A DNA stretch of 64,000 nucleotides, from the NCBI GenBank assembly GCA_965214915.1, contig CBDCCP010000003.1:468440-532439 (forward strand), written 5' to 3'. A program made the translations under genes and the position numbers. Below are positions 1-64,000 of this stretch, one piece after another (positions within the stretch are counted from its first letter, which is position 1; each line of letters opens with the position of its first letter). This DNA is from Bryobacterales bacterium. GTDB taxonomy: Bacteria; Acidobacteriota; Terriglobia; Bryobacterales; UBA6623. The notes under the pieces are model-generated. The model did no database searches and had not been told where the DNA came from. It saw nothing but the letters and a program-made list of their open reading frames with translations.

Positions 1-611
1 ATTATCGGCCGCGCCGCGCCGGGGCCGAAGCTGCGCTTGGCAATCCCCGTGCCCACTTTATGATCGAGCGCCTCGCCGAGCGAGACGTCGCGCGACAAGC
101 TCAACTCTTGCGCGTTGAAGGAGTCCACGCTGCCGAACGATGCGAAGGCGGTTTCCTGCTTTTCGCTCGCAGTTACGGTGATCTCTTCGTGCAAGGCGGT
201 CAAGGCAAGCGTGAAGTCGGCGGTCGCCTCGGCGCCGGCGCGAGCCTCGACCGTCTTGGCCGCTTCGCTGAAAACACTGTCGAGATGGGCGACGAGATGG
301 TAGCGGCCGGGGGGCACCCGGTCGAATGCGTAGGAGCCGTCGTCGGCGCTCAGCGCGCTGCGCCCGAGCTCGACGATCAGCACGACGGCCCCGTGCAGCG
401 GGCCGCCGGTTTCTTTCATCGCTACCGTGCCGCTCACGCGGCCGTGCGGCTGCGCCGCGGCCGGGCCGGCCGCCTGAACAGCCAGGGCGGCAATGGCCAG
501 GAAGAGACACCGCGGGCACCGCGTTGCCGATGACCGCGGCGCCGCAGAGCAGCAGGCGCTGCAACGGGCGGGAAAAGGCACGCGAGCTTCAGGCGCCGTA
601 TTCGTCTTCAT
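1..611 (-). CDS. TonB-dependent receptor, N-terminal part (runs off the left edge); close paralog of 805..3201
   Basis: ATG at 611 reads MKTNTAPE...LAIAALAVQAAGPAAAQPHGRVSGTVAMKETGGPLHGAVVLIVELG...FGPGAARPI. Nt ~1-445 are nearly identical to ~2672-3116. Not in the ORF track because its stop lies outside the window. Confidence 0.88.
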   Translation of the reverse strand, partial: MKTNTAPEARVPFPARCSACCSAAPRSSATRCPRCLFLAIAALAVQAAGPAAAQPHGRVSGTVAMKETGGPLHGAVVLIVELGRSALSADDGSYAFDRVPPGRYHLVAHLDSVFSEAAKTVEARAGAEATADFTLALTALHEEITVTASEKQETAFASFGSVDSFNAQELSLSRDVSLGEALDHKVGTGIAKRSFGPGAARPI

Positions 612-715
612 CGTGGGACCTCTTTTCCAATACGAGGCGATCCGGGAGATCGCCCCAACTGTTTTTCCGGCCCGCGCAAGCGGCGCCGAAGTTAACGGAC
701 GCAAATGCCCTCCGT

Positions 716-796
716 CAAAGGGTTCGCCGAGTCTCCGCCTGCGCGATATAGCTCATCGGTTCTGGGGCGCATAACGACGCTTGCGTGACTTTTGCC
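716..796 (-). repeat. Dispersed intergenic repeat, copy A
   Basis: Minus strand 796-764 GGCAAAAGTCACGCAAGCGTCGTTATGCGCCCC matches 4912-4944 at 29/33 nt; weaker similarity (ATATCG.GCAG.CGG...AAC.CTTTG) continues to ~716. Confidence 0.7.
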
Positions 797-804
797 ATGG
801 GCTG

Positions 805-3201
805 CTAGAAGAACCGCACCATGTAGGTGAAGCGCACGCCGCGGCCGATCTCCGGGGCGAGGTCTTTGATGAACGACGAGTGGTTGCGGTAAAGCCGGTC
901 GCCGGCGTTGAAGACGTTCACCGAGAACCGGTGCGCCAGGCGCCGCCGCGCATAGGTGTACGACGCCTTGAGATTGACCACCGCGTAACCCGGCGTGCGC
1001 GTCTCGCCGGTGAACGTCTGGTGCTGTTGACTCGCCAGAATCAACTCCGGCTCGAAGTGGAAACCGCCGGCGTTGTAGTCGAAGCCGATCTTGCCCCGCA
1101 ACGGCGGGATGCGCGGCAGCGAAGTATTCGTGTCCGTGTCCTGGGCATCGACGAAATCCATGCCCAGATTCAGCCACAGGCCGGGGAACAGGCCGATGTT
1201 CGTGTTCGCCTCCGCGCCCGTGAAGCGCGCGTTGCGCTGCGTGTACTCGAGCACCTGCAGTTCGTCCTCTTCCTCGCCGGAGGCGAAGGGAAAGATGAAG
1301 TTGCTGAAGCCGTAGTGGAACAGGTTGACCTCGCCGCGCAGGCGGCCTTCGTTGTGGCGCAGCGACAGATCGACGCCGTTGCCGCGCTCGGCGTCCAGGC
1401 TCGGACCGCCGATCTCGAAGGCCAGATTCCCCGCGTGCGGGCCGTAGTTGTACAGCTCTTCGAGCGCCGGCGCGCGGTAGCTGTGCGCGTAGTTCGCCAC
1501 GAAGGCGCCGCCGCGCCACAGGTCGGCGTGCAGGCCGAGCGCCGCCGAGCCGCCGGTGAAGGTCCGCTCGACCGCGTCGGGGACCTCTTCTTCGTGGTGC
1601 TCCTCCTCTTCTTCTTCGCCTTCTTCATGGCCTTCTTCTTCGTGTTCGTGCTCCCCGCCGCGCTCGGCGAACGCCGGGTTGTAGCGCTGCGTCTCGATGC
1701 GGCCGCCGAACTGGAGCTTCACCCGCTCGAAGTCCAGCTCCTCCAGCGCGAAGAAGGCGAGTCCTTTTTGATCGATCGGCGGCGACAGGGCCTCCTCGCC
1801 GGCTGCGGCATAGGCGCGGTCGATGCCCCAGAAGCCGAACCGGCCGCTCAGCGGACCCCGCCGGCCTTGCTCGAACACGCCGCGGTAGATGAACTGGTCG
1901 TTGCGGAAGGCCGTTCCGATCGCTTGCTCGCCGTCCTCGAAGAACTCGACCTCGTCGTGCTCCCAATCGACGTAGCTCAATTTCATGACGAAGCTCTCGA
2001 GCGCCGGGCCGAGGTTGTTCAAACCCCAGTTGAAGCGGTAGCTTTGGCGGCGCGTGTCGAGCGTGATCCGCTCGATCTCTTCCTCGTGCTCCTCTTCCTC
2101 CTCCTCTTCTTCGCCTTCTTCATGGCCTTCTTCTTCGTGCTCGTCCTCTTCGTGGTGGTGGCCGTGGAATTCCTGGACGAAGGGCACGCCGTAGCTGCCG
2201 TTATCGACCTTGACATCGAAGCTGAAAAAGCTCTTGCCGCCGAAGCGGCCGAAGCCGCCGCTGCCGTTGCTGTTGTCCGTCCGCGAGTTGAAGATCTCGC
2301 CTTGCCCCGAAGCGGTGTAGTCGCCCGCGCGCACTCCCGCGCCCGCGCCCCAGACCATCCATTTGCCCGTGCCGTACTCGAACCCGGCGCTGCCGCCGGC
2401 CAGCGCGTTCGTCGTGCCTGCCGACCCGGAAAGATAACCGCGCAGCCCCTGGTGCGGGTGGCGGTGCATCTCGTGATGCCGGCCGATGGCGTTGACCGTG
2501 CCGCCTATGGCGTTGCCCGAGTAGAGCAGCGTCGCCGGACCCTTGACCACTTCGAGCCGCTCGAGTTGCGCCGTGTTGACCACCTCGCCGTGGTCGCCGG
2601 ACTGCGACGACAGCGTGCCCGTGCGAATGCCGTCCTCCATGACCAGCACCCGATCGCCGTCGAAGCCGCGGATGATCGGCCGCGAAGCGCCGGGGCCGAA
2701 GCTGCGCTTGGCAATCCCCGTGCCCACCTTGTGGTCGAGCGCCTCGCCGAGCGAGACGTCACGCGACAAGCTCAACTGTTGCGCGTTGAAGGAGTCCACG
2801 CTGCCGAACGATTCGAAGGCGGTTTCCTGCTTTTCGCTCGCGGTTACGGTGATCTCTTCGTGCAAAGAGGTCAAGGCAAGCGTGAAGTCGGCGGTCGCCG
2901 TACCGCCGGCGCGAACCTCGACCGTCTTGGCCGCCTCGGTGAAAACGCTGTCGAGATGGGCGACGAGATGGTAGCGGCCCGGGGGCACCCGGTCGAATGC
3001 GTAGGAGCCGTCATCGGCGCTCAGCGCGCTGCGCCCGAGCTCGACGATCAGCACGACGGCCCCGTGCAGCGGGCCGCCGGTTTCTTTCATCGCTACCGTG
3101 CCGCTCACGCGGCCGTTCGACTGCGCCGCGGCCGAGACGGCCGCGAGAGCCGCCAAGGCGGCGATAGACGGGAAAAGACGCACGGACCTCATGTATTGCA
3201 T
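805..3201 (-). CDS. TonB-dependent outer-membrane receptor, ZnuD-like (putative zinc/metal uptake)
   Basis: Signal peptide, carboxypeptidase-regulatory-like N-domain, plug motifs (SRPIIRG, RLEVVKGPATLLYSGNAIGGTVN), two His/Glu-rich loops, C-terminal Phe. Start may be the ATG at 3192. Confidence 0.9.
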   Translation of the reverse strand: MQYMRSVRLFPSIAALAALAAVSAAAQSNGRVSGTVAMKETGGPLHGAVVLIVELGRSALSADDGSYAFDRVPPGRYHLVAHLDSVFTEAAKTVEVRAGGTATADFTLALTSLHEEITVTASEKQETAFESFGSVDSFNAQQLSLSRDVSLGEALDHKVGTGIAKRSFGPGASRPIIRGFDGDRVLVMEDGIRTGTLSSQSGDHGEVVNTAQLERLEVVKGPATLLYSGNAIGGTVNAIGRHHEMHRHPHQGLRGYLSGSAGTTNALAGGSAGFEYGTGKWMVWGAGAGVRAGDYTASGQGEIFNSRTDNSNGSGGFGRFGGKSFFSFDVKVDNGSYGVPFVQEFHGHHHEEDEHEEEGHEEGEEEEEEEEHEEEIERITLDTRRQSYRFNWGLNNLGPALESFVMKLSYVDWEHDEVEFFEDGEQAIGTAFRNDQFIYRGVFEQGRRGPLSGRFGFWGIDRAYAAAGEEALSPPIDQKGLAFFALEELDFERVKLQFGGRIETQRYNPAFAERGGEHEHEEEGHEEGEEEEEEHHEEEVPDAVERTFTGGSAALGLHADLWRGGAFVANYAHSYRAPALEELYNYGPHAGNLAFEIGGPSLDAERGNGVDLSLRHNEGRLRGEVNLFHYGFSNFIFPFASGEEEDELQVLEYTQRNARFTGAEANTNIGLFPGLWLNLGMDFVDAQDTDTNTSLPRIPPLRGKIGFDYNAGGFHFEPELILASQQHQTFTGETRTPGYAVVNLKASYTYARRRLAHRFSVNVFNAGDRLYRNHSSFIKDLAPEIGRGVRFTYMVRFF
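1610..2139. repeat. Identical 35-bp segment in both His/Glu-rich loops (1610-1644 and 2105-2139)
   Basis: TCTTCTTCGCCTTCTTCATGGCCTTCTTCTTCGTG occurs twice and encodes HEEEGHEEGEE on the minus strand. Confidence 0.9.
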
Positions 3202-3205
3202 ACAT
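3191..3205. promoter_or_regulatory. AT-rich palindrome over the receptor start region (candidate metal-regulator operator)
   Basis: ATGTAT-TGC-ATACAT, a perfect 6-3-6 inverted repeat between the GAGGA RBS and the start codon(s). Confidence 0.4.
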
Positions 3206-3287
3206 CCTCATCTTGGGTCCGGTACATCCGCGGACAAAGTGCAAAATCGCGGGCGGATACGGAAGCGGCGGCGAACGGGACAAAAAA

Positions 3288-4916
3288 CTAAGTCCGGCGG
3301 GTTCCCGCCGCCGTAGGCGAAAGCCGGCGGTCCGGCGCGAGAGCGTTGCCCAACTCGTCTTCAAACGCGGCGAGGGCGTTTTCGGTTGCGGCGCGGTCCC
3401 AACCCAAAACGGCCGCCGCGACCGCTGCCGCCGCGCGCGCCCATGCGGGTTCGTAGTTCCGCTCGAAGGCCAGGCCCGTCCGCCGCAAGAGGATATCGCC
3501 GAGCGTGCGGGCCTTCTCGCAGCGTACGGCGAATTCGATCTGCCCGCGCACGGCCGGGCAGCCGGCGGCCAACGGCGCCGAGCGCTCGGGCCGGGCGCGG
3601 ATGAAGGCCCGCAGCCGCGGCGCGCGCGGGCCGTAAACGGCGGCAAGACCGGCATCGGGCTCGTCCAACGCGACGGCTTCGGGAATGCCGGGGTCGTTCG
3701 GAGGCGGAGCGCCGAGCTTGGCGGCGGCTAGCCGCAGCGTGTCCCAGGCAAACGACCGCGCCGTCGTCAGCTTGCCGCCGAGCATCGTCAGCAAGCCTTG
3801 CACGCCGTCTTCGCTTTCGTGATCGTAAAGCGCATGATCGCGGGAAGCGGCATTCATGTTCCCGCCGGTTACGCGCAGTAACGGCCGCGAGCCGCAATAG
3901 GCGTAGAGCACGGATTCGCGGCCGGCGTCCGCACGCGGGAACAGGCCGTTCATTTCGCTGAGCAGATATTCGATCTCAGCCTCGGTCGGCATCGTGCGGT
4001 CCGGGTTGCCGGCAAACGGCGTCTCGGTTGTCCCCACGAGATAAAGACCCCGCCAGGGAACGATAAAAAACGGCCGGCCGTCGGCGCGCGCTTCGTGATA
4101 AACGGCGTGCCGGGGAGCGCCCGCGAACGGCGGCAGCACGATATGCGCCCCGTTCAAGAGGGTCAGCAGGGGTTCCCGCCTTGCCCCGGGCAGCAAGCGG
4201 AGCACGCGGTCGACCCAGGCGCCGGCGGCGTTGACGACCAACCGCGCGCGGAGTTCCTCTGCGCCGTCGGGGCCTGCGACCCGCACCCCGACGACCCGCT
4301 CATCTTCGACCAAAAACCCCGTGACGGCCGTATGGTTGCGAACCGTTGCGCCGGCTTCCTCGGCTTGCAGCGCCATCTCCAGCGCCAGACGTTCGGGGTA
4401 AACAGCTTGGCAGTCGTAATAGACGAAGCCTCCGCGAAGGTCTTCGGCGGCGAGTCCGGGCTCGGCTTGGCGAACATCCTTGGCGCTCAAGCGGCGATGC
4501 CTCGGCAAAACGGCGCCGCCCGCCAAGAAGCCGTACATCTCGAGGCCGGCGGCGATGTACCACGGCGGGCGCGAATCGCCGCCGTAAACCGGAATCAGGA
4601 AGGGCTGGGGAACGATCTGCCCCGGAAATTCCCGCAGCAGGATCTTGCGGTCGCGCAGCGATTCGCGCACCAGGCGGAAGCGGAACGATTCCAGATAGCG
4701 CAGGCCGCCGTGAATGAGGCGCGTCGAGCGGCTGGTGACGCCGCAGCCGAAATCGTTCTTCTCGACGAGCGTGACGCGGAACCCGCTCCAGGCCGCCAAG
4801 CGCGCCAGCGCGCAGCCGTTGACGCCGCCGCCAACGATCACGATATCGTCGCTGGCGCCGCTTCCCAACTTCCAATCTATCAGCCGGCGCCGCCACGATC
4901 CGGAAGCCCGCGGCAA
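3288..4916 (-). CDS. glpD: FAD-dependent glycerol-3-phosphate dehydrogenase/oxidase
   Basis: GGGVNG FAD motif, TSRSTRLIHGGLRYLE, VVNAAGAWVD, GGKLTT, C-terminal DILLRRTGL. True start probably TTG at ~4868. Confidence 0.9.
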   Translation of the reverse strand: MPRASGSWRRRLIDWKLGSGASDDIVIVGGGVNGCALARLAAWSGFRVTLVEKNDFGCGVTSRSTRLIHGGLRYLESFRFRLVRESLRDRKILLREFPGQIVPQPFLIPVYGGDSRPPWYIAAGLEMYGFLAGGAVLPRHRRLSAKDVRQAEPGLAAEDLRGGFVYYDCQAVYPERLALEMALQAEEAGATVRNHTAVTGFLVEDERVVGVRVAGPDGAEELRARLVVNAAGAWVDRVLRLLPGARREPLLTLLNGAHIVLPPFAGAPRHAVYHEARADGRPFFIVPWRGLYLVGTTETPFAGNPDRTMPTEAEIEYLLSEMNGLFPRADAGRESVLYAYCGSRPLLRVTGGNMNAASRDHALYDHESEDGVQGLLTMLGGKLTTARSFAWDTLRLAAAKLGAPPPNDPGIPEAVALDEPDAGLAAVYGPRAPRLRAFIRARPERSAPLAAGCPAVRGQIEFAVRCEKARTLGDILLRRTGLAFERNYEPAWARAAAAVAAAVLGWDRAATENALAAFEDELGNALAPDRRLSPTAAGTRRT

Positions 4917-4990
4917 AAGTCACGCCGGCGGCGTTACGCGCCCCGAGGATTCAATATCGGGCAGACGGCAAGGGCGCGCAACTCTTTGGG
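4912..4990 (+). repeat. Dispersed intergenic repeat, copy B
   Basis: GGCAAAAGTCACGCCGGCGGCGTTACGCGCCCC (4912-4944), followed by GGCAAGGGCGCGCAA (4967-4981), which is shared with copy C. Confidence 0.75.
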
Positions 4991-5136
4991 CGCCGCCGGC
5001 GCGCCGAGGCCTTCCCACACCGCGAGATGCGGGAAAGCGGGTAGAGCTGCACGGCAGGACCTGAGCGAGGCCGGCGCCTTGGCGTACGGACCAACGACGC
5101 GCACGAGACGCGACGGTTTCCGGCAGCGTCAGCTAA

Positions 5137-5583
5137 TCAGAGTCCCTCGATTGTCCAGTTCCCGTTCCCGCCCCCGAAAGCGCTCTCATCCCCGTTGGCG
5201 TTGTTCTCCGTTACCAGGAACATGCCAATGGCCAGGCGGCCCCGGCCGTTGTGGGCGGCGATGTTGGAGGAATGGGTCCCGGCGAAGCTCTGGCCAGCGG
5301 GAATTACAAGTTGTGCCGTCCCATCCGCGTTGACGCTGAAGGTGCCGTTGAGGGCTGTGCAGGACCCGCCACTCCCGTACACCTGGCCCACGGCGCAAGA
5401 GGCTCCTGTGTTGCTGGTGATTTGCGCCTGGGCGCGGCGCGGCGACATCAAGGCGTACAGGGCCGCGGGCGTCGCCAAGGCCAGCGGGCCGTACTTTTCA
5501 ATGAACTGCCGCCGCGCGGCGTCTCGGACGGGGTCATGATATTCCCCTCCTCGGGGAGGGTAGATTTCGTTTTGTTTGCGCAC
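5137..5583 (-). CDS. Small exported protein with twin-arginine-like leader
   Basis: AARRQFIEKYGPLALATPAALYALMSPRRAQA|QITS, then a Gly/Ser/Asn-rich mature part with two Cys. Start uncertain (GTG 5583 chosen; frame open to 5730). Confidence 0.6.
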   Translation of the reverse strand: MRKQNEIYPPRGGEYHDPVRDAARRQFIEKYGPLALATPAALYALMSPRRAQAQITSNTGASCAVGQVYGSGGSCTALNGTFSVNADGTAQLVIPAGQSFAGTHSSNIAAHNGRGRLAIGMFLVTENNANGDESAFGGGNGNWTIEGL

Positions 5584-5829
5584 CGACTTACTCGTTGTCC
5601 TTTCTCTCTCGTGTTCGGCGCCGGGACTACCGTCGTCAACCGGCGCAACCGCCCGATAAGAGAAGCATAGCAAGTTTCGGCAGTCGACATTTGCAGTTAT
5701 AGGCCGGCGATCAACAGCCACTCCGCCCATTTCAGGGATTTAACAATACTTTTACATTTTTACGACGCTTACAGTTGTAGGCCGGGGTGACCAAGCTCCG
5801 TTCTGCGGAAACCTTCTCCAGCGCGCTAC

Positions 5830-5868
5830 AGGAATGCCTACGATGTTGAACCGGTTGACTACCATTAG
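5830..5868 (+). pseudogene. higB: 3' stub of a HigB-type (RelE/ParE-like killer) toxin
   Basis: Reads RNAYDVEPVDYH*, resembling the typical HigB C-terminus, directly upstream of higA. Upstream frame is closed (TGA at 5788-5790). Confidence 0.65.
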
Positions 5869-5883
5869 GAAGGGGACGGAACA

Positions 5884-6347
5884 ATGATTATCGGAACCAG
5901 CGAGAACGCCTACATGGCGCTCAATCCACTGCATCCCGGCAGGTTGTTGAAGCATGGCTACGTCGACGCAGATCCCGATTTCCCGGAAGATCGGCCGGGA
6001 ATGACGGTCGGGACGCCACGGCCAAGATCGGGGTTAGCCGCGTCAACCTCTCCCGCGTTCTGAACGAACGCGGCCCGGTAACTATCGACTTGGCCTTGAA
6101 GCTCGAAGCCGGCGGATGGGGAACCGCCGATTTATGGCTACGACTACAAACCCGTTGGGACTTGGCCCAAGCCCGCAAGCGCCGGAATCGGCCCCGCGCC
6201 GAAGCGCCCGCCGTCCTCGAAGAGAAACGTTTGCTTTGCATGCGCAATCCGCCGAACGGCGCGCAATCTCCCGTTATGAGCAGCCCTCGATTACCGCCCG
6301 AACGATTGCCGCGTCTCGGTCCCATGCTTCGCACCGCCGCGCCTTGA
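5884..6347 (+). pseudogene. higA: HigA-family HTH antitoxin with a 1-nt frameshift at ~6010 (possibly a sequencing error)
   Basis: Purine-rich RBS; ...NPLHPGRLLKHGY...MTV in one frame, then DATAKIGVSRVNLSRVLNERGPVTIDLALKLEAGGWGTADLWLRLQTRWDLAQAR in another. One extra G in the GGG run restores the frame. Confidence 0.8.
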
Positions 6348-6528
6348 TCTGTAGCGTTTGGCGCTTCCGTTGCAACTCCGGAGAGTGGTCGTAAGGCCGG
6401 TTTCGGGCGTTCGGCGACCAGCCCGCCCGATAACGTTCAAGCGAATATCTCGTCCCGTTCGTCGTCTCTTCGCTTTGTATCGAGATTTGTAACGAGGGTC
6501 TTGCCGGCGCGGGAGGCGGAAGACGATC

Positions 6529-6733
6529 CAGCGAACGTTTGCGGATTTGGAATACGAAGCGAAGAAACGGCGGACGAGACAAGAGAAGTTTCCGGCGCGG
6601 ATGGAGGAGCGTCCGTTTTCATATGTGAAGCGGCGCTTTTTGGCTAAACCAAGGCGCCTATCGCGGTTTAACCAAGAACAAGGAACGGATCGGCCTGCTG
6701 TTGGGCTTCGCCAATCTGCCGATCGCCGGGCGC
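6529..6733 (+). mobile_element. Internally deleted, degenerate IS5-family transposase relic
   Basis: QRTFADLEYEAKKRRTRQEKFPARME joined directly to ERPFSYVKRRF...YRGLTKNKERIGLLLGFANL, i.e. the N- and C-termini of the transposase at 28232-29182. Confidence 0.88.
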
Positions 6734-6852
6734 GAGGGGTCGGCCAAGGTCGCCGCACTGCGGCAGGCGATGTCCAGGTCGGCAGCGGCGGCGTTAACGA
6801 TTTAACCCGGATTTCCGCTCTGAAGCTTCCGGTTGGCCCGAGGCGACTGAAA

Positions 6853-7749
6853 TCACGAACCTGGCTCGCCGCAACCCACGGTGTCCCTGTGTCTCGGCGG
6901 CGGACCGGGAGCGCGCACCTCCAACCGGAGCAGGCCGCCGCACTCGCCTTCAAGAGTCAGCACAGTGTGGGCCGCGATCTCGTCCAGGAGCTGTTCGACC
7001 ATGGCCGGAACTTCCTGCAAACCCCGCGCGAACAGAGCGTTCCCGCCGGTGACCCTTGCGAACTCGCTGATGCCGTTTTGGTAGGCCTCGTTGAGATCGT
7101 CATACTTGCGCGCCAGGTGCAGGAAGAACAGCGGGGCTTGTCCCCGCTCCAGGGCGTCAACGATGGAGCGAATCCGCTCGAGGATCAACTCGCTGCGAAA
7201 GCGCCTGCTGAGGTCGCGCCGGTCGCTGGGGTTCACGACCGGGATCGTGTAATCGCCTCGGTAATCCTCGACCGCGCCGTCCGTCAGGAACAGGACGGCC
7301 ACGCGCACCGCCGCGGCCTCCAGGGTGCGGTCGGCGATCCGCGAAGCCTGTTCGATGACATCGAGCAGGCCGGGCGCGCCCCGCACGTCCAGCGACTCCA
7401 GCTCCGCCTTGAGCTTCTGACGTCCGCGAACCGGATCCTGCCGGACCAGCAGCCCGTCCTGGGCGGTGAGCACCCCGGCGAAGTATTTCGGGCCGAGGAG
7501 GCGCAGCTTGGCGACTATCGCTTCCCGGGCGGCGTCGGCGCGGTCCGGGAACTTCACCGTGTCCATCACCAGCAGGACGATCAAATGGTCGTCCGGCGTC
7601 TGTACCGATCGGACCGCCACGCGCTCGCCATCGAGAGTGACCTCGATCTGCTCGGTCCGCGCGTCGGTCCAAACGGGCGTCTTGAGGGCTTCGGCCGGAA
7701 CGCGCGTAGTAAGTAGAAGGCAGCAGGCAAGAATCCGACCGCAGCGCAT
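6853..7749 (-). CDS. Exported VWA-like domain protein
   Basis: Signal peptide; VWA-like segments LIVLLVMDT, VAVLFLTDG, FARVTGGNALF; starts 3 nt after the barrel gene stop. Confidence 0.6.
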   Translation of the reverse strand: MRCGRILACCLLLTTRVPAEALKTPVWTDARTEQIEVTLDGERVAVRSVQTPDDHLIVLLVMDTVKFPDRADAAREAIVAKLRLLGPKYFAGVLTAQDGLLVRQDPVRGRQKLKAELESLDVRGAPGLLDVIEQASRIADRTLEAAAVRVAVLFLTDGAVEDYRGDYTIPVVNPSDRRDLSRRFRSELILERIRSIVDALERGQAPLFFLHLARKYDDLNEAYQNGISEFARVTGGNALFARGLQEVPAMVEQLLDEIAAHTVLTLEGECGGLLRLEVRAPGPPPRHRDTVGCGEPGS

Positions 7750-7752
7750 GAG

Positions 7753-10650
7753 CTAGAAGTGGTAGCGAAGTCCGATCTGCAACACCCGCCCGCCCCGCGA
7801 ACCGATAATCCTGCCTGCATTGGCGTTCCGCGCGTGAGCGGGACCGATTTCGTTGTCCGGGTCGTTCCAGTTCCCCTGGTTCATGAAATTGAAACTCTGG
7901 ACAAGGACCTCGATGCTTTGTTCCTGCGGCAGCACCACCCGCTTGCTGAGCGAAATGTCGTGGTTGCGATAGCTCGGATTGCGTAGCGTCGAGTGCGTGC
8001 GCGGCACGTTGCCGAGCGTGAAATCGGCCGGGTCGACAAACGCGGACGGATTGAACCAAGCCTCCGGGCCGGGCTTGTCGACATGCGGGTCAACGCCCGA
8101 AACCGCGTCGACTCTGAGATACGGGACGACGCCGCCGGTATTGTTAAATAACGGCTCGAGCGTGATCGGATCGCCGCTCAACCACGTGGTGAACCCGCGG
8201 ACCGACCAATCCGAGACGAGCTTGCTCAGATATCCGGGCCGGGCCAGCACGGCCTTGCCGGGCCCGAAGGGCAACTCGTACGTGTAGCTGAGCGAGAACC
8301 GTTGCGGCCGCGTCCCGCGTGTCAGCGCCCACGCGGTGGACCGGTCGCTCGGATCCTGGATGCCGGGGCCGGAATAGTCGTCCCAGCGCTTGCGGTAGGC
8401 GTACTCGAGATCGAGACTCAGACCGTTCCCGTTTCGTTTCTGCAGGTTCACAACGCTCTCGTCGTAGCGATACTTGCCGCCGGGGTACTGGTAGTTCATG
8501 CGGATCTGCTGCACATGCGGGAACGGGCGCAAAGACCGCCGGAAGCCTTCATCGTAAAGGCGGTCGCGGTACGCAAGCGCCTCAACGGGCACGCTGTTCA
8601 TGGCCGCGATCTGGCCCCCGATCAGCATGTCCCTGCCGCGCATCGTCCGGCCTCGCGCCCGAACGGTCAGACCGCCGGCGAGCTTGTGCTCGATTTCCAA
8701 GCTGGCTTGATTGTGAGTCGGCTGGGCGTCCGTGCGCGGAATCATGTCCACGTCGGTGTTGTTGGCGAAGTCGCCCCCCAGGTCGGGCAACGGGCGGGCG
8801 AGTTCCGGGAAGCCTTGGGCAAGCGTCACCGCGGGCGTCAACTGCCGGTTCGGCGACAGCGGAAAGCGTCGTCCCGAGAAGCCTTGCGTGGCGAAGGGGC
8901 CGGGCCGCAGCGTCACGGGGCTGTACGCCCGCAGCAGGGCGCCCCGTACGACAGTCCTGCGGTCGTCCGTCGGACTCCAGGAGACGCCCACACGCGGCTC
9001 GGCGCGAATACGGAACGGCTGGAACGCCCGGCCCTCGCCGTCCAGGCCCGCGAACGCCAGCGCGCCCGCCGTGCCGGTCGCCGGATTCATCGCCGCCGGG
9101 TCGAAAGAGGACTGCCGGTTGTACTTCTCCGTGCGGGGGCTGGAAGCGTTGACGTTGAGCCGCAAAGTCAGCGTCAGGTTCGGGCTGACCTGCCACTGAT
9201 CGGCGACCGAGTTCTCGAACGCCCGCCGGCGGATGTAGGCGGGGTGCGGCTGGTCGGTCGCCTGGGCGCGCCAAGCATGGCCGAGCAGGAAGGTCGCGAA
9301 GCCGTCTCCCGTGTCAGTGATCCCGGGCAAGCCTGTGATGCGGTCATCGAACGAAAAGGCGCCCGAGGGAGCGTCCAACTCGAGTGTGTTCCACGCGAAC
9401 GCTCTGGATTCGCTGACGATCGTCCAAGTATGACTCGCCTTGCGGAGAATCAACTCGTTATTCAGGTTGTATTTGGCGAGGGCGTTCCGTAAATACGACC
9501 GCTGCGATGGCCCTAGTCCGATGTACCGCCGAATACGCAGCGAGGGAAAGACCGAGCCGCTCACGCCGCGCAGTCCGAGAGCGGCGGGCAGGTCGCTATC
9601 GCCCGCGAGAGAGATCGTGTCGATGACCTCCGACTCCGCTCTGAACGAGCCGTGATACATGAGATTCGGCGTTAGGTTGACCGTATCGGACAGTTTGACG
9701 CCGCGGTTCTTGAAATTCCGGTCCGGCCGTCCCGGGTTCGCTGCATTCGGAAAAATGTTCGGCGTGTCCTGGAAGCCGTCCGAGGAGTTGATGTTGAGGG
9801 TGAGCTTTTGCATCGCGCCGAGATTGTGGTCGATGCGCGCGATGAAGCCGTCCGGCGTGTTGCGCTCCGAGGGGTTCGCCCAGTAATTGTTGCGCAAGAA
9901 CGGTCCGACGTTGGTATTGGGTTGCGGATACGATCGGATCGCCTCCCGCGCCACGCTGTCAATGCGCGAATCGGGAATTCGGTTGTTGGGGAAGGCGTCC
10001 CGCTCGTACTCCAGGTTCGACCGCTTAACCGGCAGGGCCGGGTCGTACCTCGGGTTGCGGCGCGTCGATGCCGGATCGTAGATGGTCAGCGGCCGGCCGG
10101 CGCGGTTGACGAGATCCGACAAGTCGGCGAGGCGCTGCCGGGCTGTCGGCAGCGTGAACAAATACGACCGGCCCACCCGCTCGCGGGTACCCTCGTACGA
10201 AAACGTGAAGAACGACGCCCTTCTGCCATCGTAGATCTTCGGAATCACAACCGGGCCGTTGACGGTCAGCCCGAACTGATTACGGCGGCGCAGATTGCGG
10301 TCCCCGCCCCGCTGCACCACCTCGTGGGGCGCCGCGTCGAGCACATCGTTGCGGAAGTACTCGAAGAGACGGCCATGCCACGAGTCGGCGCGCCCGCCGG
10401 CATGCTTGGCGCTCTGCCCCGCGCCCGTCTGACCCGGACGCACGCCCACCGCGGCCGTGACCTGCCGAAAGGTCTGGATGGCCCGTTGGATCTGCGCTAG
10501 ATCCGGCTTGTCGTTGCTTCGCGGAGCCCGTTCGTCGGGCTGACCGGACTCAACCTCCGCCGGGCTCCCCGCCGCCGCGGGCGGCTGAGCGGAGGAAGCC
10601 GCGACAAGGCCTGCAAACGCTACAATGACGGCAAGGATCGCCGGCCGCAC
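7753..10650 (-). CDS. Oar-like TonB-dependent receptor barrel lacking most of the N-terminal and plug domains
   Basis: WHGRLFEYFRND, NQFGLTVNGP, YELPFGPGK, NFMNQGNWNDP and RVLQIGLRYHF match the acidobacterial TBDRs in this window; GTG start with signal peptide. Confidence 0.85.
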   Translation of the reverse strand: MRPAILAVIVAFAGLVAASSAQPPAAAGSPAEVESGQPDERAPRSNDKPDLAQIQRAIQTFRQVTAAVGVRPGQTGAGQSAKHAGGRADSWHGRLFEYFRNDVLDAAPHEVVQRGGDRNLRRRNQFGLTVNGPVVIPKIYDGRRASFFTFSYEGTRERVGRSYLFTLPTARQRLADLSDLVNRAGRPLTIYDPASTRRNPRYDPALPVKRSNLEYERDAFPNNRIPDSRIDSVAREAIRSYPQPNTNVGPFLRNNYWANPSERNTPDGFIARIDHNLGAMQKLTLNINSSDGFQDTPNIFPNAANPGRPDRNFKNRGVKLSDTVNLTPNLMYHGSFRAESEVIDTISLAGDSDLPAALGLRGVSGSVFPSLRIRRYIGLGPSQRSYLRNALAKYNLNNELILRKASHTWTIVSESRAFAWNTLELDAPSGAFSFDDRITGLPGITDTGDGFATFLLGHAWRAQATDQPHPAYIRRRAFENSVADQWQVSPNLTLTLRLNVNASSPRTEKYNRQSSFDPAAMNPATGTAGALAFAGLDGEGRAFQPFRIRAEPRVGVSWSPTDDRRTVVRGALLRAYSPVTLRPGPFATQGFSGRRFPLSPNRQLTPAVTLAQGFPELARPLPDLGGDFANNTDVDMIPRTDAQPTHNQASLEIEHKLAGGLTVRARGRTMRGRDMLIGGQIAAMNSVPVEALAYRDRLYDEGFRRSLRPFPHVQQIRMNYQYPGGKYRYDESVVNLQKRNGNGLSLDLEYAYRKRWDDYSGPGIQDPSDRSTAWALTRGTRPQRFSLSYTYELPFGPGKAVLARPGYLSKLVSDWSVRGFTTWLSGDPITLEPLFNNTGGVVPYLRVDAVSGVDPHVDKPGPEAWFNPSAFVDPADFTLGNVPRTHSTLRNPSYRNHDISLSKRVVLPQEQSIEVLVQSFNFMNQGNWNDPDNEIGPAHARNANAGRIIGSRGGRVLQIGLRYHF

Positions 10651-10692
10651 TCAAACCTCCCGATTTTAGTATACACGCATCGCGAATCCGCC

Positions 10693-11580
10693 ATGAAATT
10701 CTTGCTCAAGGCAGCCGCGGCCCTCGCCGGCCTGCTGGCCGTCCTGGCCGTTGCGGCGAGCTTTCATCCCGAAGCGGGCAACGTTTACCGCGCGCTCAAC
10801 CCGAGCGAGGACTACGACACGGAGCCTCCCGCGCTGCCCGACGATCTCGCGGACCCGGCAATCCTGGTTTTCACCAAGACCAACGGGTTCCGCCACGGCG
10901 AAGCGATCGACGCGGGGCTCGCCGTCTTCGAGGAAATGGCCGTGCGCCGCGGTTGGTCGCTCTTTCACACCGAAAACGGCGCGGCCCACAACCCCGAGAC
11001 GCTTTCCCGTTTCCGAGCGGTGATCTGGCACAACGCCAGCGGCGCGCCCGTCAACGAAGAGCAGCGGGCCGCGCTCAAAAATTGGATCGAAAGCGGGGGC
11101 GGCTTCATCGGCATCCACGCCGCCACTGACGACTCGCACTCCGGCTGGCCGTGGTATCAACGGCAACTGGTCGGCGCCCGCTTCATCGGGCACACCCTGG
11201 GGCCGCAATTTCAGCCGGCCGTCATCCGTGTCGAGGACGCCGCGCATCGAGCCATGCGCCGCCTCGGCCCGACCTGGGAGCACACCGCGGAGTGGTACTC
11301 TTACGACCGCAGCGTCCGCGGGCAGCCGGGAGCGCGCGTCCTGGCCACCGTCGACGAAACCACCTACAGCCCCCGCCTGAAGCTGCTCTGGACCGACCGC
11401 GATCTGTCGATGGGCGACCACCCGGTCATCTGGACCCGCGCCTTGGGCCGGGGCCGCGCCTTCTTCTCGGCTCTGGGCCACTCCGCCGAAGCCTACCGCG
11501 GCGCCCCCTACCAAGGCGTTCTGGAAGGCGCCATCGAATGGGCGGCGCGTCTCGGCAGCGAAGCGGATTCCGGCAAGTAA
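10693..11580 (+). CDS. ThuA-like (class I glutamine amidotransferase-like fold) domain protein
   Basis: ILVFTKTNGFRH, GGGFIGIHAATD, EWYSY, HPVIW, GRAFFSALGH. Confidence 0.88.
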   Translation: MKFLLKAAAALAGLLAVLAVAASFHPEAGNVYRALNPSEDYDTEPPALPDDLADPAILVFTKTNGFRHGEAIDAGLAVFEEMAVRRGWSLFHTENGAAHNPETLSRFRAVIWHNASGAPVNEEQRAALKNWIESGGGFIGIHAATDDSHSGWPWYQRQLVGARFIGHTLGPQFQPAVIRVEDAAHRAMRRLGPTWEHTAEWYSYDRSVRGQPGARVLATVDETTYSPRLKLLWTDRDLSMGDHPVIWTRALGRGRAFFSALGHSAEAYRGAPYQGVLEGAIEWAARLGSEADSGK

Positions 11581-11584
11581 CGAG

Positions 11585-14173
11585 TCAGTCCCCGGCTTTG
11601 CCTACCCAGAACGGGCTGGACCAGGCCATGCCGCCGTCGATCTGGCGCACGCGCACGTAGTAGTAGTCGCCCGGCTCGGCGGCGCCGCGGTCGGTGTAGC
11701 GGAACTCCTGGTCGAGCGCTTGCCCGCGCGTCACGATTTGAGCGGAAAGCGCGTCGGTGTGCTCAAGCACGCCGTACTCCTTGCGGACGACCTGGCCGTT
11801 GAAGTCGCCAAGGCGGAAATCGACCTTGTTCGCCGGCAAGCGCTGCGGACGGCGCTCGTAGCCGCCCGACCCCAGCGACTCGCGCGTCGTTTCCATATCC
11901 ACGGTCACCGTCGTATCGGGGCCGGCGCCGGCGAGCTTCAGCAGCAGCGCCTTGCCCCGCCCGCGGGTGTTCATCTCGAAATCGATCCGGTTGCGGTCTT
12001 GACTGTTGCGCGCGGCGCCATAAGTCGCCGGCTGCGTGAACCAGGGATCCTTGTAGTCGATCAGCCGCGCGCCCTTGACGACAACCGCCCCGCGCCAAGG
12101 CCTCCCGCCGCGGGGAACCTGGCGGCGTCCGATAACTTCCGTCGAAGACTCGAAGACGATCTGCAGCCAGGTTTCCTCCGTAACCTCGCTTTCGAGATAC
12201 CGCTTGCTGTAAACCACCTTCCCGTTCTTGATGACGTCGATCGCATCGATCGGTGCGGTCCCGTTGACGCGGCAAGCGATCTCGCGCGCGGCGGCGTTCG
12301 GCTGCCGCCGCCCCATGCGGCTCCCGTTGAGCGTGACGTCGAGAACGATCCGCTCGCCGGTCGTGGCGTATACGGCGCGGTCGCGTAGCGCGCTGAAAAT
12401 CTCGTCGGGGGTATTTTCCCGAGCGACCGCCGCCGCCAGTCCGCCCATCTGGCGGTTCCCGATGCCCGAATAACCCGGGTGGCCGTTGTGGTTGTCGGAG
12501 GCGCCGACAAAGCCGACCTCGAATCCGTTCAGCAGATACTTGTCGCCGAACCAGTCGAATGTGCCGTGGCCCGATTGGATCTCGACCAGCCGCTCCATGT
12601 CGCCGTCGTTCTTGCTCCAATCGCCGGCCTGATGGGCGTGCGGAATGATCAGCACGTCGTCCGTGCCGTTCTGCCTGCGCAGGCCGGCGTAAAGCTCGTC
12701 GAGCAGGGGCGCTTTCTGATTGGGCACGCGGCGGCGTCCGGGCGCGTTGCGGAAGAAGACGTTGTGGTGCCCGCCGTAGAGCAGCCGGGAGGTCCACTCG
12801 AAACCGAGAATGATCGTGAACCGTCCCGGAACGCGGTGCTTCTCCACCATGTTCTGCAGCGTCTTCCATTCGCGGTCGTCCATCCAGATGTCGTGCTCGG
12901 AAAGACTGAGAAAGTCGAGCCGGGCCACGTCGCGCCCGAACTTGTAATAGCCGTCGGGAGACCCCTGCCCTTCCGCAAACGCGGTATGCCCGTGGGTTTC
13001 GCCCCAGAAGACGCGGTAGGCCGGATCGGCTTCGACGCGCACCGGGTTGCTCGCCGCCTGCAGCGAGCCGTCGGCGTTCCTCACGCTGAAGCGGTAGACG
13101 CCCGGCTCGCCGAGGCGCACGTTGTCGAGCTCGACCAGGGCGGGGCTGCCCGCCGCAATCTTGCGCAACGGCTTGCCGTTGACCGACACTTCGAGCGCGG
13201 GCATGACTCCCGACGACAGGTTCTTGCTGCGATCCTCGGCGCGCACCGCCAGAGTGAACGCCTCGTCGGGCTCGACAATCGACGGCGCGACCGCGTTGAC
13301 GTAGCGCACCTCGTCGCGGCCGACGACCTCGAACGAAGGCCACTTCGGCGTCAGCAGATCCCCCTGCCCCTCGAGATCGACCAGGACGTGCAGGATCACT
13401 TGGTCGTTCGAGGACTCCTGCAGCTTCAGGCCCGGTCCGCCGCCGGACGTATCGCCGTATGTGATCGTAATGGTGTCGCCCTCGGCAAGGTCCGCCCCGC
13501 TCAGCCGGAAGGAGAGATTCGACGTGCGAATCAGGAAGCTCAGCCAGTCGCCCCACGGCTCGGCCGGCGTGAAGCGGGCCTGGGGATTGGAGCTGCGCAC
13601 GGTGACGTAGTTCGCCTTGGTGAGATCGTCCGCCTGAAGGTTTGCGCTCCTGCGGCCGCTTTTGCGCAATACGATTCCCCCGCCCGCGGCCATCGGCATC
13701 GCGCCGACCGTGTAGATTTGGGTCAGCGTGACGAACTGCCCGGCGCGGAAGGGGCCGGGCGGCGTCAAGGTCAGCGAGCCGACCGCGTCCGGCTGCTCGT
13801 CCTTGATCTGAAACTCGCGCGTGTAACGCCGGATGAACTCCGGGACCACGGCGACAGGGATCTGCGCGCCGCCCTGCGGCAAGCGCCGCAGCGCCCGGTT
13901 GGCGTTGGCCGTAAGCTGCGGAAAAGCGTCGGGGAAGGGGCCGCCGGTCAACGAGTAGGCGTTGGCCCATTGCCACAGCGTATCGAGCCGCGCGGCCAGC
14001 GTCTCGATGTCCGCGGCGCCGTCTTGCGCCTCGACCTTGAGCCGCTCGACGCGGGCGCGCAGGTCGGGGCTCAGGTAATCGCCGCTATCCGCGGCGTTTC
14101 GGTATTGGGCGGCGGCCGCCGCCAGCAGCAGCGCGCCGAGCAAGAGCAGACCGAGAGCGGTTGGACGTTTCAT
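11585..14173 (-). CDS. Secreted DUF3604/PHP-like metallohydrolase
   Basis: Signal peptide; FWGETHGHT, LSEHD, IPHAH, GFVGASDNH, VYATTG; C-terminal YYYVRVRQ..AWSSP. Confidence 0.8.
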   Translation of the reverse strand: MKRPTALGLLLLGALLLAAAAAQYRNAADSGDYLSPDLRARVERLKVEAQDGAADIETLAARLDTLWQWANAYSLTGGPFPDAFPQLTANANRALRRLPQGGAQIPVAVVPEFIRRYTREFQIKDEQPDAVGSLTLTPPGPFRAGQFVTLTQIYTVGAMPMAAGGGIVLRKSGRRSANLQADDLTKANYVTVRSSNPQARFTPAEPWGDWLSFLIRTSNLSFRLSGADLAEGDTITITYGDTSGGGPGLKLQESSNDQVILHVLVDLEGQGDLLTPKWPSFEVVGRDEVRYVNAVAPSIVEPDEAFTLAVRAEDRSKNLSSGVMPALEVSVNGKPLRKIAAGSPALVELDNVRLGEPGVYRFSVRNADGSLQAASNPVRVEADPAYRVFWGETHGHTAFAEGQGSPDGYYKFGRDVARLDFLSLSEHDIWMDDREWKTLQNMVEKHRVPGRFTIILGFEWTSRLLYGGHHNVFFRNAPGRRRVPNQKAPLLDELYAGLRRQNGTDDVLIIPHAHQAGDWSKNDGDMERLVEIQSGHGTFDWFGDKYLLNGFEVGFVGASDNHNGHPGYSGIGNRQMGGLAAAVARENTPDEIFSALRDRAVYATTGERIVLDVTLNGSRMGRRQPNAAAREIACRVNGTAPIDAIDVIKNGKVVYSKRYLESEVTEETWLQIVFESSTEVIGRRQVPRGGRPWRGAVVVKGARLIDYKDPWFTQPATYGAARNSQDRNRIDFEMNTRGRGKALLLKLAGAGPDTTVTVDMETTRESLGSGGYERRPQRLPANKVDFRLGDFNGQVVRKEYGVLEHTDALSAQIVTRGQALDQEFRYTDRGAAEPGDYYYVRVRQIDGGMAWSSPFWVGKAGD

Positions 14174-14223
14174 TTTGGGAATCCTGCGCCCGCGAAAGGC
14201 CGCGGACTGCCCAAGAGTATACG

Positions 14224-17200
14224 CTACGCGCCCGGCCCGGAATCCGCGGCGGCGGCCCCGCTCTTGCCGGCCGCCAACACGTCGGCCAAGGAGCGGGCCG
14301 CCCTGTACTCAGCCGGCGACCGCCCCGTTTTGAGCGCTTCGAAATGCGCTTTCCCGCATGCGATCTTGGCGCTTTCGACGCCGCGAAGATCGCCGGCAAG
14401 CAGACTGCCTTTCGTCTCGACCACGAAATACAGCCGCTCGCCTTCATCGTCTTCGATCAGCACGGCCCAGTCCGGGTTGTAGCCGCCGAGCGGCGTCGGC
14501 ACGGTGAACCATCCGGGCAGCTTGGCGTACACCTTGACTGCGGCGTTCTTCTCCAGGTCTCGCGCAAAGTCCGCTTCGATCGCGGACTCGTAAACGACCT
14601 GCTCGTAAACCGACTTCTCCGCGTCGAGCATATTCTTCAGATAGCCGGAAAGCTCCTCCGCCTCGAAGAGTTCCTGCGCGTAATAGCTTTCGTCTCCAAG
14701 GCGCTGGTACTTGATGCCGTCCACCAACGCTTGGCGCTTGCAGCGGTCGATCGTTTGCGCGGCAAGCTCGATGAATTGCTGCGGATTGCGTATGAAGTCG
14801 TCCAGGCGGCCGCTGTCCGTCAATATGCGATAGATGCTGCGCCGCGTGAGTTGCGTGCGGTCCTGAAGCTCCGTCAACACGTCGGGCAACTCGATGTCGG
14901 CCTCGTCCAACACTACCGTCGCCGCTCCGGTCGTCTCGGCCGCTTCCACGCCGGCTCGGCCAATGGCGATGCCGGCCTTGCGCCACTGGAGCCGAGTTCT
15001 GGGAATCGCCGGCGCCTCCCGCAGCGCCTGCGTGCATTGCGTGAGCAGCGCCTCGTTATCGAACGCCACGCGGTATGTGGTCTTGTGCTTGATGCGCTCC
15101 CAGAGCGCCTTGAACTCCTCGCTGCACAGCACGGCTTGGCGCGGGCGCACTGTGCGCCGCTCGTCGGCGTTTTTGACCTCCAGTCCTCCAGCGAGCTTGC
15201 GCAGCGCCTTGACGATCTCCGCCTGCTGCGCGGCAAATTCTTCGGGCGCACGGAAGGTCTTGTCCTGAAGCGCCTTGCGCAGGGAATCCTGTATCCGCCC
15301 CTGCGCGTCGATGTAGCTTTGCGTCTTCAGCCCGTCCCAGATCTTCTGCGACGCCTCGAAGCCGAGAGGCGCAACCTGTCCGTCCTTGCCTACAGCCGGA
15401 ATCGCCGCGAACCGGTGCGGCTCCACGATGCCGAAGCGCATCCCAGTGTCGGCTTCGATCTCCCGCTGCAAGTTCTCGGCGAACTCTTCGTAACTCTCCA
15501 TCGCAACGATCGTGAGCGTGTTTACATCGAAGCCGCGCAGTCGCGCGCCCTGCTGGTTGACGCACAGGCGCAGGCCGCGCCCGATGGTCTGCCGCCGCTC
15601 GCGCTCGCTGCGCATGTCGCGGAGCGTGCAAATCTGGAAGACGTTGGGGTTGTCCCAGCCCTCGCGCAGCGCCGAATGGGAGAAAATGAACTTGAGCGGC
15701 GTCTCCAGGCTCAAGAGCCTCTCCTTGTCTTTCATAATCAGGTTGTAGGCGCGTTCCGCGTTGTCGCGGTTAGTTTGGTTGTTTTCGGCGGTGTCCGTCC
15801 AGCCGCCTCTCTTGTCGATGGAAAAGTAGCCGTTGTGGACTTCGGCCGCGGCCGCGGCGAGATCCACGCCCGCAAAGAGCCCGCGGTAGTCCGGGTGGCC
15901 GGCCAGACGCCGGTACTCTTCTTCGAACATACGGGCGTAGATGCCCTTGACGGCGTTGCCCTCTTCGTCGTACTGCCGGTACCGCTTCACGGCGTCGATG
16001 AAGAAGAGGCTGAGCACTTTGATCCCCTGCGGGCGCAGGCGTTTCTCCTTGTCGAAATGCTGCCGTATGGTGCGGCGGATCATCTCGCGATGCACAGCGA
16101 GAGAGTCCACGTCGCCCCAAGCATCGCCCAAGCACAGGTATTTCTCGCCGCCGGGCACACGGAGTTCGACAAATTCTCTGCCTTTCTCGACGCGGATCTC
16201 GCCGATGCGGCAATCGCGGTAAACGGCGCGTTTGGTAATCCGCTCGAGATCGTCGCCGTCCTGAACGTTGACTTCTCGGCGTCGCACCTTCCCGAACCGC
16301 TCGACATCGAGATCGACCCTGGCTCCGATGACTCCTCGCCGGTTGCTCACCGCAATCGGGCGCACATAGGGCTTGTTGTGCGCGTCCTCGACCGTGGCCG
16401 CCGACACTTCGATCCGCTTCACCAGCTTGCGCTCGTAGGCGTCGATGGCGTCCAGCCGATAGACCATATGATGCTCGTCCGCGTGCGTCGCCGAGTAACG
16501 CAGAGTGCAGAGCGGATTCATGGCCGCAAGCGCCTCCCTGCCGCGGCCCTGCAAGCCGCCGTCCACGCTCTGCGGCTCGTCCACGATCAGGATGGGCCGC
16601 GTCGCCCGGATGAGGTCGACCGGCTTCTCGCCGCCGGTCTTCTCGCTGTCTTTGTAGAGGTTGTTGACATCCTTCTTGTTGATGGCCCCGACCGTCACGA
16701 TCATGATCTGAATCTGTGCACCGGCGGCGAAGTTGCGCACCTGCCCCAGCTTCGCCGAATCGTAGAGGAAATACTCGAAGGGCGTCCCCGAATAGAGCGC
16801 CCGGAAGTGCTCCTCGGTAATCTGCAGCGATTTGTAAACGCCCTCCTTGATCGCCACCGAGGGCACGACGATGACGAACTTGCTGAAGCCGTAACGCTTG
16901 TTCAACTCGAAAATCGTGCGCAGGTAGACGTAGGTCTTGCCGGTACCGGTCTCCATCTCTACGGTGAAGTCGCCGGAATCCAGAGAAGCGGACGGCGGCA
17001 GGCCGTTGCGAAGCTGGATACCTTTCAGGTTTTCGAGGAGATCCCCGTCAGGCAGAGTCAGCCGGTTGCCGATGCCAAGATCGTTTTCGGCAAAGCCGAG
17101 GCGTTCCTGGCGCTCCGCCGGGTCACGCATGACGGTGAACTCGGTGCGGCAGACCTCCTGCCCGCGGAACAGACCGCAGACGGCCTCGACCGCCTCAAGC

Positions 17201-17235
17201 TGAAAGTCGAGATTGGGCTCGAAATGGAGTTTCAT
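14224..17235 (-). CDS. res: Type III restriction enzyme, Res subunit
   Basis: MKLHFEPNLDFQ start, METGTGKTYVY, DEPQ, YSATH, LREGWDNPNVFQIC, QTIGRGLR, and the nuclease motif YNPDW...VVETKG. Confidence 0.95.
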   Translation of the reverse strand: MKLHFEPNLDFQLEAVEAVCGLFRGQEVCRTEFTVMRDPAERQERLGFAENDLGIGNRLTLPDGDLLENLKGIQLRNGLPPSASLDSGDFTVEMETGTGKTYVYLRTIFELNKRYGFSKFVIVVPSVAIKEGVYKSLQITEEHFRALYSGTPFEYFLYDSAKLGQVRNFAAGAQIQIMIVTVGAINKKDVNNLYKDSEKTGGEKPVDLIRATRPILIVDEPQSVDGGLQGRGREALAAMNPLCTLRYSATHADEHHMVYRLDAIDAYERKLVKRIEVSAATVEDAHNKPYVRPIAVSNRRGVIGARVDLDVERFGKVRRREVNVQDGDDLERITKRAVYRDCRIGEIRVEKGREFVELRVPGGEKYLCLGDAWGDVDSLAVHREMIRRTIRQHFDKEKRLRPQGIKVLSLFFIDAVKRYRQYDEEGNAVKGIYARMFEEEYRRLAGHPDYRGLFAGVDLAAAAAEVHNGYFSIDKRGGWTDTAENNQTNRDNAERAYNLIMKDKERLLSLETPLKFIFSHSALREGWDNPNVFQICTLRDMRSERERRQTIGRGLRLCVNQQGARLRGFDVNTLTIVAMESYEEFAENLQREIEADTGMRFGIVEPHRFAAIPAVGKDGQVAPLGFEASQKIWDGLKTQSYIDAQGRIQDSLRKALQDKTFRAPEEFAAQQAEIVKALRKLAGGLEVKNADERRTVRPRQAVLCSEEFKALWERIKHKTTYRVAFDNEALLTQCTQALREAPAIPRTRLQWRKAGIAIGRAGVEAAETTGAATVVLDEADIELPDVLTELQDRTQLTRRSIYRILTDSGRLDDFIRNPQQFIELAAQTIDRCKRQALVDGIKYQRLGDESYYAQELFEAEELSGYLKNMLDAEKSVYEQVVYESAIEADFARDLEKNAAVKVYAKLPGWFTVPTPLGGYNPDWAVLIEDDEGERLYFVVETKGSLLAGDLRGVESAKIACGKAHFEALKTGRSPAEYRAARSLADVLAAGKSGAAAADSGPGA

Positions 17236-17273
17236 CGCCGCCCCCCGAGCGGTCCGGCGTCAACCGGAATCAC
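17232..17273 (-). pseudogene. N-terminal stub of a PIN/VapC toxin (13 codons)
   Basis: GTG overlaps the antitoxin stop; reads MIPVDAGPLGGRR*, resembling MILVDAGPLVAL of VapC; its TGA overlaps the res ATG (ATGA). Confidence 0.65.
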
Positions 17274-17530
17274 CGCCCGTGCTTCTTTCGAATCGCTTCG
17301 GCGACTGCGGCCTTGGCCTGGGAAGCCGGCCCAATGGCGCTGCCGCCGGGCCCCAGGTCAAGACGGCGGTAGATATCGTAAGGGTACTCGGCCGTTGTTT
17401 CGCGCACGGTCGCCGCGTAAGCATGCAGGCCGCGTTTTAGCACCTCCGAGATCGACAGGCCGGTCCGTTGCCGCAGAGCGGCCAACGCCGCTTCGTCATC
17501 GTCATCGAGTCGAACTGTCCTGATGCTCAT
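17270..17530 (-). CDS. CopG/ribbon-helix-helix antitoxin-like protein
   Basis: MSIRTVRLDDDDEAALAALRQRTGLSISEVLKRGL; GAGGAG RBS. Confidence 0.85.
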   Translation of the reverse strand: MSIRTVRLDDDDEAALAALRQRTGLSISEVLKRGLHAYAATVRETTAEYPYDIYRRLDLGPGGSAIGPASQAKAAVAEAIRKKHGR

Positions 17531-17547
17531 CTACGCTCCTCGCTTTC

Positions 17548-17566
17548 GTAATACAGATTGCAATAC
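17548..17566. promoter_or_regulatory. Candidate RHH autoregulatory operator
   Basis: GTAATAC-AGATT-GCAATAC: two near-palindromic heptamers just upstream of the RBS of 17270..17530. Confidence 0.5.
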
Positions 17567-17645
17567 GGTACGGGCTGGGCAGTCAACCCACCCTTGTACC
17601 GTGCCCAAAGCCGCGCCGCCGGAAGATGCAGGCCGGGAACATCGT

Positions 17646-18113
17646 CTACTCCCCAAGGTCGTCGATGACATCCCGAATATAGTCTCGAAGCCACAGCTCC
17701 GGTTCGGAATGCGACTCGAGGACGTTCCGCATGTCCGGGCCGCCCCACGATTCCGCCGCTTGCACCGCGGCGTCTCGAATCTCCACGTCGGCCATAGCCA
17801 ATCCGCCGCGCACGAGTTCGGCGCGCCATGAACCCGTCCCTGGAGACGTTTGACGCCCCAAGCAACGCAGAACCGATGCCGCAAAGCTCGGCTGCGCAGC
17901 GTCCAGGGAGAAACTCCGCAACCACGCGAAAACAGGCCGGTCCCCGGCGGACCGCAAAGCCTCCGCAAGAATCTCCTCGGTGGGATGATTCATGCCGTCC
18001 TCAAGGGGGGCGGCTTCGAAGGCCGCATGCAGTTTGCCCGCGAGTTGTATCCGTTCCCGCGCCACAGCAGCATCACCCGCTTCGGTCCGGAACAATTCGG
18101 ATTCGACAACCAT
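17646..18113 (-). CDS. Hypothetical alpha-helical (HEAT-like) protein
   Basis: 155 aa; DVEIRDAAVQAAESWGG HEAT-like motif; starts 3 nt after the HEPN gene stop. Confidence 0.65.
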   Translation of the reverse strand: MVVESELFRTEAGDAAVARERIQLAGKLHAAFEAAPLEDGMNHPTEEILAEALRSAGDRPVFAWLRSFSLDAAQPSFAASVLRCLGRQTSPGTGSWRAELVRGGLAMADVEIRDAAVQAAESWGGPDMRNVLESHSEPELWLRDYIRDVIDDLGE

Positions 18114-18116
18114 GAG

Positions 18117-18497
18117 CTACTTCGTTGTTTCCGCTATCTTCTTCAAAGCCGGCAACAATTCCGGAATATCTCTCTGAACGATGTCCCAGATCAGATCGGC
18201 GTCTATCCCCAGGTACCCGTGAACGATGCGATTGCGCGCGCCTACTATCGTTCGCCAGGGGACTTCCGGGTAAGTCTCGCGGACTGCGTTCGGGAGGTGG
18301 GTAGCCGCTTCGCCAATCAACTCGAGGTTCCGTAGAGCCGCATCGTAAGTACGGGAGTCGGCGACGAAAGCGGTTTGGTCCATTCCGGCTGTGTAGGATT
18401 GAACTTTCTCGGCGAATTCGATCATGTCCTCGGCGAATTCGATCATGTCTGTCACGTAGAGACGCCATTGTCGTTGTTCCTGCTCTCTACTACACAT
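18117..18497 (-). CDS. HEPN/DUF86 ribonuclease toxin (HepT-like)
   Basis: RNLELIGEAA, PEVPWRTIVGARNRIVHGY (R-x4-H-x-Y), IWDIV; overlaps the MNT stop; carries an in-frame duplication of DMIEFAE. Confidence 0.92.
   Translation of the reverse strand: MCSREQEQRQWRLYVTDMIEFAEDMIEFAEKVQSYTAGMDQTAFVADSRTYDAALRNLELIGEAATHLPNAVRETYPEVPWRTIVGARNRIVHGYLGIDADLIWDIVQRDIPELLPALKKIAETTK
18408..18449. repeat. Perfect 21-bp tandem duplication inside the HEPN gene
   Basis: CTCGGCGAATTCGATCATGTC twice (18408-18428, 18429-18449). Confidence 0.95.
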
Positions 18498-18780
18498 GGA
18501 CCGCATCCTTCTCGACATAAGGGCGCAACTCCGGGCGCAGCGCCCTATCCGTGACCAGATCGACGGGACAGCCGAGCAGATCCTCCAGATAGAATTGAGC
18601 GCCGAAGTAGCGCTTGGATGTAGTAGGCCCGTTAAAACTGACCAGGATATCGATATCGCTGCCTTCTGTCGTCTGGCCGCGGGCAGTCGATCCGAAAAGC
18701 GCGATATCGACGACGCCGAACCGTTGCGCCAACACAGATTTATGCGCTCGTAACAGCGCCAGCGCCTTATCTCTGGCCAT
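18490..18780 (-). CDS. Minimal nucleotidyltransferase antitoxin (MntA-like)
   Basis: ALFGSTARG...SDIDILV (GS-x10-DxD), LEDLLGCPVDLVT. Confidence 0.92.
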   Translation of the reverse strand: MARDKALALLRAHKSVLAQRFGVVDIALFGSTARGQTTEGSDIDILVSFNGPTTSKRYFGAQFYLEDLLGCPVDLVTDRALRPELRPYVEKDAVHV

Positions 18781-18796
18781 CGATGCCTCTTTCGTA

Positions 18797-18829
18797 CGTG
18801 ACTTCAAACTCCCGGAGTTAGAAGTCACG
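18797..18829. promoter_or_regulatory. 33-bp near-perfect palindrome upstream of the MNT gene
   Basis: CGTGACTTC-A-AACTCC-C-GGAGTT-A-GAAGTCACG. Confidence 0.6.
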
Positions 18830-18856
18830 GCTAGATTCGAGATGGAGCTTCATCAT
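18818..18856 (-). pseudogene. Degenerate copy of the res 5' end
   Basis: (M)MKLHLESSRDF*L versus MKLHFEPNLDFQL of res; ATG overlaps the DUF2806 stop. Confidence 0.6.
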
Positions 18857-19710
18857 TCCGTCTCCGACTTCGGTAAATACTGCTTCCATCGGTCATTAAC
18901 ATACTCCCAGAATCCTTCTACGGACTTGCTTCCGCATATCGGTGCAAGATCCTGGCCGATGCGTGTAAGAAGCGCATTTCCAGTGACAAGTTCGTTGTTG
19001 GCATCTTGGAGCATCTCAAGAGCCAACGGCCTGCCGTAGTAATGCACGGAGAATCTCTTGGGAAGGTTAATTCTTTTGAAGCGAGCCAACCCATCGAATT
19101 TAATAAAACCAATACTGTCGAGGTGATTTAAAGTACCGTGATTAATACCGTGTCTATTATAGATTTCAGCCTTCGCATCAAACACCAGTGGCACCAAACT
19201 TTCAAAATTCCAGACAAACCCGCAGAGTTTTGTGAACAGATCGGCGTCAGTTTTATCGAGATATGAAAGAGAATTGACGGTCCTCTTCAAATAAGTTCCC
19301 GGCTCGTTCGCTTCACCAGCCAGAACCCGCGACCATAGATCCTGCATCTCATTATCAGACACGATTCTACATTTATCGAAAAAGTTGACAGGCCAATCGT
19401 CTTCGATGGAATCCGGTTTCGCGTCTTCATTCAATCCCGGAAAAGCTTTAGCGGTAATATCTTCCATGTTCTTCTGGCGTTGCGCTTCCTCCTCAATAAA
19501 TCGATGCGCGGCTCGTCGATGTAAGTCGGTTACCGCAATTTCAGATTGCGCCTTTATCAACGCTGCTTCTGCCTCAGCCTTTGCAACTCTCTTGATCTGA
19601 TAGGGCGCAAAGAAACCGCCCACTGCGTTCGATACCTTCTTTATCAGGGTATCGGCAGGCTTCGACAGGTCATCCAAACTTACGAGAGAATTGGAAGTAT
19701 TGAGGGGCAT
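18853..19710 (-). CDS. DUF2806-like protein (AT-richer cargo between mod and res)
   Basis: AEAEAALIKA...EEEAQRQKNMEDI...DDW.VNFFDKCRIVSDNEMQDLWSRVLAGEANEPGTY; AAAGGAG RBS; visibly lower GC than the flanks. Confidence 0.8.
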   Translation of the reverse strand: MPLNTSNSLVSLDDLSKPADTLIKKVSNAVGGFFAPYQIKRVAKAEAEAALIKAQSEIAVTDLHRRAAHRFIEEEAQRQKNMEDITAKAFPGLNEDAKPDSIEDDWPVNFFDKCRIVSDNEMQDLWSRVLAGEANEPGTYLKRTVNSLSYLDKTDADLFTKLCGFVWNFESLVPLVFDAKAEIYNRHGINHGTLNHLDSIGFIKFDGLARFKRINLPKRFSVHYYGRPLALEMLQDANNELVTGNALLTRIGQDLAPICGSKSVEGFWEYVNDRWKQYLPKSETE

Positions 19711-19723
19711 GGTGACTCCTTTC

Positions 19724-21691
19724 CTACAGACTCCGCACGTTTTCCAGCCCGTGCTGCTCCAGGATGGCGGCAAGATTGGTCTTGGCTACGTCGTCGGCAA
19801 AGGCGCTGTCGCGGAAGACAATGGTGCTGTCGTCGGTGGACGCCAACTGCTCATGCCATGCGACGATGCCCAGGGCCAGCGGCTCGGCCTCATCCCGAGC
19901 GATGTTCACGTCGAGGCAGGCGACCAACTGGCCGTTGCCGATGCAGAATACGGACTTGCCCGCGATGGCCCGCTTCTGGATGGGTGTACAGAGATCGAAC
20001 CCGAACTTGAGCGACAGTTCGTAAAGGATGTCCAACTCGCCCCGGTCACTCTTAATGTGGTCGATGCTGTCGAGTAAGGTTTCTTCCAGGTCGTTGCAGT
20101 CGAGTTCCCAGGCACGAACGTTGGACTTGTCGAGCTTGAAAACGCGAAAACCGAGATCGCCGGCGAACAGCGGGTTTTCATCGCGGATATTGTTTCCAGC
20201 ACGACGGATACGTTCTTTTGTGAGTTCGGCGATGTTGCATGGTTTGCCGAGTTTGTCACAAAAGTTGGCAGCGGTTTTCTGATCCTTGTCGCTCGGATCG
20301 AGATATTGGGGCAACTGAACGAGAATATACTTTCTCCCGCTGCTATCGGAGGCATTTTGAGCCATGACGGCATGCGCAGTTGTTCCCGAACCGGCAAAGA
20401 AATCAAGGATAATATCGTTCGGTTGCGTAGCCATGAACACACAGCGCTGCAGCATCGCGACCGGTTTCGGGTGATCGAACGCATCGCCCATGTCCATGCG
20501 CCCCAACTCAATGGTTCCTTGCTCATTGATGAACCCAGTTTCCAGCCAGATGGATTTCGGTTTGGTTGTGCTCTTCCGCGATTTCTCGTATACGTTCCAC
20601 TCGCCGTCACGACGTTTTCGCGCGACCAGTACGGGGGAGGCTATGTTCAAATCGTAACCCGATATCTTGTCGCGACTCCATCGCCAACATCCTTCCTCGC
20701 CCCTGCTGTTACGGGGGAGCACCTCAATACAAGCATCACCGACTGGGGTTAGGGATACCCGTGCATAACCACATTCGTCCAGGGTATCGGGGAGAACGTA
20801 AAGAGGAAAAAACAGATTAGGTCTGTTGAAACGACTAAACTTCGGATTTCGATTACGTAACTCCCAAAGATCGAAAGGTCCAAACGAGTCGCTGAACGGA
20901 AGAGCGCCGTCCGGTTTTTCTAACTCATTCAACACCGCGGAATCTCCTTTCGAGTAGAGAACAAGGAATTCGTGAGTCTTGGCGATTTGTTTATATGTCT
21001 GGCCTCGTTTGTTGGATTGAACAATGACTTGCGCTTGAAACTGCTCTTCGCCGAAAACTTCATCCATGATGCGGCGGAGGTTTCCTGCTTCCGTGTCGTC
21101 AACCGAAACAGCAATGAATCCGTCACCGGCAAGCAGGTTTCTCGCCAATTTTAACCGCGGATACATCATGTTCAACCAGTCGGTATGGAACCGTCCCGAG
21201 GCTTCCGTATTGGACGACAGCTTGCGGTTCTCGCCGTCGATCTGGCCGGTCAGTTCCAGGTAGTTTTTGATGTTGTCGCGGTAGTCGTCGGGATACACAA
21301 AGTCTTTCCCCGTGTTATACGGCGGGTCGATATAGATCAGCTTGACTTTCCCGGCGTAGCTTTTCTGCAGCAGCTTGAGCACTTCCAGATTGTCGCCCTC
21401 GATCATCAGGTTTTGCGTGGTGTCCCAATCGACGCTTTCCTCCGGGCAGGGGCGCAGCGTGCCGGTCGAAGGCGTCAGCGCGAGTTGCCGGGCGCGGCGC
21501 TTGCCGTGCCAATTCAGGCCGTACTTCTCCTCGCGCTCTTCAACTTCGCCGCCGAGAAGCTGCTTGAGCGTTTCGAAGTCGATCTTCCCCTCGGCACACG
21601 CCTCGGGAAACAGAGCCCTCAGGCGCTCCACGTTCCCGGCAACGATGTCCGTCGAGCGCGTCTCCGGGTCGTCTGTGGAGAGCTTTTTCAC
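19724..21691 (-). CDS. mod: Type III RM methyltransferase, Mod subunit
   Basis: EKYGLNWHGK, IEGDNLEVLK, IYIDPPYNTG, HTDWLNMMYPRL, FDHPKP, LDFFAGSGTT; AT-richer central target-recognition region; GTG start with GAGGAGG RBS. Confidence 0.95.
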   Translation of the reverse strand: MKKLSTDDPETRSTDIVAGNVERLRALFPEACAEGKIDFETLKQLLGGEVEEREEKYGLNWHGKRRARQLALTPSTGTLRPCPEESVDWDTTQNLMIEGDNLEVLKLLQKSYAGKVKLIYIDPPYNTGKDFVYPDDYRDNIKNYLELTGQIDGENRKLSSNTEASGRFHTDWLNMMYPRLKLARNLLAGDGFIAVSVDDTEAGNLRRIMDEVFGEEQFQAQVIVQSNKRGQTYKQIAKTHEFLVLYSKGDSAVLNELEKPDGALPFSDSFGPFDLWELRNRNPKFSRFNRPNLFFPLYVLPDTLDECGYARVSLTPVGDACIEVLPRNSRGEEGCWRWSRDKISGYDLNIASPVLVARKRRDGEWNVYEKSRKSTTKPKSIWLETGFINEQGTIELGRMDMGDAFDHPKPVAMLQRCVFMATQPNDIILDFFAGSGTTAHAVMAQNASDSSGRKYILVQLPQYLDPSDKDQKTAANFCDKLGKPCNIAELTKERIRRAGNNIRDENPLFAGDLGFRVFKLDKSNVRAWELDCNDLEETLLDSIDHIKSDRGELDILYELSLKFGFDLCTPIQKRAIAGKSVFCIGNGQLVACLDVNIARDEAEPLALGIVAWHEQLASTDDSTIVFRDSAFADDVAKTNLAAILEQHGLENVRSL

Positions 21692-21713
21692 GCGGCCTCC
21701 TCAGTTCGATGGA

Positions 21714-21929
21714 TCAGACCGCCTTGTACGCGCGCACGGGCAGCGCTTCCGTTTCCAACGTGGAAAGATCGAGGAGCTTGGAGGCGCGATCGATGTCAAA
21801 ACCCATGACATCCCCGGTGGCGTCAAGATCGACATTGAGCCCATCCGCAACTTCGCGCGTCTCGACGCCCGGCCCGGCCTTGAACTCGACATACAGACTG
21901 TCGGTTTCGGGATAGTAGCGCAGCTTCAT
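21714..21929 (-). CDS. DUF2283-family small protein (TA-associated; usual partner gene absent)
   Basis: MKLRYYPETDSLYVEF...VETREVADGLNVDLD..GDVMGFDID. Confidence 0.85.
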   Translation of the reverse strand: MKLRYYPETDSLYVEFKAGPGVETREVADGLNVDLDATGDVMGFDIDRASKLLDLSTLETEALPVRAYKAV

Positions 21930-21948
21930 GGTTTTTTTGAAGTATGCG

Positions 21949-21981
21949 CGCGCTGCATTTAATCCGCAGCGAGCAACTCAT
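21949..21981 (-). pseudogene. N-terminal stub of a RelE/ParE toxin
   Basis: ATG inside the antitoxin 3' end reads MSCSLRIKCSA, resembling MSYSLRIKxSA of RelE; similarity ends there. Confidence 0.6.
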
Positions 21982-22180
21982 GCCTGACCCGATTCCAGTC
22001 CAGGACCGGGTCGGCGGGATCGCGAAGCCGCTCCAGAGCTACGGCGATGTCGTCGAAGTCTTCCAGATACCGCTCCAAGGCTTGGCGCACGATGTCGGCG
22101 CGGCTCCGCTTGAGTTCCGCGGCGGCTGCATCCAGCGCTTCGACGAGTTCATCGGACAGACGTGCGGTTATTCGGCGCAT
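21959..22180 (-). CDS. RelB/CopG-like RHH antitoxin
   Basis: MRRITARLSDELVEALDAAAAELKRSRADIVRQALERYLEDFDD...DPVLDW; alternative in-frame ATG at 22204. Confidence 0.88.
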   Translation of the reverse strand: MRRITARLSDELVEALDAAAAELKRSRADIVRQALERYLEDFDDIAVALERLRDPADPVLDWNRVRHELLAAD

Positions 22181-22200
22181 ACGCCCCCCTTCATTCGATT

Positions 22201-22275
22201 TCATACGGTTCCGGACGTCGCTGTCAAGAACACATCGGCGGCGGCGAACAGGATGTCACCGGCCGTCGCCGCCAT
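22201..22275 (-). pseudogene. Degenerate N-terminal stub of a PIN toxin
   Basis: MAATAGDILFAAADVFLTATSGTV* resembles ...ILFVDTNVLLTAT; overlaps the FitA-like gene end; its TGA overlaps the ATG at 22204. Confidence 0.55.
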
Positions 22276-22486
22276 AGATCGCGTCTCTGCTCCACGATGC
22301 CTCGCGGCCGGTCTGGACCGTCACCAGATCGAGCGCAGGCGCTTCCGCCTCGGGCGGCGCCATTTCGGCGGCACGGTCGAGGATAATACGCAACTCGTCC
22401 TGCAGCGAGCGGCCATGGCTGCGCGCCAAACGTTGCAGCGCATGGAGCGTGCGCGGCTCTATATCTTCGATGCGCAGCGAACTCAT
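22256..22486 (-). CDS. FitA/Arc-like RHH antitoxin
   Basis: MSSLRIEDIEPRTLHALQRLARSHGRSLQDELRIIL...WSRDAIY; TACACT ends 6 nt before the ATG, suggesting a leaderless transcript. Confidence 0.85.
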   Translation of the reverse strand: MSSLRIEDIEPRTLHALQRLARSHGRSLQDELRIILDRAAEMAPPEAEAPALDLVTVQTGREASWSRDAIYGGDGR

Positions 22487-22532
22487 ACCGATAGTGTAGA
22501 GATATGCTTTCCTTAGCGGGCAGCGGCGAAGC

Positions 22533-23537
22533 ATGACCTTGACGGCGATGGCGATGGGCTACTTCCGCAGCCGCGCGCTCTGCGCGGCCGCGCGGCTGGG
22601 CGTCGCCGACGCGCTCGGCAGCGGCGAGCGCTCCGTGGAGCGGCTGGCCGCCGCCTGCCGCGCCGACCCGGTCGCCCTGCGCCGTCTGCTGCGCGCTCTG
22701 GCGAGCTTCGGCATCGCGGTCGAGACCCGGCCCGGCTTCTTCCGTCTGACGGAACGCGGCATGCCCCTGCGCAAGGACGCCCCGCATTCGGAATGGGCCG
22801 CAGTCGTCTTCTGGGCCGACCTGCTCGCTGACGAGTGGCGCCGGCTTGCCGAGTGCGTCCGGGAAGGAAAACCGGCGGCGGACGTGCGGCCCGCGGGCGC
22901 CGCGCGGCTCTGGGAGGAAGACCCCCAAGCGCCGCAAATCTTCCGCGCCGTGATGGGCACGGCGCCCGCGGAAGACTACATGCCGCTCGCGCGGGCGTGG
23001 GACTTCTCCCAATACCGCCTGGTTGCCGACCTCGGCTGCGGCGGGGGCGCTCTGACCGCGGCGATTCTCGGCGCCTGCCCCAACGTGCGCGGCCTGCTCG
23101 TCGACCGGCCCGAAGCCGTCGCCAAGGCGGCCGCCCGCCTGCGGGCCGAGGGGCTCGGCGCGCGCTGCGATTTCACGGCGGCCGATTTGCTGGAGCATGT
23201 CCCGCCCGGCGCGGACGTTCACGTTTTGAAGAGCGTGCTGCACGGCTATGCGGACGAAGACGCCGCCGCGATTCTGCGCCGCTGCCGGGACGCCCTTCCC
23301 GCCAACGGCCGCCTGCTGTTGATCGAGTTCGTTTTGCCGGAAGTCGTCGACCGGCCCGACGAGGGTCTCGAACAGAGGCTGATGAGCGACCTCAACATGC
23401 TGGCCGTGACCGGAGGAAGGGAGCGCACCGCGGCGGAATGGAAAAGCCTGCTGCGCCAAGCCCGCTTCGATTACCTGTCGTCGACCGAGGCGGCGCCGCA
23501 AGCGGCTGCGATCATCGAAGCGGCGCCCAGCGGTTGA
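22533..23537 (+). CDS. SAM-dependent O-methyltransferase (COMT/ASMT-like)
   Basis: N-terminal dimerisation HTH (AAARLGVADAL), ADLGCGGG, LKSVLHG, DLNML..GGRERT. Confidence 0.9.
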   Translation: MTLTAMAMGYFRSRALCAAARLGVADALGSGERSVERLAAACRADPVALRRLLRALASFGIAVETRPGFFRLTERGMPLRKDAPHSEWAAVVFWADLLADEWRRLAECVREGKPAADVRPAGAARLWEEDPQAPQIFRAVMGTAPAEDYMPLARAWDFSQYRLVADLGCGGGALTAAILGACPNVRGLLVDRPEAVAKAAARLRAEGLGARCDFTAADLLEHVPPGADVHVLKSVLHGYADEDAAAILRRCRDALPANGRLLLIEFVLPEVVDRPDEGLEQRLMSDLNMLAVTGGRERTAAEWKSLLRQARFDYLSSTEAAPQAAAIIEAAPSG

Positions 23538-23568
23538 CGGCGGAATCTTGCTAAGATGCCGCTCAGCC

Positions 23569-24726
23569 ATGACCATCACACGGCGGACATTCGCCGCCGC
23601 CTGCTTCCCGGGCCTGGCCCTTGCGCAGCGGCGGGGCATGGATCAACGAGTCGTGTTCGCCGCGGGCGAAGACGGCTACCACACATACCGCATCCCCGCT
23701 CTGCTGCCCACGCCGCAAGGGACGCTCCTGGCGTTTTGCGAAGGCCGCCGAGACGGCCGCGGCGACAGCGGCGCCATCGACCTTGTCGTAAAGCGCTCGG
23801 ACGACGGGGGCGCCGCGTGGTCGCCCCCGCGGGTCGTTTGGAGCGACGAGGGCAACACTTGCGGAAACCCGTGTCCGGTTGTCGACGCCCGGACGGGACG
23901 CATCCTGCTGCCGATGACCTGGAACCGCGGCGAAGACGGCGGCCGCGAATTGCACAACGGAACCGCGAAGGGCGCGCGCAAAGTCTACCTGACGCATTCC
24001 GCCGACGACGGCAAGAGTTGGGCGCCGGCGCGGGACATCACGGCGCAGGCCAAGAGCGGCGACTGGTGGTGGTACGCCACCGGGCCGGGGACGGCGATTC
24101 AGATCCGCAACGGCGGCCGCGCCGGGCGCATCGTCGTGCCGGCGAACCACACGTCGCAGCGGAACGGGTTCGCCGCCCACGTTATTTTCTCCGATGACGG
24201 CGGCGGCTCGTGGCGGCGCAGCTCGGTCATTGCGCCGGCCTGCAACGAGAGCCAGGTTGTCGAGCTGAGCGGCGGCCGCCTGCTAATGAACATGCGCAGC
24301 CAGTCGTTCACCGGCGAAGAGCGCACGGGATACCGCTCGATTGCTTTCAGCTCCGACGGCGGGGAAACTTGGACACAACCGCATTTCGACGCGCATCTGG
24401 GCGATCCGCAAGTGCAGGCCAGCCTGATCCGCTACTCCTGGCCCGATGGGGAGGGCGGCGGAGCGCTGCTGTTCGCCAATCCCAGCCCGCCGATCTCGCC
24501 CGAGCGTGGCAAGCGCATCCGCATGACGGTGCGCCTGAGCCGCGACGGCGGCCGGACGTGGCCGGCGAAGCTCCCGGTACACGAAGGCCCGGCGGCCTAT
24601 TCGAGCCTGGCGCGTCTGCCCGACGGCTCGATAGGGCTGCTGTACGAGGCCGGCGAGCAACACGCCTATGAGAGCATCCGCTTGGCGCGCTTCCCGCTCG
24701 ACCTGCTGGAGGACGGCAAGACATGA
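23569..24726 (+). CDS. Sialidase (GH33-like, Asp-box), Tat-type leader
   Basis: TRRTF leader, YRIP motif, several S-x-D-x-G-x-x-W Asp boxes, CNE, AYS. Confidence 0.9.
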   Translation: MTITRRTFAAACFPGLALAQRRGMDQRVVFAAGEDGYHTYRIPALLPTPQGTLLAFCEGRRDGRGDSGAIDLVVKRSDDGGAAWSPPRVVWSDEGNTCGNPCPVVDARTGRILLPMTWNRGEDGGRELHNGTAKGARKVYLTHSADDGKSWAPARDITAQAKSGDWWWYATGPGTAIQIRNGGRAGRIVVPANHTSQRNGFAAHVIFSDDGGGSWRRSSVIAPACNESQVVELSGGRLLMNMRSQSFTGEERTGYRSIAFSSDGGETWTQPHFDAHLGDPQVQASLIRYSWPDGEGGGALLFANPSPPISPERGKRIRMTVRLSRDGGRTWPAKLPVHEGPAAYSSLARLPDGSIGLLYEAGEQHAYESIRLARFPLDLLEDGKT

Positions 24727-26174
24727 GCCGGCGAGCGGCGGCGGCGCTGCTGTTGTTGGCCGCGGCGGCCTGCGTCCGGCCGGCGGCCGATCGGGGCCGG
24801 GCGGCCCGGCCGAACGTGCTGTTCCTCAGCGTGGACGACATGAACGACTGGGTCGGCGTTCTGGGCTACGAGCCGGCGCGGACGCCCAACATCGATCGGC
24901 TCGCCGCGCGGGGCACGCTGTTCGCCAACGCTCACGCCCCCTCTCCGAAGTGCAACCCTTCGCGCACCGCGATTCTCTCCGGGCTGCGGCCGTCCACCAC
25001 GGGAATCTACGGCAACGGCGAATGGTGGAAGCCGAACCTCCCCGAGGCCGTGATGCTGCCGCGCTACTTCAAGGACAACGGCTACTACGCGGCGGGCGGC
25101 GGCAAGGTTTTTCATCACACGCCGGGCTTCAATCCGCCCGATTCGTGGGACGAATACTTCGATCTGCAGGGCGATCTGAAGTCCGCGGATTTTCTGGTTC
25201 CCTACCGCCGGCCCGATCATCTGACGAGCTTCGATTGGGGGCCGCTCGACCGCGCGGATATGGAGATGGGCGACGGGGCGACGGTCCGTTGGGCCGAGGA
25301 ATTTCTGGCGCGCAAACACGAACGGCCGTTTTTCCTCGCCGTGGGGCTGTTTCAGCCGCATCTGCCGTTCTATGCGCCGCGGGCGCGGTACGACGCGGTC
25401 GGGCCGGGCGAAGCGCCGCTCCCGCAGGATAAGCCCGGCGATCTCGACGACGTGCCGCCGGCGGGCCGCAAGATGGCGGCCTTCCGCACGAACGACCTGG
25501 AGTTGATTCTCGAGCACGGCGATCTCGACGACGTGGTCCGCGCCTACACGGCCTGCATCCGTCACGCGGACGCGCTGATCGGCCGCCTGCTCGACGCGCT
25601 CGACGCCGGCGCTTACGCCGAAAACACGATCGTCGTGTTCTGGTCCGACCACGGCTACCACTTCGGCGAAAAGCATCACTTCGCAAAAAATACGCTTTGG
25701 GAGCGGTCGTCGCGCGTGCCCCTGGCAATCGTTGCGCCGGGAGTGACCAGGCCGAAGACCGTCTCCACGCGGCCCGTCAGCCTGCTGGACCTGTATCCGA
25801 CGTTGTTGGATTTGAGCGGTCTGCCGCCTCGGGAAACCCTCGAAGGCGTCAGCCTGCGTCCGCTGCTCGAAGACCCGAACCGGGAATGGGAGCGTCCGGC
25901 CGTCATGACCTTCGGCCGCGGCAACCATGCCGTCCGCTCGGAGCGTTACCGCTATATCCGCTACGCCGACGGCGGCGAGGAACTGTACGACCACGCGCGC
26001 GACCCTCATGAATGGACGAATCTCGCCGCCGACCCCGCCTACGCCGAGGTCATCGAGCGGCACGCGCGGCGGTTGCCCGCGCGCAACGCGCCGGCGGCGC
26101 TGCCCAAAAGAGCCTTCGAGTTCGACCCCCAAAGCTATACGTGGCGGCGCAAGTCCAAAACCGAAAAGCCATGA
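24723..26174 (+). CDS. Sulfatase (iduronate/choline sulfatase-like), probable lipoprotein
   Basis: PNVLFLSVDD, CNPSR formylglycine motif, GKVFH, PHLP, SDHG. Confidence 0.92.
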   Translation: MSRRAAAALLLLAAAACVRPAADRGRAARPNVLFLSVDDMNDWVGVLGYEPARTPNIDRLAARGTLFANAHAPSPKCNPSRTAILSGLRPSTTGIYGNGEWWKPNLPEAVMLPRYFKDNGYYAAGGGKVFHHTPGFNPPDSWDEYFDLQGDLKSADFLVPYRRPDHLTSFDWGPLDRADMEMGDGATVRWAEEFLARKHERPFFLAVGLFQPHLPFYAPRARYDAVGPGEAPLPQDKPGDLDDVPPAGRKMAAFRTNDLELILEHGDLDDVVRAYTACIRHADALIGRLLDALDAGAYAENTIVVFWSDHGYHFGEKHHFAKNTLWERSSRVPLAIVAPGVTRPKTVSTRPVSLLDLYPTLLDLSGLPPRETLEGVSLRPLLEDPNREWERPAVMTFGRGNHAVRSERYRYIRYADGGEELYDHARDPHEWTNLAADPAYAEVIERHARRLPARNAPAALPKRAFEFDPQSYTWRRKSKTEKP

Positions 26175-26503
26175 AGCGCTTCGGCATTTCCGAACTGAAC
26201 TCTCGACGGAGCGAGTCGCGGAAAAGCTACCTCGAATTTCTGAGAGCCCAAACGCTCAGCACGGGGTTGTACGTGTTGCGCGCCGGCGAGCAGGACCCGC
26301 AGCAGCCTCACGCCGAAGACGAGGTCTATTACGTCATCCGCGGGCGGGCCCGGTTCCGGGCGGCCGGAGAGGATTGCGCCGTCGAGAGCGGTTCCGTTTT
26401 ATTCGTCCCGGCTGGCGTCGAGCACGCATTCCATGAAATCGAGGACGAGTTACACGCGCTCGTCTTCTTCGCGCCGCCCGAAGGGACCGGCAAGATCGAG
26501 TAG
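26171..26503 (+). CDS. Cupin-domain protein
   Basis: QQPHAEDEVYYV and GSVLFVPAGVEHAF cupin motifs; ATGA overlap with the sulfatase. Confidence 0.85.
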   Translation: MKRFGISELNSRRSESRKSYLEFLRAQTLSTGLYVLRAGEQDPQQPHAEDEVYYVIRGRARFRAAGEDCAVESGSVLFVPAGVEHAFHEIEDELHALVFFAPPEGTGKIE

Positions 26504-26610
26504 CCGCCCGCGCAGACGCGCCCCGACAGCCGGCGCCTGTCCCAACCGCTTCGACGCCGCCGAACAGGCCGGCTCCGCTTTGTTCGCGAATCCGTCTAAG
26601 GGCAACAGAA

Positions 26611-26658
26611 ATACAACATATTGCAGTTCAAGAATGAACGGCCTACAATATGCAGTGA
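26611..26658 (+). promoter_or_regulatory. Tandem NrdR-like boxes overlapping a sigma70-type promoter upstream of mraZ
   Basis: Box 1 ATACAACATATTGCAG (26611-26626); box 2 CTACAATATGCAGTGA (26643-26658); 32-bp offset. Promoter TTGCAG(26621)-N17-TACAAT(26644). Confidence 0.6.
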
Positions 26659-26693
26659 ATCGACAAAAAACTAAAAAAAATCGCTGCAGACCC

Positions 26694-26769
26694 TTGACAA
26701 CCTTTCGGCGGATATTCAGAATAGGTGGTCAAAAGTGGATTGAAGTGATCCACAGTGGTTTGAAAGTGG
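26694..26769 (+). promoter_or_regulatory. mraZ proximal promoter with MraZ-binding repeats
   Basis: TTGACA(26694)-N17-CAGAAT; GTGG/GTGA at 26725, 26735, 26745, 26755 and 26766 (10-11 bp period). Confidence 0.8.
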
Positions 26770-26811
26770 TCAAGCCGCTGCCGGACGCCAAGTCTCTACT
26801 TTTTGACGGGT

Positions 26812-27273
26812 ATGTTTCGAGGAACGCAGTCGGGCAACGTCGACGCCAAGGGCCGCCTGAAGGCCCCGGCATTGGTGCAGCGCCGGTTGAAAGAGCAATA
26901 CGCGAGCGGAGAAGTCTTCATCACGAGCCTGGACGGCGTGACCGTCAATGTTTTTCCTATCAAGGAGTGGGAAACCGTCGAGGCCAGATTAGCGGATAAA
27001 TCGACTGCCGGCAATCAGGCGCCGGCCGGCGCGGTCAAGAACAAGATTCTGTTTCAGGCGAACCGCTATGGGGCGGAGAATACCTTGGACAACCAGGGAC
27101 GCTTCCTCGTGCCTGCCGTGTTGCGGGACTCGGCAGGCATGAGGGGCGAAGTGAAGATTCAGTGGCAATCGAACCACATGGTTGTGCTGAGCGCGGCGAA
27201 CTACGACGCCGCGGCGGCGGCAAACGAGCTTTCCGCGGACGAGTTGGGGCATGCGGCGGATTACGGGTTCTAA
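26812..27273 (+). CDS. mraZ: Transcriptional regulator MraZ
   Basis: MFRGT...VDAKGRL..P and LDNQGRFLVP repeats; first gene of the dcw cluster. Confidence 0.93.
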   Translation: MFRGTQSGNVDAKGRLKAPALVQRRLKEQYASGEVFITSLDGVTVNVFPIKEWETVEARLADKSTAGNQAPAGAVKNKILFQANRYGAENTLDNQGRFLVPAVLRDSAGMRGEVKIQWQSNHMVVLSAANYDAAAAANELSADELGHAADYGF

Positions 27274-27284
27274 CGGGGCGCCGC

Positions 27285-28154
27285 ATGGGCCATTATCCCG
27301 TCATGTTGCAGGAAGCGGAGCAGTATCTCCGCGTCGTTCCGCACGGAACGTACTGCGACTGTACGGCAGGAGCCGGCGGATACGCCGCCATGATATTACG
27401 CCGTCTCGAAAGGGGGCGGCTGGTGTTGATCGACCGTGATCGGGAAGCGCTTGCCGCTTGCCGCGAACGGTTTGAGGAACGGGGAGAAAACGTGTCGTAT
27501 TATCACGGCAGCTACGGCGAGATCGCACAGGCGGTCAAGGACTATGCGCCGCTGGACGGAATCGTCGCGGACCTCGGCCTTTCGAGCCTGCAACTCGACG
27601 ACCCCGAACGGGGTTTCAGCTTTCGAGCCGAGGCCCCCCTGGATATGCGCATGGACCGCGGCCGGAGCCTGCGCGCCGAGCACATCGTTAACCAGTACGA
27701 CGAGACCGCTCTCGCCGACCTGATCTACCAACTGGGAGGCGAGCGCCGCAGCAGAAGAATCGCCGCGGCCATTGTCCGCGGGCGGCCGGTCAGAAACACG
27801 CGGCATCTGGCGGAGATCGTCGCGCGGGCCGCGGCTCAGCCTAAAAGACGGCGCATTCATCCGGCGACAAAGACGTTCCAGGCCTTGCGCATGGCGGTGA
27901 ACGACGAGCTTGGCGAGTTGCAGAAGCTGTTGGGCGCGGCGCCCGCGCTGCTCGCTCCGAATGGACGCTTCGTTGCGGTGAGCTTCCACAGCGGCGAAGA
28001 CAGGCTGGTGAAGCAATCGTTCCGCGGCGGCGGCGCCGCCGGGATTTATGAAGTTTTGACCAAGGGCGTGATTCGCCCCTCAGCGGATGAGGTCGGTAAA
28101 AATCCGCCCAGCCGCAGCGCCAAACTGCGGGCGGTTCGTCGAACGGACCGCTAA
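27285..28154 (+). CDS. rsmH: 16S rRNA m4C1402 methyltransferase
   Basis: HYPVML, DCTAGAGGY, DLGLSSLQLD..ERGFSF, HPATKTFQALR, SFHSGEDR, RSAKLR. Confidence 0.96.
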   Translation: MGHYPVMLQEAEQYLRVVPHGTYCDCTAGAGGYAAMILRRLERGRLVLIDRDREALAACRERFEERGENVSYYHGSYGEIAQAVKDYAPLDGIVADLGLSSLQLDDPERGFSFRAEAPLDMRMDRGRSLRAEHIVNQYDETALADLIYQLGGERRSRRIAAAIVRGRPVRNTRHLAEIVARAAAQPKRRRIHPATKTFQALRMAVNDELGELQKLLGAAPALLAPNGRFVAVSFHSGEDRLVKQSFRGGGAAGIYEVLTKGVIRPSADEVGKNPPSRSAKLRAVRRTDR

Positions 28155-29389
28155 GGAAACTCTGAACAAGCAGGCTATTGACTGGGATAATAAGGGGAGA
28201 GCAGCGGGCACGGGGAATAAGGGGGAGAGCGATGGCGCAGCGGACGTTTGCAGAATTGGAGTACGAGGGGAAGAAGAAGCAGACGAGGCGGGAGAAGTTT
28301 CTGGCACGGATGGAGGACTTGATTCCGTGGGAGCGCATGGAGGAGCGCATCCGCCCGTACTACCCCCAAGCGGGGCGGGGGCGGCGACCGTACGCGTTGG
28401 CGGTGATGCTGCGCGTGCATTGCGTGCAGTTGTTTTACAACGTGAGCGATCCGGGGATGGAGGACATGCTGTACGAGATCGAGTCGGTGCGGCGCTTCGT
28501 GGGCTTGCGTTTGGGGGATGCGCTGCCGGACGAGACGACGATTTTGAACTTTCGGCATCTGTTGGAGCGGCACGAGTTGGGCGGGAAGCTGATGGCGGAG
28601 ATCAACGCGCACTTGGCGGAGCAAGGCTTGCGGCTGCGGGAGGGGACGATTCTGGACGCGACGATCATCGCGGCGCCGAGTTCGACGAAGAACAAGAAGC
28701 GGAGTCGCGACCCACAGATGCATCAGACCAAGAAGGGGAATCAATGGTATTTCGGGATGAAGGCGCATATCGGCGTGGACGCCGAGACGGGGCTGACGCA
28801 TAGCGTGGCGGCGACGGCGGCGAACGTGGCGGATGTGACCCAAGGGCATGAGTTGCTGCACGGCGGGGAGCGGGAGGTGTGCGCGGATGCGGGTTACCAG
28901 GGGATCGACAAGCGCGCGGAGCATCGGGGGCGTAAGGTGCGCTGGCAAGTGGCCTTGAAGGCTGGGCAGCGGCGGCGCTTGGCGGCGGGCAGCGCGGAGG
29001 CGCGGGCGGAGCGGCGCAAGGCAGAGGTGCGGGCCAAGGTGGAGCACCCGTTTCTGTACGTGAAGCGGCACTTTGGCTACGCCAAGGTGCGCTATCGCGG
29101 CTTGGCCAAGAACCGGGAGCGGATCAGTCTGCTGTTGGGCTTCGCCAATCTGCTGCTTGCCGGGCGCTACGCGACGGCCTGAGCGCCACAATACAGGAGT
29201 CGTGCGTCCATGCCGGCGCCAAGCCGCAGAAGCGGAGTCGAAGCCGTCGCTGCGGGGTCAAAAATTGGCGTTGCGCAGTCAAAATCGGCAGGATTCAGCC
29301 GCAAAATTCGCCGGCAGCCCGGCTGCAACCGCTCCTTACGGACAACTTCAACCAGCCAACGCGCCAAAACCACTTTATTCAGACTTTCC
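28155..29389 (+). mobile_element. Complete IS5-family (IS5 subgroup) element, 1235 bp
   Basis: TIRs GGAAACTCTGAACAA and TTATTCAGACTTTCC; 4-bp TSD CTAA at 28151-28154 and 29390-29393. Confidence 0.95.
28232..29182 (+). CDS. IS5 DDE transposase
   Basis: LPDETTILNFRHLLE, ILDATII, WYFGMKAHIGVD, ADAGYQG, RAKVEHPF, RYRGLAKN. Confidence 0.96.
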   Translation: MAQRTFAELEYEGKKKQTRREKFLARMEDLIPWERMEERIRPYYPQAGRGRRPYALAVMLRVHCVQLFYNVSDPGMEDMLYEIESVRRFVGLRLGDALPDETTILNFRHLLERHELGGKLMAEINAHLAEQGLRLREGTILDATIIAAPSSTKNKKRSRDPQMHQTKKGNQWYFGMKAHIGVDAETGLTHSVAATAANVADVTQGHELLHGGEREVCADAGYQGIDKRAEHRGRKVRWQVALKAGQRRRLAAGSAEARAERRKAEVRAKVEHPFLYVKRHFGYAKVRYRGLAKNRERISLLLGFANLLLAGRYATA

Positions 29390-29439
29390 CTAAACAAGGC
29401 CATTTGATCGATAGAGATTGTGACGCAATGGAGGAGCAT

Positions 29440-29967
29440 ATGCTACCGAGAGAGTCTGCGCCCGAGGCGCCGTCGAACAAACAGGTCAATGGGTTTACCT
29501 ACGACGGCGTCCGGGCCGGGCGCAATATTCGAGCCGGACTCTCTCGGCGAGCCGCGTGTACGCGGCCTCTGCCGCTGGAGGACGTGGCTTTTTTCATCAA
29601 GCAGATCGACAACGACAGAGTGGAATATCGGTACGATCCGGCCGATAAACGCTCGCTGCGAGGCTTTGTGGGCTTTGGCTTGGCGGCGGCGCTGATTTTA
29701 TTGATCGGGTACGGGCCGCGCGCCTGGGTTCGGCAGTCCGGGTATCGGACGGCCGCGCTCAGCCGGCAGGTCGAAGAATTGAAGATGGTGCAGGGTCAGC
29801 TTACCGTGCGTCAGGGTCAGTTGGGCGATCTGCGGCGGGTGGCGGATCTGGCGGCGAAAGAAGGATTTGTCGAACCCAAGCCCGAAGATTACGCTTGGCA
29901 GGACCGCACGGTTCCGCCGGCGAATGCGGATAATGCGCTGGCGCAGTTACTGATGGAAGGCGATTGA
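29440..29967 (+). CDS. ftsL: FtsL-like cell division protein
   Basis: Lies between rsmH and ftsI; KQIDNDRV motif, one TM segment, coiled coil; GGAGGAG RBS. Confidence 0.65.
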   Translation: MLPRESAPEAPSNKQVNGFTYDGVRAGRNIRAGLSRRAACTRPLPLEDVAFFIKQIDNDRVEYRYDPADKRSLRGFVGFGLAAALILLIGYGPRAWVRQSGYRTAALSRQVEELKMVQGQLTVRQGQLGDLRRVADLAAKEGFVEPKPEDYAWQDRTVPPANADNALAQLLMEGD

Positions 29968-30030
29968 TCGGATATTCCCGCGGCGGCGTCCATCCGCGGG
30001 GAGCGTGGATATATGCATTGAAGCGAGTCG

Positions 30031-32223
30031 ATGGCAAAGTTCGGGCAGAGAATAAGCGGTACGCCGGCAGAAGACGACTTGCAGGCGCGCGCCGCCGCTG
30101 CGAACCGCCGGCGGTTGATTCGCATCTACTTTTTCGGTCTGGCCGCGTCGCTTTGGTTCAGCCTCCTGGTCGTGCGCCTTTGGGACTTTCAAGTCCGCCA
30201 AACCGACCGCTTGACCGCGAAAGCAGCCAACCAACAAGAGGGAGAAGTGGATATCCGCGCCGACCGCGGCATGATCTACGACCGCACCGGCGCGGAGTTG
30301 GCGCTGAGCACCCCGGTTCAGTCGATCGGCGTTTTCCCCAAGAGAATTGCGAATCCGCAAGTCGCCGCGGGCATGCTGGCCGACATTCTGCAAATCGACG
30401 AAGCGGAGCTTCGGCGGAAGTTTACGAGCCGGCGGTTTCAGTGGGTCAAGCGGCTCGCCAACCCCACCGAGGTCGAACGGGTGCGGCAATTGGGCATCAA
30501 GGCGCTGCACTTCGAAGAGGAAGGCAAGCGCTATTACCCGAAGGGTTCGGTGGCCGCTCAGGTAATCGGCGCAGTCGGCGTGGACCACGACGGCCAGTCG
30601 GGGCTGGAGTTCTATTTCGACAAGCAATTGCGCGGCACGGACGGCGTCGGTCTGTTGCAATACGATGCGCGGCGGCAGTATTACAAGCGCCAGGAACTGC
30701 GCGCGCCGATCTCCGGCGACAATCTGCTGCTGACGCTCGACCTGCGCATACAGAGTCTCGCCGAGCTCGAGCTCAAGCGCGCCGTCACAAGCTCGCTGTC
30801 TCGCGCGGGAACAATCGTGCTGATGCGGCCGGAGTCGGGCGAAATCCTGGCTATGGCGAACTGGCCGCCGTTCGATCCGAATCGGATCGCCCGAACGCAG
30901 CAAGACCTCGAGAAGCGCAAGAATTTCGCCGTCAGCCACATGATCGAGCCCGGCTCGACTTTCAAGATCGTGACCGCCGCGGCGGCGATCGAGGAGGGGG
31001 CGGCAAACCCGAACGACGTTTTCGACTGCGAGATGGGCGGCATCAACATCGGCCGCCGCCGGATTCGCGATCACAAACCCTTCGGACTGCTGACGTTGGC
31101 CGACGTGCTTGCGAAATCGAGCAATGTCGGCATTATCAAGGTGGGCATGCGTGTCGGCAGCGACACCATGCACCGCTATCTCACGCGATTCGGATTCGGC
31201 CGATTCACGAACATAACCTTGCCGGGAGAAACCGGCGGGCTTGTCCGTCCGCTCAATCGCTGGCATTCTGATTCGCTCGCCTCGGTTTCGATGGGGCAGG
31301 AAGTCGGCGTCACGGCGCTGCAGATGGCGCGTCTGTTCGCGGTCGTTGCCAACGACGGCTACTTGGTGCAGCCGCGCATCGTCGCAGCGGTCCGGGACCA
31401 CCGCGGAGTAACGACTCCTTTCGAGCATGCGTCGAAAGTGCGCGTGCTCAGCTCGAACACCGCGACCACGATGCGGGCCATCCTGGAACGCGTAGTGGCT
31501 TCCGGAACAGGCCGCCTGGCGCAAATCCCCGGCTACCGCGTCGCCGGCAAGACCGGCACCGCACAGATGATCAATCCCCAAACGCGCTCTTATAAAGACG
31601 GCACCTATGTCGCGAGTTTCTGCGGATTTGCGCCGGTCAACGACCCTGCCGTGGTGGGGGTGATCGTGCTCGATGCTCCGCAGGGCAGGGAATACTACGG
31701 CGGCAGGATATCCGCTCCCGTATTCCCGAGAGTCGTGCAGCAAGCCCTGCGCTATCTGGATGTTGCGCCGGGGCATTCGCAAGACCGCAAAGTCGGCCGG
31801 CCGCCGAAAATTCCCGACCATCTACTGGCGGACTTCATTGCGGAGGACGAGGCCGAAGGGCTGGCCACAGACGCGGACGGCCACATCCTGGTGGCGTCGC
31901 AAGGGGCGGCCGGCGGCCGCGCGGCGCCGGCCGCGGACAGCGGCGATTCCCCGCAGGAGTCGAAGGTTGCAGTGCGGGTTACCGATCTGACGGCCCCGGA
32001 TTTTCGCGGGATGTCGATGCGCGAAGTCCTCAAGCTGGCCACAAAGATGGGCATTGCCCTCGATGTCGAAGGACACGGTCTCGTGCTGCATCAATCGCCA
32101 AGCCCGGACACGCCTCTGACGCGCGGGTCGGTGGTCAAGGTTCTTTTGGCGCGCGCGCTCCCGGCGAGAAGCACGCAACCCGCGGCAGCGGCGCGCAACG
32201 CGGAGACGAGCGGCGGGGGATGA
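30031..32223 (+). CDS. ftsI: Septal penicillin-binding transpeptidase with PASTA domain
   Basis: RGMIYDR, EPGSTFK (SxxK), SSN, KTGT, C-terminal PASTA. Confidence 0.93.
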   Translation: MAKFGQRISGTPAEDDLQARAAAANRRRLIRIYFFGLAASLWFSLLVVRLWDFQVRQTDRLTAKAANQQEGEVDIRADRGMIYDRTGAELALSTPVQSIGVFPKRIANPQVAAGMLADILQIDEAELRRKFTSRRFQWVKRLANPTEVERVRQLGIKALHFEEEGKRYYPKGSVAAQVIGAVGVDHDGQSGLEFYFDKQLRGTDGVGLLQYDARRQYYKRQELRAPISGDNLLLTLDLRIQSLAELELKRAVTSSLSRAGTIVLMRPESGEILAMANWPPFDPNRIARTQQDLEKRKNFAVSHMIEPGSTFKIVTAAAAIEEGAANPNDVFDCEMGGINIGRRRIRDHKPFGLLTLADVLAKSSNVGIIKVGMRVGSDTMHRYLTRFGFGRFTNITLPGETGGLVRPLNRWHSDSLASVSMGQEVGVTALQMARLFAVVANDGYLVQPRIVAAVRDHRGVTTPFEHASKVRVLSSNTATTMRAILERVVASGTGRLAQIPGYRVAGKTGTAQMINPQTRSYKDGTYVASFCGFAPVNDPAVVGVIVLDAPQGREYYGGRISAPVFPRVVQQALRYLDVAPGHSQDRKVGRPPKIPDHLLADFIAEDEAEGLATDADGHILVASQGAAGGRAAPAADSGDSPQESKVAVRVTDLTAPDFRGMSMREVLKLATKMGIALDVEGHGLVLHQSPSPDTPLTRGSVVKVLLARALPARSTQPAAAARNAETSGGG

Positions 32224-33701
32224 GGCTCAACGAAATGCTTGCAGGCGTATCGATCGGCAAAGTTCCGCCCTTGCACGTGGCTGGGATGCAATACGATTCG
32301 CGGAAGATACAGGCGGGCGACGCTTTCTTCCCGTTCCCCGGCGAGCGCGTCGACGGACACCGATTCGTGGCGCAAGCAGTCGCCGCGGGCGCCGGGGCGA
32401 TTGTGAGCGAGCGGCCTGCCGGAAAAGGTTTAGAAGACCGCTGGGCAACGGTGCGGCACGGGCGCCGGGCGCTGGCGTCGGCCGCGCTGCGCTTTTATCG
32501 GCGGCCCGACCGAAGCCTGAAGCTGACGGGGGTCACCGGCACCAACGGGAAGACCACAACCGTATATCTGATCGACTCGCTCTTGCGCTCGGCGGGAAAG
32601 ACCACGGCGCGGCTCGGAACGATCGAGCACCGCATTGGAGATCGAGCCGTGCCGGCGGTCAATACGACGCCCGAATCGCTGGACGTCATCCGCTTCCTGG
32701 CCGAGTTGCGCAATATCGGCGGCTCGCACGCAACGATGGAAGTTTCCTCGCACGGCCTCGAGATCGGCAGAGTGTTCGGTATGGACTTCCATGCGGCGGT
32801 CTTCACGAACCTGTCGCAAGACCACCTGGATTTTCACGGCGACATGCGCAGCTATGCGGCCGCCAAGCGGCGGCTGTTCGCGGGGGCCGGAGGGGCGGTC
32901 CCGCAATTCGCAGTGATCAATATGGAGGACGAATTGGGCCGAGACTTGCTGCGCGGCAGTAAATCCCAAAAGCTGTCGTACGGGCGAACGCCTGCCGCGG
33001 ACGTAGCGGCAAGCGCTGTCGAGGCCGGGTTCGAAGGCGTCAAGTTCAGAGCCGAAACGCCGGCCGGCAAGATCCGGGTCGAGTCGCGGCTGCACGGCGA
33101 GTTCAATGTCGGCAATATCCTGGCGGCGATAGCGGCGGCCCTGACGCACGGGGTTTCCCGCGAGCAAATCGAGCGCGGACTGCGCGAAACGCCGGCCGTG
33201 CCCGGCCGCTTCGAGACCGTCGACCAGGGACAGCCGTTCCTCGTGGTCGTCGACTATGCGCACACCGCCGACGCGTTGAAGAGGCTGATCGAGTCGGCGC
33301 GAGCCCTTCTGTCGAGGCGGGGCGGAGCCGGGAGGATATTGACGCTGTTCGGCTGCGGCGGCGACCGCGACCGCGCGAAGCGCCCCGTCATGGGCCGCGC
33401 CGCGGGGGAGTTGAGCGACTGGGTCATGCTGACATCCGACAACCCGCGGACGGAAGACGCGGCGCGGATCATTCACGACGCGGAAGCGGGGCTGCGGGAA
33501 AGATCGGCGGCATACGCCGTCGAACCGGACCGGGCGGCGGCAATCGCAACCGTCTTGAGACAAGCGCGTCCAAGGGACATCGTACTCATCGCGGGCAAGG
33601 GCCATGAGGCGTACCAGGATGTCGGCGGCGTCAAGCTGCCGTTCGACGACCGGGAAACGGCGCGCCAAGCGCTGCGTGCATTGGGGTACGGGCGGAAGTG
33701 A
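32220..33701 (+). CDS. murE: UDP-MurNAc-tripeptide ligase
   Basis: GVTGTNGKTT, MEVSSH, DYAHT, DNPR, AGKGHE. Confidence 0.97.
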   Translation: MRLNEMLAGVSIGKVPPLHVAGMQYDSRKIQAGDAFFPFPGERVDGHRFVAQAVAAGAGAIVSERPAGKGLEDRWATVRHGRRALASAALRFYRRPDRSLKLTGVTGTNGKTTTVYLIDSLLRSAGKTTARLGTIEHRIGDRAVPAVNTTPESLDVIRFLAELRNIGGSHATMEVSSHGLEIGRVFGMDFHAAVFTNLSQDHLDFHGDMRSYAAAKRRLFAGAGGAVPQFAVINMEDELGRDLLRGSKSQKLSYGRTPAADVAASAVEAGFEGVKFRAETPAGKIRVESRLHGEFNVGNILAAIAAALTHGVSREQIERGLRETPAVPGRFETVDQGQPFLVVVDYAHTADALKRLIESARALLSRRGGAGRILTLFGCGGDRDRAKRPVMGRAAGELSDWVMLTSDNPRTEDAARIIHDAEAGLRERSAAYAVEPDRAAAIATVLRQARPRDIVLIAGKGHEAYQDVGGVKLPFDDRETARQALRALGYGRK

Positions 33702-35074
33702 AGCTATCCCTGGCTCAGATCGGAGAGTGGCTGGACGCCAAGCCGGGCGCCGTCGAGCCGACGGCGGCTGCGACGGGCTATTCGATCGATTCGCGGACGG
33801 TGCGGCCGGGCGATTTGTTCTTCGCCATCCGCGGGCCGAATCACGACGGCCACGACTACGTCGAGCAGGCGCTTGCCGCGGGAGCGGTCGCCGCTGTCGT
33901 CGAGGCCGGCCGGCGGCCGGGCCGCAGCGGCGCTGCGATTCGCGTTGCCGATCCGGCGGAGGCGCTGCGCCGGCTGGCAAGCGCGGCGCGGCGTCATTGG
34001 GGCGGGTCCGCGGTTGCCGTCACCGGCAGCAACGGGAAGACGACAACCAAAGAAATCACCGCTGCTCTGCTGGGCGAAGCATTCCCTGTCGCGAAGACGG
34101 CCGGCAATCTGAACAACGAACTGGGGCTGCCGCTTTCGATCCTGAGGATCGCAGACCGCGCCCGCATAGCCGTGCTCGAATTGGGCATGAATCACCCCGG
34201 CGAGATTCGCCGCCTGGCCGAGATTGCCCAACCCGACGTCGGGGTTGTGACCAACGTCAGCGCGGCCCACGTGGGCCACTTCGATTCGGTCGCCGGCGTG
34301 GCCGCGGCGAAACGGGAGTTGATCGAATCGCTCGATGCCGGCGGCGCGGCGGTGCTCAACGCGGACGACGAGCGCGTTGCCGCCTTCCGTGCGGCGCATG
34401 CGGGCCGCACGGTCACCTTCGGCATCGAGCGGCCGGCGGATGTCCGCGCCGGCGATCTCGTCGATCTGGGCGCCGCCGGGATTCGTTTCCGCGTGGAGGG
34501 CTGCCTGTTCGAAACCGCGCTCGCCGGACGCCACAACGTTTACAACATCCTTGCGGCTCTGGCCGCGGCGCAGTCGTTCGGGCTTGAGTTGCTGGCGCTG
34601 GCCGAGGCGGTCCGCCGGTTGCATCCCGTCGGCATGCGCGGCGAGATTCGGCGGATCGGCGGAGTGACGGTCATCGACGATTGCTACAACGCGAACCCGG
34701 CGGCCATGCGGGCGATGCTGGAAGTGCTCAGGAACACTCCGGCGCGGCGGCGCATCGCCGTTCTGGGCGAAATGCGCGAGCTGGGCGCGCAGTCGAAGGC
34801 GCTGCACCGCGGCATCGGCAAGGCAGCCGGCGCGGCCGGAATCGACCGCCTGCTCGCGGTCGGCGGCGACGCCTCTCAAATTGCCGCGGCCGCCGGTTTC
34901 CCGGCCGAATTTTACGAGACGCCGGAGTCGGCCGGCGCAGCGCTGGCGGAAGACCTCTCTCCCGGCGACGCCGTGCTCTTGAAGGGTTCCCGCGGGATTG
35001 CCCTCGAGCGCGCCAGAAACCTGATCTTCGAGGCGGCAGGCGCAGCGGAAACGCTCGCGGAAAAGGGCGGCTAG
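33698..35074 (+). CDS. murF: UDP-MurNAc-pentapeptide ligase
   Basis: TGSNGKTTTKE, ELGMNH, DCYNANP, KGSRG. Confidence 0.97.
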   Translation: MKLSLAQIGEWLDAKPGAVEPTAAATGYSIDSRTVRPGDLFFAIRGPNHDGHDYVEQALAAGAVAAVVEAGRRPGRSGAAIRVADPAEALRRLASAARRHWGGSAVAVTGSNGKTTTKEITAALLGEAFPVAKTAGNLNNELGLPLSILRIADRARIAVLELGMNHPGEIRRLAEIAQPDVGVVTNVSAAHVGHFDSVAGVAAAKRELIESLDAGGAAVLNADDERVAAFRAAHAGRTVTFGIERPADVRAGDLVDLGAAGIRFRVEGCLFETALAGRHNVYNILAALAAAQSFGLELLALAEAVRRLHPVGMRGEIRRIGGVTVIDDCYNANPAAMRAMLEVLRNTPARRRIAVLGEMRELGAQSKALHRGIGKAAGAAGIDRLLAVGGDASQIAAAAGFPAEFYETPESAGAALAEDLSPGDAVLLKGSRGIALERARNLIFEAAGAAETLAEKGG

Positions 35075-35078
35075 CATC

Positions 35079-36209
35079 GTGCTTTATCACCTCCTGTACG
35101 AGCAGTTGTTCGAGTACTTCAGCCCGTTGCGGGTGTTCGGCTACATCACCGTCCGCACCGCGCTGGCAAGCTTCATGGCGCTCGGCCTGGGGCTGGCGAT
35201 AGGGCCGTGGTTCATCCGGCGGCTGCGCGCGGCGCAGATCGGCCAATACATTCGCGGCGAGGGTCCCGCATCGCATCGGCAGAAGGCCGGCACGCCCACG
35301 ATGGGCGGGTTGTTGCTCAACGTGTCCATCGTTCTGCCGACGATCCTTTGGGCGGACCTGAGCAACACCTATATCTGGATCGCCTTATTCGCACTGACCG
35401 GTTTCGCGGCGATCGGACTGTTGGACGACTATCTGAAAGTCAGCAAGCAACGCAACCTCGGACTCTCTTCGCGGACCAAGATGGGTTTGCAGGCGCTGAT
35501 GACTCTGGCCATCGGCGGCATTCTGATCCGGCTGTACCAGAGCGGCTTGTACGACATGACGATCACGCTGCCGTTCTTGAAGGACGTTCGGCCGAATCCG
35601 GTAATCGAGTCGTTGACCGACGGCTTCATGTTCCCCTTTGCTTTCATTCTGTTTTTCGGATTTCTGTTTTTCGTGTTGGTCGGCACCAGCAACGCCGTCA
35701 ATCTTACGGACGGACTCGACGGGCTCGCCATCGGGCTGACGATCATCTGCGTCGGCGCGTTGACGCTGCTGGTGTACATCGCCGGACACCGCGAGATTTC
35801 GCAGTATCTCGATGTTCCGGGCGTGCCGCCGGCGGGCGAGCTGACCGTCTTTTGCGGGGCTATCGTCGGGGCCAGCCTGGCCTTTCTCTGGTACAACGCC
35901 CACCCGGCCGAAATTTTCATGGGCGACGTGGGCTCGCTCGGCCTGGGCGGCGCCATTGGAACGGTCGCCGTGCTGGTGAAGCAGGAAATCGTCCTGCTGT
36001 TCATCGGCGGGGTCTTCGCCGCGGAAACGCTGTCGGTGATCTTGCAGGTAACCAGCTTCAAGACAACCGGGAAGCGCGTATTTCGCATGGCGCCGTTGCA
36101 CCATCATTTCGAGCAGTTGGGTTGGCCGGAGTCGAAGGTGATCGCGCGTTTTTGGATCGCCGGGTTCGTTTGGGCCTTGTTGGCCTTGAGTACGCTGAAA
36201 TTACGATGA
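35079..36209 (+). CDS. mraY: Phospho-MurNAc-pentapeptide transferase
   Basis: KAGTPTMGG, DDYLK, NAVNLTDGLDGL, FMGDVGS, MAPLHHHFE. Confidence 0.97.
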   Translation: MLYHLLYEQLFEYFSPLRVFGYITVRTALASFMALGLGLAIGPWFIRRLRAAQIGQYIRGEGPASHRQKAGTPTMGGLLLNVSIVLPTILWADLSNTYIWIALFALTGFAAIGLLDDYLKVSKQRNLGLSSRTKMGLQALMTLAIGGILIRLYQSGLYDMTITLPFLKDVRPNPVIESLTDGFMFPFAFILFFGFLFFVLVGTSNAVNLTDGLDGLAIGLTIICVGALTLLVYIAGHREISQYLDVPGVPPAGELTVFCGAIVGASLAFLWYNAHPAEIFMGDVGSLGLGGAIGTVAVLVKQEIVLLFIGGVFAAETLSVILQVTSFKTTGKRVFRMAPLHHHFEQLGWPESKVIARFWIAGFVWALLALSTLKLR

Positions 36210-37543
36210 CTTGGCAAGGGAAACGCGTGCTGGTCGTCGGACTGGGCAAGTCCGGCTCGGCAGCGGCGCGCTTTTTGCTTGCCCGGGGCGCGTCGGTTGC
36301 GGTAACCGATACGCGCTCGGCGGACGAGCTCGGGCCGGCTGCAGCCGCGCTCGAGGGGCTGCCGGTCGAGCTTCATCTCGGCAGGCAAACGGAAAAGCTC
36401 TTTCTCGAGCAAGATGCGATCGTGCCGTCGCCGGGAGTGGCTTGGGATCATCCTTGCCTGGCCGCGGCCCGGAAGCGCGGAGTCCGCACTGTGGGCGAAC
36501 TGGATATCGCCGCCTCTTGTCTCCGCGGCCGCGTGATCGGCATCACCGGAACTAACGGCAAAACGACGACGACATCGTTGATCGGACACATCCTGGAGCA
36601 AGCCGGCCGCTCGGTCAGCGTCGCCGGCAACATCGGGACGCCGCTGCTGGCCACGGTCGACGACCCGCGCGCCGACCGGTGGCGCGTCCTGGAGTTGTCG
36701 AGCTTTCAACTCGAAGCATCGAGCTCGTTTCGTTGCCATATCGCGGTCGTCCTCAACATCACGCCCGATCATTTGGACCGCCATCGCACGTTCGACGCCT
36801 ATGCCGGCGCCAAGCGCCGCATTCTCTCCAACCAGAAACCCGCAGACTTCGCCGTTCTGAACGCGGACGACGCCTGCTGCCGCGAACTTGCGGGAGCCGT
36901 GGATTCTCAGTTGCTGTGGTTCAGCCGGGAACGGCGGGTCGAGCGGGGCGCCTCCGTCGATGCGCGGGGAATCGTGTCCGACGGCAGGTTCGTCTGCGCT
37001 CTCGACCTGCCCATCAAAGGGCCGCACAACCTTGAGAACGCCCTCGCCGCGGTGACGGCGGCAGCCGCCGCCGGCGTGCAGCCGGACGTCATCGGCCGCG
37101 CTCTGAAGTCCTTTCGGCCGGTCGAGCACCGCCTGGAGTTCGTGCGCAACGTGCAGGGCGTCTCCTACTACAACGATTCCAAGGCGACCAATGTCGATGC
37201 GGCTCTGCAAGCCTGCCGCTCATTCGACAAGGGGCTGTGGATCATTTTGGGCGGACGCGACAAGGGATCGGACTACCGCCCGCTGAGCGATGCGCTGGCG
37301 GACCGCGCGCGGCGCGTTCTGTTGATCGGCGAGGCCGCCCCGATCATTCGCGGGCACCTCGGCAACGCAGCGCCGATCGAAAATGTAGCCACGATGGAAC
37401 GCGCGGTGGCGTTCGCCCGAAGCCACGCGCAGCCGGGAGATTCCGTCGTCCTCGCGCCGGCCTGCGCCAGCTTCGATCAATTCGCCGATTACGCCGAACG
37501 CGGCCTTGCCTTCAAGCGGCTCGTCAAGGAATTGGAGAGCTGA
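36206..37543 (+). CDS. murD: UDP-MurNAc-L-Ala:D-Glu ligase
   Basis: GLGKSG, GTNGKTTT, ELSSFQL, NDSKATN, PACASFDQF. Confidence 0.97.
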   Translation: MTWQGKRVLVVGLGKSGSAAARFLLARGASVAVTDTRSADELGPAAAALEGLPVELHLGRQTEKLFLEQDAIVPSPGVAWDHPCLAAARKRGVRTVGELDIAASCLRGRVIGITGTNGKTTTTSLIGHILEQAGRSVSVAGNIGTPLLATVDDPRADRWRVLELSSFQLEASSSFRCHIAVVLNITPDHLDRHRTFDAYAGAKRRILSNQKPADFAVLNADDACCRELAGAVDSQLLWFSRERRVERGASVDARGIVSDGRFVCALDLPIKGPHNLENALAAVTAAAAAGVQPDVIGRALKSFRPVEHRLEFVRNVQGVSYYNDSKATNVDAALQACRSFDKGLWIILGGRDKGSDYRPLSDALADRARRVLLIGEAAPIIRGHLGNAAPIENVATMERAVAFARSHAQPGDSVVLAPACASFDQFADYAERGLAFKRLVKELES

Positions 37544-37544
37544 T

Positions 37545-38627
37545 ATGCCCAGCGCCCTACGCTACGACCGGTTGCTGTGCGGGACGATCCTCACGCTGAC
37601 GTTTTTCGGGCTGGTGATGGTCTTCAGCGCTACGACGGCCGCCTCGGAAACCACCTGGACCTACATTATCAAGCAGTCGATTGCGGCTTGCATCGGCCTG
37701 GGGGCGATGCGCTATCTGATGTTTTTCGATTACCGCCGGCTGCGGCAGGAAAAAATCGTCTTCGCGGTGTTGGGCGTTTCGGCGGTATTGCTGGTTCTGG
37801 CCGCGCTGCTCGGCACCGGAGCCAACACCCGACGTTTTTTGCGCTTATGGCACTTTTCGCTGCAACCGTCGGAATTGGCAAAACCGGCCCTCATCCTGTT
37901 TTTGGCTTTCTATCTCGAGCAGCGCCGCGAACGCCTCGGCGACTGGCGGACGGTCGCCGGCTTGGGCTTCATCATCGCCGTGCTCTCGCTGCTGATTTAC
38001 ATCGGACGGGACTTCGGCACGATGGCTTCCCTGCTGGCTCTGGCGGGAGTGATGCTCTTCGTAGCCGGCCTGCCGCTGCGCTTCATCGCGCTGGCCGGGG
38101 CGGCGCTCGCCCCGCTGATGTTTTTCTTTATCCGGCATGAGCCGTACCGGCTCCAGCGCTTGATTACATTTCTCGATCCGGGAGCCGACCCGCGCGGCAG
38201 CGGTTTTCAGATTCTGCAGTCGGAGATCGCGGTCGGATCGGGAGGCTGGTTCGGCCAGGGTTGGATGGCCGGCAAGCAGAAAATGCGCTTTCTGCCGGAA
38301 GCGCATACCGATTTCATCTTCGCCTTGATCGGCGAAGAGCTGGGCTTGCTCGGGGCCGTCTTTGTCGTCCTGGCTTTCGGCGTATTGTTATGGCGCGGCC
38401 TGCGGGCCGCCGCCAAGGCTCCGAATACTTTTGGATGTTACTTGGCGCTCGGCGTGACGGCCATGATTATTTTTCAGGCGATGTTCAACATGGGCGTCGT
38501 CCTGGCGTTATTGCCGACGAAAGGAATGCCGTTGCCGTTTATCAGCTACGGCGGCTCGGCGATGATTACGATGCTCGCGTCCTCGGGGGTGTTGCTGAAT
38601 GTCAGCCGTTATGCCGATCGCCCCTGA
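37545..38627 (+). CDS. ftsW: SEDS peptidoglycan polymerase FtsW
   Basis: QPSELAK, LPEAHTDFIF, GEELG, PFISYGGS. Confidence 0.96.
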   Translation: MPSALRYDRLLCGTILTLTFFGLVMVFSATTAASETTWTYIIKQSIAACIGLGAMRYLMFFDYRRLRQEKIVFAVLGVSAVLLVLAALLGTGANTRRFLRLWHFSLQPSELAKPALILFLAFYLEQRRERLGDWRTVAGLGFIIAVLSLLIYIGRDFGTMASLLALAGVMLFVAGLPLRFIALAGAALAPLMFFFIRHEPYRLQRLITFLDPGADPRGSGFQILQSEIAVGSGGWFGQGWMAGKQKMRFLPEAHTDFIFALIGEELGLLGAVFVVLAFGVLLWRGLRAAAKAPNTFGCYLALGVTAMIIFQAMFNMGVVLALLPTKGMPLPFISYGGSAMITMLASSGVLLNVSRYADRP

Positions 38628-39798
38628 CATCGATTCGAGCGCCGAAGCGGCGTTGCCGGCGGCAGTCGAGGCGGCCGCGGCGACGGCGGCAACGGTTTCC
38701 GCGGACGCCGGCGAGCGGTTTTTGATTGCAGCCGGCGGAACCGGCGGGCACGTGATCCCCGCTCTGCAGGTCGCGGCGGCATTGCGCAGCCGGGGCCATG
38801 AGTGCATCTTCGCGGGTACGGCCCGCGGGCTGGAAAACCGGCTGGTTCCGGCGGCGGGGTTCGCCTTGCGGCAGATGCGCATCGGGCCGCTGAACCGCGT
38901 TTCCTGGAGCCGCCGCTTGCGCACGGCGGCGGAGAGTCCGCGGGCGCTCCGCTCGGCTTGGCGGCTTCTGGATGAACTCGAACCCGCCGCGGTGTTGAGC
39001 ATGGGCGGCTACGCCTCCGGGCCGCTGGCGCTGGCTTGCGCGTTGCGCGAAACGCCGCTGGTTATCATGGAGCCTAACGCCAAGCCGGGCATGGCCAACC
39101 GCATCGCCGGCATGTTCGCCGCCCGCGCGCTGCTCGGATCGGAGGCGGCGGCGAAGTGTTTCCGCAACGGAATCGGCAGACAAACGGGCGTGCCGGTACG
39201 AGCGGAGTTTTTCCAGCGGGCGCCGCGGCCCGTGAATCGAGCATTTACCGTGTTGATCACGGGAGGGAGTCAGGGTTCGCGAAAGCTCAACGAGGCGGCG
39301 CTCGGCGCGGCCCGCTATTGGCGGGCGTCCGGCGCCGCAGCGCCTTGCATCGTGCATCAAACCGGGAGCAACGACTTCGCGCGGGTTCGCGGCGCTTACC
39401 GCGAGCTCGGATTCGATGCCGAGGCGGCCCCCTTCTACGACGACGCGCCGGCTCTTTACGCGCGCGCCGACTTGGTCGTCTGCCGCGCCGGGGCTTCGGC
39501 CGTCGCTGAGCTTTGCGCGGCGGGCAAGGCGTCGATCCTGGTTCCCTTCCCTCACGCGGCCGACAATCACCAGATCGTCAATGCTCGGGAGTTGGCCCAA
39601 GCCGGCGCAGCCCTCGTGGTCGCAGACAGCGAGTGGACGGGGGAGAAGATGGCCCGGACAGTGGACGGTTTGCGGTCGAGACCGGCCGATATCGAGAGGA
39701 TGGGATCGGCTGCCGCCGGCCGGGCCATGCCCCGGGCCGCCGAGCACGCCGCCGACGAGCTTGAAAGTATCGCCCGAACCAGAGGAGACAGAAAGTAG
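38611..39798 (+). CDS. murG: Lipid II GlcNAc transferase
   Basis: AGGTGGHVIP, GGYAS, GGSQG, RAGAS, HQIVNA. Confidence 0.96.
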   Translation: MPIAPDIDSSAEAALPAAVEAAAATAATVSADAGERFLIAAGGTGGHVIPALQVAAALRSRGHECIFAGTARGLENRLVPAAGFALRQMRIGPLNRVSWSRRLRTAAESPRALRSAWRLLDELEPAAVLSMGGYASGPLALACALRETPLVIMEPNAKPGMANRIAGMFAARALLGSEAAAKCFRNGIGRQTGVPVRAEFFQRAPRPVNRAFTVLITGGSQGSRKLNEAALGAARYWRASGAAAPCIVHQTGSNDFARVRGAYRELGFDAEAAPFYDDAPALYARADLVVCRAGASAVAELCAAGKASILVPFPHAADNHQIVNARELAQAGAALVVADSEWTGEKMARTVDGLRSRPADIERMGSAAAGRAMPRAAEHAADELESIARTRGDRK

Positions 39799-39800
39799 AA

Positions 39801-41267
39801 ATGTTGTTCAAAGAAATCGGCATTCGCGAGAGGCGGATTCATTTCATCGGGATCGGCGGCATCGGCATGAGCGGCATTGCCGAAATCCTGCTGAATCTGG
39901 GCTACGCCATTTCGGGCTCCGATCTACAGGAATCGGCCGTTACGCAACGGTTGCGCGGGCTGGGCGCGGCGGTCTCGATCGGGCACCGCGCCGACAACGT
40001 GGGCGGGGCCGAGGCAGTCGTTGTCAGCTCGGCGATCAGCGACTACAACGTCGAGTTGATGGAAGCGCGCCGGAGAAAAATTCCGGTAATCTTTCGCGGC
40101 GAGCTGCTGGCCGAGTTGATGCGTCTGAAATACGGCATCGCGGTCGGCGGCAGCCACGGCAAAACCACCACTTCATCGATCACGGCGTCGGTGCTCAGCT
40201 CGGGCGGGAAAGACCCTACCGTCGTGGTCGGCGGACGCGTCGATGCGATCGGCTCCAACGCCCGTCTCGGCAACAGCGATTTTTTGCTTGTCGAGGCCGA
40301 TGAATCGGACGGCTCGTTCCTGCACCTCGACCCGATCGTCGCCGTGGTTACGAACATCGACCGCGAACATCTCGATCATTACCATACCGTCGAAGCCCTC
40401 ACCGGAGCTTTTGTGCAGTTCGTCAACAAGGTGCCCTTTTACGGGACGGCGATCGTATGCATCGACGACCCGCACGTCAAGCTGATCGTACCGATGATCG
40501 AACGGCGTTACCGCACCTACGGCATCGAAGAACTCTCGCCGGAGGCCGACCTGGTAGCCGACGAAATCGCGCTGGGGCGCTTCGAAAGCTCCTTTCGGCT
40601 CCGTTACAGCGGCGAAGATCTAGGGAAATTCGAGATCCGCGGCGTCGGCATGCATACGGTTCGCAATGCCATGGCGGCGGTATTGGTGGGCCTCGAAGTC
40701 GATATTCCCGTGGAGAAAATTCGCGCCGGACTGGCGGCGTTCAGCGGCGTCGACCGCCGCTTCCAGAAGCGGGGCGAGGCGGCGGGCGTCACCGTGATCG
40801 ACGATTACGGCCACCACCCGACGGAGATCCGAGCGACTCTGCAAGCCGCGCGGAACTGCGCGTTCGAGGGAATCAACGTCATTTTTCAACCGCATCGATA
40901 CAGCCGCACGCACCTGATGCTCGACGAGTTCGCCGAGTGCTTCGCCGACTGCGCGCGCCTCTGGGTGGTCGATATTTATTCGGCCGGAGAAAAACCCTTG
41001 CCCGGCGTGAACAGCGCGCAGCTTGTGGAGAAGATCGCCGCGGCGGGACATCCGGCAGTCGAATACTGCGAGTCCATCGATGACGCGGTTCGCCGCGCGG
41101 TGGCGCAATCGCGCGCCGGCGAGGCCGTGATTACCCTTGGCGCGGGAAGTATCTGGCGCTACGGTGAAAGAATTCTGGAGGGTCTCGAGGCTGCGGAAGG
41201 CGAAGACAAGCAAACAAACGCACTCGGCGTTCGCGTTGAGCCGAAAGGATCGAAAAGACATGGTTAG
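39801..41267 (+). CDS. murC: UDP-MurNAc:L-Ala ligase
   Basis: IGIGGIGMSG, GSHGKTTT, EADESDGSF, DDYGHHPTE, FQPHRYSRT. Confidence 0.97.
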   Translation: MLFKEIGIRERRIHFIGIGGIGMSGIAEILLNLGYAISGSDLQESAVTQRLRGLGAAVSIGHRADNVGGAEAVVVSSAISDYNVELMEARRRKIPVIFRGELLAELMRLKYGIAVGGSHGKTTTSSITASVLSSGGKDPTVVVGGRVDAIGSNARLGNSDFLLVEADESDGSFLHLDPIVAVVTNIDREHLDHYHTVEALTGAFVQFVNKVPFYGTAIVCIDDPHVKLIVPMIERRYRTYGIEELSPEADLVADEIALGRFESSFRLRYSGEDLGKFEIRGVGMHTVRNAMAAVLVGLEVDIPVEKIRAGLAAFSGVDRRFQKRGEAAGVTVIDDYGHHPTEIRATLQAARNCAFEGINVIFQPHRYSRTHLMLDEFAECFADCARLWVVDIYSAGEKPLPGVNSAQLVEKIAAAGHPAVEYCESIDDAVRRAVAQSRAGEAVITLGAGSIWRYGERILEGLEAAEGEDKQTNALGVRVEPKGSKRHG

Positions 41268-42111
41268 AGAGAAACGAACAAAAGAAGTCGATGACTCGGC
41301 TTCGTACCTGCGCAGTAAAAAACCGCTGCGGGCAACGCGCGGCATCGTGCTGCCGAACTGGTCGTATCGCCGCATCCTCCCCATTTTGCTGGGGCTGGCG
41401 GCTGCCGTTTCCGGCGCTTACGCGCTCAACGATTACGTCAACTCGAGTGCGCGGTTTCGCGTCGACCCGCAAGCCGGCAACCCGCGCATCGCCGGATTGA
41501 AGGTGTTGGACGGCGAGAAGATTCGCAGCCTCTTCGCCGGCGATCTCGACCTGAGCATCAACGCCATGGATCTCGAGCAGCGCCGGCGGCAAGTCGAGCA
41601 GTTGCCCTGGGTGCGGCGCGCTTCCGTCGGCCGCATCTGGCCGAACAAGATCGTCGTCTATGTCGAAGAGCGTTCGCCGGTTGCTTTTCTACGGCTGCCC
41701 AACGAGGGCGGAACCCGCCTGATCGACTCCGCGGGCGTGATCCTGACGCCGGTCGAAGGCAAACAGTTCGACCTGCACGTCGTGAAAGGAATCGATCCTT
41801 CGATGGACGCCGGTGCGCGCAAGATTCGCATGAACCTGTTCGTCCGTCTGATGGACGCGCTGGATGCGCAGCAGCCTCGGTTCGGCGAATTCGTCTCCGA
41901 GATCGACATCGGCGATCCCAGGAACGCGGTGATCAGCGCGCTCTACAAGAAGGAAGTCATCGATCTCCAAATGGGCGATGAGCATTTGCGCCACCGTTTC
42001 GAAGTTTTTCTGAAATACATCGACACCTGGAAGGCGGAGTTCGGCCCCATCGCTTCGGCTGATTTACGCTTCGAAGATCAGGTGACCGTCACCCCGATAA
42101 AACGCAGCTAG
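41260..42111 (+). CDS. ftsQ: Cell division protein FtsQ/DivIB
   Basis: TM segment, POTRA (LPWVRRASVGRIWPNKIVVYVEER), C-terminal DLRF. Confidence 0.9.
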   Translation: MVREKRTKEVDDSASYLRSKKPLRATRGIVLPNWSYRRILPILLGLAAAVSGAYALNDYVNSSARFRVDPQAGNPRIAGLKVLDGEKIRSLFAGDLDLSINAMDLEQRRRQVEQLPWVRRASVGRIWPNKIVVYVEERSPVAFLRLPNEGGTRLIDSAGVILTPVEGKQFDLHVVKGIDPSMDAGARKIRMNLFVRLMDALDAQQPRFGEFVSEIDIGDPRNAVISALYKKEVIDLQMGDEHLRHRFEVFLKYIDTWKAEFGPIASADLRFEDQVTVTPIKRS

Positions 42112-42120
42112 GAGAAAACG

Positions 42121-43326
42121 GTGCGCAACAGACAGCCCTATCTCGCCGGTCTCGATATAGGCAGCGACGAAACGCGCTGCATGGTCGCGCTGGAAGAGAA
42201 CTCCCGGCTGCGCTTCATCGGTTACGGCGCGGCGCCTTCGCGAGGAACCGAGCGCGGCGTCATTACGGATCTCGAATGCGCTCTCGAATCCGTGCAGGCA
42301 GCCGTCGCAGAAACCGAGCGGAACGGCGGCATGCCGGTGGAAGCGGCGGTCGTCGGCGTCGGCGGCCCGCATGTGCGCAGCAACATCGCGCACAGCTACA
42401 CCGTTCTACGGGAAGGACAAGTCGAGGTCGGACAGAGCGATATCGATCAGGCATTCAAAAAGGCCGCGCAAATACCGCTGAGCGACGACCGCACGATCTT
42501 GCAGGTCGTTCCTCTCGAATTCGCAGTCGGAGTGGATGAGCACGTCAAGAATCCGCTAGGCCGTCCCGCGGAGCGCCTCGATGCGCGCGTACAGGTGCTT
42601 TCCGCGTCGGCGCAGGCTCACGGCAAGCTCCACGCCGTCGTCAACCGGGCGGGGGTCGTCGTGGAAGAAACCGTCTTCGAGGGCTTTGCCGCCGCCTATG
42701 CCGCGCTTGAAGAGCAAGAGCGCAGTCAGGAAGTCCTGCTCATCGACATCGGCGCCGGATCGAGTGACTTCGTCGCTTACATCGACGACGAGTTGCGGGC
42801 GGCGGGCAGTATCGGCATCGGCGGCGACCTGCTCGCGTCCGATGTGGCGCAAGTGCTCGACACGAGCACGGAAGTCGCCAAGCTGCTGATCGAGCAATAC
42901 GGTTGCGCGGTCTCGGAGGGAACGCCGGATAACGTTCATGTCGAGGTTCCCAATCGCGCAGGCGACGCAACGGCTTGCCGACCGCGCCTGCTGCTCAACA
43001 GAATTATCCAGGCGCGCGCGGAAGAATTATTCAAGTCGGTCGGCGCCGCGTTGAGGCGTGAAGGGATCGACAACGGCGCAATCGGCAGCATGGTGATCAC
43101 CGGCGGCGTCTCGGCTCTGGCCGGCCTGTGCGATCTGGGCGAGCGTGTGCTGAACGTCCAGGCGCGCATCGGCTTGCCGCCCAGACTCAAAGACCTTCCC
43201 GATGAGCTGGATCATCCCGGTTGGGCCTGCATGATGGGCTTGGTACTCTATGCCCAGCGACTGCAATTGCATCGCTCCCGGCGCCGCGACCGCATTTCCG
43301 ATTGGCTCAGATCTCTTGTGGGTTAA
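42121..43326 (+). CDS. ftsA: Cell division protein FtsA
   Basis: GLDIGS, IDIGAGSS, VITGG, C-terminal amphipathic helix. Confidence 0.95.
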   Translation: MRNRQPYLAGLDIGSDETRCMVALEENSRLRFIGYGAAPSRGTERGVITDLECALESVQAAVAETERNGGMPVEAAVVGVGGPHVRSNIAHSYTVLREGQVEVGQSDIDQAFKKAAQIPLSDDRTILQVVPLEFAVGVDEHVKNPLGRPAERLDARVQVLSASAQAHGKLHAVVNRAGVVVEETVFEGFAAAYAALEEQERSQEVLLIDIGAGSSDFVAYIDDELRAAGSIGIGGDLLASDVAQVLDTSTEVAKLLIEQYGCAVSEGTPDNVHVEVPNRAGDATACRPRLLLNRIIQARAEELFKSVGAALRREGIDNGAIGSMVITGGVSALAGLCDLGERVLNVQARIGLPPRLKDLPDELDHPGWACMMGLVLYAQRLQLHRSRRRDRISDWLRSLVG

Positions 43327-43338
43327 TGAAAGATTGTC

Positions 43339-44763
43339 ATGATCGAAGAAGCTCCTTCTCCCTCCGATGCAGCGAACGACGCCGAGAGCGGCGCGGTGAA
43401 ATTCACTTTCGACGAAGATCCCCCGCCCACTGCCTGCATCAAGGTCGTCGGCGTCGGCGGCGGCGGCTGCAACGCCGTCAACCGCATGATCGAAGCAGGC
43501 ATCGAGGGCATGCAGTTCGCCGCCGTCAATACGGACCTGCAGGCTCTTCGCGTTTCCCGCGCGCCGGTGAAGCTGCAACTGGGCGCGCAACTGACTCGGG
43601 GCTACGGCGCGGGCTCCGATTACAAAATCGGACGCAGCGCGGCGCTCGAAGATACCGAGCGCTTGGTCGAGTTGCTCAGCAACGCCGAAATGGTGTTCGT
43701 GGCCGCCGGGCTCGGCGGCGGGACAGGCACGGGCGCAGCCCCGATCATCGCCTCGCTGGCCAAGGAAATGGGCGCGCTTACCGTTGCCGTCGTCACCAAG
43801 CCGTTCGCATTCGAAGGCGCGCGGCGCATGGAAATCGCCGAGCAGGGCCTGGCCGAATTGGCCGAGACGGTCGACACGGTCATCACCATCCCCAACGAAC
43901 GCCTGCTCGCGCATGTCGACCGCGGGACGAGCTTCTTCGAATCGTTCCGCATTGCCGACGACATCCTTATCCAAGCCGTCCAGGGAATCGGCGACATCAT
44001 CGCCATTCCGGGAGTTATCAACTGCGACTTCGCCGACGTGCGCGCCATCATGACGGGCATGGGGCACGCCATTATGGGCACGGCGACGCACGGCGGCGAC
44101 AGCGCCGCCGCCGAGGCGGCCCGCGCCGCGATTTCGAGCCCCTTGCTCGAAAACGCCAATATCGACGGGGCGCGCGGCATCTTGATCAACATTACCGGCT
44201 CCTCGCAGTTGGGACTGCACGAGGCGCATGAGGCGTCGACGATCGTTCAGAAAGCCGCAAATGAAAACGCGAACATCATCTTCGGCGTAGTATCGAAAGA
44301 CTCGATGGGCGAGAACGTCAAGGTCACGGTGATCGCAACGGGGTTCCGCCATCCGCGGGCGGACGCCGCGGAGGAGGCCGGCGCCTTTTCGTTTTCGCAG
44401 TCCGCGGCAACCGATCCCGCGCCGGCGACGGATTCAGCGCTCGCGGATGCGCAACGGAAGGACGCGCCGCAGCCCCCTATTGCCGAGCAGCTCGACGAAC
44501 CCGAAGGCGAGAGGGAAACGGCCCCGGCCGAGGAAGATATCGACCGCCCGGCATTCTTCCGCAGCCACTTCAGCGGGGCGGAGCTCGCGGCAACCGATCC
44601 CGCGCCGGCGGCCGATGCGGCGGCCTCGGAGCGGCAACAGACAGACGCGCCGCTGCTCCCTGTCTCCAAGAAATCCGACAGTCCCGACGGCGAACCGGAA
44701 AAGACGCCGGTCGAGGAGGAAGATGACGACCGCCCGGCATTCTTCCGCCGTCACTTCAGATAG
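43339..44763 (+). CDS. ftsZ: Cell division GTPase FtsZ with a duplicated C-terminal tail
   Basis: [30 protein letters not shown]; two DRPAFFR peptides. Confidence 0.98.
44403..44760 (+). repeat. ~183-bp imperfect tandem duplication in the ftsZ 3' region
   Basis: CGCGGCAACCGATCCCGCGCCGGCG at 44403 and 44586; GACCGCCCGGCATTCTTCCGC at 44542 and 44728. Confidence 0.92.
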
Positions 44764-44895
44764 TGGAGAGCGGTCAGTGGCGGGCGGCGAGTTGAAGACC
44801 GTTGCGCGGGGCGCCCGGGCGCGGCTGCGGCGCAAAGCCGAAGCGCTCCTGCCGGTCCGCGTTTGCTCTCCACTCTTCACGCTCCGCTCTCCACT
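44762..44895. repeat. Inverted pair of heptamer-periodic arms (STRR-like hairpin)
   Basis: Left arm AGTGGAG-AGCGGTC-AGTGGCG-GGCGGCG; right arm TCTCCAC-TCTTCAC-GCTCCGC-TCTCCAC-T; outer 12 bp perfectly complementary. Confidence 0.65.
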
Positions 44896-46216
44896 GATTT
44901 TCGCCTCGCTGTTGGCCTGCGCTCCGCAGCCCGAAACGGTCGACGAAGCCCCCCAGCCGAACGTGATTATCCTTCTGGCCGACGATCTCGGTCACGGCGA
45001 CACCGGCCATACCGGCGTAACCGATATCGCCACGCCGCATATCGACCGGCTGGCGACCGAAGGCGTGCAGATCGCGCACGCCTACGCCAACGGCCCGGTT
45101 TGCACGCCGACCCGCGCCGCGCTGTTGAGCGGCTGGTATCAGCAGCGCACGGGCGCCGACCGGGTGATCTACGTCGCGGAAAGAGAAGTCGGCATGCATC
45201 CATCGGTCGAGTTGCTCCCCAAATTCTTGAAGCAAGCAGGCTACGCGACGGGCATTTTCGGCAAGTGGCACCTCGGCTTTCCCAAGGAGGGTTACCCCAC
45301 TCGTAAAGGCTTCGACGAATTCGTCGGCTTCGTCTCCGGCAATATCGACTACTTCGCGCATACCGACCGCCTGGAAAATCACGACCTCTGGCGCGGCGAG
45401 GAAGAGATTTTCTCCGATCGCTACTTCACCGACCTGATCGGCGACGAGGCCGTCGATTTCATCCGCCGCCATGCCCGGGAACCGTTTTTCCTCTATGTGC
45501 CGTTCAACGCCCCGCACGATCCGTTTCAGGGGCCCGAGCACCGCGCCACGGCCGGCGATCAGCGCGTCACGCGCGTCGTCAACCGTAAACGAACGGTGCT
45601 GAAGAGCATGGTGGAATCCATGGACGCCAATATCGGGCGGATTCTCGACTGCATCGACGAAGAGGGCCTGGCCGAAGAGACCGCGGTCTTCTTCATGAGC
45701 GACAACGGGGGCGTGCCGGGCGTTTCGACCAATACTCCCTTCCGCGGCTACAAAACGACGCTGTGGGAAGGCGGCATTCGCAGCCCGTTTTACGCCCGCT
45801 GGAGCGGGCGGTTCCCGGCCGGGCGCAAAATCGAGGACGCAATGGCGATCGGCATGGACCTGTTCGCAACAACGCTGGCCATCGCCGGCGCCCCGTTGCC
45901 CGCCGACCGCGTCCCCGACGGCGTGAACCTGTTGCCGCTGCTCGACGGCAGCGGCGGCATCGACCGCGACACGCTCTATTTCCGCTATCGGAATCCCGGA
46001 CGCGTCCTGCAGAAGGCGATGGTGCAAGGCGGTTGGAAGTATCTGAGCGACGAAAAGGGCGAAGAGCATCTGTTTCATCTGGCCCAGGACGCCGGCGAAG
46101 AGCGCGATCTGAAAGAAGCGGAAGCGGAGCGCTTCGCGCGGATGAAAAAAACCTGGGCCGACTGGGAAGCGCGCGTGCTGCAAGGCGCGCCGGCGCTGCC
46201 CGAATACCGCCCTTAA
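44777..46216 (+). CDS. Arylsulfatase A-like sulfatase, probable lipoprotein
   Basis: LLAC lipobox, PNVIILLADDLG, CTPTR, GKWHLG, SDNG; start uncertain. Confidence 0.9.
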   Translation: MAGGELKTVARGARARLRRKAEALLPVRVCSPLFTLRSPLIFASLLACAPQPETVDEAPQPNVIILLADDLGHGDTGHTGVTDIATPHIDRLATEGVQIAHAYANGPVCTPTRAALLSGWYQQRTGADRVIYVAEREVGMHPSVELLPKFLKQAGYATGIFGKWHLGFPKEGYPTRKGFDEFVGFVSGNIDYFAHTDRLENHDLWRGEEEIFSDRYFTDLIGDEAVDFIRRHAREPFFLYVPFNAPHDPFQGPEHRATAGDQRVTRVVNRKRTVLKSMVESMDANIGRILDCIDEEGLAEETAVFFMSDNGGVPGVSTNTPFRGYKTTLWEGGIRSPFYARWSGRFPAGRKIEDAMAIGMDLFATTLAIAGAPLPADRVPDGVNLLPLLDGSGGIDRDTLYFRYRNPGRVLQKAMVQGGWKYLSDEKGEEHLFHLAQDAGEERDLKEAEAERFARMKKTWADWEARVLQGAPALPEYRP

Positions 46217-46263
46217 CGCCTTAGTCCGCGCCCCGCAGCGGTCTTGCTATGCACTGATGATGT

Positions 46264-47670
46264 ATGTTGTTCGGGATGCGCATCTGCTTTTGCCTGCTCC
46301 CGCTGCTCTTGTCGTGCGGCGCCTCCCCCGATCCGGAATCCGCGATTTCCAAGCCCAACATCGTGCTGATCGTCGCCGACGATCTGGGTTACGGCGATTT
46401 GGGGGCCTACGGCCAGAGGGAAATTCGAACGCCCAACCTTGACCGCATGGCCGCGGAGGGCTTGCGCTTCACCGACCACTACGCCGGCAGCACGGTCTGC
46501 GCGCCTTCACGCAGCTCGCTGATGACGGGATTGCATACGGGCCATACGCCGATTCGAGGCAACAAGGAAGTGCGTCCGATGGGCCAGCACCCCATCGCCG
46601 ACGAAGTCGTCACGGTTGCCGAAGTTCTCAAGACCGCCGGCTATGCGACCGCTCTGATCGGCAAGTGGGGGCTGGGCGGCCCCGACTCGCGCGGCGTCCC
46701 CAATCGGCAGGGCTTCGATTACTTTTTCGGCTATCTCTGCCAGCGTCATGCGCACAATTACTACCCCGAATTTCTGTTCCGCAACGAAGAGAGAACGCCG
46801 CTGAACAACAAACTGCCCGAGCCGGTCCGCCCGGACGGCGCCGGAATGGCGATAGAGAAGAACGAATATTCGCACGACCTGCTGGCGGCCGAGGCGCTGG
46901 CCTTCGTGGAGCGCCGCCGGGAACAGCCGTTTTTCTTGTACCTGGCGCTCACCATTCCTCATGCGAACAACGAAGCGCGGGAAAAAGGAATGGAGGCGCC
47001 CGAGCTCGGCGCCTACGCCGAGAAGGACTGGCCCGAGCCGCAAAAAGGCCACGCCGCGATGATCGGCCGCATGGATGCCGACATCGGCCGCTTGCTCGCC
47101 AAAATCCGCGAGCTGGGCCTCGACGAGCGGACGCTCGTGTTCTTCACCAGCGACAACGGCCCGCACCGCGAGGGCGGCAACGACCCCCATTTCAACGACA
47201 GCAACGGCCCGCTGCGCGGCATCAAGCGCGACTTGTACGAAGGCGGCATCCGCGTGCCGCTGATCGCCCGCTGGCCCGGAAAAATCGAGGCGGGCCGGAC
47301 GACCGGCCACGTCTCGGCATTCTGGGATTTCCTGCCCACCCTGGCCGGCATCGCGGGCGCGGAAACCCCGCCCGGCCTCGACGGCATTTCGATGGAGCCG
47401 ACGCTTTTTTCGCAGGACGGGCAGCAACAACACGAACGGCTCTACTGGGAGTTTCACGAAGGGCGATCCTCGAAACAGGCCGTTCGCCTGGGCAAGTGGA
47501 AGGGCGTCCGCCTGGACCCGAAAGGCCCGCTCGAGCTCTACGACTTGTCGGCGGATATAGGCGAGACCGCCGACGTCGCCGCGGACCATCCTGAGATCGT
47601 CGCCGCCATCGAATCGTACCTGGCCCAGGCGCGCACCGAATCGGAGTTCTGGCCGTTGCGTTCGCCATAG
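46264..47670 (+). CDS. Arylsulfatase, probable lipoprotein
   Basis: LLSC lipobox, PNIVLIVADDLG, CAPSR, GKWGLG, SDNG. Confidence 0.92.
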   Translation: MLFGMRICFCLLPLLLSCGASPDPESAISKPNIVLIVADDLGYGDLGAYGQREIRTPNLDRMAAEGLRFTDHYAGSTVCAPSRSSLMTGLHTGHTPIRGNKEVRPMGQHPIADEVVTVAEVLKTAGYATALIGKWGLGGPDSRGVPNRQGFDYFFGYLCQRHAHNYYPEFLFRNEERTPLNNKLPEPVRPDGAGMAIEKNEYSHDLLAAEALAFVERRREQPFFLYLALTIPHANNEAREKGMEAPELGAYAEKDWPEPQKGHAAMIGRMDADIGRLLAKIRELGLDERTLVFFTSDNGPHREGGNDPHFNDSNGPLRGIKRDLYEGGIRVPLIARWPGKIEAGRTTGHVSAFWDFLPTLAGIAGAETPPGLDGISMEPTLFSQDGQQQHERLYWEFHEGRSSKQAVRLGKWKGVRLDPKGPLELYDLSADIGETADVAADHPEIVAAIESYLAQARTESEFWPLRSP

Positions 47671-47686
47671 CGCGGGGTTATCATGG

Positions 47687-48337
47687 ATGCCGATGAGACA
47701 TCGGAAAAACCAAGGGACCCGCCGCGAGTTCCTGGCCGTGGGCGCAGCAGCAGCCGCCGCTTTCAAAGACGCCGTAAACGCTGCGGAAACGGGCTTTAAG
47801 CCGCTTTTTAACGGCAAAGATCTAACCGGCTGGGAGGGAGACCCGTTTTTCTGGAAGGCCGCGGACGGCGCGCTGATCGGCAAGACGCCGGGCATCGCCT
47901 ACAACGACTTTCTGGCCACGGAGAAAGAATACGCGGATTTCATCCTGCGCTTCGAGATCTTGCTGGTGGACAACGCGGGCAACAGCGGCGTCCAGTTCCG
48001 CAGCCGGCGCGAGAACGGCTCGATGGCCATGATCGGCTACCAAGCCGATATCAGCGATGTCTTTTGGGGCGCGCTGTACGACGAGCATCGGCGGCGGGTC
48101 ATGCTGGCGCAGCCGTCGGAGGCGCTGCTCAAGCGCGCGGTCAAAATCAACGACTGGAACGACTACGAAATTCACGCCGAGGGCAAGCGCATCGTGCTGA
48201 AGCTCAACGGCATCGTCACGGCGGACTACACCGAGAAAGACGACGCCATTCCGCAAACGGGCGTCATCGCCGTGCAGGTGCATTCCGGCCCGCCGATCGA
48301 GGTCCGCTTCCGCAACATGCGCATCAAGGAACTTTAG
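47687..48337 (+). CDS. DUF1080 (3-keto-disaccharide hydrolase-like) protein, Tat leader
   Basis: TRREFL, LFNGKDLTGW, NSGVQFRS, GYQAD, FRNMRIKEL. Confidence 0.9.
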   Translation: MPMRHRKNQGTRREFLAVGAAAAAAFKDAVNAAETGFKPLFNGKDLTGWEGDPFFWKAADGALIGKTPGIAYNDFLATEKEYADFILRFEILLVDNAGNSGVQFRSRRENGSMAMIGYQADISDVFWGALYDEHRRRVMLAQPSEALLKRAVKINDWNDYEIHAEGKRIVLKLNGIVTADYTEKDDAIPQTGVIAVQVHSGPPIEVRFRNMRIKEL

Positions 48338-48374
48338 CGGCCGTTGCCCCGGACGGGCTTCCGCCGCTCTAAGC

Positions 48375-51300
48375 TCAGAAATACAACTTGAGGCCCAGTT
48401 GCCCGACGCGGGCGGACTCGGCCGCGGTGATGTTGCCGAAGTTGTTGTTGCCGAAACTCGTATTCGGACGCCGGAACACCGTGTTGTTGAAGAAATTGAA
48501 GAACTCCACGCGCAACTGCAGGCGGACCCTCTCGTTGAACGGAAAATCCTTCAGGATCGACAGGTCCCAGTTCACGTAAGCGGGTTCGCGGGCGTCCGGC
48601 AGGAAGTTGCCCATGTTGCCGAACATGAAGGGCTCCGGCTGTTCGAATGCGCTCGCGTTGAAGTACGGCTGCGCGGCAAACCGGCCGCCCAAGCGGCTGC
48701 CGACGGGGCCCGACGTCTCGGGGGCTTGGCCGACGACCCGGTTCGGCGTCTGGCGTCCGCCGAAGGCGTTGAGATTGTTGAACCGCGACGTGATCCCTAC
48801 GGGCAGGCCGCTCTGGATAGTCGTGACGCCGTTCAGATTCCATCCGCCCATCACTTGGTTCACCCAACCGCCCCGGTTGAGCATCGCCTTGCCTTTGCCG
48901 AACGGCAACTCGTACTGGTAGTTGACGACCAGCCGGTGCGCGATGTCGAGGCCCGACAGGGACTTGTCCAGACGCTTGTCGTAGTGATTGGTGTAGCCGG
49001 GGTTCTGGGCGCCTACGAATCCGGCGACCGAGCTGACGTCGTCGATCATCTTCGACCAGGTGTATGCGCCCAGCAGTTGCAGCCCGCTCGTGTAGCGCTT
49101 GCTCACCTTCATTTGCAGAGCGTGGTAGGTCGAATGGAACTCGTAGCCCCGCGGCGTGTTCAGGCCCGAGAAATGGGGGTAGGGACGCAGCAATTGCCCC
49201 AGTGAGACCATCCGGCGGCCGAGTCCCAAGTTGCTGGGGATGACGCCGAAGAAGGGGTTCTCCACCTGCTCGTTCAAGCGGTCGCCCAGCGACTGATAGA
49301 CGTTGGGCAATTGGTTGAACTGCACGCCGCTGCCGAGCAGCTTGACGCCCCCGTTGCCCGCGTAGGCGGCATCGATCAGCCAGTCGTCGGGCAGTTCGTA
49401 CTGAACGTTGAAGTTCCACTGCATCGAATACGGCGTGCGGTCCCTGCGCACGATGGCCGCCGGGCTCTGCCCCAGAAAGGTCGCCAAGCCCTCGGCCCCG
49501 TTCGAGGGCGCATTGAAGCCCAGAGGAAACGGATCGGAAACATCGGTGAAGGGGCGTGCGGCCGCCGTCCTGGCTGCCGATGACCGGCGAAAGAGAGTTG
49601 AAGCTGACTGCCCCGGCCGTCGCCGTGCCCGGCCCGAAGCCGGTCGTCGGATTGAAGAATATGCCGGCGCCGGTGCGAATGACCAGCCGGTCGGTGAGCT
49701 TGTAGGCCCAAGCCGAGCCGCGGCGCGAAGTTGTTGTTGTCGTAATCCTTGATGTGGCGGGGATTGCCGCCGGCGCCGGCGAACTGGAGGCCGCCGGCGA
49801 CCGGGCGCTCGATGCCGGGAGTGTCCAGCGTGAGCGCAGACTGCGCCGCTTCGAAGTCGAACCAGCCGGCCCGGTTGAACCGCTCGGTGATCGGGCGGTC
49901 CTGATCCCAGCGGAAACCGATATTGAGCGTCAGTTTGTCCGTAACGCGCCAGTCGTCTTGAATGTAAAAGCCCCAGTATGGGGTCTGCTGCGAAAGAGCC
50001 GGCTCGAAACGGATGCGGCCGCCGTTCATGAATCCCAGCAGCATGCTGGCGACGGAATTGCCCTGCGAACCGCGGTTGAACCGCTCGCGGGTCCAGTTGC
50101 GATTGAACTGGTAGAAACCCGCCGGATCGGCGGGACGGTGGTTCGAGACGCGGTTCAGGCGGAATACGCCGCCGAACTTGATGGTGTGGCCGCCGAACAG
50201 ACGCGACATGTCCCCGACCCAGGTGTGCGATTCGAACTTGTTGCCGATGTACCAGAAGGCGTTGTTGCCCATCTGCTGGAAGTCCGCGACCTGGATTCGG
50301 GGAAAGGCGGGGAACTGCGCCTGGCCGTCGAGCTCGGACGGAAAACCGAGCGACGCCTGGGAGACGTCCTCTTCGATATACCTGCGCGGGTTTGCGTGAT
50401 ACGACCAGCCGTAGTTGCCGTGCAGCACCCAGCCGCCGGCCAGGTGCGTATCGTCGAACGTGGCCGAGCGGTTGATGCTGCCGTTCCAGCCCGACCCCGG
50501 CGAGGCGATGTTGTTCCAGCGGCTCGGCAGCGTATTGATCGTTTTGTTGAGGGACACGCGCGCGAACAGCGTGTTCCTGTCGTTCACGCGGTAATCGACC
50601 TTGGTGGACGTGTCCCACGTGTTCGGCCGCGACCCAAGCTGCGAGAAGAAGTTGTTGCGGATGCCCGAGGCGGTCGGCTCGGGGTAGAACGACAGCAGCT
50701 TCTGCGCCTGCGGGCTGCGCCGGTCGGCGGGCACGATGCCGTTGGGAAACGGATCGCGCGTGCCGTTCTCCTTGAGCGTGAGCGGATCGTAGATGCGGCG
50801 GTTGTCCTCGCTGAAGTCGCCCTGCTTCATCAGCGGCGTCGGCACCGATTGCGTAACCGACGCCGGGTTGACCTGCCGGCGGAATTCCACGCTCTGGAAG
50901 AAAAAGAGCTTGCTCCGCGAAGGCGACAGCGGCCCGCCGAGTGTGCCGCCGAATTGGTTGAAGCGGAACGGCGCGCGGTCGCGGCCGTTGGCGTTCGAAA
51001 ACCAGTTGTTGGCCTGCAGCTTGTCGTTGCGCAGGAACTCGTAGAGCACGCCGTGGAACTCGCTCCCGCCCGAGCGCGTGACCATATTGACGACCGCGCC
51101 GGCGGTGCGCCCGTATTGGGCGGAAAAGGCGTTCGTCTGCACTTTGAACTCCTGCAGCGTGTCGGGCGACGGAATGTACGAGGGCTGGTTGAAGCCCATC
51201 ACTTCCTGCGAGGAGCCGTCGAGCATGATCGAGTTGGCGACGTTGCGGCCGCCGTTGGCCGAAAACGCGATCGCGGAAATCGAGCCGTTGCCGTTGGTCG

Positions 51301-51823
51301 AGTTGCGGAAGTTGCGCGTGGTGTTGATGCCCGGCGTGAGGCCGATCAACTGCAGAACGTTGCGGCCGTTCAGCGGCAGGGACTCGGCAGTGCGCGAGTT
51401 GACCACCTCGCCCAGATCGGATGTCGCCGTTTCGAGCAAGGGCGCTTCCGCCGAGATTTCCACGACCTCGGTGACGTCGCCGACCTCCAGCGGGATATCG
51501 ATCTCCGCGACCTGAGCGACCTGCAGGATGAATTGCTGCCGCTCGTAGCGCTTGAAGCCGTCGGCCTCCACGGCGAGGCTGTAGTTGCCCGGCGGAATCT
51601 GCTGGAAGACATACGCGCCCGCGGCGTTGGACTCGGCGGACCAAGGCCGGTTCTGGTCCACGTTGGTCAGCGTCAACGCGGCGCCCGGAATCACGGCGCC
51701 GGAAGCGTCGGTCACCGTGCCGCGCACGGTCGCGGTCTGCGTTTGAGCGAGAGCGGAAGCCGCGAGCGCGCATAGCAACGCGGACGCGACAAGAAAACGA
51801 ATGGCGGAATCGGCAATCTGCAT
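48375..51823 (-). pseudogene. Oar-like TonB-dependent receptor with two +1 frameshifts (pseudogene or sequencing error)
   Basis: MQIADS... reads to NNFAPRLGL. Removing one base from CCC (49707-49709) and one from GGGG (49551-49554) gives a continuous 1148-aa frame ending GLKLYF. Confidence 0.9.
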
Positions 51824-51996
51824 GATACGTACCCCCTGACGAAACGAATCGAGCGGCTGCGCTCGGCCTGCAAGCCGCACAGCGCGCACGGCGCATTGTA
51901 TTCAGCGTACCCCCCCCCGCCTCTCCTGCAAAGGGGCATCTGCAAAATATGCGTAAAACATCCTCCCCCGCAACCCCAAAAGGTTGAACAGTCCTC

Positions 51997-52065
51997 GGCG
52001 CAAGTCGCGCGGGCGGCGTAACGCTCCCCGGAGCCGATACAGGCCGGCCGGGCAAGGGCGCGCAA
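51997..52065 (+). repeat. Dispersed intergenic repeat, copy C
   Basis: GGCGCAAGTCGCGCGGGCGGCGTAACGCTCCCC matches copy B at 27/33; identical GGCAAGGGCGCGCAA at 52051-52065. Confidence 0.72.
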
Positions 52066-52293
52066 ACAGGCGGCGGCTCCCGGTACGGCGCCCGGGCCCC
52101 ACCGAAGCGCATCCCGCGCGCTGCCGACGGGAGCAATTTTCATATTTTTTACAGGCAATCCCCTTGCGCCGGGAACCTACAGCGCTTAACCTACCCTTGG
52201 GTTTCTTATTTACGATCACTGCCCGATGCAGAAACAGCGAGGTTTGTAGGTCCGGCTAAAACATCCGTCAACAAAAGCAAGGGGGTATCTCCG

Positions 52294-55200
52294 ATGTCTC
52301 TCCGTTCGCTGCCGCGGCTGCTGTCCGCGGTTATGTTGCTGTCGTTTTTTGGGGGCGCGGCGAGCGCCCAAACCCTGGGCGCCATCATCGGCGCCGTCAC
52401 GGACGACACCGGAGCCGTAATTCCCGGGGTCGACGTCGAAATCACCAACGAGGAACAGGGCACCTCCAGCGTCGTTTCCACGCAGAGCGACGGCTCGTAC
52501 CGCCTGCCCAGCGTACAGCCCGGCTCTTATTCGATCCGCATCGAAGCCGACGGCTTCCGCAGCCACCTGGTGCAAAACCTGCGCGTCGAGGTCGGCAGCA
52601 TTCTCACCTACGACGCGGTGCTCGAGGTCGGCGCCGTTACCGAGACGGTCAACGTCGAAGCGGCGACGCCTTTGGTCGAGACGTCGCGCGGCTCGCTCGG
52701 CGCGGTCGTCGAAAACAAGCGCGTGCTGGAGTTGCCCTTGCAGACCCGCGAGGTCTTCGATCTGATCGACCTGACGCCGGGCGCGCAGCGCATGCGCAAC
52801 AGCAACCGCGCCGGCGGAGGAGACGTGACCATCGCCGGAGGCCGCACGCGCGCCGCCGGCGTATTCATCGACGGCGTGATCAACAGCCGCACCGGCATCG
52901 GCGCGACGATCACCGAGCTCAGCACGCCCATCGACGCCATCCAGGAGGTGCGCGTCGAGGCCAACGCGGCGACGGCCGAGTTGGGCCGCTCGGCAGCCGG
53001 ATTTATCAACGCCACCACCAAGGCGGGCACGAACGAACTTCACGGTTCCGCCTACTGGTTCCTGCGCAACGACGCGCTCAACGCCCGCGGTTGGGACGCC
53101 AGAAGCAAAACCAAGCTCCGGCGCAACGTATTGGGCGGCACGATCGGCGGGCCGATCGCCAAAAATCGCACCTTCTTCTTCTACAACTACGACCACACGA
53201 TCGAAAATCGCGACAACTTGCGGGTGCGCAGCGTCGGACTGCCCGAATGGAAGAACGGCGATCTCTCGACCATGCTGCAATCCAACGGCCGGCTGCGCAG
53301 AGTTTACGATCCGTTGACTTCCCAAGGGCGCGGCGGGGAAATGCAGTTCCCCAACAACACGATTCCCGGCAACCGCCTGGACACGGTTGCCCAGAGCGTT
53401 CTGGGCTTCCTGCCGAGCGCGAATTTTGCGCAGGTCGATGTCTCGAACGAAGGCAACTGGCAACGCAATCTGCCTTTCGAGCTGCGCCGGACGAGCCACA
53501 CCGGCCGCGTGGACCACGAATTGAACTCCGCCAATAAATTGATGTTCCGCTACAACCTGTTCATGCCCGTCAGAGTCGACAATGTGCCGGCGGACGACTT
53601 CGGCATCTCCGATCCGAACGCGACCCGGGCGCCGGTACGGCAGCAGAACATCCTGCTGTCCTATACGAAGCTCTTTTCGCCGACGTTTTTCATGACGGCG
53701 ACCGGGGGGTTCTTCCGCTTCCGCCAGCACAATCAAGGATTCAGTCTGAACGAGGACGTAGCCGGTCAAATCCTCGGTCTCCGCGGGGTCGGCCCGGACG
53801 CCTTCCCGCGCTTCAACATCGGCGGCAACCCGGGCTTCACCAATTTCGGCACCGGCAACCACAACCGGCTGTTCGCCTTTACGAACTTCGAGTACACGGC
53901 GCACTTCACGAAGGTGTCGGGCGCCCACACGTACAAGTTCGGCTGGGACTTCCGCCGCTATCAAGGCAGCGAGATCGGCCGCCAGCAGGGTTCCGGCGTA
54001 TTCGATTTCGCCAACACGGATACGCGCGGGCTGAACCCCGACGGCAGCGTCATCGGCGGCACGGGCGCCGACTTGGCCTCGTTCCTGATCGGCCAGGCCG
54101 ACCGCGCCCGCGTCCAGGCCAACCCGACCTTCGGGCGCCGCTCCTGGTACACCGCCGGTTTCTTCCAGGACGATTGGCGGGTCAGCGCCAACTTCACGGT
54201 GAACCTGGGATTGCGCTACGAGTACGAGGCGCCGTTTACCGAGGTCGCCGACCGCGTCGCCGGCTGGGACCCCGGCTTGCCGCTGCCTGCCGCCGGAACG
54301 AACGGAATCGCGCCGGGCCAACTGGGCGCCTATTACTTCGCCGGCCGCGACGGCTTTCCGCGCAACCCGATTCGGCCCGACAAGAACAACGTCAGTCCGC
54401 GCTTCGGTTTCGCCTACAAACCCGGCGGCAGCAGCAAATCCGTCATTCGCGGCGGTTTCGCCGTGATGTACGGCGGCAACTACGACGGAAACGTCCTGCA
54501 AACCGGCAGCCAGGGCTTCGGCGGATCGGGCAACATCGGCGGCGGGCAGGTTCCGCTGCTCAAGGACGGCATGCCGGACACTTTCCTCACCATTCCGGAT
54601 CCGTCGGAACTCACCGCCAACTTCGGCACGCGCGGCACGAAGTTCGTGCAAGGCCGCGTGGACTACGTCGACATCAACCACCGCACGCCGTACTCGTTCG
54701 ACTGGAACCTCACCTGGCAGCACCAGATCGGCGAGCAACTCTTCGAGGTGCGCTATTTCGCCAAATTCGCCAAGAAGGTCAACCTGCGCCGGATGAACCT
54801 CAACCAGATTCACCCGCTCAACCTGCCCCGCGTAGGGACGAACGAGTTCGGCAGCCAGACGCAGCGCGTGCTCAAACCGTTTACCCAGTACGGCGGCACC
54901 GGCCAGATCCGCATGAACAACCCGAATTTCTTCAAATCGGACTACCAGGGCATCAGCTTCAAGACGGAGAAACGCTTCAACGAAGGGGTCGGCTACATTT
55001 TCCTCTACACGTTCTCGCGCTGGTACGACAACGCGCCGTTCGTAGGGGAAAACAACGCCACTCTCGGCGACCACGACTGGTTCCAGAACATTTACGACTT
55101 CGCCTCGGAGTGGTCGCTCTCGGGCAACCACTCGCCTCATCGCATCGTCTTCAGCCCGGTCTATGAGCTGCCTTTCGGCAAGGGCAAGCGCTTCGGCGGA

Positions 55201-55713
55201 AACATGGGAGGGATCGCCGACAAAATCCTGGGCGGATGGCAAGTCTCGGGCATCTACACTTTCCAGAGCGGCTCGCCTTTCGGGGTCACCGTGCTCAACG
55301 GCGCCCGCGACGTCAAGGGCGACAACGCCGCCGATGCGACGCTCTACGCCAACCTCGTGGGAGACCCGAAGCATCCCAACCAAGGCGATCCGGCGCTCGG
55401 CGGGCGCCGCGGCGTGCTGTGGACCAACGAAACGGCTTTCGAGTCTCCCGATCCCTTCACGCTGGGCAACGCCGGCCGCAAAGTGCCCGGCATCCTCGGG
55501 CCGGGCACGCCGCACATTTTCAACATCAACCTGGCCAAAAACACGCAGTTGAGCGAGAAGGTTCAGATGCAGATCCGCTGGGAGACGTTCAACAGCTTCA
55601 ACACCCCGGAGTTCAACAATCCGCGCGACCAGGTCGGGCAATCGGGCTTTGGCGTCGTCAACGCGGGCAACTCGCACCGCGAGATGCAACTGGGCCTGAA
55701 GTTTTATTTCTGA
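52294..55713 (+). CDS. Oar-like TonB-dependent receptor
   Basis: Signal peptide, carboxypeptidase-like domain, LHGSAYWFLRND, QDDWRV, YELPFGKGK, REMQLGLKFYF. Confidence 0.93.
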   Translation: MSLRSLPRLLSAVMLLSFFGGAASAQTLGAIIGAVTDDTGAVIPGVDVEITNEEQGTSSVVSTQSDGSYRLPSVQPGSYSIRIEADGFRSHLVQNLRVEVGSILTYDAVLEVGAVTETVNVEAATPLVETSRGSLGAVVENKRVLELPLQTREVFDLIDLTPGAQRMRNSNRAGGGDVTIAGGRTRAAGVFIDGVINSRTGIGATITELSTPIDAIQEVRVEANAATAELGRSAAGFINATTKAGTNELHGSAYWFLRNDALNARGWDARSKTKLRRNVLGGTIGGPIAKNRTFFFYNYDHTIENRDNLRVRSVGLPEWKNGDLSTMLQSNGRLRRVYDPLTSQGRGGEMQFPNNTIPGNRLDTVAQSVLGFLPSANFAQVDVSNEGNWQRNLPFELRRTSHTGRVDHELNSANKLMFRYNLFMPVRVDNVPADDFGISDPNATRAPVRQQNILLSYTKLFSPTFFMTATGGFFRFRQHNQGFSLNEDVAGQILGLRGVGPDAFPRFNIGGNPGFTNFGTGNHNRLFAFTNFEYTAHFTKVSGAHTYKFGWDFRRYQGSEIGRQQGSGVFDFANTDTRGLNPDGSVIGGTGADLASFLIGQADRARVQANPTFGRRSWYTAGFFQDDWRVSANFTVNLGLRYEYEAPFTEVADRVAGWDPGLPLPAAGTNGIAPGQLGAYYFAGRDGFPRNPIRPDKNNVSPRFGFAYKPGGSSKSVIRGGFAVMYGGNYDGNVLQTGSQGFGGSGNIGGGQVPLLKDGMPDTFLTIPDPSELTANFGTRGTKFVQGRVDYVDINHRTPYSFDWNLTWQHQIGEQLFEVRYFAKFAKKVNLRRMNLNQIHPLNLPRVGTNEFGSQTQRVLKPFTQYGGTGQIRMNNPNFFKSDYQGISFKTEKRFNEGVGYIFLYTFSRWYDNAPFVGENNATLGDHDWFQNIYDFASEWSLSGNHSPHRIVFSPVYELPFGKGKRFGGNMGGIADKILGGWQVSGIYTFQSGSPFGVTVLNGARDVKGDNAADATLYANLVGDPKHPNQGDPALGGRRGVLWTNETAFESPDPFTLGNAGRKVPGILGPGTPHIFNINLAKNTQLSEKVQMQIRWETFNSFNTPEFNNPRDQVGQSGFGVVNAGNSHREMQLGLKFYF

Positions 55714-55761
55714 TAACGTGGAGCTTCCGCCCGGCGGCGTCCAACTCGCTTTTTTCGATAC

Positions 55762-55846
55762 GCGAACGTGGCGGAATCGGCAGACGCGCTAGATTTAGGT
55801 TCTAGTGGGGCAACCCGTGAGAGTTCGAATCTCTCCGTTCGCACCA
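55762..55846 (+). tRNA. tRNA-Leu(TAG)
   Basis: Acceptor stem GCGAACG/CGTTCGC with ACCA end; anticodon arm CTAGA-TTTAGGT-TCTAG; long variable arm; GTTCGAAT T-loop. Confidence 0.97.
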
Positions 55847-55893
55847 ATTTCGGCGGCCCGCGCCGCGCGCCCGAATAGCGGAGAATAATTGTC

Positions 55894-57363
55894 ATGAACC
55901 AGGTGCCCAACTATATCGGCGGCCGCTGGACCGCTTTCGCCGCCGGCGAGGTCTCGCAGGTGGTGAATCCGGCCACGGCGGAAGTGCTCGGCGTCGTGGC
56001 AAGCGACGGGTCGGCAGAGGCCGCGGCCGCCGTCGAAGCCGCCGCGGCCGCATTTCCCGCATGGCGCGCCGTGCCGCCGGGAGAGCGCATCCAGTACCTT
56101 TTCAAGCTCAAGACGCTGCTCGAAGACAATTTCGACGCCATCTCCCGCATCGTCACTACCGAGAACGGCAAGACGCTCGCCGAGTCTCAAGGCGAGTTGC
56201 GCCGCGGCATCGAAAACGTCGAGGTGGCCTGCGGCATTCCGACGATGATGCAGGGCTACAACCTCGAAGACATCGCGCGCGGCATCGACGAGATGATGGT
56301 GCGCCAGCCGCTCGGCGTCGTCGGGGTTATCACGCCCTTCAATTTTCCGGTCATGATCCCTCTGTGGTTCCTGCCCTACGCCATCGCTTGCGGCAATACC
56401 CTCGTGCTCAAACCCTCGGAAAAAGTACCGCTGGCGATGCGCGCCGTGTTCGAGCTGATCGAGCAACTCGATCTGCCGGAGGGCGTCGTCAATCTGGTGA
56501 ACGGCGGCAAGGGAGCGGTCGATACGCTGCTCGAACATCCGGCCGTGCGGGCAATCAGCTTTGTCGGCTCGACGCCGGTCGCCAAATACATTTATGCCCA
56601 GGGGGCGCGGTACGGCAAGCGTGTGCAGTGCCAGGGAGGCGCGAAGAACCACGTTGTCGTCATGCCCGACGCCGATTTCGAGACGACGACCCGCATCGTC
56701 AGCGACAGCGCCTTCGGCTGCGCGGGCCAGCGCTGCCTGGCCGTCGCCGCAGCGGTGACCGTCGGCGAGGCGCACGAGACTTTCCGCGACGCCATCGTCG
56801 ATACCGCCGGATCGCTCAAGATAGGCTGCGGACTCGACGACGGCGTGCAGATGGGGCCGGTCATCACTGCGCAAAGCCGGGCGCGCATCGAAGGAGCGAT
56901 CGCCAGAGGCGCCGGCGAAGGCGCGAACCCGGCGCTCGACGGGCGCGGCGCGAAAGTTGCCGGCTACGACTCTGGCAACTTCGTCGGGCCGACCGTTCTG
57001 GACGGCGTCAGTCCCGCGAGCGAGCTGGCGACGACGGAGATCTTCGGGCCGGTGCTGAGCTTGACTCCCGTCGCGACGCTCGACGAAGCGCTGGCCGTCA
57101 TCGCCCGCAATCCGTACGGCAACGCATCGTCGATCTTCACCGCCGGCGGCGCCGCGGCGCGCAAATTCCGCAACGAAACGACGACCGGCAACGTGGGCGT
57201 CAACATCGGGGTAGCCGCGCCGATGGCCTACTTCCCTTTCAGCGGCTGGAAAGACAGTTTCCTGGGCGTGATGCACGGCCAAGGCCGCGACGCCGTCGAG
57301 TTCTACACGGACAAAAAGGTAATCGTCGAACGCTGGCCCAAGGAATGGTCGCGGAAATTTTAA
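55894..57363 (+). CDS. mmsA: CoA-acylating (methyl)malonate-semialdehyde dehydrogenase
   Basis: ITPFNFP, KPSEKVP, SFVGST, GGAKNH, AFGCAGQRCLA, EIFGPV, FSGWKDSF. Confidence 0.92.
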   Translation: MNQVPNYIGGRWTAFAAGEVSQVVNPATAEVLGVVASDGSAEAAAAVEAAAAAFPAWRAVPPGERIQYLFKLKTLLEDNFDAISRIVTTENGKTLAESQGELRRGIENVEVACGIPTMMQGYNLEDIARGIDEMMVRQPLGVVGVITPFNFPVMIPLWFLPYAIACGNTLVLKPSEKVPLAMRAVFELIEQLDLPEGVVNLVNGGKGAVDTLLEHPAVRAISFVGSTPVAKYIYAQGARYGKRVQCQGGAKNHVVVMPDADFETTTRIVSDSAFGCAGQRCLAVAAAVTVGEAHETFRDAIVDTAGSLKIGCGLDDGVQMGPVITAQSRARIEGAIARGAGEGANPALDGRGAKVAGYDSGNFVGPTVLDGVSPASELATTEIFGPVLSLTPVATLDEALAVIARNPYGNASSIFTAGGAAARKFRNETTTGNVGVNIGVAAPMAYFPFSGWKDSFLGVMHGQGRDAVEFYTDKKVIVERWPKEWSRKF

Positions 57364-57656
57364 TCTTTCCTGTAAGGATTTCGCGTCTGTTCGAGATCGA
57401 GCGAGGTTCCCGTCGGCTCCAACCGATAGAACGCATAAAAGCAAGCCCACGGCAAAGTGTTGCCGCCGAGGAACGTAATGACGATCGAGCCTTTGGGCCC
57501 GGCCCAGGGATACGCCAGGACCGCGCCGAGGGCGATGACCGCCAACGGCAGGAGAACCGTAGCCGCGATTGCCGCGCCCGCGATTTTCAACTCCGTTCCG
57601 CAGTCGCGGCAGCGAAACGGCTGAAACGCCGTCGCCGCTCTACGCGCTTGGCGCAC
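57360..57656 (-). CDS. Small hypothetical membrane protein with CxxC
   Basis: FRCRDCGTEL followed by two hydrophobic segments; start uncertain. Confidence 0.4.
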   Translation of the reverse strand: MRQARRAATAFQPFRCRDCGTELKIAGAAIAATVLLPLAVIALGAVLAYPWAGPKGSIVITFLGGNTLPWACFYAFYRLEPTGTSLDLEQTRNPYRKD

Positions 57657-57754
57657 CGGCGAAAACCGTCATGCGCCCATTGTAAATTGCGCTGCCGCGC
57701 CGAGGGCGTATCATAAGCGCTTGCGCGCGCCGGTAAGAACCCGCGCACGAAACG

Positions 57755-59083
57755 ATGACTCGCCGACCGCACCTTGCCGCCGGTTCCGCCGCCGCGCCGG
57801 CGGGCGCTCAGTCCCGCGGACCGAATGTCCTGCTCTTTCTCACCGATCAGGAAACCCAACGCGTCCGACGCGACCTGCTGAAGCTCCCCAACCGCGAGCG
57901 TCTGGAACGTCAAGGGGTGCGGTTCGAGCGCAACTGGTGTACAACGCCGCAATGCTCGCCCGCCCGCGCGGCCCTGCTCACCGGGCGCTATCCGCACCGC
58001 ACCGGCGTCCTGGGCAACGTCGGCGCAGCCGGCGGCGCTCCGTTGCGAACCGCCGACGCCTCGCTGGGCAACGTTTTCCGAAAAGCCGGCTACCGCACCG
58101 GTTACTTCGGCAAGTGGCATCTCTCGCGAGGCTCGCGCACAGGCTGGGCAGACCACGGCTTCGAACCGACGAAGCCCGCGGGCGGCAGCGACGCGGCCGT
58201 TGCCGAATCCGCAGCCCGTTGGATTGCCCAAATCGCCGGCCGGCCCTGGCTTTGCGTCGTCTCGCTGATCCAGCCGCACGACATCTACGAATATCCCCGC
58301 CGCGCCCGATTGGCAGCGCTGGAAGGCCGCGAGATGCCGATTCGGGACGGCATCCCCGCCCCGGCCGCCACCGCCGCGGATTTGAACGGCCGCCCGCGCC
58401 CCCAGCGTCAATACAACGAGGACGACCAGGGTCAAGTCACCACCGACTACACTGCCGATGACTGGCGGCGCTACCGCAGCTTTTATTACGACCTCATCGA
58501 AGACGCCGACCGCAATCTCGGCAAGCTGCTCGACGCCGTCGAAGGCACGGACACTATCGTCGTTTACACTTCCGATCACGGCGACGGAATCGGCGCGCAC
58601 GGCTTGGCCTTCAAAGGGCCGTTTCTTTACGAAGAGTTGCTCAACGTCCCGCTGGCGGTCTCCTGGCCCGGGCGGTTGCAGCCGAGCGCCGCCGTGCGGG
58701 CGCTGACCACGCACGCCGACGTGCTGCCGACGCTCTGCGATCTCGCCGGCATCCCCGTCCCGCCCGACCGCGACGGCCGCTCGCTGCGGCCGCTGCTCGA
58801 AGGCGCCGGCGGCTGGAGCCGCGATGCCGTTTTCGCCGAATACTACTCCAAGCAACGCTGGGTCAACCCGGCGCGGGCCGTCCGCACGGACCGCTGGAAA
58901 CTCGTCGAGTGCCTGCGCGGCGGACGCGAGCTCTACGACTTGGCCCGAGACCCCGACGAAGCCGAAAATCTGGCGGGCGCGCCGGGGCGCCGGGAGACCG
59001 AGCGCGAGCTTCTTGTCCGTCTCGACGAATGGGCCGGCCGCACCCACGACGCGCTCTGGCTCCAACACCGCCCCGCGAGATGA
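57755..59083 (+). CDS. Sulfatase-family hydrolase
   Basis: PNVLLFLTDQ, CSPAR, GKWHL, SDHG. Confidence 0.9.
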   Translation: MTRRPHLAAGSAAAPAGAQSRGPNVLLFLTDQETQRVRRDLLKLPNRERLERQGVRFERNWCTTPQCSPARAALLTGRYPHRTGVLGNVGAAGGAPLRTADASLGNVFRKAGYRTGYFGKWHLSRGSRTGWADHGFEPTKPAGGSDAAVAESAARWIAQIAGRPWLCVVSLIQPHDIYEYPRRARLAALEGREMPIRDGIPAPAATAADLNGRPRPQRQYNEDDQGQVTTDYTADDWRRYRSFYYDLIEDADRNLGKLLDAVEGTDTIVVYTSDHGDGIGAHGLAFKGPFLYEELLNVPLAVSWPGRLQPSAAVRALTTHADVLPTLCDLAGIPVPPDRDGRSLRPLLEGAGGWSRDAVFAEYYSKQRWVNPARAVRTDRWKLVECLRGGRELYDLARDPDEAENLAGAPGRRETERELLVRLDEWAGRTHDALWLQHRPAR

Positions 59084-59084
59084 G

Positions 59085-60026
59085 ATGAGCAGGATATACG
59101 TCGTCGGCAGTCTCAACGCGGACTACGTCATTCCCGTCGAGCGCATTCCGCGGGTCGGCGAAACGCTTTCCGGCGGCGACCTTGCCGTTTATCCGGGCGG
59201 AAAGGGCGCCAACCAGGCCGCCGCCGCCGCGCGCCTGGACGCCGCGGTCAAGATGATCGGTCAAGTCGGCAGCGACGCTTCCGGGCGCTTCCTTCTCGAC
59301 AGCCAGACCGCGATGGGCGTCGATGTATCCGGCATCGGCGAAAGCCCCGGAGCAAGCGGCTGCGCATTGATTTACGTGCTGCCCGACGGCAGGAATTCCA
59401 TCGTCGTCTCTCCCGCCGCCAACGCGCGCCTGACGCCGAACGATGTACGCCGGCGACTGGCGGGACTGCGCCGCGGCGATTTCGTCCTCTGTCAGTTGGA
59501 AACGCCTTTGGAAACGGCAGCCGAGGCGCTGCGGCTCGCCAGGGCCGCCGGCGCGAAGACGATTCTCGACCCGGCGCCGGCCCGCGCTCTTCCGGCGGAC
59601 ATCCTGCGCAACGTTGACATCCTCACCCCGAACGAGACCGAATGCGCCATGCTGCTCGGCGCGCCCCCGCCGGCAGACGCCGCGCAGGCCGCCGCGGCCG
59701 CCAATGCGCTGTGCGCGCTGGGGCCCGCGGCGATCGTTCTCAAGCTCGGCGAACGCGGCTGCCTCATTGCCGACGAACGCGCCCCGCGCGTCATCGACCC
59801 CTTCCCTGTCGAAGCCGTCGACACCACGGCGGCCGGCGATACTTTCAACGCCGCTCTGGCGGTCCGGCTCGGCGCCGGCGACACTATCGACGCCGCCGCG
59901 CGCTGGGCCAACGCCGCGGCCGCCGTTTCGGTCACGCGCCAAGGCGCACAAACCTCCGCCCCCACCCGAGCAGAGGTCGAGAAACTGCTCGCGGAGCGCG
60001 CATCTACTCTCGGCCCAATTCCTTGA
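59085..60026 (+). CDS. rbsK: Ribokinase (PfkB family)
   Basis: VVGSLNAD, PGGKGANQA, PNETE, DTTAAGDTF. Confidence 0.93.
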   Translation: MSRIYVVGSLNADYVIPVERIPRVGETLSGGDLAVYPGGKGANQAAAAARLDAAVKMIGQVGSDASGRFLLDSQTAMGVDVSGIGESPGASGCALIYVLPDGRNSIVVSPAANARLTPNDVRRRLAGLRRGDFVLCQLETPLETAAEALRLARAAGAKTILDPAPARALPADILRNVDILTPNETECAMLLGAPPPADAAQAAAAANALCALGPAAIVLKLGERGCLIADERAPRVIDPFPVEAVDTTAAGDTFNAALAVRLGAGDTIDAAARWANAAAAVSVTRQGAQTSAPTRAEVEKLLAERASTLGPIP

Positions 60027-60675
60027 TGCGGATATTGCGGCACTCGACCTGCATCGACGGCCCGGAATGGAGTTGGATCGCGAGCACTCCCCCGCTGCTA
60101 ACGTCGTCCTCGGCGTCGATCGTCATCTTCCCGTTGAGCGTCAGCCGCACGCGGTTCCCTTGAGCCAGAATCTCGTACTCGTTCCAATCGTCGACGCGCA
60201 CGACCGGCGCGGCCTTGCGCCAGCCCTCGTCGGCCGTTTTCATGATCGCGCGGCCGCGGCCTTTTTCCTCATAAAAGTTGCCCCACGCCGAGCGTTCGCC
60301 GGCATGGGAAAAATCTGCCTGATAACCGTGCGCCACCCAACCCGGACCCGGCGCGCGCCGGCTGCGGAACTGAATCCCGCTGTTGCCATTGCGCAGCCGC
60401 ACATCGACTTTGAGGATGAAATCCGAAAACGGACGCTCGTAGATCAAAAATGTGTTCGTCTCGACTTTTTTCCCGTCGCTCGAACCGACGATCGCGCCGT
60501 CGCGAACCGACCACAGATCGGGATCGCCATCCCAGCCGTCGAGGTTCTTTCCGTTGAAGAGGAGAATGTAGCCCTCGCGCCGCTCCCCTTCGCTGAGCCG
60601 GTTGGCTCCATCGGCCGCGAAAGCCTGAGAGCAAGCAACCGCAACGGCCAAAGCCGGGATCGAAAACGTTTTCAT
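60004..60675 (-). CDS. DUF1080 domain protein
   Basis: Signal peptide, LFNGKNLDGW, NSGIQFRS, GYQAD, QLHSG. Confidence 0.88.
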   Translation of the reverse strand: MKTFSIPALAVAVACSQAFAADGANRLSEGERREGYILLFNGKNLDGWDGDPDLWSVRDGAIVGSSDGKKVETNTFLIYERPFSDFILKVDVRLRNGNSGIQFRSRRAPGPGWVAHGYQADFSHAGERSAWGNFYEEKGRGRAIMKTADEGWRKAAPVVRVDDWNEYEILAQGNRVRLTLNGKMTIDAEDDVSSGGVLAIQLHSGPSMQVECRNIRIKELGRE

Positions 60676-60751
60676 TTTGCCCCTCCCCGCCAAACTGCAA
60701 GAGCATTGTAAACGAGGCGCGGCTGCCGCAGACCGGGGCGCAGCCGACGCT

Positions 60752-61015
60752 CTATGCAGTCGGCATCGGGTTGACGTGGATGAAGCGGCCCTTTTGGCCG
60801 CGGTTGCGGAATTCCACAACGCCGTCGATCTTGGCGAACAAGGTGTCGTCTTTGCCGCGGCCGACATTGAGGCCCGGCTGAAAACGAGTGCCGCGCTGGC
60901 GGACCAGAATGCTGCCGCCGGTAACGACCTGGCCGGCGAAGCGTTTCACGCCGAGCCGCTTCGCTTCGGACTCGCGGCCGTTTCTGGATGTTCCCTGACC
61001 TTTTTTGTGCGCCAT
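60752..61015 (-). CDS. rpmA: 50S ribosomal protein L27
   Basis: [22 protein letters not shown]. Confidence 0.98.
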
Positions 61016-61017
61016 GA

Positions 61018-61350
61018 CTAGTGCTCCGTAGCGTCGGCCGACTCCACGTCGATCGACTCGATCTTCACCTGCGTGAAAGGTTGGCGGTGGCCGATATGGC
61101 GGCGGTACATTTTGCGCCGCTTGAATTTCAAGACGTCAATCTTCCGCGCGCGTCCCTGATCGGAGATCGTGCCGTTGACCGCGGCGCCGCCGCCGGCGCC
61201 CGCCGTCAAGCCGCCCTCGCCGTCGGATACGGCAACCACTCTGTCGAACCGAATCGAGTCGCCGACCTCGCCCGCCAGCCTCTCGACTCGAATCTCGTCG
61301 CCCGGGGAAACGGCGTACTGCTTCCCTCCGGTTTCTATGACCGCATACAT
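61018..61350 (-). CDS. rplU: 50S ribosomal protein L21
   Basis: [12 protein letters not shown]...KFKRRK..GHRQ. Confidence 0.98.
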
Positions 61351-61433
61351 GACACTGAACTCCCCAGGAACCGAGCGCTTCGATCTTCGCCCACGGGCGA
61401 GACGCCGTGCGCCCTCGAATAGGCTGACTCTTC

Positions 61434-61463
61434 ATTATAGGAAAGGCCCGCCGGCGCGGTCAA
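61434..61463 (-). promoter_or_regulatory. sigma70-type promoter of rplU-rpmA
   Basis: Minus strand TTGACC-N18-TATAAT. Confidence 0.65.
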
Positions 61464-61468
61464 TCGCC

Positions 61469-62795
61469 TGTGCGGGATCAGGACATATGAGACGGCGGGG
61501 GAATACCGAAGCTGTGGTTATGAAGGTACTGGATAGGGGAGCGGGAGTCAAGGGCGTCATGGGGGCGGTGGTGGTTGTAGCGGTGGGCGAAGGCGTCGAT
61601 CAGGGGGTTGAGTTGCTGGAGGCGGTGGGGCAGGGAGTAGACGGAGTAGAACGCGTAGCGCCAGGTGGCTTGCATGCGCTCGACGCGGCCGTTGAGTTGG
61701 GGGCTTCGGGGAGGCAGGACGTAGAGGTCGATGCGGCGCTGTTGGCAGGCGTTCTCGAAGTCTTTCTGGAACTCGGAACCGCCGTCGACCTGGATGGCGC
61801 GGATGGGGAAGGGGGCGGATTGAACGAGTTTGTCGAGGAAGCGAGCGGCGGAAGCGGAGGTGGCCTGGGAGGCGGCCATAGCAGCGGTCCAGCGGGAGTA
61901 GCGATCGAGGGCGGTGAAGTGTTTGATGGTCTTGCCGGGCAGCAGAGTGAGCGAGAGGGTGTCGATCTGGACGGCCTCGCCGGGCGCTTTGGCGGGCAGC
62001 GCGGCGCGTAAGCGGCGCGCATAGGGGCGGCGGGCGCGGCGGGTTCGGCCGGGCGGGCGGCGGAAGACGAAGACGGGTTGCAGGCGTCCGCGGCGCACCA
62101 GGCGGGCCAGGATGCGCCCGACGGTGCTGTCGGAGAGGGCATGGCCCTCGGCGCGCAACAGCGGGCCGAGCTTGCGTTTGCCCCACACCGGGTTGTCTTC
62201 CCGCAGGGCTTCGACGCGCTCCACCAGCGCTGGACTCCAGCGCGGCCGGCACAGCTTGCGGGGCCGTCGGGAACGCAGTTCAGGCTGCTTGCGCCAGCGA
62301 TAGAGCGTGGCGCGGGATACGCCCACCGCGTCCGCCGCCGCCTGCGCGCTCAGCCCCTGCGCCCTGGCCTCGCGCCAGCGCCGCACCGCGTCGCGCCGGC
62401 TCTCCAGGGCCGCATCGACTTTTCCCTCTCCCAACTGCGCCGCAACGCGGGCACTGCTGATAACCTGTCTCGGTAGGCCAAAAACCTGCATGGGGTTCTC
62501 CTTTCGCTCGTTGGGTTGTTCTTCTACGAGCTTCGGAGAACCCCACCTGCGGAGGCAACCCCTGGCCGGCCGCCCCCCCTGTCGATCCGGCCGGGCTCCA
62601 CCTCGAAGAGCGGGCCATCGCCCTCTATGAGCGGTGTACGCGGCGGGACGGAACCCGTCAAGGGTACGCTACGCCGCGCCCTGGCGGGCGCGCCCTTGAC
62701 TGAACCCGCCCCGCCGCAAAAACTATGACCCGGTAGGAGGGCGATGGCCCTCTGACGCCGGCTCGCGGCGTCTCACATCTATCTGAACCGGCACA
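61469..62795 (-). mobile_element. Complete IS481-family element, 1327 bp
   Basis: TGT...ACA ends; imperfect TIRs TGTGCGGGATCAGGACATATGAGACG and TGTGCCGGTTCAGATAGATGTGAGACG; 5-bp TSD TCGCC (61464-61468, 62796-62800). Confidence 0.9.
61478..62491 (-). CDS. IS481-family DDE transposase (HTH plus integrase core)
   Basis: GVSRATLYRW, PGEAVQID, IQVDGGSEF, NGRVER, YNHHRPH. Confidence 0.93.
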   Translation of the reverse strand: MQVFGLPRQVISSARVAAQLGEGKVDAALESRRDAVRRWREARAQGLSAQAAADAVGVSRATLYRWRKQPELRSRRPRKLCRPRWSPALVERVEALREDNPVWGKRKLGPLLRAEGHALSDSTVGRILARLVRRGRLQPVFVFRRPPGRTRRARRPYARRLRAALPAKAPGEAVQIDTLSLTLLPGKTIKHFTALDRYSRWTAAMAASQATSASAARFLDKLVQSAPFPIRAIQVDGGSEFQKDFENACQQRRIDLYVLPPRSPQLNGRVERMQATWRYAFYSVYSLPHRLQQLNPLIDAFAHRYNHHRPHDALDSRSPIQYLHNHSFGIPPPSHMS

Positions 62796-62814
62796 TCGCC
62801 GCCTGCGCCGCGGT

Positions 62815-62843
62815 TTGTGCTTTCGGCGAAAAAGCGATAGAAT
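62815..62843 (+). promoter_or_regulatory. sigma70-type promoter of the TPR gene
   Basis: TTGTGC-N17-TAGAAT, ending 12 nt before the ATG. Confidence 0.5.
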
Positions 62844-62855
62844 CAGGAACGGCGC

Positions 62856-63572
62856 ATGGCAAAACTGAATCGAAAGTATCTCAAGCGCGACCGGTTCGTA
62901 GAAGAAGTCGGCCACCAGGTCGAGTATCTATCCGAGCACCGCAACAAGGTGATCGTCTCGGGAGCGGTTGCCTTGGCGCTCATCGTCGGCGGAGGCTCGT
63001 TCTGGACCTATAAACGGGCAAAGGCCGCGGCCGGCCGCGTTGCGCTGCACAAAGCGGTCAATCTGTTCCACGGCAAAGTGTCGCTGGAGAACCAGCCGGG
63101 AACCCTCACGTTCGCCACGACCTTGGAGCGCATCCGGCGGACGACCGAAGCGCTGGAAGGCGTCATCGACGATTATTCCGGAAGCGCGCAAGCCGCGGCC
63201 GCCGAGTATTATCTCGGTCTGCTGAACGCCGAGCAAAAGAAAGCGGAAGAAGCCCGGACCCGGTTCGAGGCGGCAATCGATGGCCCCGATGCGGAATACG
63301 CCGCCCTGGCCCGACTGGCCTTCGCCGAAATGCTCCAGCAAAGCGGCAAGCTCGACGAGGCGCGGCGCCACTACGAACGGCTTGCCGCGGAACCTACCAG
63401 GGTCGTCTCCAAGGCCCGCGCGCAAATCGCCCTGGCGCGGACTTACGCCGCAAGCGATCCGGCCAAGGCGCGCGAAATCCTGACCGAAGTCCAACGGGAA
63501 AACGGCCCGGCGGCGAGCATGTTGATCGGCAGCGAGCTTGAGGATCTTCAGGATCCGGTCGAAGGCAGCTAA
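62856..63572 (+). CDS. Membrane-anchored TPR protein (YfgM-like)
   Basis: [10 protein letters not shown], one TM segment, TPR helices. Confidence 0.8.
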
Positions 63573-63586
63573 AAGCAAGCCCCTCG

Positions 63587-64000
63587 ATGTTGGCCGAGTT
63601 GCGGTTCCAAGCGGAACGGTCCCGCGGCCGCCGCTACCCCGAGCCCGAGCACCCCTATCGCGGGCCGTTTCAGCGCGACCGCGACCGGGTGATTCATTCG
63701 CGCGCCTTTCGGCGGCTGGAGCATAAGACCCAGGTCTTCACTTCCCCGCACTCCGACCATTTTCGAAACCGTCTGACCCACACCCTGGAAGTTTCGCAGG
63801 TGGCGCGCACGGTCGCCGCCGCCTTGGCGCTGAACGAGGATTTGGTGGAATGCCTGTCTCTTGCCCACGATTTGGGCCACCCGGCGTTCGGCCATGCCGG
63901 CGAAGAAGCCCTGGATCGGGAAATGCGCCGGTACGGAGCGAGCTTCGACCACAACCGCCACGCGCTGCGCATCGTCGAGCGCTTCGAGCAAAAATACGCG
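63587..64000 (+). CDS. dgt: dNTP triphosphohydrolase (dGTPase), partial
   Basis: [46 protein letters not shown]; runs off the right edge. Confidence 0.95.

Follow-up and report, generated by a model that had tools for sequence, protein, structure and literature searches.

The 64-kb stretch of DNA analysed here (the window) carries a Type III restriction-modification (RM) operon whose mod and res genes are both intact, and which probably occupies a variable hotspot where the toxin-antitoxin (TA) cassettes that it has collected are eroding, the toxin first and then the antitoxin. Three antitoxins (FitA, RelB and CopG) are intact in the window according to their Pfam RHH matches, and the toxins expected behind them are reduced to N-terminal stubs. 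Features were mapped on the ORFs of the window with Pfam and PADLOC, which agree with the co-directional string of genes around mod and res described in an earlier note, all of them on the minus strand (Table 1). That observation of the string and its stubs is confirmed; the note's further reading, a selected antitoxin library rather than random decay, is weakly supported, and its interpretation as a whole is partly supported.

Table 1. Features of the RM locus, with positions in the window.
Feature	Position	Strand	Basis
FitA-like ribbon-helix-helix (RHH) antitoxin, 76 aa, intact	22256-22486	-	Pfam FitA-like_RHH, E 5e-8
PIN toxin remnant 1, 24-codon ORF, ~19 recognisable codons	22201-22275	-	L052 match
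RHH_1 (RelB/ParD-type) antitoxin, intact	21959-22180 (longest ORF to 22204)	-	Pfam RHH_1, E 2.6e-10
ParE/RelE toxin remnant, ~16 codons	21931-21981	-	frame overlaps RelB 3' end by 23 nt
DUF2283 protein, 71 aa	21714-21929	-	Pfam DUF2283, E 7.9e-14
Type III mod methyltransferase, intact	19724-21691	-	Pfam N6_N4_Mtase, E 2.8e-34; PADLOC MTase_III, E 2.6e-210
DUF2806 protein, 3' of mod	18853-19710 (or to 19773)	-	Pfam DUF2806, E 1.5e-33
res 5' remnant, 12 codons	18818-18856	-	overlaps DUF2806 stop
MNT nucleotidyltransferase, antitoxin of MNT-HepT pair, intact	18490-18780	-	NTP_transf_2, E 4.4e-18; PADLOC PDC-S09
HepT (HEPN) toxin, intact in window	18117-18497 (or to 18518)	-	Pfam HepT-like, E 2.3e-31
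HEAT-like protein, 155 aa	17646-18113	-	sub-threshold HEAT_2, E 0.013
Promoter-/operator-like segment upstream of CopG	17531-17600	-	conservation; promoter reading by eye
CopG-type RHH antitoxin, 86 aa, intact	17270-17530	-	Pfam RHH_1, E 1.9e-5
PIN toxin remnant 2, 13-codon ORF, 9 recognisable codons	17232-17273	-	CopG-homologue PIN match
Type III res restriction subunit, intact	14224-17235	-	Pfam ResIII + RE_endonuc; PADLOC REase_III, E 0
Block nearly identical to G005	11500-22210	.	per-feature nucleotide differences

Toxin remnants behind intact antitoxins

Each of the three stubs matches the N-terminus of the toxin encoded behind homologues of its antitoxin in other genomes, and its start keeps the cognate overlap with the antitoxin stop (20 nt for PIN remnant 1, 23 nt for ParE/RelE, 4 nt for PIN remnant 2). 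Stubs were ranked by an ungapped scan over all six frames of the window. PIN remnant 1 reads MAATAGDILFAAADVFLTATSGTV up to its stop and ranks first among 95,764 scanned positions (35 vs 27); the best FitA homologue, in L052, is followed at the same 20-nt overlap by an intact 153-aa PIN protein (Pfam PIN, 1.7e-11) starting MVMTAGERLFCDTNVLLSAV. The claim that AAAD stands here in place of the expected VDTN (catalytic xDTN) holds, each codon being one base from a V, D, T or N codon; the cognate has CDTN and G002 has GNAN at this site. The junction of this stub is common to G005 and G002. PIN remnant 2 reads VIPVDAGPLGGRR up to its stop, starts in a GTGA overlap with the CopG stop and ends in an ATGA overlap with the res start. 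Five of the six strong CopG homologues are followed by a 137-138-aa PIN protein starting MILVDTGPLVALF (Pfam PIN shown for one), and in the scan an 8-residue matrix puts the stub first among 112,461 positions, a 12-residue one second among 105,801. Its G002 version begins VILIDADLLVALFG.

For the ParE/RelE toxin, one correction applies: we reject the short ORF directly after the RelB stop (MQRAHTSKKP) as the remnant. The remnant lies in another frame, starts at an ATG at 21981, so that it overlaps the end of RelB by 23 nt, and reads MSCSLRIKCSARILQK before its ORF (21823-21981) continues out of frame through DUF2283. It shares the top rank among 101,257 scanned positions. Among the RelB homologues examined, 23 of 28 are followed by an 84-101-aa ParE/RelE protein starting V(I/S)(F/Y)SI(R/K)IKASAAK; most of the closest pairs overlap by 23 nt, and two of the toxins match Pfam ParE_toxin.

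Pfam models matched the RHH and DUF2283 neighbours, and full-length HMMs of the cognate toxins gave no significant match to the stubs; the case for the stubs therefore rests on position, overlap geometry and longer versions in relatives. On these sequence criteria, they are confirmed as true N-terminal remnants of cognate toxins. Were they instead chance short ORFs beside RHH genes that are stand-alone regulators and never had toxins here, the HMM result and the mere 9-20 recognisable residues would be expected, but not their rank, at the top or second only to res among some 100,000 scanned positions, at the predicted place and overlap. This highly improbable reading is already contradicted by longer collinear stubs in G002 and a near-full-length ParE/RelE pseudogene in G004.

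Decay of the locus in related genomes

Four congeners (G002, G004, G005 and G006) keep the locus between the same flanking genes as the window genome (G000), and none of these five genomes, which are not independent, has an intact PIN or ParE gene there. In G004 the ParE/RelE gene retains nearly its whole length but carries one frameshift (a single-contig assembly, where the single-base indel may be an assembly error); G002 keeps 23 codons of it, G000 and G005 keep about 16, and G006 keeps about 18, with the start codon missing. Similarly, the PIN remnant 2 ORF has 13 codons in G000, 24 in G002 and about 3 in G006, and HepT is intact in G000 and G005 and reduced to its first 12-18 codons in G002. 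Outside the genus, in G016, the FitA-like/PIN pair upstream of mod is intact, and a DUF4258 gene and a small ORF lie between mod and res.

The antitoxins decay as well. FitA has lost internal stretches in G002 and G004, the two deletions differing in their end points. RelB carries an internal deletion in G002 and a frameshift in G005, caused by a 1-nt deletion at window position 22132 (again a single-contig assembly, with possible assembly error); it is intact in G004, and in G006 an intact second copy lies 3' of res. MNT, too, has an internal deletion, in G006.

N-terminal stubs are not a peculiarity of toxins: res, mod (G004) and HepT (G002) are reduced likewise. The res-like stub of the window, also seen by the earlier note, reads MMKLHLESSRDF up to its stop, res itself beginning MKLHFEPNLDF, and ranks second of 109,047 scanned positions, behind only res; it lies 3' of DUF2806 in G000, G005 and G002, the G002 copy being more decayed. 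A mod stub some 30-37 codons long is present in G004, where it is fused to part of the HEAT-like gene.

Among the other genes, res is 78-100% identical in four relatives, and the central part of mod (~20416-21144) is not alignable to relatives. The DUF2283 gene is absent from G002 and G004, and its homology to L148 and L149 spans exactly ATG to stop; as the earlier note had it, the gene lacks a partner, at least 9 of 22 homologues being preceded by a conserved ~80-aa protein (no Pfam family) that is missing from the window copy. DUF2806, which has no PADLOC match, is also found in G005 and G002. The HepT translation shows an Rx4H motif, and its gene a 21-nt tandem duplication (18408-18428) that G005 lacks. 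For the HEAT-like protein Pfam gives nothing beyond the sub-threshold match; its Atlas homologues are hypothetical clusters, some with HEAT_2, and a 69%-identical homologue lies in the mod-res gap of L094.

A variable hotspot between mod and res

PADLOC places SIR2-APAZ together with a short pAgo in the mod-res gap of G006, and PDC-M19A/B in that of G002. In a survey of 80 res-family loci from many phyla, the gap was measurable in 68, of which 30 have at most 40 nt, 6 have 41-449 nt and 32 have at least 450 nt. A Pfam scan of 37 of the 46 ORFs in these 32 long gaps (nine short or doubtful ORFs omitted) gave, among others, SLFN_AlbA_2/HATPase_c_4 (4), RhuM (3), DUF1016/YhcG (3), Macro (3, with DarT in 2) and Fic (2), and single cases of Abi_2, GmrSD, AAA_21, TIR_2 and a DUF4258 plus HicB-like pair. 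R-M operons with toxin and Abi genes inside them or coupled to them are described in the portions available of Anantharaman et al. 2013 (PMC3710099) and of an EcoSal review (PMC12707154).

The block 11500-22210 is nearly identical between G000 and G005 (res 4/3012 nt, mod 3/1968, CopG 0/261), and both flanks differ by ~6-7% (FitA 15/231, the next gene 73/1005, and 16 differences in 11000-11249).

Selection on the antitoxins and orphans elsewhere

Some findings run against an erosion reading. One is that intact copies of the antitoxins are under purifying selection, at the level of res and a flanking gene: dN/dS is 0.21 for FitA and 0.22-0.31 for res, with 0.19-0.29 for RelB and 0.20-0.31 for CopG, two values that cannot be dated relative to toxin loss. 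FitA is 92% identical in G005, and CopG 86% in G002 and 76% in G006. FitA differs between G000 and G005 by 9 synonymous and 6 non-synonymous changes (binomial p 0.005), and these post-date the loss of PIN, as the deletion junction is shared with G002; FitA at least thus seems to have been retained for some time without its toxin. Another is clustering, three orphan RHH antitoxins and the partnerless DUF2283 gene lying within 5.3 kb of a defence locus, compared with four orphans among ten RHH matches in the remaining 5.29 Mb.

Both would speak for the idea of the earlier note that one or more of the antitoxins are kept by selection, as anti-addiction or immunity factors against related PIN or ParE toxins of incoming plasmids or phages, as would the recent exchange between species of part of the RM island (11500-22210, without FitA) as one block. 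We nevertheless consider such selected retention unlikely. All four congeners have broken or deleted copies among these same antitoxins; substitutions do not clearly spare their C-terminal, presumed toxin-binding part; and the genome holds no close paralogue of the lost toxins that they might neutralise (best 27-43% identity). Orphans also occur elsewhere in the genome, although they are denser here: four of the ten other RHH_1/FitA-like matches lack an adjacent intact toxin, with no RM gene seen within the 1.5-2 kb examined, and two of these four carry PIN-like N-terminal stubs (e.g. MKDREAAFVDAS before a stop in L172).

A possible regulatory role for the RHH proteins

The RHH proteins might alternatively have become operon repressors and the toxin stubs short coupling ORFs, with CopG, from its own promoter and operator, driving res through the 13-codon stub and delaying or limiting restriction as the C-protein does in Type II systems. 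A stretch of about 60 nt upstream of CopG, which contains direct repeats and hexamers resembling those of a promoter, is conserved in G000, G002 and G006 despite three CopG contexts, purifying selection acts on FitA, with which the string begins, and PIN remnant 1 and the short ORF after RelB also end in ATGA overlaps. However, CopG lies directly upstream of res in G000 and G005, is separated from it by two PDC-M19 genes in G002 and is downstream of it in G006; the 25 Pfam families found most often in the 37 gap ORFs include no RHH family; and a consensus promoter scan gave nothing above shuffles and did not list the segment upstream of CopG. We hold this reading to be even less likely than selected retention.

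Probable stepwise erosion of TA cassettes

We favour a scenario in which accessory genes and small TA cassettes (FitA-PIN, RelB-ParE/RelE, the DUF2283 gene, MNT-HepT and CopG-PIN) would have gathered in front of mod and in the mod-res gap, in a string that may form one operon. Deletions would then have eroded them, removing the toxin first in three cassettes and each stopping just short of the start region of the next gene. Because the 5' end of the toxin overlaps the 3' end of the antitoxin, an antitoxin-sparing deletion would leave a 9-20-codon N-terminal stub. Of the four stubs, three stop precisely in an ATGA shared with the following ORF, which could reflect selection for translational coupling instead of accident. 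With the toxin gone, a loss that may have been favoured or tolerated, the antitoxin would become dispensable for cell survival and decay too, as in the sister genomes, so that the intact antitoxins of the window would mostly be a mid-stage snapshot of two-step TA erosion.

Such decay fits the toxin-first path presented as the default of TA erosion, with the antitoxin lost second, in the available part of Belot et al. 2026 (PMC13617665), where only the toxin is pseudogenised in 185 counted cases, both genes in 186 and only the antitoxin in 8. Judging from the related genomes, the locus probably represents the usual decay of genes, step by step, in a defence locus that changes quickly, and not a purpose-built collection of antidotes.

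Gene content of the locus

The locus is a Type III restriction-modification (R-M) operon with other genes threaded through it, whose methylation and cleavage activities are predicted from sequence. The single co-directional gene string described in the earlier note holds: all listed genes lie on the minus strand, Pfam and PADLOC agree on a Type III mod and res, and Pfam recovers the ribbon-helix-helix (RHH) antitoxins and DUF2283 among their neighbours. In the window, mod and res share a strand, with 2.5 kb, five genes and two stubs between them, and the G+C content is 45-64% in the locus against ~68% in the flanks.

Table. Genes of the Type III R-M locus, with window positions and profile support
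Feature	Position	Strand	Support
FitA-like RHH antitoxin	22256-22486	minus	Pfam FitA-like_RHH, E 5e-8
RHH_1 antitoxin, RelB/ParD type	21959-22180	minus	Pfam RHH_1, E 2.6e-10
DUF2283	21714-21929	minus	Pfam
mod, DNA methylase	19724-21691	minus	Pfam N6_N4_Mtase, E 2.8e-34; PADLOC MTase_III, E 2.6e-210, full length
DUF2806	18853-19710	minus	Pfam
MNT nucleotidyltransferase	18490-18780	minus	Pfam NTP_transf_2, E 4.4e-18
HepT/HEPN RNase	18117-18497	minus	Pfam HepT-like, E 2.3e-31
HEAT-like protein, 155 aa	17646-18113	minus	sub-threshold HEAT_2 match only
CopG-type RHH	17270-17530	minus	Pfam
res, 1003 aa	14224-17235	minus	Pfam ResIII, DEAD, RE_endonuc; PADLOC REase_III, E 0, residues 1-985 of 1003

MNT lies beside the HEPN toxin HepT, as in type VII toxin-antitoxin (TA) systems, and the Rx4-6H motif reads RNRIVH in the translation; this looks to be the sole embedded pair with a seemingly intact toxin in the window. 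Near its N-terminus, HepT carries a 21-nt tandem duplication that repeats seven residues (window 18408-18428). The HEAT-like protein has no Pfam match at E <=0.01 and no PADLOC match, and its Atlas clusters are all hypothetical. A homologue of this 155-aa protein, 69% identical, lies between mod and res in a distant bacterium (L094, 8030-8500), where its neighbours have no Pfam family and MNT-HepT is absent. Directly ahead of DUF2283 homologues, and overlapping them by 4 nt, there is often a gene for a conserved ~80-aa protein with the C-terminal pattern ...LRVVTLxDGxTxHNAFxDRxF (L148, L152, L154, L159, L160, L163, L167 and L168), which matches no Pfam family at E <=0.01 and may be an undescribed DUF2283 partner, possibly a toxin.

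The central part of mod (window 20416-21144) gives no DNA alignment to mod of the related genomes G002, G006 and G016, both ends being 77-91% identical, as expected if the target-recognition domain, and hence the methylated motif, varies between relatives. An origin from integron cassettes was rejected, since the intergenic spaces of 0-50 nt are too short for attC-type sites; the single wider space, 115 nt long, lies upstream of CopG. The stretches examined showed neither an integrase nor a tRNA anchor.

Identity of the toxin remnants

Each antitoxin was searched in 400 sampled genomes of the phylum (401 with the window's own), and the following ORF was inspected. CopG has matches in 11 of the 401, the window's own included. 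Among the six strong matches beyond the window's own (four weak ones were left out), five are followed, with a 4-nt overlap, by an ORF of 137-138 aa that starts with MILVDTGPLVALF or similar and is a PIN protein by Pfam in the one tested; in the sixth, the antitoxin is interrupted by an in-frame stop and a toxin is lacking. Behind the window's CopG, the same GTGA overlap leads into a 13-codon ORF reading VIPVDAGPLGGRR up to its stop (PIN stub 2), nine codons of which can be aligned to the cognate PIN N-terminus, and the corresponding stub of G002 reads VILIDADLLVALFGATDCGYCRSE up to its stop. The window's CopG thus has beside it no intact PIN toxin of the kind that makes up a VapBC-like CopG-PIN pair.

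RelB has matches in 66 of the 401 genomes, and 29 loci were inspected, one of them without a local match. An ORF of 84-101 aa comes next in 23 of the remaining 28, with the N-terminus V(I/S)(F/Y)SI(R/K)IKASAAKELK...; among the closest homologues its start mostly lies 23 nt ahead of the antitoxin stop, other overlaps also occurring, and it is a ParE_toxin by Pfam in the two tested. The window has a remnant with the same 23-nt overlap, MSCSLRIKCSARILQK, starting at the ATG at 21981, in which ~16 N-terminal codons are recognisable before the frame enters DUF2283. The earlier note was right that a RelE-type stub is present and had its frame wrong: the short ORF directly after the RelB stop (MQRAHTSKKP, then a stop) was rejected as the remnant, because it is the ATG-21981 frame that carries the cognate overlap and N-terminus. 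As a RelBE/ParDE pair, the window thus retains the RHH antitoxin and has no adjacent intact ParE/RelE toxin.

Matches to FitA occur in 10 of the 401 genomes, the sole full-length homologue being that of locus L052 (42% identity), which is followed by a 153-aa PIN protein starting 20 nt before the antitoxin stop with the N-terminus MVMTAGERLFCDTNVLLSAV. In the window an identical 20-nt overlap opens a 24-codon ORF that starts with MAATAGDILFAAADVFLTAT (PIN stub 1) and has Ala at the first conserved Asp position; by eye, its tail bears no resemblance to the C-terminus of the L052 PIN. Here too the RHH member of a FitAB/VapBC pair is present, and no intact PIN with acidic catalytic residues adjoins it.

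Position-anchored scans of all six frames of the 64 kb placed the PIN stub 1 remnant first of 95,764 windows, the PIN stub 2 remnant first of 112,461 and the ParE/RelE remnant joint first of 101,257. A res-like stub, MMKLHLESSRDF followed by a stop, ranked second of 109,047 in a six-frame scan of the same 64 kb, with the true res start alone ahead of it. The stubs were not significant when full-length cognate toxin profiles were compared with the window's six-frame peptides (hmmsearch for ParE/RelE and PIN stub 2, phmmer for PIN stub 1): PIN stub 1 came fourth at E 5.7, and the other two fell outside the top eight. As full-length profiles miss such stubs, the case for them rests on anchored position, overlap geometry and relatives. 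Ranks and overlaps match the cognate toxins, and the toxin stubs proposed in the earlier note are real remnants.

That the remnants are N-terminal follows from the toxins starting 4-23 nt inside the antitoxin genes, so that any deletion sparing the antitoxin must leave the toxin N-terminus. Downstream, each junction preserves the region in which the next gene begins: the ~10 nt ahead of res resemble the res upstream sequence of G016, the segment upstream of RelB is common to the window's genome (G000), G002 and G004, and homology among DUF2283 loci starts at the ATG. N-terminal stubs of the same kind are left by res, mod and HepT, which makes them a general deletion scar of a tightly packed, overlapping operon rather than a property of toxins.

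A decay series at one site in related genomes

We found res homologues in four of 40 relatives searched; the syntenic site is also present, though lacking res, in a fifth genome, G004. The locus is flanked by the identical two genes in the congeneric genomes G002, G004, G005 and G006.

G005 is collinear with the window and near-identical to it over ~11500-22210 (4 of 3012 nt differ in res, 3 of 1968 in mod and 0 of 261 in CopG), with flanks 6-7% different on both sides. The near-identical block of ~10.7 kb comprises an 862-aa gene and the R-M island up to RelB, its right break lying near the PIN stub 1 junction. Near-identity inside together with divergence in both flanks points to a recent swap of this block between the two species by recombination. 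Within it, RelB of G005 is missing 1 nt (window position 22132), and the HepT duplication is absent from that genome.

The other genomes differ more deeply. G002 has large internal deletions in FitA and RelB, the same PIN stub 1 junction as the window, a ParE/RelE stub of 23 codons, longer than the window's and immediately upstream of mod in the absence of DUF2283, HepT reduced to its first 12-18 codons, no HEAT-like gene, and a longer PIN stub 2; between its CopG and res lies a PDC-M19A/B pair, a candidate system (L007, 10903-12677; PADLOC E 1.5e-97 and 1.7e-108). G006 carries SIR2-APAZ and a short class I pAgo in the mod-res gap (L008, 7622-10884; PADLOC E 4.7e-188 and 4.7e-195) and an internal deletion in MNT; its CopG and an intact RelB are found downstream of res, with ~3 codons of PIN stub 2 and ~18 start-less codons of ParE/RelE. 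Most of the R-M system is gone from G004, where ~30-37 codons of mod remain and are fused to part of the HEAT-like gene; its FitA has an internal deletion different from that of G002, its RelB is intact, and its ParE/RelE is of nearly full length, with a single frameshift. In G016, which belongs to a different genus, the FitA-like/PIN pair upstream of mod is intact, and the mod-res gap is occupied by a DUF4258 gene with a small partner.

This series indicates an ancestral operon with complete TA pairs both within it and beside it. The toxins would have been inactivated first, by several different routes, and the antitoxins and even the R-M genes would have been lost after them. The likeliest explanation, which we consider probable, is that TA cassettes erode in the ordinary way, toxin first, within a variable Type III R-M island.

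Selection on the antitoxins and orphans elsewhere in the genome

The earlier note had read the antitoxins as a selected library rather than as decay. Its observation is confirmed, apart from the corrected ParE/RelE frame, and plain erosion is the likelier reading; that the antitoxins were kept by selection after toxin loss, as anti-addiction or orphan-antitoxin immunity, appears unlikely. FitA, RelB and MNT are each broken in sister genomes.

Nei-Gojobori dN/dS estimates for the three RHH antitoxins are 0.19-0.31: 0.21 for FitA between G000 and G005 (9 synonymous and 6 non-synonymous changes), and 0.19-0.29 for RelB and 0.20-0.31 for CopG, where spans with and without toxin are not separable in time. 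They compare with 0.18 for MNT, 0.22-0.31 for res, 0.22-0.29 for a 334-aa flanking gene and 0.13-0.17 for the 862-aa flanking gene. The PIN stub 1 junction being common to G000, G005 and G002, the FitA changes between the first two post-date toxin loss, and under neutrality the binomial probability of six or fewer non-synonymous changes among 15 is 0.005. Selected retention has its strongest evidence here, but that evidence consists of 15 substitutions in one pair of genomes, and FitA is deleted in two others. Amino-acid changes in the antitoxins follow no clear pattern between N- and C-terminal parts, and a metagenome scan with FitA returned one distant relative (42% over 49 residues, in a fused RHH-DUF433-like protein), which is of no help for dating.

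A chromosomal antitoxin could shield its host from post-segregational killing by a related plasmid toxin, the classical case being a complete chromosomal TA pair; the anti-addiction concept reportedly goes back to Saavedra De Bast et al. in 2008. Unlike that case, the window's antitoxins have no identifiable target toxin in the genome and are dispensable in sister genomes. Above the Pfam cut-offs, G000 has 19 PIN and seven ParE/RelE matches, and a search for close paralogues of the lost toxins, on which these antitoxins might act, found none in the genome (best identity 27-43%).

The antitoxin side comprises seven RHH_1 and six FitA-like matches, three of these 13 being the antitoxins of the window locus. 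Six of the other ten adjoin a toxin (one a ParE with an internal stop, another a PIN found by tblastn only), and four have no intact toxin. Among the latter, L172 (218-560; G000:C1:429517-429860) is followed by MKDREAAFVDAS and a stop, a PIN-like stub of 12 codons immediately ahead of a Clp-like gene, L171 (236-850; G000:C1:1877035-1877650) by a degenerate PIN-like ORF containing AIVDSGPL, and L170 and L173 have no adjoining toxin. L171 and L172 both lie outside the window, and no R-M genes were seen in the 1.5-2 kb examined near them. Stub-bearing orphans are therefore not tied to restriction genes, though it is true that the window locus concentrates them.

CopG and the start of res

FitA, which opens the string, and CopG, which precedes res, might instead have been reused to repress the Type III R-M operon, the stubs being coupling ORFs that tie the next gene's translation to the antitoxin. 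C-proteins of Type II R-M systems have an HTH, conserved C-boxes and a fixed position. The window resembles such control in having a small DNA-binding protein just upstream of res, and the start and stop codons of CopG, stub and res overlap on both sides. Unlike C-proteins, however, CopG is an RHH antitoxin whose place relative to res varies among relatives: it is directly upstream in G000 and G005 only, separated by two genes in G002 and downstream in G006, so that no regulator is fixed directly upstream of the restriction gene. We therefore hold this reuse to be quite improbable; if true, dead TA cassettes would lend a Type III system C-protein-like establishment control.

About 60 nt upstream of CopG (window 17531-17600) are conserved in three genomes despite three CopG contexts. 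By eye, the segment has TTGACT-like and TACAAT-like hexamers and a repeated GTATT, and it is probably the cassette's own promoter and operator. Scans of 14000-22700 were uninformative for promoters (four promoter-like sites against 2.4 expected) as well as terminators (seven against 9.0).

The mod-res gap in other Type III loci

A survey of the res family, with one genome scanned per species, gave 80 loci from many phyla (L067-L146), 68 of them with a measurable mod-res distance: <=40 nt in 30, 41-449 nt in six and >=450 nt in 32. Pfam was run on 37 of the 46 gap ORFs found, nine short or doubtful ones being left out. Recurrent families are SLFN_AlbA_2/HATPase_c_4 (4), RhuM (3), DUF1016/YhcG (3), Macro (3) with DarT (2) in DarT-macro pairs, Fic (2) and AIG2 (2), and Abi_2, GmrSD, AAA_21, SocA_Panacea, DUF4258, HicB-like, TIR_2 and PLDc_2 were found once each. 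Insertions into this gap thus seem to be common in the surveyed Type III family. A keyword search of open-access text found no prior description of the window's arrangement, or of Type III mod-res gaps as a collecting site.

Comparison with known systems

In Photorhabdus, pseudogenes account for 30 of the 80 predicted TA systems, mostly through toxin truncation, and pseudogenisation affects the toxin alone in 185 copies, both genes in 186 and the antitoxin alone in eight (Belot et al. 2026, Mol Biol Evol, PMC13617665). The same paper describes a two-step erosion of chromosomal type II TA systems, the toxin being truncated or pseudogenised first and the antitoxin lost later, and places TA loci in high-turnover spots where small islets are exchanged via homologous recombination at the flanks. 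The window locus shares this toxin-first loss, high turnover and flank exchange. Unlike the case set out in the consulted portions of that paper, it belongs to a different phylum and stacks several TA families in one Type III R-M operon, and the restriction genes of its relatives bear N-terminal stub scars too.

Accessory toxin or Abi genes within R-M operons include PrrC in the Type Ic EcoprrI, RhuM and Fic/Doc (Anantharaman et al. 2013, PMC3710099; EcoSal review, PMC12707154). The cases in the consulted portions of these sources are mainly Type I, with active toxins thought to back up restriction. Small toxin-type genes likewise lie between R-M subunits here, and RhuM, Fic, Abi_2 and HEPN occur in the surveyed mod-res gaps; in contrast to those cases, three embedded toxins of the window are dead and only MNT-HepT is seemingly intact. 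Among defence-island hotspots, the E. coli immigration control region, as presented in part of the EcoSal review (PMC12707154), is also a fixed site with conserved genes on either side, where relatives differ by exchange of R-M and defence content, whereas the window's variable site is partly the interior of an operon, the mod-res gap.

The general principle is already in print, and the locus does not overturn current views, being a further instance of known erosion in a different setting. It is a clear meeting of two known processes, toxin-first TA erosion and the turnover of accessory defence genes inside R-M operons. Across the five genomes every intermediate stage can be seen at a single syntenic site, and the series explains the N-terminal remnants by the overlap of antitoxin and toxin genes and the retention of the next gene's start region. 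Defence-island mining may profit, as about half of related Type III loci (32/68) hold foreign genes between mod and res.
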